Assembly (NCBI GenBank): GCA_965205945.1
Contig: CBDBIB010000001.1
Coordinates: 320,001-384,000 of the forward strand
DNA: 64,000 nucleotides
Direction of reading: 5' to 3'
Source of the DNA: Bdellovibrionales bacterium
GTDB lineage: Bacteria; Bdellovibrionota; Bdellovibrionia; Bdellovibrionales; UBA1609
The notes beneath the pieces were generated by a model. The model had not been told where the DNA came from. It did not search any database and was given only the letters and a program-made list of their open reading frames with translations. Positions 1 through 64,000 of the stretch are shown in pieces (the stretch's first letter is position 1; every line of letters starts with the position of its first letter). The position numbers were made by a program, and so were the translations under genes.

Positions 1-503
1 TTTTTATCTACTGCAGAAAAGCTTGCTTGTTCATCAATAGATAAGATACTTGCTGGCTTTGCCTGATTCACAAGGCTGTGATATTCCTCTATGGTAATCT
101 TCATATAATCAGCAACTTCATAATCCTCAGGACTTCTGCCTAACTGAGACTCTAGTTTATAAGCGGCTCTATCTAAAGCTTTCGCCTTATCTCTTATTGA
201 CCTAGGAACCCAATCTTGTGCCCTAAGCTCATCAAGAATTGAACCTCTAATTCTAAACTCTGCATAAGTTTTAAATTTATTATCTCTAGTTTGATCATAT
301 TTATCTATTGCATCCATTAGACCAATTACACCACTAGAAATTAAATCATCTAATTCAATATTTGCAGGAAGTCTCATTGAAATCTTTTGAGCTATAAACT
401 TAATAAGCGGTGCATACTCGGCTATAATTATATTTTTTTGTGCTAATGTTAAAGTTCCACCATTCTTTATTTTTAATCTCTTTATTAAAGACATTTCTGA
501 CAT
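1..503 (-). CDS. fliA: RNA polymerase sigma-28 factor (3' end outside window; not in ORF track)
   Basis: Hand translation MSEMSLIKRL...EYAPLIKFIAQKISMRLPANIELDDLISSGVIGLMDAIDKYD...FKTYAEFRIRGSILDELRAQDWVPRS. The DELRxxDWVPRS motif is diagnostic of FliA/WhiG. GTGGGG lies upstream of the ATG. Confidence 0.93.
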   Translation of the reverse strand, partial: MSEMSLIKRLKIKNGGTLTLAQKNIIIAEYAPLIKFIAQKISMRLPANIELDDLISSGVIGLMDAIDKYDQTRDNKFKTYAEFRIRGSILDELRAQDWVPRSIRDKAKALDRAAYKLESQLGRSPEDYEVADYMKITIEEYHSLVNQAKPASILSIDEQASFSAVDK

Positions 504-673
504 ATATTTTCCCCACTTCATATTAATAATATCAAACTAAATTAATTTTAAAAAAAATATGCACTTCTTTTTATAATAAAAAAATACGCTCACCTCATAA
601 ACCCCTTTAAAATCTAGATTTTCCTTTAAAACTCTAAATCGTCTAAAAGTTAATCAACTGTTGCAAATCTGTT

Positions 674-982
674 TTAAGATATTTTTTTCTCGTTCTCTGG
701 CATAAACAACCTGTCCTTATCTTCTTTTCTTTCTTTTGATAAAATCATCATCTTATAATCATCCACATCATCAAGGCCAAGAGATTGAATAAATTTTACA
801 TCCTTTTTATCTTTAAGAAACAAGAATTCATCTGATTCAATTCTAAGAGCAAAAAATTCTTTATCCTCTGCCTGCTCACGAGAAACAACATTTATTTTAA
901 TTTCTTTTTGTTTAAAAAAAGCTAAAAATAAACCTAAAAATAACACAATAGATGTACCTAAAACTGCATACATAAAAAACAT
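674..982 (-). CDS. Small membrane protein, possibly divergent FliO-like
   Basis: N-terminal TM helix followed by a beta-rich segment (IKINVVSRE...FALRIESDEFLF) resembling the FliO cytoplasmic domain. Lies between fliL-like and fliA. Confidence 0.45.
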   Translation of the reverse strand: MFFMYAVLGTSIVLFLGLFLAFFKQKEIKINVVSREQAEDKEFFALRIESDEFLFLKDKKDVKFIQSLGLDDVDDYKMMILSKERKEDKDRLFMPENEKKIS

Positions 983-983
983 A

Positions 984-1388
984 TTAAATCTCCTCTATCT
1001 TTAAAAGGTTAACTTTAATAAACTTATTTTCAGCAATAAACTCATTTAAAGACGTTAAAATATTTTTTTGAAATCTCCTCTTACCTTTTTCTGTATTAAG
1101 CTGTTTAAGATCATAGTCAGATAAAACAGATATTACTAGATTTTGAACAGCCTCTTTCTGTCCTGCCAAACTTTTCTTTAAACCATTTGCTCCTGAGTAC
1201 TTTAAACTTAACGACATTATTTTAGAACTCTCTTTATCTTGAATTTTAACTATAAAGGGTTCGGGTTTAATAACTTCAACTGGTAAAATTTCATGAGTGA
1301 AAGAAATTTTTTGTCCTTCTTTTTTTTGATTACATGAAACTCCTATGATTAAAAAAAATATAAAAATAAAATTTTTTAACATATTCAT
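984..1388 (-). CDS. fliL: FliL-like protein with lipobox-like signal (GVSC)
   Basis: C-terminal pattern VQNLVISVLSDYDLKQLNTEKGKRRFQKNILTSLNEF matches the FliL family. N-terminus is hydrophobic. Confidence 0.7.
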   Translation of the reverse strand: MNMLKNFIFIFFLIIGVSCNQKKEGQKISFTHEILPVEVIKPEPFIVKIQDKESSKIMSLSLKYSGANGLKKSLAGQKEAVQNLVISVLSDYDLKQLNTEKGKRRFQKNILTSLNEFIAENKFIKVNLLKIEEI

Positions 1389-1399
1389 GCACTTTATAA

Positions 1400-1415
1400 A
1401 GCAAGCTTAATGCCA
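1400..1415 (-). promoter_or_regulatory. Sigma-54 (-24/-12) promoter
   Basis: Minus strand TGGCAT-TAAGC-TTGCT directly upstream of the fliL-like gene. Confidence 0.7.
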
Positions 1416-2220
1416 ATAAATTATTTAAGTTTTCACAGGCCTTTTATCCTTTAAATAACTATTTCTTATATAAAAACGTGACTTTTTTACTGTCAGTTTT
1501 TCTTCTTTAAGCTCCACACTTTGTTTTTCTTTTTGACAGGACTCTACTTTAATACGACCATAGACTAATTTATCTTAAACCCTTTAAAAATAGACTCTTA
1601 AAGAATTTTAAGCTTTTACTTTAAAAAATAAATTCATTCAATGCACCTCTAAATCCAAACAAAATAAACGTAACATTTCATAAAGGAGCTCTAAACAAGA
1701 GAACTCCTAAACATGATGAATAATATATGCTTAAATCTATTCTTTATTTTAATGATTTCTTAATTAAACCCTTACTCACTAAATGACCAGCAGCTAAGTC
1801 AAAGGCCATACTTGATTTTTCACGATTTAACAAATGATCTTAAAATCACAATAAAAAAGAATGCTAAAAGCCCTCATAGTCTAAAAAAACTCCAAACCCA
1901 ATAGGATCTTTTAATCAAGGTGGTAACGAATATTAAAACCTGCCTCTCTATCTGTTAAAAGATTCAAGATATTAAAATAAGGTTACAAAAAAAGAACTCA
2001 GACGGCATATCCAAGGACGATCGCCAGACTTATACATGCCCACAAAATCCTTAAAATTCAATAGAGTGAGCAATCTTCTTAAGAGTCTTCGAACTCAAAT
2101 CTTTGTCTTAAAAAAAAATCTGCTATTAATATGTTAGCTTCAAATAGTAATATTTGTCTTAAGTAACCTAAAGTCATTTCTAAACCTTAACAGTAAAATT
2201 ATGAACTCTGCAGTCAAAAC

Positions 2221-2284
2221 TTTTTCAGCAAAATCTAATTAGGGTTACAATTTGTAAAATTAGGTTTTTTCAGCAAAAGTCTAA
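2221..2284. repeat. Imperfect direct repeat TTTTTCAGCAAAA(G)TCTAA x2
   Basis: Copies at 2221-2238 and 2266-2284. Confidence 0.5.
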
Positions 2285-2319
2285 GAGGCTAAAGTTCTAC
2301 TTGAAAAACTATAGCAAGA

Positions 2320-2442
2320 GGTAACATCAAAAACATCCCATAAACCGATGTCTTGATCAAAAGAAACTGCACCATAAAACATAAAGCTCATATCAATAAC
2401 GTTAGAGGTGTTCTAGTCAGAAGTGTCAGAGTTAAGCGATTT
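2320..2442 (-). pseudogene. DUF285/BspA-type (PARCEL) surface-repeat fragment
   Basis: Translates [40 protein letters not shown], matching the 25-aa WxTSNVTDMSxMFxGAxSFNQDI repeat. TAG replaces the Trp codon at 2413-2415. Confidence 0.8.
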
Positions 2443-2573
2443 TTACTAAAGCCTACAACTTAAGACTTAAAATGCCCGCTTTAAAAATATAAAACTGCCA
2501 AAGACTCAGTCAGTTATAAATTTTCTTAGAGTAATCAGTAGCTATCTTTTAAAAATTTTGTTAATAGGTTAGA

Positions 2574-4820
2574 ATGACTTTAGATGATCTTACTAAGGGA
2601 TTAAATCCCTCTCAAAAAAAAGCCGTCCTCTCTACAAAGCCTGCACTCATTGTGCTTGCTGGTGCAGGATCTGGAAAAACTCGTGTATTAACCAGAAGAA
2701 TCACACACCTTCTTGCTAAAGGTTTTATTTCCCCAATAGAGTTTTTAGCTGTGACCTTTACAAACAAAGCTTCTCATGAAATGAAAGACCGCATCATCAA
2801 ACTTCTTTTTAACCTAGGTTTCCCCCCTCCTCCTAAAATGTGGATCTCTACATTTCATTCAATGGGTGCAAAAATTTTGCGTGAACATATACATCTACTT
2901 AATTATCCTACCTCCTTTACAATCTATGATGGCGACGATCAGATTAAAACTATTAAAAATATTTTAAAAGAGCTTAATATTAATGATCAATCTATAAATC
3001 CTAAAACAATTCGAGAAGCTATATCAAACGCGAAAGGACAATGTATTTATTGTCATGAAACCAAAAAACTAGAAACTTTTTGGATTATAAAATTTCAAGA
3101 AATCTACGCTTTATATGAGAAAAAACTTTTTGAATCAAAGGCTCTAGATTTTTCAGACCTTCTTTTTAAAACTTATGACCTTTTGCTTTCTTATCCGGAT
3201 GTTTTAAAACCTTATCAAGACCAGTTTAAACATATTCTAGTAGATGAGTATCAAGACACAAATGCTCTTCAATATAAATTGATCAGACTTCTTGCTGGAG
3301 ATAAAAATAATATTTTTGCCGTTGGTGATGAGGATCAGTCTATTTACTCATGGCGAGGAGCAGATATTAACAATATTCAACTCATGGAAAAAGACTTTAC
3401 CGCTCATAAGATAAAACTAGAAACAAATTATCGCTCAACGAAAAATATTGTTGATGCTTCTAATGCTGTTATCCAAAATAACACCCTTAGAAATAAAAAA
3501 ATTCTTACAACTAAAAATCCCCATGGTAGTAAAATTCAAATAAATCAAGCTTTAAATGATTACGATGAAGCTAAAATTGTTGCAAAAAAAATTGAAAAAT
3601 TAATCTTTGAAGGGACAAACCCTAGTGATATTGCAATATTTTATAGACTTAACTCTCAATCAAGAGTTTTAGAGGAACAACTTCGTATGCTTTTAATTTC
3701 TTATAAAATTCTTGGAGGTCTACGCTTTTATGAAAGAAAAGAAATTAAGGATATGCTTGCTTTTATGAAGCTTGCTATAAATCCAAATGATGAAATTTCG
3801 TTGCTTAGAATTATAAATATTCCGGCCAGAGGTATTGGCAAAAAAACAATTCAAACTCTTATTGAATATGCAAAGCAAAACAATATAAATCTCTTTTCTA
3901 CCTTACAGGCTTTAAAAACAACACCTTTACTAAAACCCGGTCCAAAGAAAAAAGTTTTAAATTTTTTAAAAATATTAGAAACTTTGATTGAAATAAAAGA
4001 TAAAACAGCCACCCATGTTTATAGAGAAATTTTATATTTAACTAAATATGTTTTAAATTTAAAAGCTGAAAATAACTCTGAAGCTGATGCAAGAATTGAT
4101 AACCTTGAAGAGTTAGATAATGCTCTTTCACATTTTGAAAAAGAACGAGGAGATGAGGCTACTCTTCTTCAATTTTTAGAAGAAACTGCTCTTATATCCG
4201 ATCTAGATGGTGCTGATTTTAATGTTCCTCAAGTAACATTAATGACCCTGCATGTTTCAAAAGGCTTAGAGTTTGAAAATGTATTTATTGTTGGCCTTGA
4301 AGAGGGTCTACTCCCTTGCGTTCACGGTGACGAAATAAATCAAGACCTTATGGCTGTTGAAGAAGAGCGACGCTTAATGTATGTTGGGATGACACGAACA
4401 AAAAAAAAGCTTCACCTCTCATTTGCTAAATCCAGAAAAGTTTGGGGTCAAGAACAGTTCTATCAACAAAGCCGATTTATCAATGAAATTCCTGATGATT
4501 ATGTAGATAAAAAACTACTCTTCTTACCAAATACTTTTAGCAATAAGTCACAGTCTTTAAAATATAATAACTTTTATGACCTTAAACAAACTGTTAGTAA
4601 CGACCCTTTACCTGACCATGACAGCAATTTTGATAATGAGTTCTTTGATGAGAACGACACTGGCCTTAAAAAAGGAAATAAAGTACGACACCCTATTTTT
4701 GGTACAGGGTCAGTTTTAGAAATCGAAGGCTTTGGAGAACTTATGAAGGTTAAAATTGTATTTTCTGACCGTTCAGTTAAAAAATTTGTAGCTAAATATG
4801 CACGCTTAAAAAGAATCTAA
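2574..4820 (+). CDS. pcrA: UvrD/PcrA family ATP-dependent DNA helicase
   Basis: AGAGSGKT, VTFTNKA, STFHS, VDEYQD, VGDEDQSIYSWRGA, KGLEF, EERRLMYVGMTR, and a C-terminal Tudor-like domain (VRHPIFGTG). Confidence 0.96.
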   Translation: MTLDDLTKGLNPSQKKAVLSTKPALIVLAGAGSGKTRVLTRRITHLLAKGFISPIEFLAVTFTNKASHEMKDRIIKLLFNLGFPPPPKMWISTFHSMGAKILREHIHLLNYPTSFTIYDGDDQIKTIKNILKELNINDQSINPKTIREAISNAKGQCIYCHETKKLETFWIIKFQEIYALYEKKLFESKALDFSDLLFKTYDLLLSYPDVLKPYQDQFKHILVDEYQDTNALQYKLIRLLAGDKNNIFAVGDEDQSIYSWRGADINNIQLMEKDFTAHKIKLETNYRSTKNIVDASNAVIQNNTLRNKKILTTKNPHGSKIQINQALNDYDEAKIVAKKIEKLIFEGTNPSDIAIFYRLNSQSRVLEEQLRMLLISYKILGGLRFYERKEIKDMLAFMKLAINPNDEISLLRIINIPARGIGKKTIQTLIEYAKQNNINLFSTLQALKTTPLLKPGPKKKVLNFLKILETLIEIKDKTATHVYREILYLTKYVLNLKAENNSEADARIDNLEELDNALSHFEKERGDEATLLQFLEETALISDLDGADFNVPQVTLMTLHVSKGLEFENVFIVGLEEGLLPCVHGDEINQDLMAVEEERRLMYVGMTRTKKKLHLSFAKSRKVWGQEQFYQQSRFINEIPDDYVDKKLLFLPNTFSNKSQSLKYNNFYDLKQTVSNDPLPDHDSNFDNEFFDENDTGLKKGNKVRHPIFGTGSVLEIEGFGELMKVKIVFSDRSVKKFVAKYARLKRI

Positions 4821-4850
4821 TTAATTTAAGCTATAAGATGAGTCTAGTGC

Positions 4851-4994
4851 CTATTCAGGATTACTATTTAAAGCAGGTGTTTTTAAAGCTTCTTCTGCAA
4901 AAACAGGCTTTTGAACAAGATCACAATAAGATTTTTTCTTTGATGTGCAGGTCGCAAATATAAGGGTAAAGGATAAAATAATTATTAATCTCAT
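4851..4994 (-). CDS. Small putative lipoprotein, 47 aa (not in ORF track)
   Basis: MRLIIILSFTLIFATCTSKKKSYCDLVQKPVFAEEALKTPALNSNPE*: basic N-terminus, hydrophobic core and lipobox-like FATC. Confidence 0.6.
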   Translation of the reverse strand: MRLIIILSFTLIFATCTSKKKSYCDLVQKPVFAEEALKTPALNSNPE

Positions 4995-5103
4995 AACTTA
5001 TTTTTAAATATTTTTTAAGTAACTACAAGCCTTAATTTTTAAAAAATAAATATAAACAATTTCTTATAGTGACAGATCTTTAAAATATGGTAGACCCATA
5101 ACC

Positions 5104-5478
5104 ATGTTAGAAAAATTATACGGTGAAGTTGCCATAGAAAACAACAAATTAGAAGCTTTTGATAATCGTAATTCTCATAGAGATTATGAAATTGAATTCA
5201 CATGCCCTGAATTTACATGCATTTGCCCTAGATCAGGGTTTCCTGATTTTGCAACAATTCATATTTTATACATTCCAAAAAAAAAGTGTGTAGAACTTAA
5301 ATCTTTAAAACTTTATATTAATCAATTTCGTGATAAAAAGATTTTTCATGAAGACGTAACAAACTTAATTTTAGAGGATTTAATAAAACTTTTAGATCCT
5401 AAATTTATAGAAGTTGTTGCAGATTTCACAATACGAGGTAACATTCATACATTAGTTACAGCTCGCCATAAAGGCTAA
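5104..5478 (+). CDS. queF: NADPH-dependent preQ0 (7-cyano-7-deazaguanine) reductase, type I
   Basis: [29 protein letters not shown] and RGNI motifs. Confidence 0.96.
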
Positions 5479-5486
5479 GCTAATTA

Positions 5487-5563
5487 CCGCTGTTAGCTCA
5501 ACTGGATAGAGTACTGGTCTTCGAAACCAGGGGTTGCAGGTTCGATTCCTGCACAGCGGGCCA
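5487..5563 (+). tRNA. tRNA-Arg(UCG)
   Basis: Cloverleaf: CCGCTGT/ACAGCGG acceptor stem, anticodon arm CTGGT-CT-TCG-AA-ACCAG, GGTTCGATTCC T-arm, encoded CCA. Confidence 0.96.
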
Positions 5564-5698
5564 TTTGTTACGCTATAGAAGCTTAGCATTTAACTCTATT
5601 AAAAAAGTTTGATCTGTCTTTGATAAAAACTTACCCTAAGAAAATAAACGAAATACCTTGTCTAACCCTACTTACTTTTAAAAAACCATTTAAAACTG

Positions 5699-5893
5699 AA
5701 ACTGTGGAGATTAGAGTCTGGTTACTTAAGAAGATCAATTTCTAAAACAGCCATATATCGTTTTAAGAGCATTTTTAGAGGAGCTTTAAGTTTGAAGGAG
5801 TTTAAGAGTCAGTTTAATGAAGCTGCTATTAAATGTAAGATTTTGAACAAATTTTCATGCCCCTTTACTCTTTAAAATTTAAATCACAAAGCC
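5699..5893 (+). mobile_element. IS5-family (IS903 group) transposase C-terminal remnant with decayed right end
   Basis: KLWRLESGYLRRSISKTAIYRFKSIFRGALSLKEFKSQFNEAAIKCKILNKF resembles the WKxxxGYHRRSxxETAMYRFK...QxxEAxxKxxxLN C-terminus. Ends ...AATCACAAAGCC, like an IS903-type IR. Confidence 0.8.
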
Positions 5894-6035
5894 AGTGGCT
5901 TCATGTACAGCAACCCCGATGTAAACTATATGTTTAAAAGAATAAAAACATTGGCAAAGATAATAATCTTATTCATAATAAAATAATAATCAAACGCCAA
6001 CATGGGGTATAAATTCAATAAAAAGGAAGCCTTAA

Positions 6036-6749
6036 ATGTTTAATATCACAGAAACCTCAGGCCTTTGGGCAAAGCAAGAAAATTTTAAACATATCGTCTT
6101 AGCGTCCATTAATAGCACTAATAATTATGCTAAGGAAAATCTAATATCATTTAACCAAAGCCCATACCTAATCTTTACAAATGAACAAACAGCAGGAAGA
6201 GGCCGTAGAGGAAACACATGGGCTTCACCTAAGAAGGGTACTGGACTCTTATGCTCTTTTGTATTTAAAATTAAGACTCCTCCTCAGCCTATTGCCGCTC
6301 CCTGTTTTGGCTGGGCTGTTTATAAGTCCTTAAATGAAACATTTGATGCAAACTTTAACATAAAAGCACCTAATGATATCTATATCAATGACTCTAAAGT
6401 TGGTGGTCTCCTACTTGAATCTGTTTCAAAAGGCGATCAACATCACCTTATTCTAGGCTTAGGACTCAATGTTTTTTCTCACCCTTGCGTGGACAATTCA
6501 AATTCTATTTTAAATTCTATAAAAAACCATGAAATTAAAAAAACTCAATGGACACAATTTTTATCTCACCTTATTTTATTATCTTCTCAAGCTGCAATTA
6601 CAGCACAAGATTCTAAAATTTCTAAAGCTACCCTTAATGAACTAAAACTTGCTCTTAAAAAATACCCCAAAAATAAAATTAAAACCCTACTCGCGAACGG
6701 AAGCCTTAAATTAAATGATGGAACCACTACAAACTGGAGAGATCTCTAA
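6036..6749 (+). CDS. birA: Biotin-protein ligase (no N-terminal HTH)
   Basis: STNNYAK, QTAGRGRRGNTW, KAPNDIY, KVGGLLLE and GLGLNV motifs. Confidence 0.92.
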   Translation: MFNITETSGLWAKQENFKHIVLASINSTNNYAKENLISFNQSPYLIFTNEQTAGRGRRGNTWASPKKGTGLLCSFVFKIKTPPQPIAAPCFGWAVYKSLNETFDANFNIKAPNDIYINDSKVGGLLLESVSKGDQHHLILGLGLNVFSHPCVDNSNSILNSIKNHEIKKTQWTQFLSHLILLSSQAAITAQDSKISKATLNELKLALKKYPKNKIKTLLANGSLKLNDGTTTNWRDL

Positions 6750-7302
6750 TATAGTAAAAAAAATCTTTGGAACTTTTTTACTTTTAATTTTTTCAATCTT
6801 AATCATTTTGTTTTTTAAAACAGGAGCCTATAAATCCGTAAAGGTTATGAAAACTAAACCTCCACAGCTACATATGTTCTATATTAAAAACACAGGCCCT
6901 TATCACCAGATTGTTGAAAAAATCCAAAAAGTTGAAAAAATTTTTAAAAACTTACAATTTCCTTGTAAAAAAACCTTTGGTCACTTTCTAAGTGATTCTA
7001 AAATAATTGACCATAATAAACTTTTAAGTCATGTTGGCTGCGCTTTTTATAAAACAGAGACAAAAAAACTTCCTCAGCTAATAAAAGGCGTTGAAGAAAA
7101 ATTTTTTGGACTCAAATCTAAAGAAAAAATTTGCTATAAGGGAACATTCAAAGGTTCTCCTTCACTAAGTGGAATAAAAATCTACCCCAAGCTTTATAAA
7201 TTAGCACAACAAGATAAGGTTAAACTTAAGCCTGATTCACTTGAAGTCTACACTGTTGATGGTGACAAAGTGACCACAGATGTTTACCTTTGTGAAGAAT
7301 AG
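6718..7302 (+). CDS. Membrane-anchored GyrI-like small-molecule-binding domain protein
   Basis: TM helix, then GPYH...VGC...F.GSP....KIYPKL...SLEVY pattern typical of GyrI-like domains. Confidence 0.6.
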   Translation: MEPLQTGEISNIVKKIFGTFLLLIFSILIILFFKTGAYKSVKVMKTKPPQLHMFYIKNTGPYHQIVEKIQKVEKIFKNLQFPCKKTFGHFLSDSKIIDHNKLLSHVGCAFYKTETKKLPQLIKGVEEKFFGLKSKEKICYKGTFKGSPSLSGIKIYPKLYKLAQQDKVKLKPDSLEVYTVDGDKVTTDVYLCEE

Positions 7303-7451
7303 GTCTTTATTACTGCAGCTTTATACAAAGCTTTCCACAGATTTTATAAAATTTATCGTAACTTATTAAATATTAAATCAAAAATATTAAATTTTATTCT
7401 ATATTAATTAAACCCTTAATTAGAATAAGTTTAACTAGAAATTTAAAAAAA

Positions 7452-8615
7452 CTAAATATATGATTTATTTTTAATTTTCTCTAAAATAATTTTTTCAGGC
7501 ATCAGTGGATCCTTTGGATTTACTGAAAATAAAGACTGCTGCTCACAACGTACTTTATTCTTAATTAAAAATTTTAAAATACCAGCAAGTTTTTGATTCT
7601 TCTTATCTTGAAAAAATGGATCATTTGCTAAAACATCCTTAGCTTTTTTAAGAGCTCTTAATTCAGAGGCATCTTTATCTTTTACTTCATAATAATGAAG
7701 ATCGTATTTTTTAATATCTTCTGGAAGTACACCTAAAAACCTAACTTTGGGGGCAGAAAAATCAGAATTTCTAACCAAACTTGCTGCGGATCCAGCTTTA
7801 AGTGTTCTAAAAATATTTTGCATTGTATATGCATCTAAGTCTCCAAAAAAATATATAGGAATTTTTAATTGATCTTGAATAAGTTTACACCATCCTCTTA
7901 CACCATTTGAAGGAACTCCTTGAGCTCCTAAAAGAACACATTTGTTTCGCTTAGTAAAACCATTTGAAACTAATGTATTTGCTGTACCCTCTGATTCCAC
8001 GACTAAACAAAAGTCAATTTTTGATTTTGCTTTTAATATTAAAGATTGTGGTTTATTCTTAGGTTGAAACGGTGTTGTTCCTAGGGAGTTAAGATTAATA
8101 ACAGCTTTTGTTCCATCTGGTAAAGTCTCTGTCACTTCAAGTTGTTGTGAGTATGTCTGACCTCCACGATCATTAGCAAAACAGTTCATCTCTTCTCTAT
8201 AAGCCTCAAGCATATCAGTGATAAAATCAATAATGGCATCGGATTCTGGTTGATCATCAAAATCAATGGGTTTTAGATCTAAATTAGACTTAACCAAACC
8301 TTTGGCCATATAATAAAGCTCTCTTTTTGTATTCACAGCTCCTGTTTGAACATTAGTTAAAAGGATTTCTAATAAAAAAACTGTTCTGGCTAGCTTTTGA
8401 ACTGAAGAAACATTTAACTCAGATCTAACAACCTTATCTCCAGGGGTTAAATACCCAACCTTAGGATCATACTTAGCATTGTCTAAAGAACATTTAACAG
8501 CATGAAGAATTGGTCTTTTTGCCATCTCTAAATCTTGCAGCATCTTTTGACAAAGCTGTTGAGCTTTTTTAGTAATTTCAATACCTGTTTTAGATTTTCT
8601 AGTTTTTGCAGCCAT
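7452..8615 (-). CDS. top6A: DNA topoisomerase VI subunit A (Spo11-like)
   Basis: TKRELYY catalytic Tyr motif, Toprim LVVESEG, GAQGVP and FGDLDAY. Confidence 0.93.
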   Translation of the reverse strand: MAAKTRKSKTGIEITKKAQQLCQKMLQDLEMAKRPILHAVKCSLDNAKYDPKVGYLTPGDKVVRSELNVSSVQKLARTVFLLEILLTNVQTGAVNTKRELYYMAKGLVKSNLDLKPIDFDDQPESDAIIDFITDMLEAYREEMNCFANDRGGQTYSQQLEVTETLPDGTKAVINLNSLGTTPFQPKNKPQSLILKAKSKIDFCLVVESEGTANTLVSNGFTKRNKCVLLGAQGVPSNGVRGWCKLIQDQLKIPIYFFGDLDAYTMQNIFRTLKAGSAASLVRNSDFSAPKVRFLGVLPEDIKKYDLHYYEVKDKDASELRALKKAKDVLANDPFFQDKKNQKLAGILKFLIKNKVRCEQQSLFSVNPKDPLMPEKIILEKIKNKSYI

Positions 8616-10306
8616 TATTTCTTAACCTTTCTTGTTTTCTTTTTAGCTACTTTCTTTGTTGATCCCATATCTTCACTATTTTGAGTTCTTTTTTTCTGTT
8701 TAACCTTAAGCTGACCCAAGCGATCTTCAGCCTGCTGTAATTCTTCTTCAGCAGATTCAGTATCTTGGCCTAAGATCTTAGCCAATCCTTTAGAAGCTCT
8801 TTTTTTTCTAACCTCACTTGCTCTTGTAATATTTGCCAATCTTTGAACCAAAATAGGTCCAAATTTAGCAATATGTTTCTTTTTTCTCTCCAAATCTACA
8901 GCTTTAAACTCACGTTTTATATGACGTGAAAGCTTTTGCCCTGTCTGCATAAGCGCAAGCCTGATTTCTTCAATCAATTCATCTGATGAGTCAATGGTTT
9001 CCTTTGATGCATTTTTAAATTTAATAAATGGTGATGTAACAGAAATTGCAAAAACATACGGCCCCTTAGGAAGACTATTTTTTGACTGCACCAACCCATA
9101 TGATTTCCAATTTATAGATTCTGCAGATTTTGTAATTGCACAAGAGGCTTTATCAAATTGTAAGGGAACTCTGTTTGCAAACCTTAAAAGTTGAATAGAA
9201 TCCTCTTCTTTCCCTCTATTTAAAAACCTAGCAATAGCAACTTCAATAACAACAGGCTTAAAATCACAAATTCTTGGTTTTCTAGTCACAACAGAGAAAA
9301 AATCTACTTCTCCAAGTTTTGAAATACTTTTTGCTAAACCTTCTTCACCTACTGTTAAAACTGATTTTGTAGATGGGCTTTGGAGTGAAGCTTTTTGAAC
9401 AGCTTGAAAGATGGCTTTATACTCAATATCTTTAATTTTATTTAAACCCTGTTTAAGCCATGTTTTTTTAAGGCCATGCTTTAAGAACTCTTTTAATGCT
9501 GTATCTGTAACTCTAGAAAAGGCAGTTTTTAAATACTTTTCTAAAGTAATATTCCCATATAACAAAGTATGAGTCATAAACTCTCCCAACTTCATAGTAT
9601 GAGGGTGAGGTAGAGTTGGTGGTGGAACTTTAGGCACAAAATCAGACACCCTCTTTATTAAAACCCATTCTTGATCATGAACTTTATAATTTAGTGTTAA
9701 ATGTGGGTTTACTAAAGCCGTTCCCTCTAAGTAAGTTAAAAGACCCCCATCCCCATTTAATTGAAGGCGCCCATCAATTTTAAATTCAACGGCGATACCA
9801 TGCTTTTTAGTCCAATCTATAGTTTTTTTTTCCTTAATGACGCCTCTATTTGCCTTAATATCTACATCTACCTTAAGCTTTACAGCTTTTTTCATGGTTG
9901 CTGTTTTACTAATTACAGTCACCCCAGCCGCGTTTGTTAGTTGTGCCCATGTAGTTGCTGCAGATATACCAATACCTTGCTGCCCCCTAGAACACTGTCC
10001 TCTACCAAACTTTGATGATGCTAAATACTCTCCAAAAACACGTGGCACATCCTCTGACCTTAAACCAGGTCCATTGTCTTCTATATAAACACGAATTAAA
10101 TCTGTGTTTTTCCCCCCACCTTTTCCTATTTTTTTAATTTCTACCTTTAGCTCAGGTAAAATTCCATTTTCTTCACAAGCATCTAAAGAATTGTCTACGG
10201 ATTCTTTTAAAGTAGTTAAAACAGCCTTAGTTTGTGATGAAAACCCCACCTGTTGCAAATTTTTTGCAAAATATTCTGCTGTACTACTTGATGTAATTTT
10301 AGACAA
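8615..10306 (-). CDS. top6B: DNA topoisomerase VI subunit B (GHKL ATPase)
   Basis: AEYFAKN..VGF, KESVDNSLDACE, EDNGPG, SSKF..QCSRGQQGIGIS, RFANRVPL and ASKE motifs. TTG start. Confidence 0.95.
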   Translation of the reverse strand: MSKITSSSTAEYFAKNLQQVGFSSQTKAVLTTLKESVDNSLDACEENGILPELKVEIKKIGKGGGKNTDLIRVYIEDNGPGLRSEDVPRVFGEYLASSKFGRGQCSRGQQGIGISAATTWAQLTNAAGVTVISKTATMKKAVKLKVDVDIKANRGVIKEKKTIDWTKKHGIAVEFKIDGRLQLNGDGGLLTYLEGTALVNPHLTLNYKVHDQEWVLIKRVSDFVPKVPPPTLPHPHTMKLGEFMTHTLLYGNITLEKYLKTAFSRVTDTALKEFLKHGLKKTWLKQGLNKIKDIEYKAIFQAVQKASLQSPSTKSVLTVGEEGLAKSISKLGEVDFFSVVTRKPRICDFKPVVIEVAIARFLNRGKEEDSIQLLRFANRVPLQFDKASCAITKSAESINWKSYGLVQSKNSLPKGPYVFAISVTSPFIKFKNASKETIDSSDELIEEIRLALMQTGQKLSRHIKREFKAVDLERKKKHIAKFGPILVQRLANITRASEVRKKRASKGLAKILGQDTESAEEELQQAEDRLGQLKVKQKKRTQNSEDMGSTKKVAKKKTRKVKK

Positions 10307-10377
10307 CTAAGACTCCCTTACTCAAACCCATTAATTTAAGAAAATCTTAGGGCAAAGGTAGTATACCTATATCTATT

Positions 10378-10659
10378 TTATTTTTCCAAGGCCATATCTA
10401 AAGGGGTTCTAGATTGCTTTAAAAAATTGCAAGCTTTACACGCAATTACAATGTTTGATTTTGTTGATTTTCCACCTCTTGCAATAGGTATTTTGTGATC
10501 CATTGTTAAGTCTTTTCTTCCAAATTTTTCCTCGCAATAATAACAGGTACCAACGTTTACCATATCGAGCCACCACTGAGTTTTCTTTAAAGCTCTTGCC
10601 TTAACTCGCTCTTGAGAAAGGTATTTTTTAGAAGCCGGCTTATACCACATAAACCCCAT
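10378..10659 (-). CDS. HNH endonuclease family protein
   Basis: CYYC...LTMDHKIPIARGG...NIVIACKACN. Confidence 0.9.
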   Translation of the reverse strand: MGFMWYKPASKKYLSQERVKARALKKTQWWLDMVNVGTCYYCEEKFGRKDLTMDHKIPIARGGKSTKSNIVIACKACNFLKQSRTPLDMALEK

Positions 10660-10765
10660 TTAACACTGCGCAGCAGCAAAGGCAAGTTTTAAGACTATTT
10701 GTTTACAGATTAATCTATTTTGGTTTTATTCATAATTAATTTATTTTAACTTAAGGAGAATACAA

Positions 10766-10990
10766 GTGGACTCTTTAGACCTTGAAAATAGACTTACAAA
10801 TGTATTTTCAGAATGTACAGCCACTGTCATCGATATCACCGGAACTGGTAATAATTTTGAACTAAGGCTATCAACACCAGATCTTTTAAAAATGTCTCGC
10901 CTAAAGCAACATCAAGCCATTATGGCTCTTTTTAAAAAAGAGCTTACTTCTGGTGAAATTCATGCATTAACTATTAAATATATTAAATAA
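10766..10990 (+). CDS. BolA/IbaG family protein
   Basis: SRLKQHQ...EIHALTI motif, adjacent to grxD, AAGGAG SD. Confidence 0.88.
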   Translation: MDSLDLENRLTNVFSECTATVIDITGTGNNFELRLSTPDLLKMSRLKQHQAIMALFKKELTSGEIHALTIKYIK

Positions 10991-11010
10991 CTACGAAAAG
11001 GACTTTAATA

Positions 11011-11337
11011 ATGGACCTACCTGCTAAAGTAAAAGAAAGAATTGAATCTATATTAAACCAAAAACCAATTTGCCTATTTATAAAAGGCACACCGGCTTTT
11101 CCACAATGTGGTTTTTCTCAACGAGCCGTAGCACTATTAAATGAAATTAAAGCAGATTTTCATTCTGTAAACATCTTAGAAGATCAAGAGATTCGTGATG
11201 GAATTAAAATTTATGGCAATTGGCCAACAATTCCTCAACTGTATGTAAAAGGAAAACTTATTGGAGGTTCTGACATCCTAATGGAGATGTATCAAGAGGG
11301 CGAATTAACTCAGCTCGTTAAAGAAGCTTCAGCCTAG
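11011..11337 (+). CDS. grxD: Monothiol glutaredoxin (Grx4)
   Basis: KGTP..PQCGFS, WPTIPQLY and GGSDI. Confidence 0.96.
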   Translation: MDLPAKVKERIESILNQKPICLFIKGTPAFPQCGFSQRAVALLNEIKADFHSVNILEDQEIRDGIKIYGNWPTIPQLYVKGKLIGGSDILMEMYQEGELTQLVKEASA

Positions 11338-12280
11338 TTTTTACCTCTTCAAATTCTGTAATAAATTTATTAATAATTTCCTTGCATGTAAGAATTTCTT
11401 TAACCTCACCTACTGACTGCCCAGCGCTCCAAACATTATTCCATGAGTATTTTTTTTTAATTTTCAACCCCCTTTTCATAAATTGATATAAAACGTATTG
11501 AGAGATTTTTCCTTTTAAAGAATTGTCCCATTCATAAAATTTTTGAGACTCTTTAGTTTTTAAAATTGAAGCGTTTACTCCAGATAATGCTTTTGACATA
11601 AAAATGTCTTCAGGACCAGAGTTCACTATTGAGTCTTTATAGCCCTGATCAACTTTTGCCTCATTACTTGCAATAAACCTTGTACCAACACTCACAGCCG
11701 ATGCGCCTAATACCAGTGATGCTGCTAACTGTTCACCACTAGAAATTCCACCAGTAGCTATAATTAAAGTTTTGGGAAACATTTTTTTAAAAAATGGTAG
11801 TGAGCAAAATGGCGATAGCGTGCCTGCATGTCCTCCAGCACCTGTGCTCACAACAATTAAACCGTCAGCACCAGCGTTCACAGCCTTTCTTGCATGTTTT
11901 GTGTTAATAACATCACAGATAACCTTGATCCCTAAAGACCTTGCTTTTAATAATAAATCTTGAGGGTTTCCTAAAGAAGAAATTATTAACGCAACCTTGT
12001 GCTTAAAGATAACTTTTATATCGGCTTTAAGTCTTGTGTTTGACCTGTGTAAAATTAAATTTATGCCAAAGGGTAAAGAACCCACTCTGTCTTTAATTTT
12101 GACAATCCATTGGTCTAACTCCTCTGAGGTCCGGCAATTCAGCGCTGGAAAAGTTCCTATTCCCCCCGCTAAAGTAGTCTCTATAACCATTTCAATATTA
12201 GAAACTAAAAACATAGGTGCCGCTATGATTGGATACTTACAGCCCATTATCTGTGTAAACTCTGTATTTATTTCTTTCAT
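11318..12280 (-). CDS. Nitronate monooxygenase / FabK-like flavin oxidoreductase
   Basis: PIIAAPMF, GAGGHAG, ATGGI, VGTRFIAS and WSAGQ. Start moved to ATG 12280. Confidence 0.88.
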   Translation of the reverse strand: MKEINTEFTQIMGCKYPIIAAPMFLVSNIEMVIETTLAGGIGTFPALNCRTSEELDQWIVKIKDRVGSLPFGINLILHRSNTRLKADIKVIFKHKVALIISSLGNPQDLLLKARSLGIKVICDVINTKHARKAVNAGADGLIVVSTGAGGHAGTLSPFCSLPFFKKMFPKTLIIATGGISSGEQLAASLVLGASAVSVGTRFIASNEAKVDQGYKDSIVNSGPEDIFMSKALSGVNASILKTKESQKFYEWDNSLKGKISQYVLYQFMKRGLKIKKKYSWNNVWSAGQSVGEVKEILTCKEIINKFITEFEEVKTRLKLL

Positions 12281-12382
12281 AAAAAAATTATACCCACATA
12301 AACTGACAAAAGTCTTATTTATTTTACTCATTAAAAACCACTGTTTTATCCGATAGGTTTTGTATAATAAAGGGGTTTAAAA

Positions 12383-12745
12383 TTGAATATACTTTTAGCA
12401 GAAGATGACCATAATATAGCCATGATTGCGATTATGGCTCTTGAAACTTTTGGAAAACACAGTGTTACTCATGCAGGTGATGGTGAAAAAGCTTATAACC
12501 TTGTAAAAGAAAACACCTATGATGTAATTTTACTTGATGAGATGATGCCTAAAATAAATGGTCTAAAAGTTTGTAAAATACTACTTTCTCAAGGTTTTAA
12601 AACGCCTATTATTTTTCTAAGCGCAAAGTCACAATCAACAGACATTAATCTTTTTAAATCCCTTGGCTCTGGTTTTATTCCAAAACCTTTTAATCCCTCT
12701 ACTCTTTGTATAGAAATTGAGACAATACTAAGTGAGAATATATGA
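12383..12745 (+). CDS. Single-domain response regulator
   Basis: LLAEDD, LLDEMMP, FLSA and PKPF. Confidence 0.92.
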   Translation: MNILLAEDDHNIAMIAIMALETFGKHSVTHAGDGEKAYNLVKENTYDVILLDEMMPKINGLKVCKILLSQGFKTPIIFLSAKSQSTDINLFKSLGSGFIPKPFNPSTLCIEIETILSENI

Positions 12746-14094
12746 CTATACGAACAAAGTTTTTTTCAGTTGTTTTTCTCTGTTTTGGAAGTGTTTTAAG
12801 TATTGGATATCTTGGGTTTAGTTCTTATACGAATTTACAAAAAATTAATGCACAATTAAGGCAGTCTTCTAAATTTGAAGGCCTTATTAGAGGGGTTGCA
12901 AACTCCAGATTTCTTCCTGTACTTGAAAAAAATCTAGAAGGTTATGTTAATAAACTTGAACCTGAGTATAGAAACAATTCTGTTATAAACATTGTAAACG
13001 CATATAAGAAAAAAAATCGCAGGCTTTTAAACTCTAAAATTTCAATGTTTAGAAAACAAGAGAATAACTATATTAAATATTTACAAAATAATCTTACTGT
13101 TTATGAAAGCCATATACGATCTTTAGCCTTTATTTTTATTATTATTTTATGTCTATCATTTTTCTTAGTCACAAAATTAGTATTAAAATCCACACTTAAG
13201 CCTTTAAAAATGTTAAGCAACCGAATGGTTGATTTCTTAAACAACAGGTACACTTATCAATTTAGAGTTCCTAAAAAAAATGAAGTTGGAGAACTTGAAT
13301 TAAACTTTCACTCTCTTGCACAAAGAGTTTTAAATAATATTGAGGATTTAAAAGCACTTGATTCTGCAAAAAGTGATTTCTTAAACATTGCAAGTCACGA
13401 ATTAAAAACTCCTTTAACTTCTATAAAAGGTTCTCTTTCTTTACTACGTACTGGTGTAGACACACTTTCTTCTAAAAATTCTAAAAATCTTTTTAAAATT
13501 GCAGAAAATGAAACTGATAGACTTATCCGTTTAATTAATGATTTATTAGATCTTGCAAAAATTGAGGCCAGAAAATTTCCTTTAAAAAAGGATTGGATTT
13601 CTATTGATAAAATCATTGAAACCACTTTATATAGCCTTGAGGGAATATCTAAAACAGCAAATGTTTCTTTAACCTATACATCAGGTCAATGTAAAATAGT
13701 CAATATAGACAAAGATAAAGTTCAACAAGTGATAACAAACCTTGTCTCAAATGCTGTAAAATACTCTCCTGAAAACGGAACTGTAATTGTTTCAGTGACC
13801 ATTGATAAAAGTAATTATTTAAGAGTCGAAGTAAAAGATGAGGGTGATGGAATTTCTCCTGATGACCAAAAGCTTATTTTTGAAAAATTTAGACAAGCCT
13901 CATGCCCTGCAAACCCAATAGTTAAAGGCACTGGACTCGGACTAGCTATTGCAAAAGCTGTAATTGAAGAGCATAATGGTACACTCAATGTTCATTCACA
14001 AATAGGTAAAGGAAGCTCTTTTTATTTTACTCTCCCTGATTGGAGACAAGATAAGGTAACAATTGATTTTAACGAAAAACGTGATGCTGCATAA
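12742..14094 (+). CDS. Membrane sensor histidine kinase (HAMP-HisKA-HATPase)
   Basis: Two TM helices, SHELKTPL, NLVSNAVKYS, DEGDGI and GTGLGL. Confidence 0.95.
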   Translation: MTIRTKFFSVVFLCFGSVLSIGYLGFSSYTNLQKINAQLRQSSKFEGLIRGVANSRFLPVLEKNLEGYVNKLEPEYRNNSVINIVNAYKKKNRRLLNSKISMFRKQENNYIKYLQNNLTVYESHIRSLAFIFIIILCLSFFLVTKLVLKSTLKPLKMLSNRMVDFLNNRYTYQFRVPKKNEVGELELNFHSLAQRVLNNIEDLKALDSAKSDFLNIASHELKTPLTSIKGSLSLLRTGVDTLSSKNSKNLFKIAENETDRLIRLINDLLDLAKIEARKFPLKKDWISIDKIIETTLYSLEGISKTANVSLTYTSGQCKIVNIDKDKVQQVITNLVSNAVKYSPENGTVIVSVTIDKSNYLRVEVKDEGDGISPDDQKLIFEKFRQASCPANPIVKGTGLGLAIAKAVIEEHNGTLNVHSQIGKGSSFYFTLPDWRQDKVTIDFNEKRDAA

Positions 14095-14103
14095 GGTTTT
14101 AAA

Positions 14104-14385
14104 ATGAATTTTGATGATCTAATAAAGGAAATGAAAACTCAGTATATTAATGATTTAGCTGTTAAAATTAAAGAATTAAAAGTTCTTTTAAAAAATAAAG
14201 ATTTCACTCGTTTAGAGTGTTTTTTTCATCAACTTAAGGGCAGTGGTGCATCTTATGGTTTTCCAGAATTTAGTGAGCTTGGTGCTAAATATGAGAAAAA
14301 AATAAAAGAAAAAGCCTTAAGTGATATACAGATCAATAATCTAAGTAATGAATTTAATGTTCTTTACAAAAAGTATTCAGCTTAA
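14104..14385 (+). CDS. Hpt phosphotransfer protein
   Basis: HQLKGSGASYGF. Confidence 0.9.
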   Translation: MNFDDLIKEMKTQYINDLAVKIKELKVLLKNKDFTRLECFFHQLKGSGASYGFPEFSELGAKYEKKIKEKALSDIQINNLSNEFNVLYKKYSA

Positions 14386-14571
14386 TTTTTTATTTTTCTA
14401 CCAAATTTTAGTTTAAAGTTTTTAAAATATAAAAAATCTATCTTAATTCTCTATATATTACCTTAAAAAACATCAAACCTTTTTTGTAAGTCATTACGTC
14501 TTAATTTAGAACATTTTAATATCCTTAGTATTGAATCAATACGTTCAAAATTAAGAATTTAATAGTACTGT

Positions 14572-14598
14572 TAAGTAGACTCAAGTCTAAGCCGAAAT
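14572..14598 (+). promoter_or_regulatory. Putative FliA (sigma-28) promoter
   Basis: TAAGTAGA-N11-GCCGAAAT upstream of the 14646 ORF. Confidence 0.5.
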
Positions 14599-14645
14599 AA
14601 GTTTAAAGTAACTTTTTAAAGAAACGTCTATTTAAGGAGAGCTTT

Positions 14646-15629
14646 ATGCGTGCTTTAGTATTTTTGATATTTTTTATATCTATTCAATCTTTTGCTTGTA
14701 TAGAAATTATAAAAAACAGCAGGGCTAATGAAGAGGTATATAATTCTTATGCAGATAATAAGGTTAATAATTGTATAAGATTTCCTTACATTCAAAAAGA
14801 CTTTAGCCCTCAAGGGGTGCATATAACAGATCAAAATACCGCTTATATAAGTATGCATCACAAAAAAACTAAACTTTCAAGTCGTATTATACAAGCTGAT
14901 GTAAAAACTGGAAAGGTTTTAAAAGTCTATGAATTAATGGGGTCAGAGTATAGGGGTTATTTGGGTAAAATTCAAACTGTTTCTCTTTTTGATAATGAGT
15001 CAAAATTTGTAATTCCTTTAAAAAAAGCTTTCTGCATTTTTGATAAAAAAAATGCAAAGCTTGCAATTAATGGATTTTATAAAGCACATATACTTAAGTG
15101 TCAAAAACAAGAGCTTGAAGGTGGCATCATTTCATCTATAAGTTACAGTTCTAATCAAAATAATCAGAAATATATTTGGACTATTGTTTCTAAAGAAAAA
15201 AAGAATAAGTTAAAAATATTTGGATATAAAATCGTTAAAAATAAAATTTTAAAGCAAGCTACATATAAATTTGATCTACCAAAGGCTCTGTCAAAAATAG
15301 AAAGTTTAGTGATGCTTGATTCTTCTTTAAAAAAACATAGGTTTTTACTTGCAAATAGTTCAAGTACCCATACTTTAAAAATGTATGAAATTAAATTTAC
15401 TTATAATAAACTAAATAAATTGTATAATTACAAACTTACAGCTTATAAAAACAACAAAGATAGTAGAAGGCCGGCTTCAATTACAAAAATAAAAAAATCT
15501 AAAAATTTGCATAAAAAAGTAAGTCTAAAAGAATCTATCCCTTGGTACTTATACAAGAATTTACCAGTACTCAACAAAGGACTTAAGACAATGATTAAAG
15601 TCAATTCACCTATGATACTGCCTAAATAG
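14646..15629 (+). CDS. Secreted basic hypothetical protein, possible beta-propeller
   Basis: Signal peptide (SIQSFA), SPQG motif, AAGGAG SD. Confidence 0.7.
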   Translation: MRALVFLIFFISIQSFACIEIIKNSRANEEVYNSYADNKVNNCIRFPYIQKDFSPQGVHITDQNTAYISMHHKKTKLSSRIIQADVKTGKVLKVYELMGSEYRGYLGKIQTVSLFDNESKFVIPLKKAFCIFDKKNAKLAINGFYKAHILKCQKQELEGGIISSISYSSNQNNQKYIWTIVSKEKKNKLKIFGYKIVKNKILKQATYKFDLPKALSKIESLVMLDSSLKKHRFLLANSSSTHTLKMYEIKFTYNKLNKLYNYKLTAYKNNKDSRRPASITKIKKSKNLHKKVSLKESIPWYLYKNLPVLNKGLKTMIKVNSPMILPK

Positions 15630-15630
15630 T

Positions 15631-16518
15631 TTAAGTGTTAAATACTTCTTTAATTTTTTTAATAAGACGATCCTCAGATTGCCTTATTGCTTCTCGAGTA
15701 ACCCCTAAAGATTCACCAATTTCATTTAATGTCTTTGGAGTATCGCTTAATATCCGCTCCTTAAGAAGAAGCTCCTCTCGTTTTGTTAAAGATCCTTTTA
15801 ATTTAGATAGTGCGTTATGAAGAAGTTTTAAGTTTTCTTTTAAATCAATACGATCCACAACAACTTCACTATAAGGATCTTTTTGTAAATTAAGCAAAGT
15901 GCTTGAATTTTGATTTCCTAAGTTTTGATCAAGACTAATATCAAGGGAGCCAAGGCGGTCCTCCATGGTGACTACATCTTTTTCGGTTACTCCAAGGCGA
16001 GAGCTTAAGAGTTTAACACTGGGCTCTAAACCTTCTTGCAACATTTTTTGTTTTTCTTTATCCAGTTTATAAAAAAGTCTTTTTTGAGCGTTAGTAGTGC
16101 CAATTTTAACCATTGAATGTTGCTTCATAAGATACTCTTGGATATGACCTCTAATCCACCAAACAGCATAAGTTATAAGCTTTACATCTTTATGAGGGTT
16201 AAACTCTCGAACAGCGTGCATAAGGCCTATATTTCCTTCTTGAATAAGATCTATAAGTTTAGCTCCAAATTTTGAATATTCATTGGCTATTTTAACAACA
16301 AAGCGCAAATTTGAGGTAACAAGTTTTTGCGCCGTTTTTTTATCCTTTGTTTCATAATACTTTACAGCAAGTTTTTTTTCTTCTTCTTTAGTAAGGAGAG
16401 GGTAGTTTTTAATCTCTTCAAGGTATGCTTGTAACGGGTCATATTTTAATAAAGCTGCAGAGGCAATAGCTAAAGGCTTTACTGGAACTTGATTGAGAGA
16501 AGTTTTTTTCTTTGTCAT
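15631..16518 (-). CDS. rpoH: RNA polymerase sigma-32 family factor
   Basis: DPLQAYL, SNLRFVVKIA, DLIQEGNIGLM, YAVWWIR and the RpoH box VKIGTTNAQKRLFYKL. Confidence 0.92.
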   Translation of the reverse strand: MTKKKTSLNQVPVKPLAIASAALLKYDPLQAYLEEIKNYPLLTKEEEKKLAVKYYETKDKKTAQKLVTSNLRFVVKIANEYSKFGAKLIDLIQEGNIGLMHAVREFNPHKDVKLITYAVWWIRGHIQEYLMKQHSMVKIGTTNAQKRLFYKLDKEKQKMLQEGLEPSVKLLSSRLGVTEKDVVTMEDRLGSLDISLDQNLGNQNSSTLLNLQKDPYSEVVVDRIDLKENLKLLHNALSKLKGSLTKREELLLKERILSDTPKTLNEIGESLGVTREAIRQSEDRLIKKIKEVFNT

Positions 16519-16523
16519 GCTTA

Positions 16524-16835
16524 TTAGCTGATCAACTCTAACTTTTCTTCAATTTTTCTCTGAATAAGCCTTTTAAAAGGTGTTAACATAAAAGCAAGTT
16601 TTAACTCAATATCAATAGTACAACCCTTTTTAACAGGAGTTATTAAAAAATGCCCTTGAATTCTTGAACCTGAAAGCTTCACAAAGATTTTATCTAGATC
16701 AATATTTTGATCATAAATTTTAAAATTAGGCTCAAAGGCTTTAAGTTCTTTATCATGGGTTAAGGTGTCTTGCACAGCAACAAAAAGTGCTTCAGCTTGG
16801 ACAGAAAAAGTTTTTTTTATTTTAACTTTAGGCAT
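16524..16835 (-). CDS. Hypothetical protein, SRPBCC/PHA-granule-region-like fold
   Basis: 103 aa, C-terminal LAFMLTPFKRLIQRKIEEKL. Confidence 0.55.
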   Translation of the reverse strand: MPKVKIKKTFSVQAEALFVAVQDTLTHDKELKAFEPNFKIYDQNIDLDKIFVKLSGSRIQGHFLITPVKKGCTIDIELKLAFMLTPFKRLIQRKIEEKLELIS

Positions 16836-16870
16836 ACTATACTCTAGAAGTATTTTGTAAAGGAGCCAAC

Positions 16871-18661
16871 ATGACGGAAAAACAAGGCTGGAAACGGGAC
16901 CAATACTGCGGTCTAATTAATGCTGAATATATAGGCAAAGAAATATGGGTTACAGGCTGGTGTGATACTAGACGTGATCATGGAAGTCTTGTTTTTATTG
17001 ACCTTCGAGATCGTGAAGGTCTTGTTCAGGTTGTATTAGATTCATCTAAAATACCTCTGGCTAAAGATTTAAGATCAGAGTTTGTTTTGGCCATTAAGGG
17101 TAAAGTAAATTTAAGGCCAGAAGGGATGATTAATAAAACGATATCTACAGGAGAAATCGAAATTGAAGCCTTAGAATTAATAGTTTTATCTAAAGCTCAA
17201 ACACCACCCTTTGTAATTGGAAATTTAAGTAAAGTTGGAGATGCAATTTGTCAAAAATACAGATACTTAGAACTTAGAAATAACGAGAAGATGGCTCTTT
17301 TAAAACTTCGTCATGAAGTGATGCAAATTTCTAGAAACTATCTATCAGAACAGGGGTTTTATGAATTTGAAACACCAATTTTGTATAAAAGTACTCCTGA
17401 AGGGGCGAGAGATTTTTTGGTTTCATCTCGTCTAAATCTGGGGGAGTTTTATGCTCTCCCACAAAGTCCACAAACTTTAAAACAGCTTTTAATGATTGCT
17501 GGAGCTGATAAATATTTTCAAATTGCAAGATGCTTTAGAGATGAAGATTTAAGAGCAGATCGTCAGCCTGAATTCACACAAATTGATATTGAAATGTCTT
17601 TTATTGATGAAAAAGCTATAAGAAAATTAACACAAAACTTAGCTGCAAAGCTTTGGAAGAAGTTTAAAAACCAAGAGCTTAGCGATGTTCCAGTTTTTTC
17701 TTATCATGAGGCTATGAATAGATTTGGCTCTGATAAGCCTGATTTACGTATTAAAATGGAAATTCAAGATCTTACTGAAACTTTAAAAGACTGTGAATTT
17801 AAATTATTTAACTCAATAACCGATCATGGTGGAAAAATTAAGGCTCTAGCCTTAAAAAATGAACTTCCATCAAGGAGCCAGATAGATAAATGGACTAAGC
17901 TTATTCAATCACGTGGAGCAAAAGGTTTAACTTGGATTAAGAATAACGGTGAAAAAAACTATCAATCACCAATTTTAAAATTTTTAGGACAAGGTTTAAT
18001 TGAAAAAATGTTTTTAAAAGCCTTTAAGGATGATGATCACACAGGGGTTTTATTTTTAGTATCTGACACTTGGAAAACCTCTTGTGAAGCTCTAGGATTT
18101 TTACGATTAGAACTTGCTAAAACTTTTAATTTAATTGATGAGTCTGTAGATAAATTTTTATGGGTTAATGAGTTTCCGCTTTTTGAATATGATTCAAATG
18201 ATCAACGTTGGTACTCAATTCATCATCCATTTACAGAGCCTTTAGACGAGCATAAAAAGCTCCTCATTAAAGGTAGAGATGATTTAAATTTAATTCTAGG
18301 TGATATGAAATCAAAAGCTTATGATTTTGTTTGTAATGGTAGTGAAATAGCAGGCGGGAGTTTAAGAGTTTATCAGCCACAGCTTCAAAAAGAAATTTTT
18401 AAAGTTTTAGGCCTAACCAAAGAGGAGGTGAAATCTAAATTTGGATTCTTTATAGACGCTCTTAAGTACGGAACACCTCCTCATGGTGGTATTGCTTGGG
18501 GGTTTGACAGACTTGTTATGCATCTAGCTGGAGTAGATACTATTAGAGATGTTATTGCATTTCCAAAAACTGCAAAAGGAATATGTCCCATGTCTTCTGC
18601 GCCCTCAAAGGTGGCTATTGACCAGCTTATTGAACTAGGTTTAAAAATTATTAAATCATAG
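16871..18661 (+). CDS. aspS: Aspartate-tRNA ligase
   Basis: RRDHG..FIDLRD, STPEGARDF, LPQSPQ, FRDEDLRADRQPEFTQ and PPHGGIAWGFDR. The His in RRDHG suggests the non-discriminating type. Confidence 0.97.
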   Translation: MTEKQGWKRDQYCGLINAEYIGKEIWVTGWCDTRRDHGSLVFIDLRDREGLVQVVLDSSKIPLAKDLRSEFVLAIKGKVNLRPEGMINKTISTGEIEIEALELIVLSKAQTPPFVIGNLSKVGDAICQKYRYLELRNNEKMALLKLRHEVMQISRNYLSEQGFYEFETPILYKSTPEGARDFLVSSRLNLGEFYALPQSPQTLKQLLMIAGADKYFQIARCFRDEDLRADRQPEFTQIDIEMSFIDEKAIRKLTQNLAAKLWKKFKNQELSDVPVFSYHEAMNRFGSDKPDLRIKMEIQDLTETLKDCEFKLFNSITDHGGKIKALALKNELPSRSQIDKWTKLIQSRGAKGLTWIKNNGEKNYQSPILKFLGQGLIEKMFLKAFKDDDHTGVLFLVSDTWKTSCEALGFLRLELAKTFNLIDESVDKFLWVNEFPLFEYDSNDQRWYSIHHPFTEPLDEHKKLLIKGRDDLNLILGDMKSKAYDFVCNGSEIAGGSLRVYQPQLQKEIFKVLGLTKEEVKSKFGFFIDALKYGTPPHGGIAWGFDRLVMHLAGVDTIRDVIAFPKTAKGICPMSSAPSKVAIDQLIELGLKIIKS

Positions 18662-18832
18662 GTTTATATAAGTTTTTTAAAATGACTGATATAAAATAGC
18701 CTCTTATTTTTCTACTAAAGCTTTGTTAGCTTACTAATGAAAAAACATTTTAAGCAAAAGACTTTTAATAAAAATTTAAAACTCTAGCTACTCTCACCTA
18801 ATTTACTTCTACTTTCTTTAAAAAACTCTTAA

Positions 18833-19522
18833 TTAAAGCTCAAAAACACTAAAATCATCATTAAGCCAAGTCCCTAGGTTGACAGCTCTTGCTCGATTTC
18901 CCACTAAAACCGTATCTGCATTAAAATGATAATGACCACATATAAAAATATCATAAGGCCTTCTCTCATAAAGTGCCTTTGTCCACTTTGCCCAATTTTG
19001 TAAAAAATTAGCCCTTTCTTTTTTTGTAGGTGTTTTTTTTACGTCCGTTGTACTTAAAAAAGATCCTATCTTTAAAAGAAAATTCTCTGGAAGAATTTTA
19101 ATCAAAAACCTTGCAAAGGAAGTTCTCAAAAACCATCTCATCCTTAAATAAGCTGTATTTTCTTGATCTAAAAGATCCCCATGACTGACTAAAACCTTTT
19201 GGCCTTTTAATATAAATTCATATTCCCCTGGGTAAACAGTTACACCCATTTTAGCCCATAATCTTCCTAACTGAAAATCATGATTCCCTTCAAAGTAGTG
19301 AACTTTTTTCTTTTTTGCCACGGTAGCAATTTTTTCTAAAACAGATTTATGCATTTTTACAAATATGTCTCTATCACCAAGCCAAAGGTCAAAAATATCT
19401 CCAACTAAAAAAAGTTCTTTAATAGATTCATCTTCATTTACTTCATCTAGCAGGCGCAAAAAAGCCCCGTACCTTTTAGACTGGGACTTGTTTAAATGAG
19501 TATCAGAAACAAAGATGAACAA
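18833..19522 (-). CDS. lpxH: UDP-2,3-diacylglucosamine diphosphatase (LpxH-like metallophosphoesterase)
   Basis: SDTHL, GDIFDLW, GNHDF, HGD, GHYH and LGTW. Confidence 0.8.
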   Translation of the reverse strand: MFIFVSDTHLNKSQSKRYGAFLRLLDEVNEDESIKELFLVGDIFDLWLGDRDIFVKMHKSVLEKIATVAKKKKVHYFEGNHDFQLGRLWAKMGVTVYPGEYEFILKGQKVLVSHGDLLDQENTAYLRMRWFLRTSFARFLIKILPENFLLKIGSFLSTTDVKKTPTKKERANFLQNWAKWTKALYERRPYDIFICGHYHFNADTVLVGNRARAVNLGTWLNDDFSVFEL

Positions 19523-19524
19523 TT

Positions 19525-21024
19525 CTAGATCTCAATGTCTGGAGTTTTTTTATCTCTTAAAAATGTTGGAATTTCTAAAGAACCATCATCTTCATTAATC
19601 TGAGGATTATGAATCAATACATCTTCAGACATTTGTTTTCCAATTTCTTTTGGATCTTTCATATTCATTTCCATTTGTTTTTCTTCAAGATCGCACTGAG
19701 CTCGAAGTCTTTTAGCCTCTTGCTCTAAGCGGTACACCCTAGCTTTTGCTAGTAAAGACTCTCTTGGATATACTTTTTCTTTAGATACTTCTTCTTGATT
19801 ACTGGGTAAAATATCCTCAGTTATTTCTTCCTGTTGAGCAGTTGCTGGCTCTATTTGGCTCACCTTTATTGTCTCTGAAGTTATTATTTCTTCAGGCTGT
19901 GACTGTTTTGTTGGAGCTGTCTTTACAGGTGAAGCCTTTACAACAGGCGTTTGTAGTGAAGAATTAGTATATAAAACATAGTCAGGTTGTTTTAGTACTG
20001 GCTCTTCTCCAGTCGGTTGTCCAGCTCCTATTTGAACAGTTTGTGCTTGAGGTAATATAATTTTTTTTTCTCCACCAAAACCTGTTGCAATAACTGTAAC
20101 ACGAGCTTCATCGCCCATAGATTCATCAATGACTGCTCCAAAAATAATTTCAGCATCCTCATCAGCAGCGTCTGTTATAAGAGTAGAGGCTTCATTCACC
20201 TCCCATAATGTTAAATCAGGACCGCCAGTTACATTAATTATAATTCCGGTAGCTCCATCTATTGAAATATTTTCTAACAGTGGGGAAGAAACTGCTGCTG
20301 AAGCCGCCTCTACTGCTCTATGCTCTCCTGAACCTACTCCTGAGCCCATAATTGCCATACCTTGAGCAGACATAACAGTTTTAATATCAGCAAAATCTAG
20401 GTTAATTAAACCTCTAATATTAATTAAATCAGAAATCCCCTTTACAGCTTGGTACAAAACTTCATCAGCCCTTTTAAAGGTATCTAATAATGATGTTCTT
20501 TCATTTGAAATACATAAAAGCTTCTGATTTGGGATCACAATTAGTGTATCAACACTATCTTTTAACTCTTCAAGACCTAAGTCAGCATGCTTTGTTCTTT
20601 TTTTTCCTTCAAAGACAAAAGGCTTAGTCACTACACCAATGGTTAAAGCTCCAAGCTCTTTAGCAATTTTAGCGACAATGGGAGCTCCACCAGTACCTGT
20701 TCCACCACCCATTCCAGCAGTTACAAAAACCATATCAGCACCCTTAAGATAATCAACAATTGTATTATAAGATTCTACTGCAGATTTTTTTCCAATTTCA
20801 GGATTAGCTCCAGCCCCTAAACCCTTTGTGAGTTCAGATCCAAGTCTAATTTTACCCTCGGCTTTATTAGCGTTGAGTGCTTGTAAATCCGTATTTGCCA
20901 CTATGAATTCAACACCAGATAAACCATTTTCAATCATTGTTTGTACAGCATTAGACCCACCACCACCAACACCAATAACCTTAATACTTGCACCTATTAG
21001 CTTTTCATCTTGAAGTTTAATCAT
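19525..21024 (-). CDS. ftsZ: Cell division protein FtsZ with long C-terminal linker
   Basis: [23 protein letters not shown] and C-terminal LEIPTFLR. Confidence 0.98.
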
Positions 21025-21080
21025 GTATTTTCCCCTTATTCTTCATCTAAAACTTTTAAACCTAACTATATATATTTATA

Positions 21081-22340
21081 TTATAAACCTATAAAATCTT
21101 TAAACTGCTTTCCAAAATTTTTAAAAGATTCCTCAACACTTAAGGCCTGCTTTCCTGTAGAAAAGACTCCTTGCACCTTTTTTCCTCTAATATTTAATTT
21201 AGAATAAGCATGCTTTAAAAGACCTACAGCGCAAGAATAATCTGCACCATCAATAGTCTCATTTGTATTAGTTGGGAGATAAGGCTCTGCAACTCGTAAT
21301 AAAACATTTAAATCAGATCCTGCTTGAACTAAGCCCCTTAATTTGCTTCCGCCACCTGTAAGAACAATGCCTGCGGGAAGTTCATTGCCAAAACCACAGG
21401 CCTTAATATCTTTAATAATCAACTCTAAAGTTTCCTTGGCTCTTGGACCAATAATTTGAGCTAAAGTTTTTTTAGAAAAAGAACAGCTCCCACGATTTCC
21501 AATTTCTTCCACTTTAATAAACTCATCCTCTAAAGACTCAAAAAAACACTGACCATATTCAATTTTAATTCTTTCTGCATTGGCAGGAGCTGTTTTTAAA
21601 CATATTGCTAAATCATTTGTAAAGTTGATCCCACCTACAGCAATAGCACCTGTTGCAAGAACAATGCTTTGCTTATAAACAATCCATTCTGACGTTCCAC
21701 CACCAATTTCAACTAAACAAACACCTAATTCCTTTTCCTCATCACTTAAAACAGCTTTTGAAGATGCATATTGCTGAAGAACGAACTCTTTAATCCTTAA
21801 ACCTGAGGCCTCAACACACTTTATAATATTAGGAAATAATGTATGACTACCCGCTATTAAATGAACATTCGCTTCAAGCCTAACACCTTTCATTCCAAGG
21901 GGATTTGTAATCTCAGCTTGTCCATCTAAAATATATTCTTTTGGAATAGTATGAATAATCTCTCTATCACCAGGAAGCATGACCGCACGAGCTGTTTTAA
22001 GTGCATTTTCAATGTCTTTTTGACTAACCTCACTAGTTTCAACAGCAGCAAGGCCCCTTGAATCAAAAGACTTAATATTCAAACCGCCAATGCTTACGTA
22101 AATGTCTCTAAGATCATGACCAGAACTAAGCTCAGCCTCTCTTCTTACTTTTTTAATAGCTTCTATTACTTGATCAATATTAATAATTGCGCCCTGCTTA
22201 ACACCGTTGTGCTTTACAACACCTTTTCCAATAACCTTTATTCCATCAGCGCTCGCCTCAGCAACAAGAAGAGAAACTTTTACTGAGCCAATATCTAATG
22301 CACATATAATTGACTTGCTATTTATTTTTATTGTTTCCAA
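21081..22340 (-). CDS. ftsA: Cell division protein FtsA
   Basis: ALDIGS, PLGMKGVRLE, EIGGGT, AERIKIEYG and LTGGGS. Confidence 0.96.
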   Translation of the reverse strand: METIKINSKSIICALDIGSVKVSLLVAEASADGIKVIGKGVVKHNGVKQGAIINIDQVIEAIKKVRREAELSSGHDLRDIYVSIGGLNIKSFDSRGLAAVETSEVSQKDIENALKTARAVMLPGDREIIHTIPKEYILDGQAEITNPLGMKGVRLEANVHLIAGSHTLFPNIIKCVEASGLRIKEFVLQQYASSKAVLSDEEKELGVCLVEIGGGTSEWIVYKQSIVLATGAIAVGGINFTNDLAICLKTAPANAERIKIEYGQCFFESLEDEFIKVEEIGNRGSCSFSKKTLAQIIGPRAKETLELIIKDIKACGFGNELPAGIVLTGGGSKLRGLVQAGSDLNVLLRVAEPYLPTNTNETIDGADYSCAVGLLKHAYSKLNIRGKKVQGVFSTGKQALSVEESFKNFGKQFKDFIGL

Positions 22341-22553
22341 GGCCCCTCCCCTTATTTATAAAATACGTAAGGATATCTCTTAAAATAAAAGCCAGCTTAA
22401 CTTAGTAAGTCTAACTTTATATTTAATATAGAGTCTAGATCAATATCCAGGGTACTAAAATTAGCTACATCGCTACTCTTTAGCTCTGGTTATAAATCAA
22501 AAAGCTTACCCCTTTAGATTAGGAACTGCATGGCAAAGTGACAACTCTTTTTT

Positions 22554-23264
22554 TTAAGAATCTTTTTTTAACTTAGAGCTTTTGTTCAAAGAAACCACGA
22601 CTCGGTCCTTGAATCTTGCATCTAAAATTTCAGCTTCAAGACCATGAAATCGTAAGTATTTAATCACTTTTGATAATCTGTCTAGCTGTACTAGCACACC
22701 GCTTTCTCCAATAAAAATCCGTCCTTTTATGCCTGAAAAAATAAAAACCAGATCCTCATCAATAAGTATTTCTGAAAGAGTAGCTTGAGATAAAAACCCT
22801 TTTTTCTCAAATTTTAAAAAAACTCTTACAGCTTTTAATCTATTTTTTTTTGCTTCGAATTTAGCTCCACTAATAATCGGTAGATCCGGAATTTTATATT
22901 GAGGAACTTCTGAAAAGATCTCTCCATTTTTATCTACAAGCTTATAAATACCGCGAGTAAAAAAAGCTAGCACAGGTTGCTGAAGATATACTGTTATTTG
23001 ATCAGGTCCAATTAAAGATTTTGTCCGAACAGCTTTATCTATAAAAGGAGCTGTTAAAAAGTCTTCGTTCTCTTCAAAAGCCTTTTTAAAAAGGCTTTCA
23101 GTCATTTTCAACAAGTCTTCCTTTGCGTATAAACTATAAGCTTCATTTTTTGCAATAAAAATTCTAGGCTTAGCCTTTATAACGTGATTACTTATTTTAA
23201 AAAAATAAAGAGCTCCCATAAAAAAAGCAAAAACAATTATAGCAAAAAACTTTCTCTGATTCAT
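22554..23264 (-). CDS. ftsQ: FtsQ/DivIB-like protein (divergent)
   Basis: N-terminal TM, LVDKNG, LPIISG and LDARFKDRVVV. Lies between ddl and ftsA. Start moved to ATG 23264. Confidence 0.8.
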   Translation of the reverse strand: MNQRKFFAIIVFAFFMGALYFFKISNHVIKAKPRIFIAKNEAYSLYAKEDLLKMTESLFKKAFEENEDFLTAPFIDKAVRTKSLIGPDQITVYLQQPVLAFFTRGIYKLVDKNGEIFSEVPQYKIPDLPIISGAKFEAKKNRLKAVRVFLKFEKKGFLSQATLSEILIDEDLVFIFSGIKGRIFIGESGVLVQLDRLSKVIKYLRFHGLEAEILDARFKDRVVVSLNKSSKLKKDS

Positions 23265-23295
23265 ATTTATACTATACAAACTTCTAAGAATATAT

Positions 23296-24210
23296 TCAAC
23301 TTTCTAACGCTGCTGTTTTAATTAATGTTTTAACAAGGTGAGTAAAAGCGATGCCTTTTTCTGCCAAAGCTTTTGGAAAAAGTGATGTTTGTGTACAACC
23401 GGGTAACGTATTTACTTCAATGAAAAAACATTCGCTTTCATTATTTGTTATTAAAAAATCGACTCTCCCATAAATTCTTAAGTTAAATTCTTTATAGATT
23501 TGAAGAGCATATTTTTGACAAGTTTTTTTAAGCTCTTCACTAACAGGGGCTGGGATAAGATAGTCTGTTGCACCTTTTAAATACTTATTTTCCATGTTAT
23601 AAAAACCAGTCTTTGGTCTTATCTCTATAAGCTCAAAAGCCTTGTTTTGAAAAACTGCAACTGTAATTTCTCGACCTATAAGCCTTTTTTCAATAAGAGC
23701 TGTATCACTCCACTTAAAAGATTTCTTTAAAGCACCTTTAAGCTGAGAAAGTTTATCACATAAAGAAATCCCGCGGCTAGAGCCTGATTCACATGGTTTC
23801 ACAACAAATCCACTACTCCATAAAGATATCTTTAAGCGTTTTTTCTCACCTAAAATATCTCCTTTTTTACATACAAACCGTGGTAAGACAGGGACCCCTA
23901 AATAAGCTGCTTTTTTCAGTGAGTCCTCTTTATTAAAACAAAGCTTTGAAGCCTGAACACCACTTCCTGTATAAGGAATTCTCATGCGCTCTAATAACCC
24001 TTGAATCACACCATCTTCTGAGTAGGTCCCGTGAAGAGCAAGTAAGCAAATATCAGGTTTTAATGTTTCTAAATTATGACAAAACCCTTCATTATACTCA
24101 ATAACCTTATATTTGTATCCTAATTTGTCTAAAGCCTTTTGAAAAGCTTGAGATGTCATTCTACTCACTTTAGCCTCAGACTCATGGCCGCCTTGGATTA
24201 CCGCTATCAT
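23296..24210 (-). CDS. ddl: D-alanine-D-alanine ligase
   Basis: GGHESEAKVS, LHG..SEDG, PYTGSG, VVKP, GSSRG and EVNTLPG. Confidence 0.96.
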   Translation of the reverse strand: MIAVIQGGHESEAKVSRMTSQAFQKALDKLGYKYKVIEYNEGFCHNLETLKPDICLLALHGTYSEDGVIQGLLERMRIPYTGSGVQASKLCFNKEDSLKKAAYLGVPVLPRFVCKKGDILGEKKRLKISLWSSGFVVKPCESGSSRGISLCDKLSQLKGALKKSFKWSDTALIEKRLIGREITVAVFQNKAFELIEIRPKTGFYNMENKYLKGATDYLIPAPVSEELKKTCQKYALQIYKEFNLRIYGRVDFLITNNESECFFIEVNTLPGCTQTSLFPKALAEKGIAFTHLVKTLIKTAALES

Positions 24211-25142
24211 ACCAAACCCTCCCAATCGCCTATATAACAAACTTCTGTCTCTAATTTAATACTAAATTCATGCTCTACTTTTTCTTGAGCTATAGAAATA
24301 GCACAGTGTATATCTAAAGCTGAAGCACTTCCTTTATTTACAATAAAATTAGCATGCTTTCTAGAAATCTGAGCTCCACCATATTGATAGCCCTTTAAAC
24401 CAGCTTTTTCTATTAAATAGCCCGCCCCTCGCTGTTCTATATTATTAATATTGTTAAAAGGATTTTTAAATACAGACCCGCAACTAAGCTCTCCTAAAGG
24501 CTGCTTTAAAGAACGCAGTTCTTGAGCTTTTTTAACCATTTCTTTTATTTCTGGCTCTCTATTTTCAAACGGCCAAGATAAGGTCACCTCAGTAATCACC
24601 CCCGGCCCCCAGCCTAGACTTTTCCTATAGCCCCACTCAATATCTGAATTTTTAAACTCTTGCTCTTTAAATCCAAGCCTCTTTTTTTTTAAAACCTTAA
24701 AACTTTCAACAATTTCAACAAACTCCTTAGGTTTTACGTTCTCTCCAACTCCTGCATTCATCACTACACCTCCAGCAACATCTCCTGGAAGACCTGATAA
24801 AAACAAAGCTGGAGCCAGCTTAGCTTTTAAAAACTTTCTCATCGCTCTTATTTTTAACACGCCGGCCTCACATCTAATTCTAAAATTTTTCTCATCAGAA
24901 CAATCTTGAATTGTTGATAACTTTTTAAGACAGACAACTAAACCTTTAACACCTTTGTCGCTAACTAAAATATTTGATCCACCACCAATATAAGTAACCG
25001 GTTGTTTTTTAATAAATGCCCATTCTAAAGCTTTAACAAGATCTTTTTTTGATTCTGGCAAACAAAAATATTCAGCAAGACCCCCTACTTTCCATGAAGT
25101 GTAATTAGCCATAGTTACTTTTTCTTGAATTTTAAAATCCAT
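24207..25142 (-). CDS. murB: UDP-N-acetylmuramate dehydrogenase
   Basis: GGGSNILV, MNAG, SCGSVFKNP and HANFIVN. Confidence 0.96.
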   Translation of the reverse strand: MDFKIQEKVTMANYTSWKVGGLAEYFCLPESKKDLVKALEWAFIKKQPVTYIGGGSNILVSDKGVKGLVVCLKKLSTIQDCSDEKNFRIRCEAGVLKIRAMRKFLKAKLAPALFLSGLPGDVAGGVVMNAGVGENVKPKEFVEIVESFKVLKKKRLGFKEQEFKNSDIEWGYRKSLGWGPGVITEVTLSWPFENREPEIKEMVKKAQELRSLKQPLGELSCGSVFKNPFNNINNIEQRGAGYLIEKAGLKGYQYGGAQISRKHANFIVNKGSASALDIHCAISIAQEKVEHEFSIKLETEVCYIGDWEGLV

Positions 25143-25143
25143 T

Positions 25144-26529
25144 TTATTCTTCTAGCCTTACCGCTTTAAAGTCTTTAACTATTAAATCTGTAACTTTATA
25201 AACATCTCCAGCGCCGAGACTTATAATAACATCTCCTTGTCTTGAAGTTTTAATAATTTGTGTTGAAAGCTCTTTAAATCCAACCGTTACAAAATTAATT
25301 TTTCTATTTGTAATTTGATCTTTTAAATCTTTTAACTCAAAACCACGAATAGGACTTTCACCTGCAGAATAAACATTTAATAAGTAAACTTCATCAGCCA
25401 TATCAAAAGCATTCTTAAATTGATCCCAACATGTTTGAAGCCTTGAATATCTATGTGGTTGAAAAATACACCTAATACGACTTGCAAGAAATTTTTCCTT
25501 GCAAGTTGATAGTGTTGCAACAATTTCTGTTGGATGATGAGCATAGTCATCAATAACCACAACATCTTCCTCCTTAAAATTTGCTTTAAATTCAAAACGC
25601 CTTTTTACTCCTGAAAAAACCTCCATTCCAATTTTAATGTCTTTAAATAAAATTCCTGCCCTTAAACCTATTACTATTGCAGCTAAAGAGTTTAGTGCAT
25701 TATGATTTCCAGGAAGTGGCGGATTAAATACACCTAAAACCTCATCCCCTCTAAAGACTTGGTAGCCCTGTCTTCCTAAACTTTTAATTGAAAAATCATT
25801 TTTTTTACCAAAACCATAAGAAATTTCTTTTTTCTTAAAACCTTTAAATAAACTTACGCAGTCCTCATCATCACCACAGTAAACAACTGACCCATAAAAA
25901 GGAATACGATCGGCAAACTTTAAAAAAGCATCTTTTAAATTTTTAAAAGATCCATAGTGCTCAATATGATCATTATCTATATTAGTAATCACAGAAAGTT
26001 CAGGAGAAAGCTTTTCAAAAGAACCATCACTTTCATCAGCTTCTACAATAAACCACTCCCCTGTTCCTGATTTGGCAGTTGAACCAAATCTTGAAACAAT
26101 ACCACCTAAAACAACCGTTGGACTTTTGGATGCAGATTCAAAAATTTGGGCAACCATACTTGTAGTAGTTGTTTTTCCATGTGTTCCTGCTATGGCCACA
26201 CCTCTTTTAGAACGCATCAACTCAGATAAAGCTTCTGCTCGTGAAATAGTTGGAATATTTTTAATTCTTGCATAAAGTATCTCAAGATTATCAGCGCGTA
26301 TTGCACTAGAATAAACAATTACATCAGCATCTTTAACATTAGCTGAATCATGTCCCATATAAATACGTACACCCTGATCTTTTAAGTATTGAGTTCTTTC
26401 TGAGGACTGAATGTCACTTCCTGAAACCCTTGCTCCTCGGTTAATCAAAATCTCTGCAATCCCAGACATCCCTATGCCACCAATACCAATTAAATGAACT
26501 TTTGATTGTGTAATTCTATTTTCAGGCAT
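25144..26529 (-). CDS. murC: UDP-N-acetylmuramate-L-alanine ligase
   Basis: GIGGIGMSG, GTHGKTTT, EADESD and DDYAHHPTEI. Confidence 0.97.
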   Translation of the reverse strand: MPENRITQSKVHLIGIGGIGMSGIAEILINRGARVSGSDIQSSERTQYLKDQGVRIYMGHDSANVKDADVIVYSSAIRADNLEILYARIKNIPTISRAEALSELMRSKRGVAIAGTHGKTTTTSMVAQIFESASKSPTVVLGGIVSRFGSTAKSGTGEWFIVEADESDGSFEKLSPELSVITNIDNDHIEHYGSFKNLKDAFLKFADRIPFYGSVVYCGDDEDCVSLFKGFKKKEISYGFGKKNDFSIKSLGRQGYQVFRGDEVLGVFNPPLPGNHNALNSLAAIVIGLRAGILFKDIKIGMEVFSGVKRRFEFKANFKEEDVVVIDDYAHHPTEIVATLSTCKEKFLASRIRCIFQPHRYSRLQTCWDQFKNAFDMADEVYLLNVYSAGESPIRGFELKDLKDQITNRKINFVTVGFKELSTQIIKTSRQGDVIISLGAGDVYKVTDLIVKDFKAVRLEE

Positions 26530-27622
26530 GAGGCTCTCTTTTAGTTGACGTTTTTAGCATAATATCTGCAATTTTCTCCCTCGCCCCTAAGGAAAAAGAT
26601 GATTTACAATTATCTCCTAAATTTGAAAACTTAGTAGGATTTTGCTTTATGGATAAGAGCTCTAGATATAAAGTCTCTATACTAAACTGTGCTTCTTCAA
26701 TCATAATTGCTGCACCTTTTTTAACCATACTTTCAGCATTCTTTTTCTGATGATTATCTGAAGAATTAGAAAGAGGCACTAAAATACTAGGTTTTCCCAT
26801 CACTGAAAGCTCAACCACTGTTGAGGCTCCTGATCGACAAATTACAAGATCTGCTGACTCATAATAGGTTTTTATAGGGTCTAAGTAAGATAAAACTTTG
26901 ACATCGTGACTCATTGGATATTTAGCTAAAGTAGACTCATAATTTTTAAAACCCGTTTGATGGATAAAGTTAAAATCTTTAAGTTTATCTCCGAATTTTT
27001 TAATAAACTCTGGCAACACATCATTAAAAACTTTTGCCCCTAGGCTCCCCCCAACGAAAAGAACTGTAATCTTACTTGATTTAGGTTCTTTTTTTAAAGT
27101 TTCTAGCTCTGTCTGAAGCTCTATTCTTATAGGAAGACCTGTTATAATAGATTTATTCTTTTTAAAAAACTTTACAGCTTCAGGAAAGACTAAAAGTGGT
27201 GTTGTATTAAGTTTGCCTAAAATTTTATTCGTAATGCCAGGAACTGTATTAGCCTCCCAAATATATGTAGGGATTTTTAAAATACACGCCACAGCCCCTA
27301 AAGGACCTGAAGCATAGCCACCAACTCCTAAAACAGCCTTAGGTCGATACCTTATAAGCAGAAAAAAAGATTGAATAAAACAGATCGGTAAGAAAAACAA
27401 AGATATAATTTGCTTTATTCTCCCTGCTAAAGAGTGCAGTTGCCCTACGGGTAAAAAATGTACTTTATACTTTGTTTGAGAAAAAATCTTGCGCTCCATA
27501 CCTCTTTTTGAACCAACTAAAACAACTCTAGCTTTTGAATCTTTACGTTTAATTTCATCTGCCACGGCTAAAGCTGGATAAATATGGCCACCTGATCCGC
27601 CACCTGTAATTAAGTATGTCAT
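26522..27622 (-). CDS. murG: Lipid I GlcNAc transferase
   Basis: GGGSGGHIYP, GGYAS, GGSLGA, RSGAST and HQKKNA. Confidence 0.96.
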   Translation of the reverse strand: MTYLITGGGSGGHIYPALAVADEIKRKDSKARVVLVGSKRGMERKIFSQTKYKVHFLPVGQLHSLAGRIKQIISLFFLPICFIQSFFLLIRYRPKAVLGVGGYASGPLGAVACILKIPTYIWEANTVPGITNKILGKLNTTPLLVFPEAVKFFKKNKSIITGLPIRIELQTELETLKKEPKSSKITVLFVGGSLGAKVFNDVLPEFIKKFGDKLKDFNFIHQTGFKNYESTLAKYPMSHDVKVLSYLDPIKTYYESADLVICRSGASTVVELSVMGKPSILVPLSNSSDNHQKKNAESMVKKGAAIMIEEAQFSIETLYLELLSIKQNPTKFSNLGDNCKSSFSLGAREKIADIMLKTSTKREPHA

Positions 27623-27857
27623 AAAAGTATATTACATGATATTGTTTTATTCTCCAACGTCTACTTATATTGTTAAGAAATTTAAAAATATCTAAAATCT
27701 ACTGTTTAAAAACTTAAGATTGTACAGATAACTATAAAAAGGTAAAGTCGTGATCATCTTAAATTTATAAAAAAAATAAAATGGATCCAAATGCTTAAAA
27801 GCCTTTAAAATTAATAAGCACTTTTTTATCAATCAAACATTTTACCTTACATACTAA

Positions 27858-30650
27858 TTAGACCCCTATTTTTAACAATGTTTTCTTTTCATAGGGAAAT
27901 GTTAATACAAGGTTATACTTTAAATTATTAAAGCTTTTAAAATATTCAGCCAACATATCCTTATACTCCTTTAATTGAGAAAAGCCCTTCTCCACCTGTT
28001 TAGAGCTTCCTGTTTTATAATCAACGATCCAAACCTCATCATCAATTTTAGACCACAAATCAATTTTACCAGAGACTTTAAATTCTCCATTATAATCAAA
28101 GCCCCACTCTCTTTCTCCTGTTAATAGAATTTGACTAAAAGGAAAGCTTTTTTGCTCAAAAAGATATCTTACAGCTTTTAAATGTTTTTCTTCATTTTCT
28201 TTAAAAGAAGCTTTCACTTCCCCTTCTGCCTCTTCTAGATTTTGAACTCTTTCCATCATCTCATGGAAAAAAACTCCTTCTGATATGGCAAAGGAAAGTT
28301 TTAAAAAGCGCGCCACATCACCTTTATAATTTCCAAATTCACTTTCATTTTTTTTTGTAATTCCTTTTTTTTTCTTATCTAAAAACTGACTAAATCCCTC
28401 CCACAAAAAAAAACCCTCATGATTTTTTCCTATAAATCTACTCTCCTTAGGAGTTTTAAAGGGCTCTAGTTCACTAAAAAAATCTTTTTCTTGTTTAGTT
28501 TTGATTAAAAAATCTAAGGTTAAACTAAGCCAAGATGGGGCCGTAGATACTTTTGAAATTTTTTTTGACCCAATTAATGACAATGTTTTTTTTGCTCTTG
28601 TCATAGCTACATAAAAAAGCCTTTTATTTTCAGCCAACATTTCAATTTTCTCACTCAAAGCTAAATCTGTAACTGCCATGGGAAAGATCATTTGGTTTTC
28701 ATTCACAGAATAATCTTTTAAACTAAATAGGTTTTCTTCTAAATTAAAATAATACGGATTGGGTTTAAAAGAGTTTGATTTATTCAAACCTATAACATAC
28801 ACATGATCAAATTGAAGGCCTTTTGACCCATGAATAGTCATGAGGAAACAACCACTACTTGGTTTTATCTCTTCACTTTCAAATCGATAAGATCCTCTTA
28901 AAATATCATCAATAAATCCTTGTAAATTAAAATTATTTTTTTTCTCCTCTTCCTCTAATGCTGAGACTAACTTTAAAATATTAAATTCCCTACCTTTAGT
29001 AGGATCCAAATTCTCAGAAAAATCTAAAAACCCTGATGAACCTATGAACTCTAAAAGAACTACTGAATAAGGTAGTTTTTTAGATATTTTAAAAAGCTTT
29101 TTTAAATTTAAAACCCCTTCTTTTTCAGAAAAAATATCCCATAATGACTTAGCTTCTCCATTTTTTATTTTCTTCATTCCTGTTTGTATCTCCAAGTCAG
29201 AAATCTTGCACCAAAACGACATAAGTAAAATCAATATATTTTCATCATTATCAGGGTCTAATAAGAAACTTAAAAAACTTATCAATTCAATAATTTCTAA
29301 TGAGGATTCAAAGCCTTTTGAAAAGGAAAATTTATATTCAACTTTTGCTTTCCTAAGTTCTTTACTACAATCTAAAAGGCTTTTAGATTCTTTAGATAAA
29401 ATTGCAACTGATTCTTTCTCTAAATCAATGCCTTTTAATTCTTTTATTACGTATAAAAACTCATCACGAATAACGCCCTCTTTAAAGTGCACTACTTTAA
29501 CACTGCCTTTTACGTTCTCTATAATAGGTTTCATTTCAACAAAATCTGGGAGCATAAATTTAGTAAGCTTATTTGCAAATTCTACTATTTCAGGAGCTGA
29601 TCTATAGTTATTAAGCATATATTCACTCTGCCCTCCAGATTCCTTTATTTTAGTAAATTCTTTTAAAAAAATCTCTTTCCTAGCTCCTCTAAAAAAATAG
29701 ATACTCTGAAACGGGTCTCCAACAAAATAATTTCTAGATTTTTGCGACAGTATATTAATAATTTTTTCCTGCATTGGACTTGTATCTTGATATTCATCAA
29801 AAAAGGAAAAATCCCATATTTTTTCATCAAACTTTTTCTCAATTAATTTATTCAATACCTGTACTTCAGTATCAAATATACTGCTTATATGGTTATCTTT
29901 AATATATAGTGTTAGGCGCTGATTCCATTTAGTATATAACCTTTGATATAGTTTATGTCGTTTAGAATAACTCTTTAAAAACTCTTCTGTATTTGCTTCA
30001 TCAATAAGAATATTCTTTAACTCTTTAAATTTCTTTTGCTCTTTAAAATCTAAACCTTTTATATACTTAAGTAAAGTGGATCCTCCTTGATCACATAAAA
30101 CATGTGCCTTTTTATCATCAGAACCTAAAACAAGTTTTCTAACTCTATCTTGCACAAAAGATTTTAAATATTCAAAAGTTAACACCTTAGGATCAGTATT
30201 AGAATTTCTATAAATATGTGTGAAAGCTTTTAAAACATCATTCTCTGTTCGAGCTTCTATAAAAAAATTCTGAGCGCCCTCTTCTATAATTAAATCATGA
30301 AATATTCCCCTTTCCACCTTATTACGATGAGATTCAGAAAAATACTTTTGCTCACCAGTTATTTCTCCATCATTTATTTGGTCTAAAACCTTTAAAAAAA
30401 TGGAATGCAAAGTTCCCACCTCTAAAAAACTAGACGAAACATACTCTAAAAAATCTTCATCATTTAATTCAATAGCTTTTAAAATAAGTCTTTCTGAGAG
30501 TTCATTTGCTGCTTTAATGGTAAACGTTGAAAGAAGAACTTTAGGCCGACGCCCTTCTTTCTTAAAAAAATCTTTATACACATTATAAACGGAATTTAAT
30601 AACCCCGTAGTTTTTCCTGCACCCGCTGTAGCTCTTACAATCTTATTCAT
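27858..30650 (-). CDS. addA: AddA/RecB-like helicase-nuclease
   Basis: ATAGAGKT, STFT, DEYQDTS, VGDPFQSIYFFRGA, TIHGSKGLQF, YVAMTRA and C-terminal GKIDL...VDYKTG. Confidence 0.88.
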   Translation of the reverse strand: MNKIVRATAGAGKTTGLLNSVYNVYKDFFKKEGRRPKVLLSTFTIKAANELSERLILKAIELNDEDFLEYVSSSFLEVGTLHSIFLKVLDQINDGEITGEQKYFSESHRNKVERGIFHDLIIEEGAQNFFIEARTENDVLKAFTHIYRNSNTDPKVLTFEYLKSFVQDRVRKLVLGSDDKKAHVLCDQGGSTLLKYIKGLDFKEQKKFKELKNILIDEANTEEFLKSYSKRHKLYQRLYTKWNQRLTLYIKDNHISSIFDTEVQVLNKLIEKKFDEKIWDFSFFDEYQDTSPMQEKIINILSQKSRNYFVGDPFQSIYFFRGARKEIFLKEFTKIKESGGQSEYMLNNYRSAPEIVEFANKLTKFMLPDFVEMKPIIENVKGSVKVVHFKEGVIRDEFLYVIKELKGIDLEKESVAILSKESKSLLDCSKELRKAKVEYKFSFSKGFESSLEIIELISFLSFLLDPDNDENILILLMSFWCKISDLEIQTGMKKIKNGEAKSLWDIFSEKEGVLNLKKLFKISKKLPYSVVLLEFIGSSGFLDFSENLDPTKGREFNILKLVSALEEEEKKNNFNLQGFIDDILRGSYRFESEEIKPSSGCFLMTIHGSKGLQFDHVYVIGLNKSNSFKPNPYYFNLEENLFSLKDYSVNENQMIFPMAVTDLALSEKIEMLAENKRLFYVAMTRAKKTLSLIGSKKISKVSTAPSWLSLTLDFLIKTKQEKDFFSELEPFKTPKESRFIGKNHEGFFLWEGFSQFLDKKKKGITKKNESEFGNYKGDVARFLKLSFAISEGVFFHEMMERVQNLEEAEGEVKASFKENEEKHLKAVRYLFEQKSFPFSQILLTGEREWGFDYNGEFKVSGKIDLWSKIDDEVWIVDYKTGSSKQVEKGFSQLKEYKDMLAEYFKSFNNLKYNLVLTFPYEKKTLLKIGV

Positions 30651-33016
30651 TAAAATGTTTCCGATTTTTTACAAATTCCGATCCAATTACAATTTACACA
30701 AACCTTTGAATAAGCTTGGTTTGGTTTTTCATTAAATACGTTATTTGATATATTTTCTAAAGTTTTCCAAAATTTAACTAAGAATATCTCTAATTTTTCT
30801 TCATATTTTTCTACTGTTACAGCAGAGCCTTGCGGCACTTCTTTGGCAAAATTTTGCCCGTTTTCTTTATCAACAAAACCTTTTACTCTTTTATAAGCTT
30901 TTACATTGATATATTGAAACCCTAAAAAATCTTTGAATTCACCCATAAAACCTTTATCTACAGCTATACAATACAAAAATAACTGTGGTGAGGGTTTAGA
31001 TCCTGAATATCTAGCTAGGGAAACTGACCCCGTGCCTGCTCTCTTATAGTCATATAAAAATATTTCATTCTTGTTAAAAACATCTATTCTATCAATAACT
31101 CCAACTATATTATAATCACCACTGTTTTTCATAAAAGTTTTTTCTTTAAGATTCACAAAAAAAGAAAAAAACTTTTCAGATTCAATTTTCTTAACTCCTT
31201 GCTCCTTAATATATTTATTTTCTGATTCAATAATTTTCCATAAATGCTTAACAAAAAAATCTAATGATGCTCTTCTAAAATAGTTAAGTTCCTCTTTTTC
31301 TGTATAAATCATTCCTTTAAGTAATTCTCTAAATTTATTTTTCGTAAGATTCTTATTATTAACTTCTTCAAGTGCCTTATGAATGAATAAACCCTCTTCT
31401 TTTGGAGATAAAAAATAATCTTCATCAGATTCAAAATTTAAACCCAAGACCTTTTCTAGATAAAATTTATACGAACATTCATCATATCTTTGAAGACTAG
31501 AGGCTGATATTTTATTGTCAAAATACTCAAGTCTATTTCGATTAACGTTAAATTCTTTTTTTATTCCTTTTTTTCGATCCGTACTCAACTCCTTCTTATC
31601 TTCATCATAAAGCATCTTAAAAACTCCAGGCTTTACAGAGCTTCCAATTGCCATTTTTTCAGAATATAAAATATGTTTTAAAACATTTGAATCTAATATC
31701 ATTGAATTTTTCATAAGTTCTCTAACATAATTATAATTTAAACTTACAAAATCCAGTCCTAAATCTCTTTCTAAACCTAATAAAATCGTATTGGTAAAAA
31801 GCTTTTCGCCATTTCTTTTAAACAACGAGTCATTCCAACCTAAAATATACATTTTCTCTACTTCTTGGACTGAGCAATATGTATAATCTTGAATAGGAAG
31901 CTTTGTAAATATTTTTTTAAACTTACTTTTTTCTCTATTTTCAATTTCGCTTAATATCTCCACCCAACTAGATATAGGTATTAAGCACTTAAACCCTATT
32001 TGATTTGCTATTGGCGATAATAAATTTAAATCATACTCTGTGAATCGACCTTTAAAAAACCTTAGCATTTCCTCATATGAAATCTTAGCATCTTCTTTCT
32101 TAGATATATTTATTATGTTTTTACTTTTAAAGTTATATCCATAACTAGTTTCTATTGTTTCAATTTTATTTTTTAATTTTTGTATGCAATTTTTTATAAA
32201 AGATCGCTCTCTTTTAGAATAAAAAAACACCTGTTCTTTAAAAAACTCCCTTTGATAGATAAAAAATAAATTTTCATACCCTTGGTTTCTTGGGTATAAG
32301 AAGAGATTTTGATTCTCTTTAGGGCCTTGACTGATGTTATTTAAAACAAACCTTACCTCTTCAATTTGTGAAGAAAAATTTGAAAACTCAAATTCAACTT
32401 CGTTCTCTTTTAAAGTTTTATATAACTCAATTTGTTTTTGCCATTGAACAATTTTTTTTTGAAACCTTAAAGTGCCTCCAGTAAACTGCTCCTGAAATCC
32501 TATTGGTAAATCTAATAATAAAGATTCTAAGAAAATGTATTTATTAGACTTTAAAAGTTTATTTAAACCAAGTTTAATAAAGCTTCTAGGTATGATTTTT
32601 CTTTGAAAAGCAGCTTCTACAGATTTAAAAGTCAAATCAAGCTTGGTCACATAATTAAACTCATTATTTTCAAAAAAATACTCCTTTAAAACATCAAAAA
32701 CCTCATTCTCAACAAAAGGGTCTGGAAAATTTTTCACCCACTTAATATGATCTAATACGCCTTTTACATCTTCTGTGCCTTTAAGGGTGTACGGATAAAG
32801 AAAATCATCAACAATTTTTAACCCTTCATCTTGAGTAAGTTTTTGAGTCAAAAGGTAGTCTAAGGTTACCACATCTCGATCTGATACAATCCTAGCCCCT
32901 AGACTAAAGAAAATTTCTTTTACCTGAAGGCTTTCAGCCTCTGTGCTCACAACTAAAGTCCTTTGACCAAAATTGTTCTCATAATGTCTTTTAATTTCTT
33001 TATATATCTGCACCAT
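30650..33016 (-). CDS. addB: AddB-like PD-(D/E)XK nuclease with Fe-S staple cysteines
   Basis: SASSLQRYDEC, GVIDRID...DYK and CVNCNWIGIC. Translationally coupled to addA. Confidence 0.82.
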   Translation of the reverse strand: MVQIYKEIKRHYENNFGQRTLVVSTEAESLQVKEIFFSLGARIVSDRDVVTLDYLLTQKLTQDEGLKIVDDFLYPYTLKGTEDVKGVLDHIKWVKNFPDPFVENEVFDVLKEYFFENNEFNYVTKLDLTFKSVEAAFQRKIIPRSFIKLGLNKLLKSNKYIFLESLLLDLPIGFQEQFTGGTLRFQKKIVQWQKQIELYKTLKENEVEFEFSNFSSQIEEVRFVLNNISQGPKENQNLFLYPRNQGYENLFFIYQREFFKEQVFFYSKRERSFIKNCIQKLKNKIETIETSYGYNFKSKNIINISKKEDAKISYEEMLRFFKGRFTEYDLNLLSPIANQIGFKCLIPISSWVEILSEIENREKSKFKKIFTKLPIQDYTYCSVQEVEKMYILGWNDSLFKRNGEKLFTNTILLGLERDLGLDFVSLNYNYVRELMKNSMILDSNVLKHILYSEKMAIGSSVKPGVFKMLYDEDKKELSTDRKKGIKKEFNVNRNRLEYFDNKISASSLQRYDECSYKFYLEKVLGLNFESDEDYFLSPKEEGLFIHKALEEVNNKNLTKNKFRELLKGMIYTEKEELNYFRRASLDFFVKHLWKIIESENKYIKEQGVKKIESEKFFSFFVNLKEKTFMKNSGDYNIVGVIDRIDVFNKNEIFLYDYKRAGTGSVSLARYSGSKPSPQLFLYCIAVDKGFMGEFKDFLGFQYINVKAYKRVKGFVDKENGQNFAKEVPQGSAVTVEKYEEKLEIFLVKFWKTLENISNNVFNEKPNQAYSKVCVNCNWIGICKKSETF

Positions 33017-33657
33017 ACACGATCTTCTTTTCTCGTATTAAACCATAAATAAACAACACCAAAGACATAGTAAAAGGTTTAAACATATTAAGCTACCTTC
33101 CTGATTTATTTTAGATAAATTGCTAATTGTTGAAAAATTTAGCATGACAGACTAACCTTACTATTTTAGAAACAAAACACAAATTAGACCTCAAAGAAGA
33201 ATAGCATAAAAAATTTAAGTTTAAATAAGTTGAACTAGGCTCTGCCTTTCATTAAACCCTTCTCTTCAAAATTGTTTTAAAATTTACTTTCCAAAAATCT
33301 TTGGTAAAGATTTTTTTTAGAAATCGTATTTTTTCTTTACTTAAGGCCCGAACTTCATTCTCTTTTAAAACCTGCACTCCATTTAGCTCCACAAAAACTA
33401 AATACATGAGCAAAACTTGTAATTAAATATCTGTCTACTTCTTTAGTATTTCATATATGAACCAGGTTTTAGCCCAAGTATCTCACCAATAAAATACTCT
33501 AAAACCTCTTAATGCCGTAATAACAGGTTAGCTGGCCTGAAAACCATAGATTTCAACAATATTTTTATCTCACATTAAAGCCTTTTAGTATCATTAATAA
33601 CGAGTCAATTCGGAAAATTGTCTCATTTATGACTTAAGCTTAATATATTTTTAATTC

Positions 33658-34410
33658 ATGTCGATAGAGTTTATGATGTGGGATGATAAAGTCAAAATTT
33701 TAATTATTTCGTATAACAACCACTTTCTTAGTGAACACACTCTTGAATTAGAGGCACACTTTAACATTCAAAGAGCAAATTCTGAACAAGTTGCTTTCTT
33801 TCTAATAAGGGAAGCTGGTATAAAACTTGTTCTTTTAGATATTGAATCTCCCATTTCTAATTCTATATACTCTTTAAGAAAGTCCTTTGGTTATGGTCTT
33901 GGCATCATCAGCATAGGAAATGATACCAGAACTAATATAGAGACTGCATTTAAAAATCATAGCGATATGTTTATACGCCGAACAGCTCATCCTCAACAGC
34001 TAATACTCTCTTGTTTTGCCTTAAAAAAACGTTTAGAAAGAACAAATCAAGTGGAGCAAAGAGAAAATCCAAAAAGCAGAAGTGACTCAAGAGCACGGAT
34101 TAAACTTGGTGAGATTGAGATTTTTCCAAAAGATTACCTTGTTCATTATGAAGGTAAAGCAATCAAAGTTACTCCGACTCAATTTAAACTATTACTTTCT
34201 TTTGTTTCAAAAACTGATGAGCTTTTGTCTCGCGAATGGCTACAAGAGCACATTTGGGAAGACAGTAATATTTCACATCGTTCAATAGACGCACATATAT
34301 CAAAATTAAAAAAAATAATCCCTTCTTTATCCGGCTCACTTATTAATATTTACGGAAAAGGGTATATGCTTAACTCATACCATCTAGAAGATGAGGCCAT
34401 AGTCGCCTAA
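33658..34410 (+). CDS. OmpR/PhoB-family response regulator with atypical receiver
   Basis: Winged-helix C-terminus (TPTQFKLL, LSREWL, RSIDAHISKLKK, IYGKGY). Confidence 0.88.
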   Translation: MSIEFMMWDDKVKILIISYNNHFLSEHTLELEAHFNIQRANSEQVAFFLIREAGIKLVLLDIESPISNSIYSLRKSFGYGLGIISIGNDTRTNIETAFKNHSDMFIRRTAHPQQLILSCFALKKRLERTNQVEQRENPKSRSDSRARIKLGEIEIFPKDYLVHYEGKAIKVTPTQFKLLLSFVSKTDELLSREWLQEHIWEDSNISHRSIDAHISKLKKIIPSLSGSLINIYGKGYMLNSYHLEDEAIVA

Positions 34411-35522
34411 GGACACTCATAATTTAGTGCAAATGATTTTCCTGGTGGTAAAGCTGGGTTAAATATTATTTCATCTAGATTTTCAGACAGAGTCCAGGAA
34501 TAATCACTATCAAGCCTTACATCCAAAGATTCTGCATCAATAAGTTTACATTTTAATCTTTCACTAGATTTTGTTTTAGATAAAATGTCTTTAATACTTC
34601 CTAACTCACTTGTATAATTATTAGAGCAGATGCTGCCTATTACGCCTGGAACTAGCTGGCCCCCAGCATAAGAGCCTATTGTTGCACCAGAAGCACTATT
34701 AATTAAAGATTCATTATTTGGATTTGTCATAGCCATATAAAATTCGCCTATAACTCCACGAATATTTATATTTCCACCTTGTCCTCTTTGAGCAGCTCTA
34801 CAAGACACTGTATCTGTAACAATTGCATGAACACTTACGTCTGTATTTCTACCTAATCTTGTACTAATAGCTGAAAATAAGTTTTCTGGATAGTCTAAAG
34901 CCTCAGGCCTTCTATTTGGATACTGACTTAAAGAGTTTCCATGGCCTCTAACATCTTCATCTGATAGAAAGATAATAGATAAATGACCATTTTTTCTAAA
35001 AAAGTTTCTTTTATTCCCATCCACGGCTAAAAAAGCTGAATAAATACCTCTTTCATCATCTGAAGGACAACGATCCTTATTATAATTACTTTCTTCACAA
35101 TCTAAGGTTTCCTTTCTTTTAACTGTACTTCTAAACTGACTCTCTATATTTTTAGTTTTTGGTGTTAAATAATAATCACCGTTTGAAAACTGTAAGAAAT
35201 TACCATTTTGAAGCTTACCATTATTAACAAGTTTTCTTGTTTCTGATGAAACATCCGTAGTGATTATACCTATTCTATAATCTAGGCCAGCAAGCTCTAA
35301 ACCTTCTACAAAGTTTGGAAAGCTTTCTGCCATTCTTTCTTGCTCTACTGACATTGAGCCTGAGTTGTCTACCACAAATAAAATATCAACCTGCCCCACA
35401 TCTACAGTATATGCTTGAATAGACATATCTACTTTTGAAAATTCTGTATCGGAACAAGCAGTAAGACCACTTAAGACTATAAGTGCTAGCTTTATTTTTA
35501 TTATCTTATTTAAATACATCAT
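34407..35522 (-). CDS. vWA-domain lipoprotein
   Basis: Lipobox LTAC, MIDAS VDILFVVDNSGSM, LSDED and GSIC..NY. Confidence 0.85.
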   Translation of the reverse strand: MMYLNKIIKIKLALIVLSGLTACSDTEFSKVDMSIQAYTVDVGQVDILFVVDNSGSMSVEQERMAESFPNFVEGLELAGLDYRIGIITTDVSSETRKLVNNGKLQNGNFLQFSNGDYYLTPKTKNIESQFRSTVKRKETLDCEESNYNKDRCPSDDERGIYSAFLAVDGNKRNFFRKNGHLSIIFLSDEDVRGHGNSLSQYPNRRPEALDYPENLFSAISTRLGRNTDVSVHAIVTDTVSCRAAQRGQGGNINIRGVIGEFYMAMTNPNNESLINSASGATIGSYAGGQLVPGVIGSICSNNYTSELGSIKDILSKTKSSERLKCKLIDAESLDVRLDSDYSWTLSENLDEIIFNPALPPGKSFALNYECP

Positions 35523-35683
35523 AATTAACTCCCTGCTAGGAGTATTCCAAGAAATATACCAAATTTAAAAATCCTAAGTGTTTATTTTTATTAGTCTTTA
35601 TACATGAAGATTTTTCTAAAGGTGAGCAGATTTTATTCAAAGGCCGAACTTTGTCTTTAGTCTGAATTTTTTTCATCCGATGA

Positions 35684-36166
35684 ATGTACATGAATAAAGG
35701 CACTTTAAATCAAAAATACTTAGGTTTTTTTCTAATTATATCCTCATTAACAGCTTTAATACTCTTATTAAAATATGGTGATTTTATTTCAACAAGTAAC
35801 GGCAAAAAAAAATCTATCCTTGCAATTAAACAAGAAAAAAAGAGCCTGTTTCAGCTCTTATGGGAGGAGGATATTAAGAAAATGTATAATAAAAACCTCT
35901 TCCATAATAATATAGTTTCCTTAAATAGGGTTCGTATTTTCCTATTAGATCAAAATCTTCATAGGCATTTTGATAAACTTAAAGCGCCATTTAAAGTAAA
36001 TAAAAATGGAAATAACTTATTAGAAGTAAGCTTTATGTCTCATCATTCTCAACTAGACAACACGGATAAGCTCATTGTCCAATACAACTTAATAAATAAA
36101 CATAGTAAAGAAATGTTTTGGGAGTATTCTAGAACAATTATACTTCCAGATAGTATTTTAAATTAA
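35684..36166 (+). CDS. Hypothetical membrane-anchored protein
   Basis: One TM segment, open 160-aa frame. Confidence 0.65.
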   Translation: MYMNKGTLNQKYLGFFLIISSLTALILLLKYGDFISTSNGKKKSILAIKQEKKSLFQLLWEEDIKKMYNKNLFHNNIVSLNRVRIFLLDQNLHRHFDKLKAPFKVNKNGNNLLEVSFMSHHSQLDNTDKLIVQYNLINKHSKEMFWEYSRTIILPDSILN

Positions 36167-36174
36167 ATAAAAAA

Positions 36175-36212
36175 AGCCTAGAAGGGTTTCCCTTACTAGG
36201 CTTGAAAAAAAA
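36175..36212. terminator. Intrinsic terminator at end of rRNA operon
   Basis: AAGCCTAG-AAGGG...CCTT-A-CTAGGCTT hairpin preceded by an A tract (U tract on the minus strand). Confidence 0.75.
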
Positions 36213-36328
36213 GGTTGGCATCGTGCTACTCTCTCACAGACTACTCTGCAATACCATCGCCGCTGATGGACTTAACTTCTGAGTTCGGAATGGATTCAGG
36301 TGTACCCCCACTGCTATAGACACCAACA
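36213..36328 (-). rRNA. rrf: 5S rRNA
   Basis: Contains CCATTCCGAACTCAGAAGTTAAG and GATGGTA...GAGAGTAG. Terminal stem GTTGGTG/GCCAAC. Confidence 0.95.
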
Positions 36329-36507
36329 AAAAATAATTAGGTAAATAATATATATAAGTTTAATACACAGATCTCATAATTTTAAAAAATTTCTTTTATA
36401 ATTAAACTAAGCTTTTAATAAGAACTATTTTCAAAAATTTGCAACAAATATGTTAAAATTAACTCAAGTCATTCTTAACAAGCCCAAACATTAAAGAAAT
36501 CTGAATA

Positions 36508-39449
<2,942 letters not shown>

Positions 39450-39739
39450 GTTCATGTTAAAGCCTGTTAAGAATCACTTGAATTAATCAAGTGTTGCAAC
39501 TTTTGAAATGTCTTACTTTATATTTTTTGAATATTATAGTTTATAATATAACTTTCAATGTATCTATACTTATTTAGCACCCAGTTTAACTCATTTAGAA
39601 ATTCGAAAAAACATTATGATGTTTTACTCTGTGTTTTTAAAAAATTAAACTGATATATAATAATTTACCTAATTGTCAAAGAACTAACCCCTAAAGGGTG
39701 CACTTGCTTTTAAAGCTCATTTTGAGTTCGTCTCTCAGT

Positions 39740-39816
<77 letters not shown>

Positions 39817-39900
39817 AAATAGTTGCTCTCTCAAAGTTGAATAGTTTTTGTGTTTTTTGGATTGACCTAAGACGAAGAAACCTAAGTTTCTTATTTTATC

Positions 39901-41420
<1,520 letters not shown>

Positions 41421-41588
41421 AATCTGTATCATATCATTTATTATTAAAACGAATTTCAAAAAAATTTTAGTTCTAACCAATAGCTGTTAAATGGCCATTA
41501 AAACATCCACTTAAGCTACTAAATTAAAAGCCAAAAAACCAAAAACTATTCAATTTTCAAAGAGCTGATTGCATCGAGCTAAGGTGTG

Positions 41589-41617
41589 GTTCTATGCTCA
41601 GTTTTAATTTAAGTCAA
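41589..41617 (-). promoter_or_regulatory. rRNA operon sigma-70 promoter
   Basis: TTGACT-N17-TAGAAC, with an AT-rich UP-like region upstream and boxA-like GCTCTTTGAAAA at about 41554-41565. Confidence 0.7.
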
Positions 41618-42112
41618 TGAGACTGTCTAAAAAAAAATACTTTTCTATATTTTTTCTCTTATAATTTTTTTAAAGATAAACAAAGCAAAAAAAACACAGT
41701 TACTACAATTACTTAACAAAAATATGCTCTTTAAAACACACATAAAAATATGGCACTTAATCTTTAAATATTTATTTTTTACGCGCCCTTTTAAGCATAA
41801 CCAAGAACTATAAAGTATTAAAAAATCTCTTATTTTCTGCTAACAGCTCTTTAATGACAAGCAACTTTCTCAAGCGTTATTATTAAAATCACTGTGCTCT
41901 TTAAAAACCTAATTTATATACCTTTGCCTTAACTCCACTTTTATGGAAAAAAGAAGTTTAGTTTTCTTTAAAAAACCAAAAAAAACTAAGATTAATTTTA
42001 AAATGTCTAATGTTTTACATTTTAAAACTATCCCCATATAACGGACTCTTTAACAATGTTTAAATTAAACGGCTGCATAAAAAAATAATATATTTAAAAT
42101 AGGAGAACATTC

Positions 42113-43789
42113 ATGACTGAAAAAATCATATACACAATGAAAAATGTAAGCAAAGTTTATCCTCCTAACAAGTATGTCTTAAAAAATATTTACTTATCAT
42201 ACTTTTACGGAGCAAAGATTGGTGTTTTAGGGTTAAATGGATCTGGAAAAAGTTCTTTACTAAATATTATAGCAGGAAAAGATGGGGATTTCTTAGGTGA
42301 ATCTTTTCCTTCTAAAGATTTTAAACTTGGCTACTTAGAACAAGAACCTAGGTTAGACCCTAAAAAAACAGTTAAAGAAAATATTTTAGAGGGAATAGGG
42401 GAGCTTTCAATTCTGCTTAAAGAATTTGAAAAGATTAGTATGGACATGTGTGATCCTAATATTTCAGACGATCAGATAAATAAACTTGCTAATAAACAGG
42501 GTGATATCCAAGAAAAGATTGAGGCTCAAGATGGCTGGGAAATTGACCAGAAAATCAATATGGCAATGGAAGCCCTAAGATGTCCTCTTGAAAACGAAAG
42601 TATTCAGAATCTTTCTGGAGGGGAAAAAAGACGTGTGGCTTTAGCAAAGCTTTTATTATCTGAACCAGATATTTTATTACTTGATGAACCCACCAATCAT
42701 TTAGATACAGAGTCTGTAGCTTGGCTTGAGCACTATTTAGCAAAGTTTCCAGGCACTGTTATTGCTGTCACTCATGATAGATATTTCTTAGATAACGTTG
42801 CAGGATGGATTTTAGAACTTGATCGAGGTCAAGGAATTCCCTGGAAAGGAAACTACTCTTCATGGCTTGAACAAAAAAATAAAAGACTGCAACAAGAAGA
42901 AAGAGGAGAAGGCCGCAAACAAAAACTTTTAGAAAAAGAGCTTGAATGGATGAAAATGACTCCTAAAGGACGCCATATAAAGTCGAAAGCGAGAATCTCT
43001 CAATATGAAGAACTTTTAAAAGAGCCGAGTAAAGAAAAACTTCAAGATCTTCAAATATATATTCCTCCTGGACCTCGTTTAGGTGAATTAGTTATTCAAG
43101 CTAAAAATATTTCAAAGGCTTTTAGTAAAAAAATTTTGTTTACAGATTTTTCTTTTGAAGTTCCAAGGGGAGCAATTATTGGAATTATAGGGCCAAATGG
43201 TGCAGGTAAAACCACGTTATTTAAAATGATGGCAGGGGCTGAAGCTCCAGATTCTGGTGAATTTAAAATTGGTAGCACTGTTAAAATAGCTTACATAGAC
43301 CAGTCAAGAAAAGATTTAGATCCTAAAAAAACTGTTTGGGAGCAGATTTCAGAAGGGAATGAAGTTATGCAGGTGGGTGATCAAGAAATGAATTCCCGTG
43401 CTTATGTTTCTAAATTTAACTTTGCTGGAGGAGACCAGCAAAAAAAAATTAAAGCTTTGTCTGGAGGAGAACGAAATAGAGTTCAACTTGCAATGCTGCT
43501 GTCACAAGGAGCAAATCTAATTCTTTTAGATGAGCCTACAAATGATTTAGATGTAAATACAATAAGAGCTTTAGAGGGCGCATTACTCGCTTTTGGAGGT
43601 AGTGCTGTAGTAATTTCCCATGACCGCTGGTTCCTGGATAGAATCTGTACTCACACTATGGCTTTTGAAGGAAGTTCTTATGTAAAATGTTTTCCAGGCC
43701 CTTACTCTGAATATGAGGAAGACTATAAGAACAGAAAAGGAGTAGATACAATTCAACCTAAAAGAATTCAATACCTAAAACTCAACTAA
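42113..43789 (+). CDS. ettA: Energy-dependent translational throttle ABC-F protein
   Basis: LSYFYGAKIGVLGLNGSGKS, two ABC domains, WILELDRGQGIPWKGNYSSWLEQK and IPPGPRLG. Confidence 0.96.
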   Translation: MTEKIIYTMKNVSKVYPPNKYVLKNIYLSYFYGAKIGVLGLNGSGKSSLLNIIAGKDGDFLGESFPSKDFKLGYLEQEPRLDPKKTVKENILEGIGELSILLKEFEKISMDMCDPNISDDQINKLANKQGDIQEKIEAQDGWEIDQKINMAMEALRCPLENESIQNLSGGEKRRVALAKLLLSEPDILLLDEPTNHLDTESVAWLEHYLAKFPGTVIAVTHDRYFLDNVAGWILELDRGQGIPWKGNYSSWLEQKNKRLQQEERGEGRKQKLLEKELEWMKMTPKGRHIKSKARISQYEELLKEPSKEKLQDLQIYIPPGPRLGELVIQAKNISKAFSKKILFTDFSFEVPRGAIIGIIGPNGAGKTTLFKMMAGAEAPDSGEFKIGSTVKIAYIDQSRKDLDPKKTVWEQISEGNEVMQVGDQEMNSRAYVSKFNFAGGDQQKKIKALSGGERNRVQLAMLLSQGANLILLDEPTNDLDVNTIRALEGALLAFGGSAVVISHDRWFLDRICTHTMAFEGSSYVKCFPGPYSEYEEDYKNRKGVDTIQPKRIQYLKLN

Positions 43790-43903
43790 TTTTATTAAGG
43801 AAAGTACAAAATAAAAGGTGCATTTCCTACTTGCTTAATTATACTCTTGCTGCCAGTATTTTAGATGTCGTAATTTTAAATAATACAAGGAGGAAAGATT
43901 ACT

Positions 43904-44380
43904 ATGGCAGCAAAGAAAAAAACTACAAGAAAAGCAGCTAAGAAAAAAGTAGCTAGGAAGAAAACTACAAAAAAAGTAGCTAGAAAAAAAACTAAGAAAA
44001 AAGTAGCTAGAAAAAAAACTAAGAAAAAAGTAGCTAGGAAGAAAACTACAAAAAAAGTAGCTAAAAAGAAAACTAAGAAAAAAACAGCTAAGAGGAAAAC
44101 TACAAAAAAAGTAGCTAAAAAGAAAACAAAAAGAAAGGCCAACCCAGCTTTTATGAAGCCCTTAACTTTAAGTAGTAAACTTGCTGAAGTACTTGGAAAC
44201 AAACCTTTACCAAGAACAGAAGTAGTCAAGCAGCTTTGGATATATATTAAGAAATTCAATCTTCAAGATCCTAAGAACAAACGAAATATTGTTGCTGACC
44301 CTAAACTAAAAGCTGTTTTTGGTAAGCCTGTAGTAAGTATGTTTGAAATGCAAAAACTTATCTCCAAGCACTTATCTTAA
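43904..44380 (+). CDS. Histone-H1-like Lys-rich repeat fused to SWIB/MDM2 domain
   Basis: C-terminal NPAFMKPL..S..LA.V.G..PLPRTEVVK.LW.YIKK.NLQDP.NKRNI..D..L..VFG....SMFEM.K....HL is a SWIB domain. AGGAGG SD. Confidence 0.92.
   Translation: MAAKKKTTRKAAKKKVARKKTTKKVARKKTKKKVARKKTKKKVARKKTTKKVAKKKTKKKTAKRKTTKKVAKKKTKRKANPAFMKPLTLSSKLAEVLGNKPLPRTEVVKQLWIYIKKFNLQDPKNKRNIVADPKLKAVFGKPVVSMFEMQKLISKHLS
43943..44131 (+). repeat. Coding tandem repeat, 27 bp x7 (KKVARKKT[T/K])
   Basis: Unit AAAAAAGTAGCTAG(G/A)AA(G/A)AAAACTA(CA/AG), read directly. Confidence 0.92.
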
Positions 44381-44393
44381 ACTCTTTAAAAAC

Positions 44394-44436
44394 TTAAATA
44401 AAAAAAGCCTGCTCAAAGCGGGCTTTTTTTATTTAA
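44394..44436 (+). terminator. Intrinsic terminator (symmetric)
   Basis: AAAAAAAGCCTGCT-CAA-AGCGGGCTTTTTTT. Confidence 0.88.
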
Positions 44437-44515
44437 AACAATTTATTACGCGAATTAAAAAGGTTCTTAGATTTGAATATTGACCAAAGAGCTTTCTAAC
44501 CATAGAAAATAGTTT

Positions 44516-45298
44516 ATGGAAATAGGAAAATTATCGTTTATAAATGGCATGAAGAAGGCTGGCAAGCTTGCGGCTGAAACACTTAAATATGTGAAGCCTT
44601 ATATTAAGCCTGGAATAACGACTAATGAAATTAATCAACTTGTTCATGACTACACACTATCTAATGGAGCCATCCCTGCGCCTTTAGGCTATAAAGGCTT
44701 TCCAAAATCTGTTTGTACATCGATAAATAGCTGCATCTGCCATGGTCTTCCAGATGAAACAGTTCTTAAAGATGGTGATATTATAAACGTTGATGTCACA
44801 TCAATTGTGAACGGTTACCATGGCGACACATCTACAACATTTTATGTTGGCAAAGTAAGTCAAGAAAACAAAAAGCTAGTGTACACAGCTTATAAGGCTA
44901 TGCACAAAGGTATTTTAGAGCTTGGCCCTGATAAAAGAACTGGCGACGTAGGTTTTGCAGTAGGTAAATATATCACTAAACATGGCTATGTTGCTGTAAA
45001 AGATATTGGTGGTCATGGAATTGGAACAGTTTTTCATACAGACCCCTTTGTCCCATCTCATGGGAAAAAAGGTAAAGGTGAAAAGTTTCAACCTTGGACG
45101 TGTGTGACCGTTGAACCTATGGTGAATATGAATTCCCTGCCTTTTAAAAAATATGATATTCCAAATTCTAAAATCAAATACTACCTAACACAAGATGGAA
45201 CACCATCAGCTCAGTTTGAACATACAGTACTGATTACAGACACTGGATATGAGATTATGACTCAATCAGGTGACGAAGTACTTATCCCTGAAATATAG
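44516..45298 (+). CDS. map: Methionine aminopeptidase type I
   Basis: CTSIN..ICHG, DIINVDVT, GYHGDTS, GHGIG, VEPM and SAQFEHT. Confidence 0.97.
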   Translation: MEIGKLSFINGMKKAGKLAAETLKYVKPYIKPGITTNEINQLVHDYTLSNGAIPAPLGYKGFPKSVCTSINSCICHGLPDETVLKDGDIINVDVTSIVNGYHGDTSTTFYVGKVSQENKKLVYTAYKAMHKGILELGPDKRTGDVGFAVGKYITKHGYVAVKDIGGHGIGTVFHTDPFVPSHGKKGKGEKFQPWTCVTVEPMVNMNSLPFKKYDIPNSKIKYYLTQDGTPSAQFEHTVLITDTGYEIMTQSGDEVLIPEI

Positions 45299-45336
45299 CT
45301 CTTTAAACCGAGTAGTCCCTTTTCTACTCACTAAAT

Positions 45337-45410
45337 TGGAGGTGGCGGCCGGATTCGAACCGGCGTCAACGGCTTTGCAGGCCGGCGCATAGCCTCTTTG
45401 CTACGCCACC
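45337..45410 (-). tRNA. tRNA-Cys(GCA)
   Basis: GGTGGCG/CGCCACC stem, CTGCAAA loop, U73-CCA. Confidence 0.95.
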
Positions 45411-45472
45411 TTAATGATGAACAAAATAGACCTTTTTTACAATCAAAACAAGGCTGATTTTAAATTTAATCT

Positions 45473-45791
45473 TATAGACCGTCTATAAAAGAGTACAAAA
45501 AGCCTGAGCCTTTATACTACCCCTTCCATGATGAAACCACTAGAGTAACTCAATGTGGAAAAGTTTGTACTAAAAGCTTAAAGGTGAGTTTATCAAGGGC
45601 TTTTATAGGGGTAGAGGTAGGAATTAAGGAAATGGAGGATGGAATATAGGTAATTAGTTTTTTAAATTATGGTTTAAAATATTTTGATGATAAAAATAAA
45701 CGAGTGGAACCAATAGCCGATCCTTTTGATTTAGGAAAAGTGTAAACCATGTCTCTGGTATAAAATGTAAATTATTTCTCCGATATGGACC
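45473..45791 (+). mobile_element. IS481-family transposase C-terminal remnant plus decayed right end
   Basis: YRPSIKEYKKPEPLYYPFHDETTRVTQCGKVC...SLSRAFIGVEVGIKEMEDGI*VISFLNYGL.YFD...EPIADPF, followed by the twice-repeated TGTAAAxxATxTCTC end motif. Confidence 0.85.
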
Positions 45792-45818
45792 TTCGGATTT
45801 GGAGTCTAGCATTTTGAT

Positions 45819-45894
<76 letters not shown>

Positions 45895-45968
45895 AATAAA
45901 ATATAAAAAAATCAAGTTGCCTAAAATTCTATTTTAGGTCAAGACTATTTTAAAGAATTTGGAATATA

Positions 45969-46454
45969 TTATGCCGCTGCCGAGTCTGGGAGCAGTTTAG
46001 TAAGCCAAAGCTTCTCATTTGTTAAATCAAATCCCACTGCCTCAGCCCCATGAAGTATTGCAAAATACATTCTTCTTAACGCCCTAATTTCAGTAACCTC
46101 TTCTTTATTAAACTCAGAAAAAGCCTCTATTATGCTTAGTAAATCAGGTGTCGTAACAACGTTTGGTACTCTCTTTGGATCAACACCTTCAAACATAGCC
46201 GGCTTAAAACCCACTAATGATTCAGTTAACAAAATCTTTGAACCAGAAAAGAAATTTACTTGTAAAAAAGGCTTACCTGTAGAGTCATGTCTTTCTAAAA
46301 TCTCTTCTATACCATACCTTTTAATTTCTAAACTTTTACCATCAACACCTTGAGTAAGTTTGAGTACATCATCCCCTAAAAAACTAAGTTTTAATTCAGA
46401 TTTATTATTTAAAAAATCGATAATTACTTTAAAAGTATCTTGTTTTTTTCCCAT
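45969..46454 (-). CDS. Hypothetical protein
   Basis: Open frame (FLQVNF..G.KILLT..LVGFKP...P.VVTTPDL). Start uncertain, 46454 or 46487. Confidence 0.75.
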   Translation of the reverse strand: MGKKQDTFKVIIDFLNNKSELKLSFLGDDVLKLTQGVDGKSLEIKRYGIEEILERHDSTGKPFLQVNFFSGSKILLTESLVGFKPAMFEGVDPKRVPNVVTTPDLLSIIEAFSEFNKEEVTEIRALRRMYFAILHGAEAVGFDLTNEKLWLTKLLPDSAAA

Positions 46455-46556
46455 ACAGTAAACATATCGTAATCTATTTATAAACAAGCAACCTTCCTTT
46501 AAAAACCTCGAATGAGGTCCTGTTTAATGGTGAGTCAATATACCCTCTCTCCCTCT

Positions 46557-46584
46557 ACATCGACTTATTCTGAGATATTTCTTA
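46557..46584 (-). promoter_or_regulatory. Putative FliA (sigma-28) promoter
   Basis: TAAGAAAT-N12-GTCGATGT on the minus strand. Confidence 0.4.
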
Positions 46585-46673
46585 GATTAAGTGTTTTTAT
46601 TTTGTAAAGTCTGTGACTTTTCATTAATAATTCATTAATAATTAGAATCCATGCAAGTTAGAGGCGTTTTAAA

Positions 46674-46982
46674 ATGATAATTCAAAAATGGCAGGCTCCA
46701 GTAATACCAAATATAAATCAAATAAAAAAAATGTTTCTACTTGAAGGGCTTCAAGCCTTTTTAGAAGATCTACCTGAAAATACTAAAATCAAAGACCGTA
46801 TATTTCCATTTGATGAGGTAAGAATCATTGTATCCGGAGAGTTAATTTTAGAAATTGTTAGAAATAGAGTTCTTTTAAGGGAGGGTGATCGCGTCATGAT
46901 CCCTTCTAACACAGCTCACTCTATATCGACACATAAAGGCCCTTCACAGAGCCTTTATGCCAGAAAAGTTTTCTCATCTTAA
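46674..46982 (+). CDS. Cupin-domain protein
   Basis: DEVRIIVSGEL...LREGDRVMIPSNTAHS. Confidence 0.85.
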   Translation: MIIQKWQAPVIPNINQIKKMFLLEGLQAFLEDLPENTKIKDRIFPFDEVRIIVSGELILEIVRNRVLLREGDRVMIPSNTAHSISTHKGPSQSLYARKVFSS

Positions 46983-47004
46983 AAACGGGGCGCCTCACCT
47001 TTAA

Positions 47005-48762
47005 TTATAGCCTATTAACACCAGCACCTGAAGGTGCTGCTCTTTGCCTTGGAGGCACATGTGGGTTAGGCACTGCTCTATATATTGGTGGCCCACCAAC
47101 ACCTGCTGCCCCACCAGTGCTTAAATGTGCACCTACACCTATATTAATACCACCTGTTAAAACAGAAGAGCCTGGTGGAGGAAGTACACCTGAAGTACTT
47201 CCGCCGGAAATATAACCTCCACTCCCATAAACATTCGGTGCTGGGCCTAAAGCTGAAACTCCAGCACGGTATTGTTCAGTTAAAGCATTATACGAACTAG
47301 CATATGTATATTGACGAGACAATGCTGCTTGCTGAGCTTGAAGAGCTTGTAATTGTTGTTGCTGCTGCACCCGAAGGGCTGCTTGTTGCCGCTGACTTTC
47401 TGCTATTTGGGCCCTAATTTGTGCAGTACTTATGCTAGTCTGATAAGGAGCTCCTTGACCTCCATTATAAATGGCCTGACCATTTGGGCCAAGTATATAG
47501 CCTCCATTACCTCCATTTATTGTCGCCCCTGCTCCAACAGAAACACTACCACCACCCCTTCTTCCGCCCAAAGCACCATTTAAAACAGAAGGCAAGCCTG
47601 TCACTCCCCCTACTTGATGCCCAGAGAATACGCCTGAAGTAACCAATCCACCTCCAAACACAGAACTTCCTGAACAACCAAATGCACCCGTTCCAATAGC
47701 AGTATTTAAAATTACTGGAAGCCCCCCAATCATCACCGTTGCAAAGGTAAGACCACTTTTATCTGACATCATTGGAGTTGGATAACCTTTTTTATTATTG
47801 TCTGGATGAATAACATTTTTATAATGCTTATATGATTCACGCTCGCTTCGCATGGCAAAATAACCTGCAGCAGCTGTTATGCCACCAGCAAGTAGTGTTG
47901 GACCATACTTTTCAAACCACGACCTATTATCAATCATACAGTCTGCACAGACTGCCTTTTCTTGGTTATCAGAAGCAATTTCCACAGCCTCTTCAAGTTC
48001 ATCCTCTAAATCTTCAATTTGATCTTCTAACTCAGCAATCAAAGCCTTACTACTTAAGCAAAATGAATGCCTTCCACTAGGGTGAGTAATGGATCCCCTA
48101 AGACACTTACGACAAAGCCTTCTATCCTCCTTAGCAAAGTATAGCGATCCGTTTGAATCTTTCTTTCCTTCTGCTATTTTACAAAAGTCAACATGAATAG
48201 AACCATTAGGGCCTGCATATTTAGGACAACTTGGAACAAAGTCTGGGGCTGGCTTAATACGTTTCGGTGGCCTTACCTCCGAATTAGAATTACTTACCGG
48301 ATCCCCTGATACAAGTTCATCAGAGCTTCCAGATCTTCCATCTCCACCTGCAATGGTTCTTCCTTGAGTTATATTTCTTCCTTGATTATTAATTCTTTCC
48401 CAATTATTTATATTAGCCCAATAATTATATATAGATATATTTGTAAGCTTAGGGGTGCAGCTTCCACCACCAGCCATATGATTTGTGTAATCATTAAACT
48501 GCTCACTTGCAAGCGCACTTACAAAAAATTTAAGGCTCTTTGTACACCTTACACAATCAATTCTTTTTATTTTATTTTCTAATTTTCTTTTTTTATCTTT
48601 TGCTTGCTTTAATTTAACCTCAATATTAATCACAGATTGAGGTTTATATAACCTTGCCGGGCTGGCGTTATAGGCACAGTAATTATCAGGCAACCCTGAA
48701 CCAGGAGATGCCCAGGATGGCACAATCATAAGCAAAGACAAAATAAATGTTAGAATTCTCAA
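47005..48762 (-). CDS. Secreted Cys-rich, coiled-coil and Gly-rich hypothetical protein
   Basis: GGAGG SD then TTG at 48762 gives signal peptide MRILTFILSLLMIVPSWA. Has CxxC motifs, hydrophobic helices and a Gly/Gln-rich C-half. Confidence 0.8.
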   Translation of the reverse strand: MRILTFILSLLMIVPSWASPGSGLPDNYCAYNASPARLYKPQSVINIEVKLKQAKDKKRKLENKIKRIDCVRCTKSLKFFVSALASEQFNDYTNHMAGGGSCTPKLTNISIYNYWANINNWERINNQGRNITQGRTIAGGDGRSGSSDELVSGDPVSNSNSEVRPPKRIKPAPDFVPSCPKYAGPNGSIHVDFCKIAEGKKDSNGSLYFAKEDRRLCRKCLRGSITHPSGRHSFCLSSKALIAELEDQIEDLEDELEEAVEIASDNQEKAVCADCMIDNRSWFEKYGPTLLAGGITAAAGYFAMRSERESYKHYKNVIHPDNNKKGYPTPMMSDKSGLTFATVMIGGLPVILNTAIGTGAFGCSGSSVFGGGLVTSGVFSGHQVGGVTGLPSVLNGALGGRRGGGSVSVGAGATINGGNGGYILGPNGQAIYNGGQGAPYQTSISTAQIRAQIAESQRQQAALRVQQQQQLQALQAQQAALSRQYTYASSYNALTEQYRAGVSALGPAPNVYGSGGYISGGSTSGVLPPPGSSVLTGGINIGVGAHLSTGGAAGVGGPPIYRAVPNPHVPPRQRAAPSGAGVNRL

Positions 48763-48800
48763 AGAGCTCCTCCCTGTAAAATTATTAAACTCATATATCA

Positions 48801-48828
48801 ACATCGGAGAAAGTATCTAAAAACTTTA
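48801..48828 (-). promoter_or_regulatory. Putative FliA (sigma-28) promoter
   Basis: TAAAGTTT-N12-TCCGATGT on the minus strand. Confidence 0.65.
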
Positions 48829-48910
48829 CACCACCAACCACTTAGCCGGAATAAAACGCGACTAATGGCTATAGTTGAAGACATTATAGTTACTGCTAAT
48901 ATGTATTATC

Positions 48911-49909
48911 ATGACTCCAAGCTTACTTTATATTGACGATGAAAATGAAAACTTAAAAGTATTTCAACGAATATTTAAAAAAAACTTTAAAATATATACA
49001 GCCTTAAGTGGAGAAGAGGGTTTAAATATTTTTGAACAACACCCTGAAATATCATTACTAGCCAGTGATCAACGTATGCCTGAAATGAGTGGCATTGATT
49101 TTCTAAATGCTTGTAAGCAGATAAATCCTAACCCTATAAGAATTTTAATCACCGGTTATGCAGATTTAGAGTCTACAATACATGCAATAAATGAAGCCGA
49201 AATTTACAGATTCATAAAAAAACCTTGGGAAAAATTAGATCTCTTACAAACATTAAATGAAGCACAAAGACGTTTTGAGCTTGAAAAAGAGATCCGAAGT
49301 CTTGATGAGCTTAAAAACAGATTCATGATTCTTGTAAATCATGAACTAAAAACACCTCTTACAATTCAACGTTCTTATTTAGAGCTTTTAAAAAAAAGTA
49401 CTCTAGACAAAGAACAATCTTTGTATCTAAAAAAATCTCTTTTAGGCTCAAATAGACTTGAAACTCTAATTTCTGAAATACTATATTTTTTAAAAGTACA
49501 AAAAGAAAATCTACTCGATACCCAAGAGACCTTTAAATTAAGCCAGGCCACAGGAATTCAAAGTTTAATAGAAACTTTTATTAAAACAAATAAAATCTAT
49601 TTTTGTGACGCCATAAAAAGATTAATTCAAAATGCAGAAACTCACAAAATTAAAAATTCTAATGTGACTATTAAGCAAAAAACTCATTACCTCATCATTC
49701 AAAATTCTATAAAAAAACCTCTAAATTTAGAATTAATTATAAAACCTTTTGAAATAAATGAAGACGCCTTTAATCATACAAAAGGATTAGGCTTAGGACT
49801 GTCCATAGCTTCACTAATTCTTAGTAAACTTGGTTTTCCAATGCATGTTCAATCTAACAACAGTATTTTTAAAGTTTCTGTGGATTTATCCGAAAAACAA
49901 TCCTCATAG
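48911..49909 (+). CDS. Hybrid receiver-histidine kinase with eroded ATPase domain
   Basis: YIDDE, SDQRMPEMSG, ITGY, KKPW, NHELKTPL, LIQNA and GLGLGL. Confidence 0.88.
   Translation: MTPSLLYIDDENENLKVFQRIFKKNFKIYTALSGEEGLNIFEQHPEISLLASDQRMPEMSGIDFLNACKQINPNPIRILITGYADLESTIHAINEAEIYRFIKKPWEKLDLLQTLNEAQRRFELEKEIRSLDELKNRFMILVNHELKTPLTIQRSYLELLKKSTLDKEQSLYLKKSLLGSNRLETLISEILYFLKVQKENLLDTQETFKLSQATGIQSLIETFIKTNKIYFCDAIKRLIQNAETHKIKNSNVTIKQKTHYLIIQNSIKKPLNLELIIKPFEINEDAFNHTKGLGLGLSIASLILSKLGFPMHVQSNNSIFKVSVDLSEKQSS
49870..49896 (+). promoter_or_regulatory. Putative FliA (sigma-28) promoter
   Basis: TAAAGTTT-N11-TCCGAAAA inside the 3' end of the kinase gene. Confidence 0.6.
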
Positions 49910-49959
49910 GTAACCTTAAATCTTTTTAAATCTACATCAACTTTGCTTTTAATTTTTAG

Positions 49960-51003
49960 ATGATCTGTTTTATAAAAATACTATTATACCTTTTTATATC
50001 AAAGACGTGGGCTCTTACAGCTATACAGGTAGGGAGCAAATACTCATTAAACCATAGTAAATCCTATCATTTTTCATCAAAAAAACTTATCTCCACACAT
50101 ATAAACTCTAAAAATCCATTTATCATTGGGCTTAAAATCGGAGATTTAACCTTTAAAGAAAATACAAAAACAAAACGAGTTCTTATATTAAGTAAAAAAC
50201 AGCTTACCTTCTTTAAAAATACAAATTTTATTATTAAAAGCTCTCCATTTCTACAATGGAAAATTAAAGATAAAAAACTCTTAATTGTTGGTAACAGCAG
50301 GCCTGAAGAATTTGTTATTCTTTTAAAACACTGTTCTTTAAAAAAACTAACTTCTGTGGCTATACTTACAAACTCTAATTCTAACCCTTATTCAAATGAG
50401 GAACGAAACTGCCTATTTTTAAAAAAAAATTTTAAAATTGAGCTCGCTTTTTTAAATGAAAACACTTTATCTGGGAGTACTTTTGGCCTGGGTATTCCGT
50501 CTGAACTTTTGTGGTCTTTAAGACCTAAAGTTCAATTTGGAGATATTATGGGAGGCACACAAGCTCAGTCTAAAAAAAACCAATCAAAAGGACATAGTTT
50601 TTTCACCACTTTAATAGAAAGCAACGAGCCTTTAGTTTTTGAATCTGGAGCAGAAATACTTATAAAATCTTCCGGACTTTTTAATAATCAAAAAAATGAA
50701 TGGAAAAAGGCCACTTCAAATATTCGGCTAAGTATTTTAGAAAGTACAAATAATTTTATTAAAGCAAACTTTAAAATCAATAAAACTAACCAAACTGCAA
50801 ACAGCAATATATTTAACATAGAAAAATTTGAACAATCAAATACTCTTAAATTAAAACAATGGGTACATATCTTTACATTTAGACAAAATAACCAAGACAT
50901 GTCTAAAAACAAATTCCTTAATTTAAGCCTTTTAGGAATTCGAAGTAAAAATAAAAGCAATACTAATAAGCAGTTCTGGGTAAGGATTTCTCAAAGTGAT
51001 TGA
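49960..51003 (+). CDS. Secreted protein, possibly highly divergent CpaC/RcpA-type secretin
   Basis: Signal peptide. FESGAEILI...EWKK resembles the secretin F.xGGE.P...EWK segment. Overlaps the cpaF-like gene. Confidence 0.45.
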   Translation: MICFIKILLYLFISKTWALTAIQVGSKYSLNHSKSYHFSSKKLISTHINSKNPFIIGLKIGDLTFKENTKTKRVLILSKKQLTFFKNTNFIIKSSPFLQWKIKDKKLLIVGNSRPEEFVILLKHCSLKKLTSVAILTNSNSNPYSNEERNCLFLKKNFKIELAFLNENTLSGSTFGLGIPSELLWSLRPKVQFGDIMGGTQAQSKKNQSKGHSFFTTLIESNEPLVFESGAEILIKSSGLFNNQKNEWKKATSNIRLSILESTNNFIKANFKINKTNQTANSNIFNIEKFEQSNTLKLKQWVHIFTFRQNNQDMSKNKFLNLSLLGIRSKNKSNTNKQFWVRISQSD

Positions 51004-51931
51004 ACCTATTTTAAAAGACCCCTTAATTACAGAAATTATAATTCAGAATAACGACGATCTTATCATTGAAAAAAATGGTGAACTTATAAGCTCAAAGTGG
51101 GAACCTTGCGATTATAAAAATGAACTTATCAATAAAATTATTCAAGCTCTCCCTAAAGCACCCAACTACGAACACCCCATAGCCTCTGGAATTTGGAGAA
51201 ACTTTAGAGTACAGATCATCAACGCTCCCATTGTAAGTACCAACCCCATTATACAACTAAGACGCCTTGCAAATGAATCTGATTTTAGAAAACTTCACCC
51301 TAAACAGTGGTCAACTAATAAAAACATCATTGATATTTTAAAAAAAAAGTTCTACCTTAAACGTGAAAATTTCTTAATCGTGGGCCCTACAGGATGTGGT
51401 AAAACAACCCTTCTTAAAGCACTCCTTTCAAACTACTGTAAAAGTGAACGTGTTCTTTGTATTGAAGACACCCCTGAGCTTCCATTGATCAATGAGTTTT
51501 CATGTAATTTAAAAACATACACTTCATCTAGTGAAGAAATTAAAGATGTTTCCTTAAATGACCTTGTTAAAGCCAGCCTTCGAATGAGACCAGATAGGAT
51601 CATAATGGGAGAAATGAGGGGTGAGGAGGCCTCTAGTTTTTTACTTATGCTATCAACAGGCCATAGAGGAAGCGGTGCAACTCTCCATGCTTACACCTCT
51701 GAAGATGCACTTTATAGACTTGAAATGCTTATTCAAATGGGAAGTTCTTGGTCTTTAAAAACCGTAAGGCGGCTCATTCGCACATCCCTTCATTACATTA
51801 TAGTTCTAAATAAAAAACCACAAACTGGGGAGCGCTACATCAAAGAAATCTCTGAAATTGCAGGCCTTGAAGATAATGGTTTTTTACTTCATCACCTACA
51901 CAACACTAATAATGAACCCATAAACTACTAA
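50996..51931 (+). CDS. CpaF/TadA-family pilus assembly ATPase
   Basis: DPLITEIII, GPTGCGKTT, IEDTPEL, LRMRPDRIIMGEMRGEEA and TGHRGS.ATLHA. Confidence 0.9.
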   Translation: MIEPILKDPLITEIIIQNNDDLIIEKNGELISSKWEPCDYKNELINKIIQALPKAPNYEHPIASGIWRNFRVQIINAPIVSTNPIIQLRRLANESDFRKLHPKQWSTNKNIIDILKKKFYLKRENFLIVGPTGCGKTTLLKALLSNYCKSERVLCIEDTPELPLINEFSCNLKTYTSSSEEIKDVSLNDLVKASLRMRPDRIIMGEMRGEEASSFLLMLSTGHRGSGATLHAYTSEDALYRLEMLIQMGSSWSLKTVRRLIRTSLHYIIVLNKKPQTGERYIKEISEIAGLEDNGFLLHHLHNTNNEPINY

Positions 51932-51984
51932 ATAGATTAACCTTTATTTTAAATTTTCATTAAAAAGTAATTTTTTATTCCTAC

Positions 51985-53682
51985 CTAAGGTTGAATAAGT
52001 TGAGTTGCATGAGTCAAACCAGCCTTTGTAATACTCTCACCAGATATAAGTCTAGCAATCTCAGCAATTCGTTCCTCACTATTTAACGAAACTAAGTTAG
52101 TTTGATGACCATTTGTGCCTGAAGTTTTCTCAATTAAGAAGTGATGTTCTCCAAGAGCTGCCACCTGAGGTAAATGTGTGATTGTAATAACTTGTTGACC
52201 TACTGCAAGTGCTCTAAGTTTTCTTCCAATCTTTTCAGCCGTTGGACCACTAACACCGGCATCAATCTCATCAAAAAGATATGTTCTTGGAACTTCTTGA
52301 TTTTCAAGTGCCCCTTTAACAGCTAACAATAACCTACTAAGCTCACCACCACTGGCAGCTTTTTTAATGGATCTTTCTTGAGCTCCATTTCTTGAATGAG
52401 ACAACCAAAAAGATATGCTCTCTTCTCCGCACTCTATGGAGGTGGTTTTTTCCAATTTAATTTTAAAAACAATATCTTTCATATTTAAATCTTTAAGATT
52501 CGTGTTCACAAGTTTTTCAAATCTACTTTTATGTGAAATTCTAGATTCTGTTAATTTTTTTAATAACGGAAAAAGATTTTTATTTATTTCACTTAGTTCA
52601 TTTTGAGTTCTTAACCTATGTTTATCAATTTGTTCAAGATCTAATCGCTGAGCAGATAAGTTATTAAAGATATTTGTAAGCCCTTTAGCATCAGTGTTAT
52701 ATTTTCTAAATAGATGTTCATAAACCCTAAGTCTATCTTTAATCTTTTCAAAAGAGATTTCATCACGACTTTCAAATTGAGCATTTCTAAAACCCCGAAA
52801 GGTTAAAGCCGCGGCTTCAATAACTTGAACAGTCTCATCTAAAGATTTTGACACATCTTTAAGTTGAGTAAAGTCATCACTTACTTTACTAATTTCACTC
52901 ATAAGACTGTAGAGCTGAGACAGTACTGAGTTGTCATTATTGTTTAAAATATCTTCTCCAGAAAAAATAACTTCTTTAAATTTTTCAATTTTAAATTGCT
53001 TTTTTTTGCTCTCTTTAAGCCCCTCATACTCGTTAAGCTGTGGAGAAAACTCCTCAAGCTCAGAAAGTTGAAAGTTTAAAAAGTCAATTTTTTGTAAACG
53101 ATCAGCATCAGATTGGTTAATAACATCTAGTTGGTGCTCTTTTTCTTTTTGAAGAGCATAAAATTTAGAAATTTTAAAACGTAGATCTTTATTTCTACAA
53201 AAAATATCATACAGATTTCTCTGATAAAAGGGGTTTTGTAGATTTTTGTTATCATGCTGATTTGTAAGTTCAACTAAAGGCTCTGACTTTGTTGAAAGTT
53301 CAACTAAGGGGGCTACTATTTTTTTAAGATCAGATACTGTTGCAAGAGAGCCATTAATATAAGTCTTAGACTTACCCTTTGCGTTAATAATTCTTCTAAC
53401 AAGTAAAAAACCTTCTTCATTTCCCGTATAACTAAGAGTTTGTAGTTTTTTATAAAGATCAGATCTATTTAAGATTGAAAATAACCCTTCAACAAGTGTT
53501 TCTGTAGAAAAATCCCCAATAATATCAGACCCTGCCTTTCCTCCCATAAGAAGGTGAAGAGATTTAAGAATAAGTGTTTTCCCAGCCCCTGTTTCTCCCG
53601 TGATAACATTTAACCCCGATTCAAAATGAACGCTTAAATCTTTAATAAGGGCAAAGTTTTTTACTCTTAATTCTGTTAACAT
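51985..53682 (-). CDS. recN: DNA repair protein RecN
   Basis: TGETGAGKT, ASGGELSR, FDEIDAGVSG and ITHLPQVAA. Confidence 0.96.
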   Translation of the reverse strand: MLTELRVKNFALIKDLSVHFESGLNVITGETGAGKTLILKSLHLLMGGKAGSDIIGDFSTETLVEGLFSILNRSDLYKKLQTLSYTGNEEGFLLVRRIINAKGKSKTYINGSLATVSDLKKIVAPLVELSTKSEPLVELTNQHDNKNLQNPFYQRNLYDIFCRNKDLRFKISKFYALQKEKEHQLDVINQSDADRLQKIDFLNFQLSELEEFSPQLNEYEGLKESKKKQFKIEKFKEVIFSGEDILNNNDNSVLSQLYSLMSEISKVSDDFTQLKDVSKSLDETVQVIEAAALTFRGFRNAQFESRDEISFEKIKDRLRVYEHLFRKYNTDAKGLTNIFNNLSAQRLDLEQIDKHRLRTQNELSEINKNLFPLLKKLTESRISHKSRFEKLVNTNLKDLNMKDIVFKIKLEKTTSIECGEESISFWLSHSRNGAQERSIKKAASGGELSRLLLAVKGALENQEVPRTYLFDEIDAGVSGPTAEKIGRKLRALAVGQQVITITHLPQVAALGEHHFLIEKTSGTNGHQTNLVSLNSEERIAEIARLISGESITKAGLTHATQLIQP

Positions 53683-54527
53683 TATGACCTTTCTCCAAAT
53701 TTAAGTTTTTCTTTTAAAAGATCAAAATAATTGTGAAATGGATCTTTTAAAACAAGAAGGCTTTTGTTTGATTTTTTAAGTATAACTTCAAAGTCAGGAT
53801 CAATATCCTGTATGCTTTGTCCATCAATATTTAATTGAGCATTTTGATCACCTTTAGCAAGTTGTAGTCTAATTTCATGATGGTCAGGCAGCACTATTGG
53901 ACGAGAAGTTAAACTATGTGGACAAACAGGTGTTATAATAAAAGCCTTTGTATTAGGGAATAAAATAGGCCCTCCTGCTGCAAGATTATAAGCTGTACTT
54001 CCTGTTGCAGTTGAGACAATCAGACCGTCGGCTTTAAGATCTGAAACTAAGTGATTTTGCGAAAATATTTTAATACGGACTAATTGTGACCTTAAGCCTC
54101 TTTCAATAACAATGTCGTTTAAACATTTATAAGTTTTAAGAGGCTCTCCTTTAGAAAGGATAGTGGCTTCTAAAAGAGTACGTTTATAACTCTTAAGTTG
54201 ATTTTTTAAAACCTTATCCATAAGAGAATAGATTTCATCACTCTTATTATCAGTCAAAAATCCAAGGGACCCTAAATTTACACCAACTAAAGGAATATCT
54301 AAATTCACAAGAGCTCTGGATGCAGCAAGGTAAGTCCCATCTCCACCCAGAACTAAAACAGTCTGAGGAGGAGGAGAAACTTTAGAAAAACAACCCTCTG
54401 TAAGTTTAAAAGAAGAAAATCTATGTACAGATTTGATTTTCTTACTTTTTAAATAGGTTGTGAGTTCTTCTGAAAGGGTAAATGCTTCTAAAGAGTCTGT
54501 TCGGTATACAAGTGCAATAGATTTCAT
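53682..54527 (-). CDS. nadK: NAD kinase
   Basis: LGGDGT, GSLGFL, LND and DGLIVSTATGSTAYNLAAGGP. Confidence 0.96.
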   Translation of the reverse strand: MKSIALVYRTDSLEAFTLSEELTTYLKSKKIKSVHRFSSFKLTEGCFSKVSPPPQTVLVLGGDGTYLAASRALVNLDIPLVGVNLGSLGFLTDNKSDEIYSLMDKVLKNQLKSYKRTLLEATILSKGEPLKTYKCLNDIVIERGLRSQLVRIKIFSQNHLVSDLKADGLIVSTATGSTAYNLAAGGPILFPNTKAFIITPVCPHSLTSRPIVLPDHHEIRLQLAKGDQNAQLNIDGQSIQDIDPDFEVILKKSNKSLLVLKDPFHNYFDLLKEKLKFGERS

Positions 54528-54551
54528 ATTAGATCCTTGTTAAATAAATAT

Positions 54552-56585
54552 TTAAATAAGTTGATCTCTTTTAAGTAAAGCATTTACACAAGGCTTACGT
54601 CCACGAAACTTAATGTAGAGCTTTTCAGGATGCTCAGTGCCTCCTCGTTCTAAAACATATTTTTTAAAAGCTTTTGCTACGTCAGGATTAAAAACCCCTT
54701 TTTCTTGAAAATATTCAAAAGCATCTGCATCTAAAACCTCTGCCCATTTGTAGCTATAATAACCTGCTGAGTATCCACCAGAAAAAATATGTCCAAAAGA
54801 ACATGAAAAGCTTGTTCCTTCAACTTTATCTAAAAGTTTTAAATCTTTTTCTACTTCAAATTCAAAATCAAAAATATTTGTAATTTCACCAGGATCAACA
54901 GTGTGCCATTTCATATCAAGTAAACTAAAAACAAGCTGTCGAACATTTCTATAACCAGTTTGAAAAGCTTGGGCATTTTTAAGTTTTTTAATAAGCTCTT
55001 TAGGTATAACTTTTTTAGTTTTGTAATGGTGAGCAAACAGGTTTAAAGACTCCTCTTCTAAAGTCCAATTTTCCATAATTTGTGACGGCAACTCCACAAA
55101 ATCCCAGTAAACGCTTGTTCCAGATAAAGATCTATAGGTGCACTGTGAAAAAAGATCATGTAAAGCATGGCCAAACTCATGAAACAAAGTTCTAACTTCA
55201 TTGTACGTGAGTAAAGAAGGTTTGTTTAAAGTAGGTTTTGTAAAGTTACACACAATACTTACGTGTGGGCGTCTAAGTTTATTTTTAAAAAGACCTTGCG
55301 ATCTAAATTTAGTGCACCACGCACCGGATCTCTTTGATTCTCTTGGGAAAAAATCTGTATAAAAAATACCAATAAAATCATCTCCACTATGTACTTTAAA
55401 AGTTCTAACATCTTCATGGTATTTAGACACATTAAAAGTTTCTTTAAATGTAACACCATAAAGCTTCTTTGCATGAAGAAAAGCCCCATCTAAAACCTTT
55501 TCTAAAGAAAAGTAAGGCTTTGTTTCTTCATCACTAATATTATATTTTTTTTGTCTCAATTTTTCAGAATAATACGCAAAATCCCAAGGCTTAAATTCTG
55601 TAAGACCGTCTACCTCATTAGCAAAAGCTTTAACTTCTTTAACTTCTTTTTTTGCTTTATCAAAGCTATACTTTTTTAAATTCTGTAAAAATTCATAAAC
55701 ATTTACAGAGTTCTTAGCCATTCGATCCTCTAAAACATACTCTGCATAATTATTAAAGCCTAGAAGTTTAGCTTTTTCATAGCGCAATTTCACAATCTTT
55801 AAAACATTTTCTTGATTTGAAAACTTTCCTTCCACAGCTTTTGTTGCATTTGCAATATAAAAAAATTTTCTAATCTCTCTATTTAAATTGTACTTCATCA
55901 TTGAGATTAAGCTTGGATACTGCAATGAAAAAGCATAGGTTCCTTGAGGAAGTTTTTTTTTCTTGGCCTCATCTTTTGCTGCTTCTACTGCTGATTCAGG
56001 TAGCCCCTTAAGATCATTTTTATTTATAGTACTCCATTTAAAAGAATTTGTAGCAGATAAAATATTTTTAGAAAATCTTGGAGATAAAATAGAAAGTTTA
56101 GAGTCTATTTTAACAAGTTTTTTTTTGTCTTTTTCATTAAGATTTGCACCATTTTTTATAAAAGCCTTATAACTTTTTTTTAAAAGCATTTTTTGTTCTA
56201 AATTTAATTTGTTAGACTTATAATCATTATCATAAACTGCCTTAACTCTTTTAAAAAGACCCGGGTTAAGTAAAATTTCATTTGAATGATTAGCTAGAAT
56301 TGAAGAAAACTTTTCAACTACGTTTTGAATGTCATCGTTTGTATGCCCGCTAAAAAGAGAAAATAAAATTAAAAGAACTGATTCAAGATTTTCATCGGCA
56401 GCTTCTAAGGCTAACAGTGTGTTTTTAAAAGTAGGGGCCTTCGTATTAGCAACAATTGCTTTGATATTTTCTTTAGCCTCATTAATACCTTTAACAATTG
56501 CAGCTTCAAGCTCTTTAATGTCTAAATGAGCAAAATTAAATGTTTCAAATTCATTATCAGGTATCTTAAAGTATTTATGCCCCAC
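54552..56585 (-). CDS. dcp: M3A metallopeptidase (Dcp / oligopeptidase A-like)
   Basis: LFHEFGHALH, WDFVELPSQ and HIFSGGYSAGYYSYKWAEVLDAD. Confidence 0.92.
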   Translation of the reverse strand: MGHKYFKIPDNEFETFNFAHLDIKELEAAIVKGINEAKENIKAIVANTKAPTFKNTLLALEAADENLESVLLILFSLFSGHTNDDIQNVVEKFSSILANHSNEILLNPGLFKRVKAVYDNDYKSNKLNLEQKMLLKKSYKAFIKNGANLNEKDKKKLVKIDSKLSILSPRFSKNILSATNSFKWSTINKNDLKGLPESAVEAAKDEAKKKKLPQGTYAFSLQYPSLISMMKYNLNREIRKFFYIANATKAVEGKFSNQENVLKIVKLRYEKAKLLGFNNYAEYVLEDRMAKNSVNVYEFLQNLKKYSFDKAKKEVKEVKAFANEVDGLTEFKPWDFAYYSEKLRQKKYNISDEETKPYFSLEKVLDGAFLHAKKLYGVTFKETFNVSKYHEDVRTFKVHSGDDFIGIFYTDFFPRESKRSGAWCTKFRSQGLFKNKLRRPHVSIVCNFTKPTLNKPSLLTYNEVRTLFHEFGHALHDLFSQCTYRSLSGTSVYWDFVELPSQIMENWTLEEESLNLFAHHYKTKKVIPKELIKKLKNAQAFQTGYRNVRQLVFSLLDMKWHTVDPGEITNIFDFEFEVEKDLKLLDKVEGTSFSCSFGHIFSGGYSAGYYSYKWAEVLDADAFEYFQEKGVFNPDVAKAFKKYVLERGGTEHPEKLYIKFRGRKPCVNALLKRDQLI

Positions 56586-56688
56586 AGGTTTCTCCAGTCT
56601 TGATATGATGGAAAAACCTTAACATAAGCTCTTTATTTACGTCAGGGATAGGTCTTAAATTGAAGCTCTGTATAAAAAAAAGCTATTG

Positions 56689-57183
56689 CTAATAATAAAG
56701 CTCTGTTGGTTCTAAAGAAGGCAAACACCCTGTAATCTCCGGATTGTACTGCTCTCCAGTACATTCTCCGGTATTAGGCTGTGTAAAGCCAAGAAAATCA
56801 GTTTGAGCAAAGGTTGGGTTTACACTTGAACAATAATCAAAGCTTCCGTTTTGAAAAACAGGAAGCTGACCAACTTTAGGGCACATATCCTTATAATGCC
56901 ATCCAAAATCTATATAAAAACCAACGCCAATACCAATACTTTTATGGATAATAGCATAGGGTTGATAACCACGATTTGGATCATATTCACCTAAATAAGG
57001 ACAGTCTATATTTCCAGGAAGGCCTACAGGAAAGTTTTGGTTATTACACTGAGTTGGATTCGTATAGATTTTAGCTGTTCCATCAGAAGAGCCAGGACCT
57101 GAGCACCCAGTTAAACTCAAAAAACTCAAAAACAGTACAGTTAGGCTTAAACTAAATTTTTCAAAACTTCTTATCTTATTCAT
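56689..57183 (-). CDS. Cys-rich hypothetical lipoprotein
   Basis: Lipobox LTGC, six further Cys, AAGGAG SD. Confidence 0.78.
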   Translation of the reverse strand: MNKIRSFEKFSLSLTVLFLSFLSLTGCSGPGSSDGTAKIYTNPTQCNNQNFPVGLPGNIDCPYLGEYDPNRGYQPYAIIHKSIGIGVGFYIDFGWHYKDMCPKVGQLPVFQNGSFDYCSSVNPTFAQTDFLGFTQPNTGECTGEQYNPEITGCLPSLEPTELYY

Positions 57184-57509
57184 AATAATAGCTCCTTTTC
57201 TTTACTAATACAAAAACCAAGCCTACTACTTTGGGCTCAGACCATAAAAAAAGCCCTGCTTAAGAAAATTTTAGTAAATAATTCTATATTAATGACAAAT
57301 TTTGTCAGAAAAAAAGCCCTCTCCGTAAAAGATCAGGGTTTAGGCACACCATAAAAAGGGTACTTGTCATAAATTGAATGTAAACCCAGGACCAATGCCC
57401 TGACATGGTGAAAGTAGAATTATATTCTTAGGCAATATCAAGGATCTAAATATAAGCTTTCCTTATTATTAGGAGAGTTTTTATAAATTAAAAAGATGCT
57501 GTTGAACAC

Positions 57510-57873
57510 ATGTTCGATCTTGAAAAATCTAATTTTATTATAAGAACTGGCTAAAGTCTTTAAAGACAGAATGGTCGTAGAAATTAAACCAGACCCTAAT
57601 AAAGATCAAATCTACTCCAAGTGCAAACCCTTGGTTCAGAAAATTCATGACTACAGAAAAATCAAACTTAAAGACATGCCTTATAGTCTTAAAGAATGTG
57701 AGTGAAGAATTAAATTTAGCCAAATAAAGTGCAACTGCTCTAATAGACCACAAAGTGAGTTCTTAGACTTTAAAGCTGAAAAACACAACATTGCAAAAAG
57801 ACTTTAAAACAATATTGAGTTTATGCTCTCTTCTAAAATGGTAACAGTTTCAAATACAGCTACCCAATTTTAG
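57510..57873 (+). mobile_element. ISL3-family transposase N-terminal remnant (pseudogene)
   Basis: ...SKCKPLVQKIHDYRKIKLKDMPYSLKECE*RIKFSQIKCNCSNRPQSEFLDFKAEKHNIAKRL*NNIEFML fits the ISL3 zinc-finger pattern (C...HDYR.R...DLP...C..C...E.LDF......T.RL). Stops at 57703, 57805 and 57871. Confidence 0.6.
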
Positions 57874-57994
57874 ATAAGAACCGATCTTTTAAGAAGAGGG
57901 CGTTTTTACAGCTGTAAACTGTCACTTAGTTTTTAGATATAACAATTTTTAAATACTCAAAAAGCTTTAAAATGAAAAATTGCCATATTAAGCC

Positions 57995-58010
57995 TGGCAT
58001 AAGCCTTGCT
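57995..58010 (+). promoter_or_regulatory. Sigma-54 (-24/-12) promoter
   Basis: TGGCAT-AAGCC-TTGCT about 100 nt upstream of the S8 peptidase. Confidence 0.7.
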
Positions 58011-58112
58011 CTAATGCTTTATAACGATATAAATATTTAAAAAAACTAATATAATGCTAAGAGTTTATTAAGGAAACACTAACGTAACCCAATAACAAGG
58101 AGGAGAAACACA

Positions 58113-59765
58113 GTGATTTTAATCAAGAAGATTGTAATAGCTTCACTTATTTTAACAATAGTAAGCCCTTTAGCTTTTGCTAAAGAGTATGTTGTAGGTT
58201 TTAAACCCGGTGCGTTTAAACAGGCCACAGCAGAAATGAGTTTCATGGGAGTGAGTACTGTTCCTGTAAGAGTTTTTAAAAATTTAGAACTTATGATTGT
58301 AGATGTAAATTCAAAGAGTGATTTACTTAAGCTTAAAGCTGATTTAAATATTGAATTTGTTGAAAGTGTTAACAGGTTTAGGGCTCCACAAAGAAATTAT
58401 TTTTTACCTGAGGTTGTTAAAGATTCTTTTGATAAAAAATTAGTAGATTACCCTTGGGGGATTTTAGAATTAGATGCTCCCGCTGCATGGCCACATTCTA
58501 GAGGTGGTCAAGGTGTTAAAGTTCTTGTTCTAGATTCGGGCATTGATAAGGATCATCCAAATATAGCTTCAAGGTTTGTTGAGGGTAGAAGTTTTGTTTC
58601 AAAAAATTTCATAAACAAAATAAATTCCATAAACAAAATAAATTTCAGAAACAAAATAAATTTGAAGCTTCCATACCCATATTTTGATGATTCTGGTCAT
58701 GGAACTCATGTTGCTGGAACTATTTTAGCTGATGGCTTTGGAACAGGCGTTGTAGGTGTTGCACCTCAAGCCTCACTATACTCGGGAAAGGTTTGTATTT
58801 TTAAGTATTGTGAAGAAACTGCTATAATAGCAGGAATTGATTGGGCCATTGGCGAAGGTATGGACGTCGTAAATATTTCTTTATCTAGTTCATTTGGTAA
58901 TGCTATAGAGGCAAAGGTGTATAAAAAAGCTGAAGAAGCAAATGTTGTTGTTGTTGCAGCATCTGGAAATAATGGAAGGTATAAAATTTCATATCCAGCA
59001 AGGTACCCACATGTACTCTCAGTAGGAGCTATTGATGAAGAAAGAGATGTTGCTGATTCTTCTAACTGGCACGTTGATTTAGATGTAGTTGCTCCAGGTA
59101 CAAATGTTTTATCCTCACTGCCACTAGGAACAGGGAGGGAATCGACTATAGGTTTTACTATTGATAGTTATTTGGTACTTACAGACTCTTCTTCAATAAA
59201 AGGATCTAACGTTGGTGTTGTACAAGGGTTGCCTGTTGAGTATGTTGGATTTGGAAAATCTGAGGATTTTAAAGATGTTGATTTAACCGGAAAGGTTGCC
59301 TTGATTTCTAAAGGTGAGATTTCGTTTGCAGATAAGGCACAAGCCGCGTTGGAGGCAAATGCATCAGCTATGGTTATATTTAATAATGTTGATGGTGAAT
59401 TAGAAGGAACCATAGAAAATGATTTGGATATAATTGCTGTTGGGATTAAAAAATCTATAGGCGAAAGGATTGTTGAAATTTTAAAGGGCAACGAGGATAA
59501 TTCTAAAGAAACAGTTGTGACTTTAAGTGCTAAAGTCAGTGCTTCAGATTATGGTTATTTGTCTGGAACATCTATGGCAGCTTCTCATGTTTCAGGCGTG
59601 GCTGCTTTGATAAGATCTACAAACCCAAAGCTTACAGCAGTGCAGGTAAAGAAGATTATTAAGTCTTCAGTTATTAAGGTGCAAATAGACGGTGATTTAG
59701 ACAATAAGTATGGTAAAGGTATTGTAAACGCTTTTAAGGCTGTTAAAGAGGGACTTCAAGACTGA
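58113..59765 (+). CDS. Secreted S8 subtilisin-like serine protease with PA-domain insertion
   Basis: Signal peptide, VLDSGID, HGTHVAG, AASGN, PA domain (DLTGKVALISKGEISFADK) and GTSMA. AGGAGG SD, GTG start. Confidence 0.95.
   Translation: MILIKKIVIASLILTIVSPLAFAKEYVVGFKPGAFKQATAEMSFMGVSTVPVRVFKNLELMIVDVNSKSDLLKLKADLNIEFVESVNRFRAPQRNYFLPEVVKDSFDKKLVDYPWGILELDAPAAWPHSRGGQGVKVLVLDSGIDKDHPNIASRFVEGRSFVSKNFINKINSINKINFRNKINLKLPYPYFDDSGHGTHVAGTILADGFGTGVVGVAPQASLYSGKVCIFKYCEETAIIAGIDWAIGEGMDVVNISLSSSFGNAIEAKVYKKAEEANVVVVAASGNNGRYKISYPARYPHVLSVGAIDEERDVADSSNWHVDLDVVAPGTNVLSSLPLGTGRESTIGFTIDSYLVLTDSSSIKGSNVGVVQGLPVEYVGFGKSEDFKDVDLTGKVALISKGEISFADKAQAALEANASAMVIFNNVDGELEGTIENDLDIIAVGIKKSIGERIVEILKGNEDNSKETVVTLSAKVSASDYGYLSGTSMAASHVSGVAALIRSTNPKLTAVQVKKIIKSSVIKVQIDGDLDNKYGKGIVNAFKAVKEGLQD
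58605..58663 (+). repeat. In-frame 18-bp tandem repeat x3.3
   Basis: AATTTCATAAACAAAATA / AATTCCATAAACAAAATA / AATTTCAGAAACAAAATA / AATTT, encoding NFINKI-NSINKI-NFRNKI. Confidence 0.9.
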
Positions 59766-59793
59766 TACTTAATTTTTAAAGCCTAAATAAGAA

Positions 59794-60132
59794 GCTCTTA
59801 CTGTTGATGAGAGTTTTTTAGAATTCCCCGTATAATTCTGTTGGTGATTACTTTAGGGATTTAACAGTAAGCGCTTTTGGAACAAAGCGAGAAGCTTTAG
59901 GAGAAGTAACTGCAGGGTCATCTAATATTAATATAAGAGGCATTGGATCAACTAATACGCTTTTGTTTTTTTAAATAATGTCAGACTCTAACCAAATGGT
60001 TTAAATGGAGCGGTAGATTTAAATTTGATACCACAAATCGCCATTGAATCTTCTTCTATTTTAAAAAGTAAAGCCTCTGCTATTTATGGATCAGATGCTT
60101 TAGGCGGAGTTATTAGGTGGAAAACAATTTAA
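59794..60132 (+). pseudogene. TonB-dependent receptor plug-domain remnant
   Basis: NSPYNSVGDYFRDL...SNINIRGIGSTNTLLF/LNNVRL*PNGLNGAVDLNLIPQIAIE...ASAIYGSDALGGVI. Frameshift in the T7 run 59966-59972 and stop at 59989. Confidence 0.88.
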
Positions 60133-60178
60133 AGACGGGTATAAGGCGGATCCTTCACAGTATTTTTGAGTCTGTAAA

Positions 60179-60661
60179 TTAAATTGTGTAACTGCGATTT
60201 AATTTACAGACTCTTCTCATTTGTTTTCTATCATCTTTTTCACGAGAAGCCTGTCTTTTATCCCCTTTATTCTTACCTTTACCTAGACCAACAAGAAGTT
60301 TAATTTTTCCTGATTTAACATACATTTTTATAGGAACTAAGCTGATTCCTTTTTCCTTAACCTGACTAAATATTCGGTTAATTTCTTTACGATGCAAAAG
60401 AATCTTTCGAAGTCTTAAAGGCTTATGGTTTGCATATCCACCATTTGTGTACTCAGGTATATGTGCGTTTTGTAAATACAACTCCATTTCCTTAAAAACA
60501 AAAAAAGCTTCTAAAAGCTCACCTTTTTTCTGCCTTAAGGTTTTAACTTCACTCCCTTTAAGACTAATGCCGGCCTCAATAGTTTCTATAATTTCATAAT
60601 TATACCTAGCTTTTTTATTTTGAATTAGGAAAGATGAGGTTCTTTTTTTTTCCTTAGACAT
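60179..60661 (-). CDS. smpB: SsrA-binding protein
   Basis: NKKARYNY, EAGISLKGSEVK, RKILLH and GKGK...DKR. Confidence 0.96.
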   Translation of the reverse strand: MSKEKKRTSSFLIQNKKARYNYEIIETIEAGISLKGSEVKTLRQKKGELLEAFFVFKEMELYLQNAHIPEYTNGGYANHKPLRLRKILLHRKEINRIFSQVKEKGISLVPIKMYVKSGKIKLLVGLGKGKNKGDKRQASREKDDRKQMRRVCKLNRSYTI

Positions 60662-61448
60662 TATTTACCTCAATAAATTGATATAATATAAAGTGTTCAT
60701 CAGCATTGATCTGATCAGGACGTTTTTCTAAATAATGTTTTAACTCCTTAGGCCACTTTACCTTATATTTTTTAAAAACACCTTTCATTTTTTTCCTTCT
60801 TGCTCCAAAAAGTGATTTTAAATGATTCACAAAATCCTTTTTATTCTTAAGCCCTTTTAAAGGCTTCTTAGAAAATGACAATACTATACTTTCAATTTCT
60901 GGAGAAGGGTAAAAACATTTGTTTGAAACTTTAGTGACAGCTTTAACCGTCCACCCAAGTTGACAAATAATTGAAAGAAATCCGTATTTTTTTTTATCAC
61001 CCGGTTGAGCACTAATTCTATCTCCCACCTCTTTTTGAAACATTAAAATCATTTCTTTAAATGGAGATCCTATACAAAAAAGCTCAACCAATAAACGTGA
61101 CGAGATTTGATACGGCAAGTTAGAGATCAGAATTTCATTTATACCAACACCCCTCCAATTAAACTTTAAAGCATCTATAGAATAAACATTGTAGCCTTTA
61201 CTTATCCAATACTTTGAAAGAGTTTTATCAAGTTCCACTAAAAAAACTTTTTCTTTAAAATCTTTAAACTTATTTGTCAAACTTCCTAAGCCTGGTCCTA
61301 TTTCAATAATTTTATTAAAATTATTGAAATCCTTATAACTACAAATTTTTTGTATAGTAGCTTCATCCACTAAAAAATTCTGTCCTAAAGATTTTAACGG
61401 TTTTATATCAAGTTCTTCTAAGAGCTCCTTTACTTGACTAATCTTCAT
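60654..61448 (-). CDS. rsmA: 16S rRNA dimethyladenosine transferase
   Basis: KSLGQNFL, EIGPGLG, SNLPYQIS and MFQKEV. Confidence 0.96.
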   Translation of the reverse strand: MKISQVKELLEELDIKPLKSLGQNFLVDEATIQKICSYKDFNNFNKIIEIGPGLGSLTNKFKDFKEKVFLVELDKTLSKYWISKGYNVYSIDALKFNWRGVGINEILISNLPYQISSRLLVELFCIGSPFKEMILMFQKEVGDRISAQPGDKKKYGFLSIICQLGWTVKAVTKVSNKCFYPSPEIESIVLSFSKKPLKGLKNKKDFVNHLKSLFGARRKKMKGVFKKYKVKWPKELKHYLEKRPDQINADEHFILYQFIEVNNV

Positions 61449-62497
61449 AAAAAATCTTCTGGCTGTGACCGAGCAAATACTTGAAGATTTTCTTCAATTT
61501 TAAAATTATACTCTAACCTTTTGGCTCCTGATAATGCAATCATTGCACCATTATCAGTACAATACTTAAGCTTTGGAATCTTTAATGAAATCTTAAGCTT
61601 ATCTGCAAGCTGAGTAGCTCTACCTCTAAGTACTGAGTTTGCACTCACTCCACCAACAATTGTAAAAACCTTAGGCTTATATTCGAGCAAAGATCTTTCA
61701 AGTTTATAAATTAATACATCCACTGCGCTTTTTAAATATGAAGCTGCTAAATTGTTAATGACCTCTTGTGAAAAAACTTCTTCTTTAAAATTCATTTTTT
61801 TAACTAATCTAACACCTGCAGCCTTTAAACCGGAAAAACTAAAATCATAGTTTAGTTCTTTTATCATGGGAGAAGGGAATACATAAAAATTATCTTTTCC
61901 TTTTTGTGCTGCCTTATCAATCTTAGGTCCACCAGGAAAACCTAAACCTATAACATTTGCAAACTTATCAATTGCTTCGCCAACAGCATCATCCTTAGTT
62001 TTTCCTAAAATTTTATAAGATCCAAATTTTTCACTATAAATAAGCTGTGTATGCCCTCCGCTCACAATTAAAGATACTTGTGGATAAGGCTCTAATTTTA
62101 CCTGTTCTCCCTTATCCACCAACCATGGTGATTGTATATGTCCTTCTAAATGATTTATTCCAATAACTGGAATTTTAAATATTAACCCTAATGTTTGAGC
62201 TGTTACAACCCCCACGATTAAAGAGCCTTGTAGTCCTGGGCGATTGGTTACGGCAATGCCTTTTAAATCTTTACCTCTTAAATTATTTTTTTTTAAAATT
62301 TTATCTATAAGGGGGACTAAAACCTTTAAATGATTCCTAGAGGCTCTTTCTGGAATAATACCTCCAAAAGGTATGTGGTCATCGTCATTAGTCCATTTAT
62401 CAAGGTCAATAACCTGCCCATTAACTTGAACTAATGCAACGCAGGTATCATCACAGCTGGTTTCAATTCCTAGAACAAATTTATTGCTATTTTTCAA
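61445..62497 (-). CDS. tsaD: tRNA threonylcarbamoyltransferase
   Basis: GIETSCDDT, HLEGH, VSGGHT, DDAVGEA and CTDNGAMI. Confidence 0.96.
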   Translation of the reverse strand: MKNSNKFVLGIETSCDDTCVALVQVNGQVIDLDKWTNDDDHIPFGGIIPERASRNHLKVLVPLIDKILKKNNLRGKDLKGIAVTNRPGLQGSLIVGVVTAQTLGLIFKIPVIGINHLEGHIQSPWLVDKGEQVKLEPYPQVSLIVSGGHTQLIYSEKFGSYKILGKTKDDAVGEAIDKFANVIGLGFPGGPKIDKAAQKGKDNFYVFPSPMIKELNYDFSFSGLKAAGVRLVKKMNFKEEVFSQEVINNLAASYLKSAVDVLIYKLERSLLEYKPKVFTIVGGVSANSVLRGRATQLADKLKISLKIPKLKYCTDNGAMIALSGAKRLEYNFKIEENLQVFARSQPEDFL

Positions 62498-62499
62498 GC

Positions 62500-63150
62500 C
62501 TATTTTAAATTAGCCAGTCTGTATTCTGCATATTTTGCAGCTTTAAATTTTTTATAATTTGAAACGACCGATTTATAAAAAGTCTTAGCTTCTTTTTCCA
62601 TACCAAGCTCTTGAAAACAAACTCCTATCTTATACGTTATAAGCGCATAATCTTCACTTTTTTTAGATGAAACTTTGTCACGATATAACTGGAATTCTGA
62701 TGCTGCTTCAAACCATTTTTTATCATCAAAGTACTTATCCCCCTCATTTAAATGATCTTTTGCAGTTTTTCTTGCAGCTATAATCGCTGTTTTTACTTTT
62801 TTATTTTCCTCTTTAAGGAGTAAGATTTCAGTATCTAATTTTTTCTTTTCCACAACCAGCTCAGACACTGAGTCTTTATAGGCTTGAAGTTGTTGATTTT
62901 CTTCACCAAGTCTTTTTTGGTTGCTCTCTTGAAAACGCCTATTAATAATTTCAAGCTCTTCAATCTTTCCGCTACTTATTCTAAATTGTTCTTCATACTC
63001 TAGGCTCTTAGCTCCTAAATCTGCAATCTGTTGTCTAAGTTGTAAAACCACCTTTGATTCTTTTTTTACTTTATTTTTTTCATTTCGAATTTTTAAATTC
63101 ATACAGCCAAAGAAAGTAGGTATGATTAAAATTATTAACAAAACTCTCAA
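62500..63150 (-). CDS. cpoB: CpoB/YbgF-like coiled-coil TPR lipoprotein
   Basis: Lipobox FGC, coiled coil and C-terminal TPRs. Downstream of pal. Confidence 0.7.
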   Translation of the reverse strand: MRVLLIILIIPTFFGCMNLKIRNEKNKVKKESKVVLQLRQQIADLGAKSLEYEEQFRISSGKIEELEIINRRFQESNQKRLGEENQQLQAYKDSVSELVVEKKKLDTEILLLKEENKKVKTAIIAARKTAKDHLNEGDKYFDDKKWFEAASEFQLYRDKVSSKKSEDYALITYKIGVCFQELGMEKEAKTFYKSVVSNYKKFKAAKYAEYRLANLK

Positions 63151-63494
63151 AACTCTCCTCCTTTTTTAATCTGAAAAACACGAGCTCTTATTTCAGATTT
63201 TTCAAAGTAAAGCCTTGCTGTGTAATATGCTTGCTTAGCCTTTGAGTACACCCTTTTTTTATAGTATTCATGTGCTTTTTTTAAATAAGCGCTCCCTTTA
63301 TGATAGTCCGCCCTTGAATATTTTGCTGCATAGTTTTTTTTTGCATATTTTTCTGCCTCAACAGCTTTTGCCTGCTCAATTAACGGCGGTCTCCCTGCAC
63401 AAGCTGTTAAAAAAACACTTATTAAAAATAAATATAAGAAAAGGGCCTTTTTTAGCCCCCCCCTAAATTCAATTATAAATTGACCTGTACTCAT
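63147..63494 (-). CDS. Small helical lipoprotein (DUF4398-like)
   Basis: LTAC lipobox, Ala-rich helices. Start uncertain. Confidence 0.6.
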   Translation of the reverse strand: MSTGQFIIEFRGGLKKALFLYLFLISVFLTACAGRPPLIEQAKAVEAEKYAKKNYAAKYSRADYHKGSAYLKKAHEYYKKRVYSKAKQAYYTARLYFEKSEIRARVFQIKKGGEF

Positions 63495-63497
63495 CTC

Positions 63498-64000
63498 TTA
63501 CTGGTTAATAGGTAAAAAGTTTACCCTTCTATTTTTAAAGTGATCTGATTCAAAATCACCCACAGACAACAGTTTTTCCTTGCCATAGCTAATAACAATC
63601 AGTCTGCTAGCATCAATTCCTAAAGATGTTAAATATTCTTTTACCGCTCTTGCTCTTCTATCACCTAGTGCAAGATTATACTCCGTAGAACCTCTTTCAT
63701 CGCAGTGACCTTCAAGTTGAATAATCTTACTCGTGTTAGCTTTAATCCAATCCACATTACTGGCAAGCAATGCTCTTGATTCATCGCTTAAGCTTGCTCT
63801 ATCATAAGCAAAATTCACTGTATATAAACCCTCAAACTTGCCTGTATCACTGCCTGAAACAGTTAAGCTTAAACCTGGATCTACAACGCCTGTTGTATCC
63901 ATAACACTACCGTTCTTTGATATACCACCTAATAACTGTCCACCTTCTTTTAAACCTGTATCAGGTTGAAGAATGGCTATTCCTTTATCCTCAATGTTTT
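63498..64000 (-). CDS. pal: Peptidoglycan-associated lipoprotein (5' end outside window)
   Basis: EGHCDERGSTEYNLALGDRRA, SYGKE and NRR. Frame stays open to the window edge. Confidence 0.92.
   Translation of the reverse strand, partial: NIEDKGIAILQPDTGLKEGGQLLGGISKNGSVMDTTGVVDPGLSLTVSGSDTGKFEGLYTVNFAYDRASLSDESRALLASNVDWIKANTSKIIQLEGHCDERGSTEYNLALGDRRARAVKEYLTSLGIDASRLIVISYGKEKLLSVGDFESDHFKNRRVNFLPINQ

Follow-up and report, generated by a model that had tools for sequence, protein, structure and literature searches.

Why a bacterium that appears to have no flagellum should keep fliA, the gene for the flagellar sigma factor σ28, behind a σ54 promoter and two short membrane protein genes is the question raised by one end of a 64-kb stretch of Bdellovibrionales DNA, which we analyzed at its full length and refer to as the window. 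The genome from which it comes spans 1.87 Mb in five contigs, has a GC content of 32.5%, and is an estimated 97.34% complete. All operon elements in positions 1 to 1415 of the window lie on the minus strand, and the features discussed below are as follows:

3..521, minus strand: 5' part of fliA (σ28), which continues 282 nt past the window start
522..673 (152 nt), minus strand: conserved stretch separating the 102-aa gene from fliA (alignment with relatives)
674..982, minus strand: membrane protein of 102 aa with a single span, probably a minimal, strongly diverged FliO (hhalign, topology, gene position)
984..1388, minus strand: FliL homolog of 134 aa with a putative signal peptide of the lipoprotein type (Cys19) (PF03748, fold match)
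1401..1415, minus strand: σ54 (-24/-12) promoter TGGCATTAAGCTTGC (consensus match, conservation)
1393..1595, minus strand: conserved regulatory region upstream of the FliL gene (blastn against L007 and G029)
1477..1496, minus strand: second conserved block CTGACAGTAAAAAAGTCACG (TGACAG half-site, complementary to the upstream CTGTCA)
1528..1542, minus strand: upstream element GTCCTGTCAAAAAGA, candidate σ54 activator site (~123 nt upstream of the σ54 box)

Read from the promoter, the FliL homolog comes first, the FliO-like gene follows 1 nt past the FliL stop, and fliA is last. The ORF list of the window holds no frame of at least 40 aa between 1389 and 2573, and no terminator was predicted in the spacer at 522-673. 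Thus, the description given by an earlier sequence-only reading, a σ54 promoter followed by fliL-like, fliO-like, and fliA genes and nothing else, was borne out. The FliL gene, the 102-aa gene, and fliA are probably cotranscribed. We interpret the locus as the remnant of a class II flagellar operon in a lineage of the Bdellovibrionaceae that lost the flagellum, with fliA retained and the operon probably still serving as an RpoN-to-FliA relay, and we assign this reading a probability of roughly 0.78.

The Genome Lacks Core Flagellar Genes

Searches for seven core flagellar families (FlhA, flagellin, FliP, FliF, rod, FliM/N, and FliG) returned no matches in the genome, and each of these searches was positive in four flagellated control genomes. 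Likewise, tblastn with the Bdellovibrio bacteriovorus FliO, FliP, FliQ, FliR, FlhB, and FlhA proteins detected no remnants. These results agree with the earlier suggestion of a nonflagellated lineage; indeed, no complete flagellar gene set was found elsewhere in the genome. That the flagellar genes are present but fell outside the assembly, or that the short operon is a misassembly, might be argued from the five contigs and from the fact that completeness is an estimate. However, none of seven independent families was found although the genome is 97.34% complete, relatives with assemblies of their own (L007, G029, and G051) show the same collapsed arrangement, and single-contig FlhA-less genomes carry related short arrangements (G017, G044, G037, G059, G045, and G006). 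In addition, two sequencing runs contain 97% of the sampled words of window positions 1-3000; these runs possibly represent the source sample and hence are not independent. An assembly artifact is highly improbable and close to refuted.

Relatives Carry Class II Operons Collapsed to Different Degrees

The ancestral class II operon has the order fliL-fliM-fliN-fliO-fliP-fliQ-fliR-flhB-flhA-flhF-flhG-fliA. Among 80 FliA-anchored loci from related Bdellovibrionales, FlhA is encoded upstream of fliA in 69, seven are collapsed, and four are too short to tell. Loci that are long enough show fliO-fliP-fliQ-fliR-flhB-flhA-flhF-flhG-fliA, with fliA last, and in the closed genome of the flagellated relative G026, FliL, FlhA, and FliA follow one another in this sequence on a single strand, all inside 10.4 kb, which upholds the view that the genes of the window have kept their ancestral order. 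The seven collapsed loci and the window lack FlhA despite ~8 kb of available upstream sequence, and they retain different subsets of the operon, for example:

L057: fliL-fliM-fliN-flhF-flhG-fliA
L063: fliO-flhF-flhG-fliA
L067: fliL-fliO-fliA
L045: fliL-like, two ORFs, fliA
L008: fliL-like, TM103, ORF235, fliA

The seven loci have collapsed to different degrees, and the missing genes are therefore best explained by internal deletions, as the sequence-only reading had also supposed. Such deletions would have taken the switch, export-gate, and placement genes and spared the two ends: fliA at the 3' end and, at the 5' end, fliL as the first gene together with the ancestral σ54 promoter and the element upstream of it.

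A family sample of 61 genomes, of which 23 are FlhA-less, shows how regularly these ends persist. FliA scored above the cut-off in 21 of the 23 FlhA-less genomes, the two exceptions being 80% and 58% complete. FliL was matched in 14 of the 23; 11 of these 14 genomes have it on the strand of fliA and no more than 0.6 kb upstream, and two more have it within 4 kb. Pfam FliL gave no match in the other nine FlhA-less genomes, one of which (G051) has a FliL relative at that position by tblastn (29% identity, E 7e-7); in G019 and G022, the FliL position holds only a small ORF. In genera g3, g18, and g19, the FliL match lies 86-229 nt from the FliA match with no separate ORF called between them. Altogether, at least five flagellum-less genera keep FliL next to fliA, and in three of these no MotA-type protein was matched. 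On the FliA tree, four changes of operon state were inferred, of which well-supported branches force only one, and the placement of L045, L063, and L067 is unsure because of their long branches. We did not adopt a scenario of independent operon losses, as the weakly resolved FliA tree cannot tell one collapse from several.

The σ54 Promoter and an Upstream Element Are Shared with Flagellated Relatives

Promoters of the σ54 type follow the consensus TGGCAC-N5-TTGC, with a GG-N10-GC core. The box TGGCATTAAGCTTGC, which starts 27 nt upstream of the FliL ATG at 1388, meets this consensus, and the 64-kb window contains two matches to the pattern TGGCAY-N5-TTGC compared to 0.10 expected (100 shuffles). 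The same box is found 27-28 nt upstream of the start codon in L007, L008, L009, and L045 and 33 nt upstream in L067; the box also precedes fliL in the flagellated G026, G032, and G027, stands directly upstream of fliA in G006, and is conserved across at least 14 related loci. Flagellated and flagellum-less relatives have in common not only this box but also the upstream element GTCCTGTCAAA. Its core, (G)TCCTGTCAA with an A/T run, is located 115-137 nt upstream of the σ54 box in the three flagellated genomes and likewise in the window, G029, L007, L067, G022, G051, and others. A TGTCA/TGACA half-site is present between -101 and -137 in 13 of 16 loci. We rejected the palindrome TGTCA-N6-TGACA as the general upstream element, since it occurs in only three of the 16 loci and the shared element is a single GTCCTGTCAA block. 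Only the window, G029, and L007 carry the block CTGACAGTAAAAAAGTCACG at a matching offset (-80/-81).

The region at 1393..1595 as a whole is 77.5% identical to L007 and 79.8% identical to G029 by blastn over ~200 nt, unlike the synonymous sites of the flanking genes, which are near saturation (pS 0.5-0.67). The remainder of the 1.2-kb upstream gap has no similarity. A remnant of a SPOR-domain gene in this gap was considered and discarded, as tblastn gave no meaningful match (best E 4.0).

The genome also encodes proteins of the kind that such a promoter requires. RpoN is present, with Sigma54_DBD matches of 214.9 and 190.4 bits, and there are eight strong Sigma54_activat matches, corresponding to seven intact genes and one with an internal stop. 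The proposal that the RpoN-to-FliA wiring was kept is consistent with these genes and with the conservation of box and upstream element from flagellated to flagellum-less genomes. In an NCBIfam scan of the seven enhancer-binding proteins no model scored above its cut-off, and no activator could be assigned to the TGGCATTAAGCTTGC promoter. The element GTCCTGTCAAAAAGA is a candidate activator binding site. From the position of the σ54 box, with an RpoN-dependent start expected ~12 nt downstream of its GC, transcription is predicted to start at or next to the FliL ATG, which would give a leaderless mRNA; the L007 ortholog of FliL apparently begins with GTG, an awkward start codon for an mRNA without a leader, and this counts against that proposal.

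FliA Is Well Conserved and σ28-Type Promoters Remain Enriched

The full fliA gene encodes 267 aa (G000:C1:319718-320521, equal to L001 17718-18521). Its product matches TIGR02479 with 271.9 bits over model positions 1-224 (cut-off 189.6) and is 91% identical to FliA of L007 and 65% identical to FliA of B. bacteriovorus. Translation likely starts at the second ATG, at 503, because the L007 ortholog starts there and GGGGA precedes it. The spacer at 522-673 aligns with L007, G029, and L008 at a mean column identity of 71%, with invariant TTGCAAC and TTTGATA blocks, and an internal promoter or some other control element may reside in it. If the spacer holds a promoter of fliA's own, the σ54 promoter might serve only the two small genes.

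Sites of the form T[TA]AAG-N15-17-CCGATA occur 11 times compared to 3.3 ± 1.7 in simulations. With a relaxed motif, 13 of 49 sites fall within the 30 nt that precede an ORF start; 40 permuted controls gave, on average, 2.1 of 89.5. Thus, σ28-type promoters are still enriched in this genome, and they are predicted to be recognized by its own FliA. Genes downstream of such sites include two S8 proteases, T2SSE and T2SSF (Tad-type), RelA/SpoT, FtsH, and a TonB-like protein.

In B. bacteriovorus, according to portions of the published accounts, FliA is an essential master regulator of attack-phase genes (PMC3627812, PMC5430801): of 140 attack-phase promoters, 92 contain the motif TTAAG-N16-CCGATA (PMC3627812), fliA resisted deletion, and FliA drives the TAD operon (PMC5430801). 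Because FliA has this essential role in B. bacteriovorus, retention of fliA is to be expected, a point that the sequence-only reading had missed; by analogy, FliA would direct an attack-type program in the present organism as well. Specifically, σ28 in this family would drive a nonreplicating "attack-phase" program (surface proteins, proteases, and Tad pili) in addition to flagellar genes, and fliA would have been retained because σ28 serves that program and is essential. Retained by need, the operon would still work as an RpoN-to-FliA relay. An enhancer-binding activator at the upstream element would open the -24/-12 promoter, a probably leaderless transcript would begin at the fliL ATG or beside it, cross the 102-aa gene, and continue into fliA, and FliA would then read σ28 promoters elsewhere in the genome.

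The First Gene Encodes a FliL Homolog with a Putative Lipoprotein Anchor

The 134-aa protein, the sole PF03748 match in the genome, scores 36.3 bits on this Pfam FliL model over residues 43-122 (cut-off 24.6). Its AlphaFold2 model has a mean pLDDT of 80.5, with every 10-residue block from residue 41 averaging at least 90. In a fold search against the PDB, the top 10 matches were all FliL chains (E 1.2e-6 to 2.9e-5, TM to target 0.68-0.83), namely, those of Helicobacter pylori (7SGN; E 1.2e-6, TM to target 0.75-0.81), the Campylobacter jejuni motor (9HMF_O), and Vibrio (6AHP/6AHQ), and stomatin and HflK/C ranked after them. The hydrophobic N terminus ends in G-V-S-C, suggesting a putative lipoprotein-like anchor (Cys19) instead of the usual membrane helix. 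The cysteine is aligned in eight of 11 FliL homologs, and L045, L057, and L067 retain a longer helix without it.

The genome contains one MotA/MotB-like pair. A partnership with this pair as the general reason for FliL retention was rejected, as MotA/MotB-like orthologs and FliL do not co-occur across genera. Indeed, genera g3, g18, and g19 retain FliL with no MotA-type match to the query used, so a stator-bound role cannot be general. Because no flagellar structural genes were found and the MotA/MotB-like pair does not co-occur with FliL, the 134-aa protein is a homolog of FliL but does not function as a flagellar FliL.

The 102-aa Protein Is Probably a Reduced Form of FliO

The 102-aa protein, whose family we call TM102, has one N-terminal helix. 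The family is small, with four clusters at 90% identity including the query's own, and its profile recovers eight representatives at E<=1e-10. The 10 matches to the profile include two long proteins (P0013 and P0014; E ~1e-6, over several short stretches).

A rival reading, which we consider less likely, is that this gene has no origin in fliO: it would encode either a small membrane protein of unrelated descent that sits there by chance or what is left of a different operon gene. The 102-aa protein has no Pfam or NCBIfam match at E<=1, nor do its L007 and L008 orthologs match FliO PF04347 at that threshold, whereas the true FliO proteins of related Bdellovibrionales score 43.9-58.5 bits on PF04347. 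In hhalign comparisons against Bdellovibrionales FliO, a TM102 profile built from six sequences gave a probability of only 29.8%, and profiles of 14 sequences gave 72.7% (P 3.2e-5) and 79.0% (P 1.6e-5), values below the level usually taken as proof; the FliO of L067 gave no match to the TM102 profile (0.7%). ESM Atlas scores of 0.78-0.80, with one cluster carrying FliO on 14% of its members, are a lead only. However, among nine operon-encoded families only FliO matches notably, the eight others reaching at most 3.8% and reversed FliO 10.6%, and the match covers the equivalent transmembrane (TM)-proximal core of FliO. The 102-aa model (mean pLDDT 61.9) places a helix at residues 2-27 and strands at 30-38, 41-48, 51-57, and 62-68, the strand region having a pLDDT of ~56-67; this predicted TM helix with a small cytoplasmic β-sheet would correspond to the FliO core as described in part of PMC12248157. 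Moreover, a Pfam-positive FliO holds the equivalent gene position in L067 and L063. A FliO origin is thus moderately supported by profile-profile comparison, predicted topology, and gene position, with no Pfam match, and the protein is most likely a stripped-down FliO. The FliL call of the sequence-only reading stands firmly, and its FliO call, which it had itself termed weak, reaches moderate support; neither outcome that would have refuted that reading, a complete flagellar gene set elsewhere or a lack of FliO/FliL structural similarity, was observed.

Both Small Genes Are under Purifying Selection

Compared to L007, dN/dS is 0.19 for the FliL gene, 0.31 for TM102, 0.04 for FliA, and 0.06 for UvrD, values that are rough given a dS close to saturation (0.85-1.4). 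Purifying selection acts on both small genes, which therefore do something. We nevertheless weighed the view that they are functionless, decaying leftovers, kept since their deletion would remove promoter or translation signals needed by fliA. In keeping with decay, their nonsynonymous change is five to eight times faster than that of FliA (dN 0.26 versus 0.05), several lineages have lost one or both (including g3, g18, and g19, in which the FliL and FliA matches nearly abut), the σ54 box of G006 directly precedes fliA, and Pfam fails to detect FliL in some orthologs (L008 and L009). Decay is harder to reconcile with the dN/dS values of 0.19 and 0.31 at a dS of at least 0.85 and with reading frames that are intact in all 14 TM102-family sequences and all eight close FliL-like sequences recovered. 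Furthermore, the FliL domain is still predicted to fold (pLDDT >90), and within the TM102 family some cytoplasmic residues are invariant and an EK(K)AS motif is conserved at the C terminus. We consider it unlikely that the two genes are mere leftovers.

A bolder proposal is that the putative FliL-like lipoprotein and the FliO-derived protein form a flagellum-independent envelope-to-σ28 switch, which would sense the state of the envelope or of contact and tune FliA and the attack-type program. Such a switch would fit the adjacency of FliL and fliA in at least five flagellum-less genera, including the three with no MotA-type match, and the finding that loss of one fliL paralog flips B. bacteriovorus to host-independent growth (PMC11323537). 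We regard it as speculative and rather improbable. The use in surface or prey sensing that the sequence-only reading had suggested for FliL and FliO is likewise speculative.

Discussion

Our preferred reading, an operon remnant kept for its terminal sigma factor gene, makes this locus an illustration of the shrinkage of a large flagellar operon in a lineage that can do without the flagellum but not without the operon's last gene, with relatives preserving intermediate stages. The presence of FliA in 21 of 23 FlhA-less genomes also gives independent comparative support to the idea that, in the Bdellovibrio group, σ28 regulates the life cycle in addition to the flagellum. Such genomes offer natural "minimal" backgrounds for asking about motor-independent roles of FliL and of the FliO-like protein, a question that recent B. 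bacteriovorus genetics has raised for FliL.

Chlamydial σ28 and Streptomyces WhiG are FliA-family sigma factors that serve a developmental program in cells without flagella, and the present FliA resembles them in being retained without a flagellum. Those lineages are not known to keep a piece of the flagellar operon, a σ54 promoter, or a FliL gene beside the sigma factor gene.

Among the closest known systems is the class II operon of B. bacteriovorus, from the same family, which ends in fliA (bd3318), the gene for the essential attack-phase master sigma factor that is 65% identical to the one studied here. The two systems share the gene order at both ends, the σ54 box and upstream element before fliL, and the σ28 promoter consensus before protease and Tad-type genes. 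Unlike in B. bacteriovorus, the ten genes between fliL and fliA are here reduced to one small gene, FliA has no flagellar targets left, and a signal of lipoprotein type appears to have replaced the FliL anchor.

Loss of the flagellum in reduced-genome Bdellovibrionota is already published: sections of PMC9944714 describe sponge-associated metagenome-assembled genomes (MAGs) of 1.2-1.7 Mb and 32-35% GC that lack flagellum, chemotaxis, and type IV pilus genes. Our genome is likewise a small, low-GC member of the Bdellovibrio group without flagellar genes; those sections, unlike the present analysis, make no mention of fliA, fliL, or operon remains.

The stator-associated ring FliL proteins of H. 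pylori, Vibrio, and C. jejuni have the same periplasmic SPFH-like fold and belong to the same Pfam family as the 134-aa protein, although in the present organism there is no rotor. For FliO, parts of PMC12248157 report homologs in nonflagellated organisms, in a five-gene operon of Chlamydiia and as singletons in some Rhizobiales, and these resemble the 102-aa protein, a probable FliO of the same predicted build, in that a FliO-type protein, with a single TM helix and a small cytoplasmic β-sheet, persists without FliP, FliQ, and FliR. Unlike those homologs, which FliO models recognize in that account, the 102-aa protein is not recognized by such models and still sits in its own operon remnant, beside fliL and fliA.

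The reduced fliA locus

All features of the locus lie on the minus strand, within positions 1 to 1415 of the window.

1415-1401, minus strand: σ54 box, TGGCATTAAGCTTGC, matching the consensus -24/-12 pattern
1388-984, minus strand: 134-aa ORF, the FliL homologue, with its ATG 27 nt past the first T of the box
982-674, minus strand: 102-aa ORF, starting one base past the stop of the 134-aa ORF, with GAGGAG nine bases upstream
522-673, minus strand: conserved 152-nt spacer from the 102-aa gene to fliA
fliA, minus strand, running off the window edge: whole 267-aa gene at G000:C1:319718-320521 (contig C1 of the window's own genome, G000)

The sequence-only reading had described a σ54 promoter followed by two small genes and fliA, and our analyses confirmed that promoter, FliL homologue, 102-aa gene and fliA are all in place. 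Two matches to TGGCAY-N5-TTGC are present in the 64-kb window, compared to 0.10 expected (100 shuffles). Terminator prediction over the spacer at 522-673 returned nothing. The spacer is kept in L007 and L008, two related FliA-anchored loci, and in genome G029, with 71% mean column identity and invariant TTGCAAC and TTTGATA blocks, and may be a candidate site of an internal fliA promoter or operator. Upstream of the promoter, no ORF of at least 40 aa was found before the divergent uvrD/pcrA-like gene at 2574. The ∼1 kb at 1596-2573 is free of such ORFs, AT-rich (29% GC over 1389-2573) and not similar to the DNA of relatives; a SPOR-domain gene occupies this position in L007, L009, L045 and L063, and no remnant of it was detectable in the window.

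Flagellar genes are missing from the genome

The genome comprises 1,869,826 bp in five contigs with 32.5% GC, and has an estimated completeness of 97.34% and contamination of 0.08%. Six-frame searches of the whole genome (E ≤ 0.001) revealed no FlhA, flagellin N, FliP, FliF, rod/hook N-terminal, FliM/N C-terminal or FliG C-terminal match, while the same searches were positive in four flagellated control genomes. Tblastn with FliO, FliP, FliQ, FliR, FlhB and FlhA from a Bdellovibrio bacteriovorus locus found nothing, and FlhF and FlhG retrieved SRP-type and ParA/MinD-type relatives only. Because both kinds of search were blank, a full flagellar gene set elsewhere in the genome, which would have pointed to simple rearrangement, was not found.

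Outside the window, a 73-aa FlgM-like ORF (PF04316, 24.4 bits, cut-off 25) lies at G000:C1:397,929-398,051 (L139 1459-1680, minus strand), where it is directly followed by a CsrA-like 79-aa ORF and preceded by an NfeD-like/SPFH-like pair, all neighbors named by eye from their translations. Weak FlgM matches were also present in five other FlhA-less genomes. An anti-σ28 factor in a cell without the export apparatus would need another release route.

The short operon appears to be derived by internal deletions

We compared the 80 best FliA-anchored loci, taking one genome per species; their titles name Bdellovibrionales, Bdellovibrionota or Bdellovibrio, except for a single MAG that is labelled Streptomyces griseus. 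Of the 80, 69 have FlhA upstream of fliA, and those long enough show the order fliO-fliP-fliR-flhB-flhA-flhF-flhG-fliA. Four loci were too short, and the remaining seven, which differ among themselves, have ∼8 kb upstream but no FlhA.

Genes at the collapsed loci
L057: FliL (75.1 bits), FliM, FliN, short FlhF-like GTPase, FlhG
L063: 328-aa FliO-domain protein (49.4 bits), FlhF, FlhG
L067 (1.82-Mb chromosome): FliL (60.5 bits), 401-aa FliO-domain protein (43.9 bits) directly before fliA
L045: weak FliL (19.8 bits), two unrecognised ORFs
L008, L009: lipoprotein-like ORF and one or two more ORFs
L007: arrangement like that of the window

In the closed, flagellated genome G026, FliL (3,093,028), FlhA (3,098,980) and FliA (3,103,444) lie on one strand, in agreement with the ancestral order from which the sequence-only reading had argued. 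FlhA upstream of fliA in 69 of 80 loci, the dissimilarity of the collapsed loci and the G026 order together indicate that the short operon is derived, apparently by internal deletions. Thus, synteny and the missing flagellar genes support the interpretation of a collapsed ancestral operon. A FliA tree groups the window with L007 and L008 (support 99) and then L009 (94), and does not distinguish separate from shared origins of the remaining collapsed loci. In L008 (7104-7811), L009 (6876-7829) and L120 of genome G019 (2028-2966), fliA is separated from the small genes by ORFs of 235-317 aa. By eye, the N-termini of these ORFs look like the beginning of FlhF; none has a Pfam match, and they may derive from FlhF by loss of the GTPase domain.

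A sample of 61 genomes from the same family, counting that of the window, comprised 38 with FlhA and 23 without it, the latter mostly of 1.2-2.4 Mb. FliA scored above cut-off in 58 of the 61 genomes overall and in 21 of the 23 that lack FlhA; the remaining two of the 23 are 80% and 58% complete. Flagellated genomes usually have three FliL matches, as published (PMC11323537). A FliL match (E ≤ 0.01) was found in 14 of the 23 FlhA-less genomes; in 11 of these there is a single match, on the strand of fliA and no more than 0.6 kb upstream of it, and two others have the match within 4 kb. Pfam undercounts FliL at least once, as the small lipoprotein-like ORF of G051 (the L008 locus) aligns with the window's FliL homologue by tblastn (29% identity, E = 7e-7). 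A small ORF occupies the same place in G019 and G022, and in G006 a σ54 box directly precedes fliA.

The 134-aa protein is a FliL homologue under constraint

The 134-aa protein matches Pfam FliL with 36.3 bits (cut-off 24.6), the sole FliL match in the genome. An AlphaFold2 model built from 11 homologues has a mean pLDDT of 80.5, and each 10-residue block from residue 41 on averages at least 90. The fold bears out the FliL assignment: the ten best PDB matches are all FliL chains, including Helicobacter pylori 7SGN (E = 1.2e-6), Campylobacter jejuni 9HMF_O and Vibrio 6AHP and 6AHQ, followed by stomatin and HflK/C. The N-terminus resembles a lipoprotein signal ending at Cys19, a residue aligned in 8 of the 11 homologues; L045, L057 and L067 retain the usual helix and have no Cys.

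Compared to L007, rough dN/dS values (dS 0.85-1.7) were 0.19 for FliL, 0.31 for the 102-aa gene, 0.04 for FliA and 0.06 for UvrD. These values, and the open frames in all recovered homologues of both small genes, indicate that the two encode proteins under constraint. This constraint is weaker than that on fliA, and some lineages dispense with the genes.

The genome, which has no flagellar structural genes, retains a stator-like pair outside the window, adjoining a 212-aa lipoprotein-like ORF (G000:C1:570,000-571,600; L092 594-2781, minus strand). It consists of a 266-aa MotA/PomA-like protein, for which flagellar stator models score best in NCBIfam but none reaches its cut-off, and a 251-aa MotB-like protein with an OmpA-like end. 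It is the one such pair of this genome, with 62-85% identical orthologues in genera g1 and g20 only. FliL persists in g3, g18 and g19, where a MotA-type match was absent with the query used. Therefore, a stator-bound role for FliL cannot be general.

The 102-aa protein is probably a FliO remnant

The 102-aa protein has no Pfam or NCBIfam match at E ≤ 1. Its family is tiny, with 4 clusters among 5.8 billion (its own included) and, in a set of 1.84 billion, 8 representatives at E ≤ 1e-10. Common to its members are a helix at the N-terminus, the conserved sequence KEFFALRIESDDFLFLK, a run of acidic residues and an EK(K)AS motif at the C-terminus. When the 14-member family was compared by hhalign with 33 FliO proteins of flagellated Bdellovibrionales, the probability was 72.7% (P = 3.2e-5) over the helix-proximal core, compared to 10.6% for the reversed FliO alignment. 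A second FliO alignment gave 79.0%, and FliP, FliQ, FliR, FlhB, FlhA, FlhF, FlhG and FliA gave 0.1-3.8%. The low-confidence model has a helix (residues 2-27) and four short strands, the layout described as the core architecture of FliO (PMC12248157), and the gene sits where L067 holds its Pfam-positive FliO. Counting against FliO are the missing Pfam match, an hhalign probability of only 29.8% with six sequences, the values for the L067 (0.7%) and L063 (34.9%) FliO proteins against the family profile, and Atlas scores of at most 0.80. On balance, we consider the protein probably of FliO origin.

The FliO-domain proteins of L063 (4955-5941), L067 (6429-7634) and L045 (6853-7707) carry 200-260-aa N-terminal extensions with signal-peptide-like starts. 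These have no Pfam AMIN match at E ≤ 0.1; AMIN-FliO fusions are reported in Bdellovibrionota (PMC12248157).

The σ54 control region

The σ54 promoter is ancestral. The window, L007, L008, L009, L045 and G029 all have the -24/-12 box 27-28 nt before the start codon; in L067 the distance is 33 nt, in L063 the box is further upstream, and in flagellated G026, G032 and G027 it precedes fliL. The sequence GTCCTGTCAA followed by A/T, ∼115-135 nt upstream of the box, is common to flagellated and flagellum-less loci, and a TGTCA/TGACA half-site between -101 and -137 is present in 13 of 16. Over the 200 nt that precede the FliL gene, the window shares 77.5-79.8% identity with L007 and G029. Beyond these 200 nt the intergenic gap cannot be aligned, and the neighboring genes are near saturation at synonymous sites. 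The genome encodes RpoN and seven intact enhancer-binding proteins, plus one gene with a stop (in-frame TAA, G000:C3:505,945-506,448); none could be assigned to the promoter. A second strong Sigma54_DBD match, in a 295-aa open frame on a 4.3-kb contig (G000:C4:3403-3870), may represent either a second copy of rpoN or a fragment left by assembly.

Transcription starting ∼12 nt past the GC would fall on the ATG, and the mRNA would then be leaderless. Many σ28-type -10 boxes 1-15 nt before start codons in the genome fit this idea, but the GTG first start codon of L007 is awkward for it. Leaderless mRNAs may be common in G000, as 12 of 20 listed σ28-like sites have a start codon 1-15 nt past the -10 box, and the fliL start follows the σ54 box at 27-28 nt in five loci.

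Genome-wide, 16 such σ54 boxes lie mostly before lipoprotein-like or secreted-looking ORFs. A box outside the window at G000:C1:292,915 (minus strand) shares 16 identical nt with the fliL box (TGGCATTAAGCTTGCT) and lies ∼28 nt before the ATG of a lipoprotein-like ORF of 259 aa, which closely follows the gene of an enhancer-binding protein (L097); its upstream region is otherwise unrelated. A second consensus box in the window (57995-58009, plus strand) is 118 nt upstream of an ORF of 550 aa whose start resembles a signal peptide.

FliA and its putative regulon

FliA scored 271.9 bits on TIGR02479 FliA_WhiG (cut-off 189.6), and the window's protein is 91%, 75%, 70% and 65% identical to those of L007, L008, L009 and B. 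bacteriovorus, respectively. Of 140 attack-phase promoters mapped in B. bacteriovorus, 92 contain TTAAG-N16-CCGATA, and FliA was put forward as the global attack-phase regulator (PMC3627812); a fliA deletion was unobtainable, and the TAD pilus operon is driven by fliA (PMC5430801). The genome contains 11 T[TA]AAG-N15-17-CCGATA sites, compared to 3.3 ± 1.7 in ten second-order Markov simulations. With one -35 mismatch allowed, 13 of 49 sites lie at most 30 nt before an ORF of at least 60 aa; for 40 permuted -10 hexamers, a mean of 2.1 of 89.5 sites (maximum 11) did so. Twenty sites have an ORF nearby, and we scanned the 17 downstream ORFs that reach 100 aa. Specifically, genes behind these sites encode two S8 subtilases, a T2SSE ATPase, a T2SSF protein (Tad type), RelA/SpoT, FtsH, a TonB-like protein and a SelO-like protein, and 9 of the 17 ORFs had no Pfam match at E ≤ 1e-5. 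The promoter enrichment and placement before ORFs suggest that a σ28 regulon of the kind described for attack phase persists here. Retention of fliA is explained by known biology.

Comparison with described systems

Loss of flagellum and chemotaxis genes is reported in reduced, low-GC Bdellovibrionota from a glass sponge (PMC9944714), and FliO homologues in some non-flagellated organisms (PMC12248157). Flagellum loss and FliO in non-flagellated organisms are thus already in print, and fliA retention fits known biology. The published full texts searched describe neither a collapsed fliL-fliO-fliA operon nor retention of FliA or FliL in flagellum-less Bdellovibrionales. The new part is that a FliL homologue and what is probably a remnant of FliO persist under selection, and that the σ54 control region is intact.
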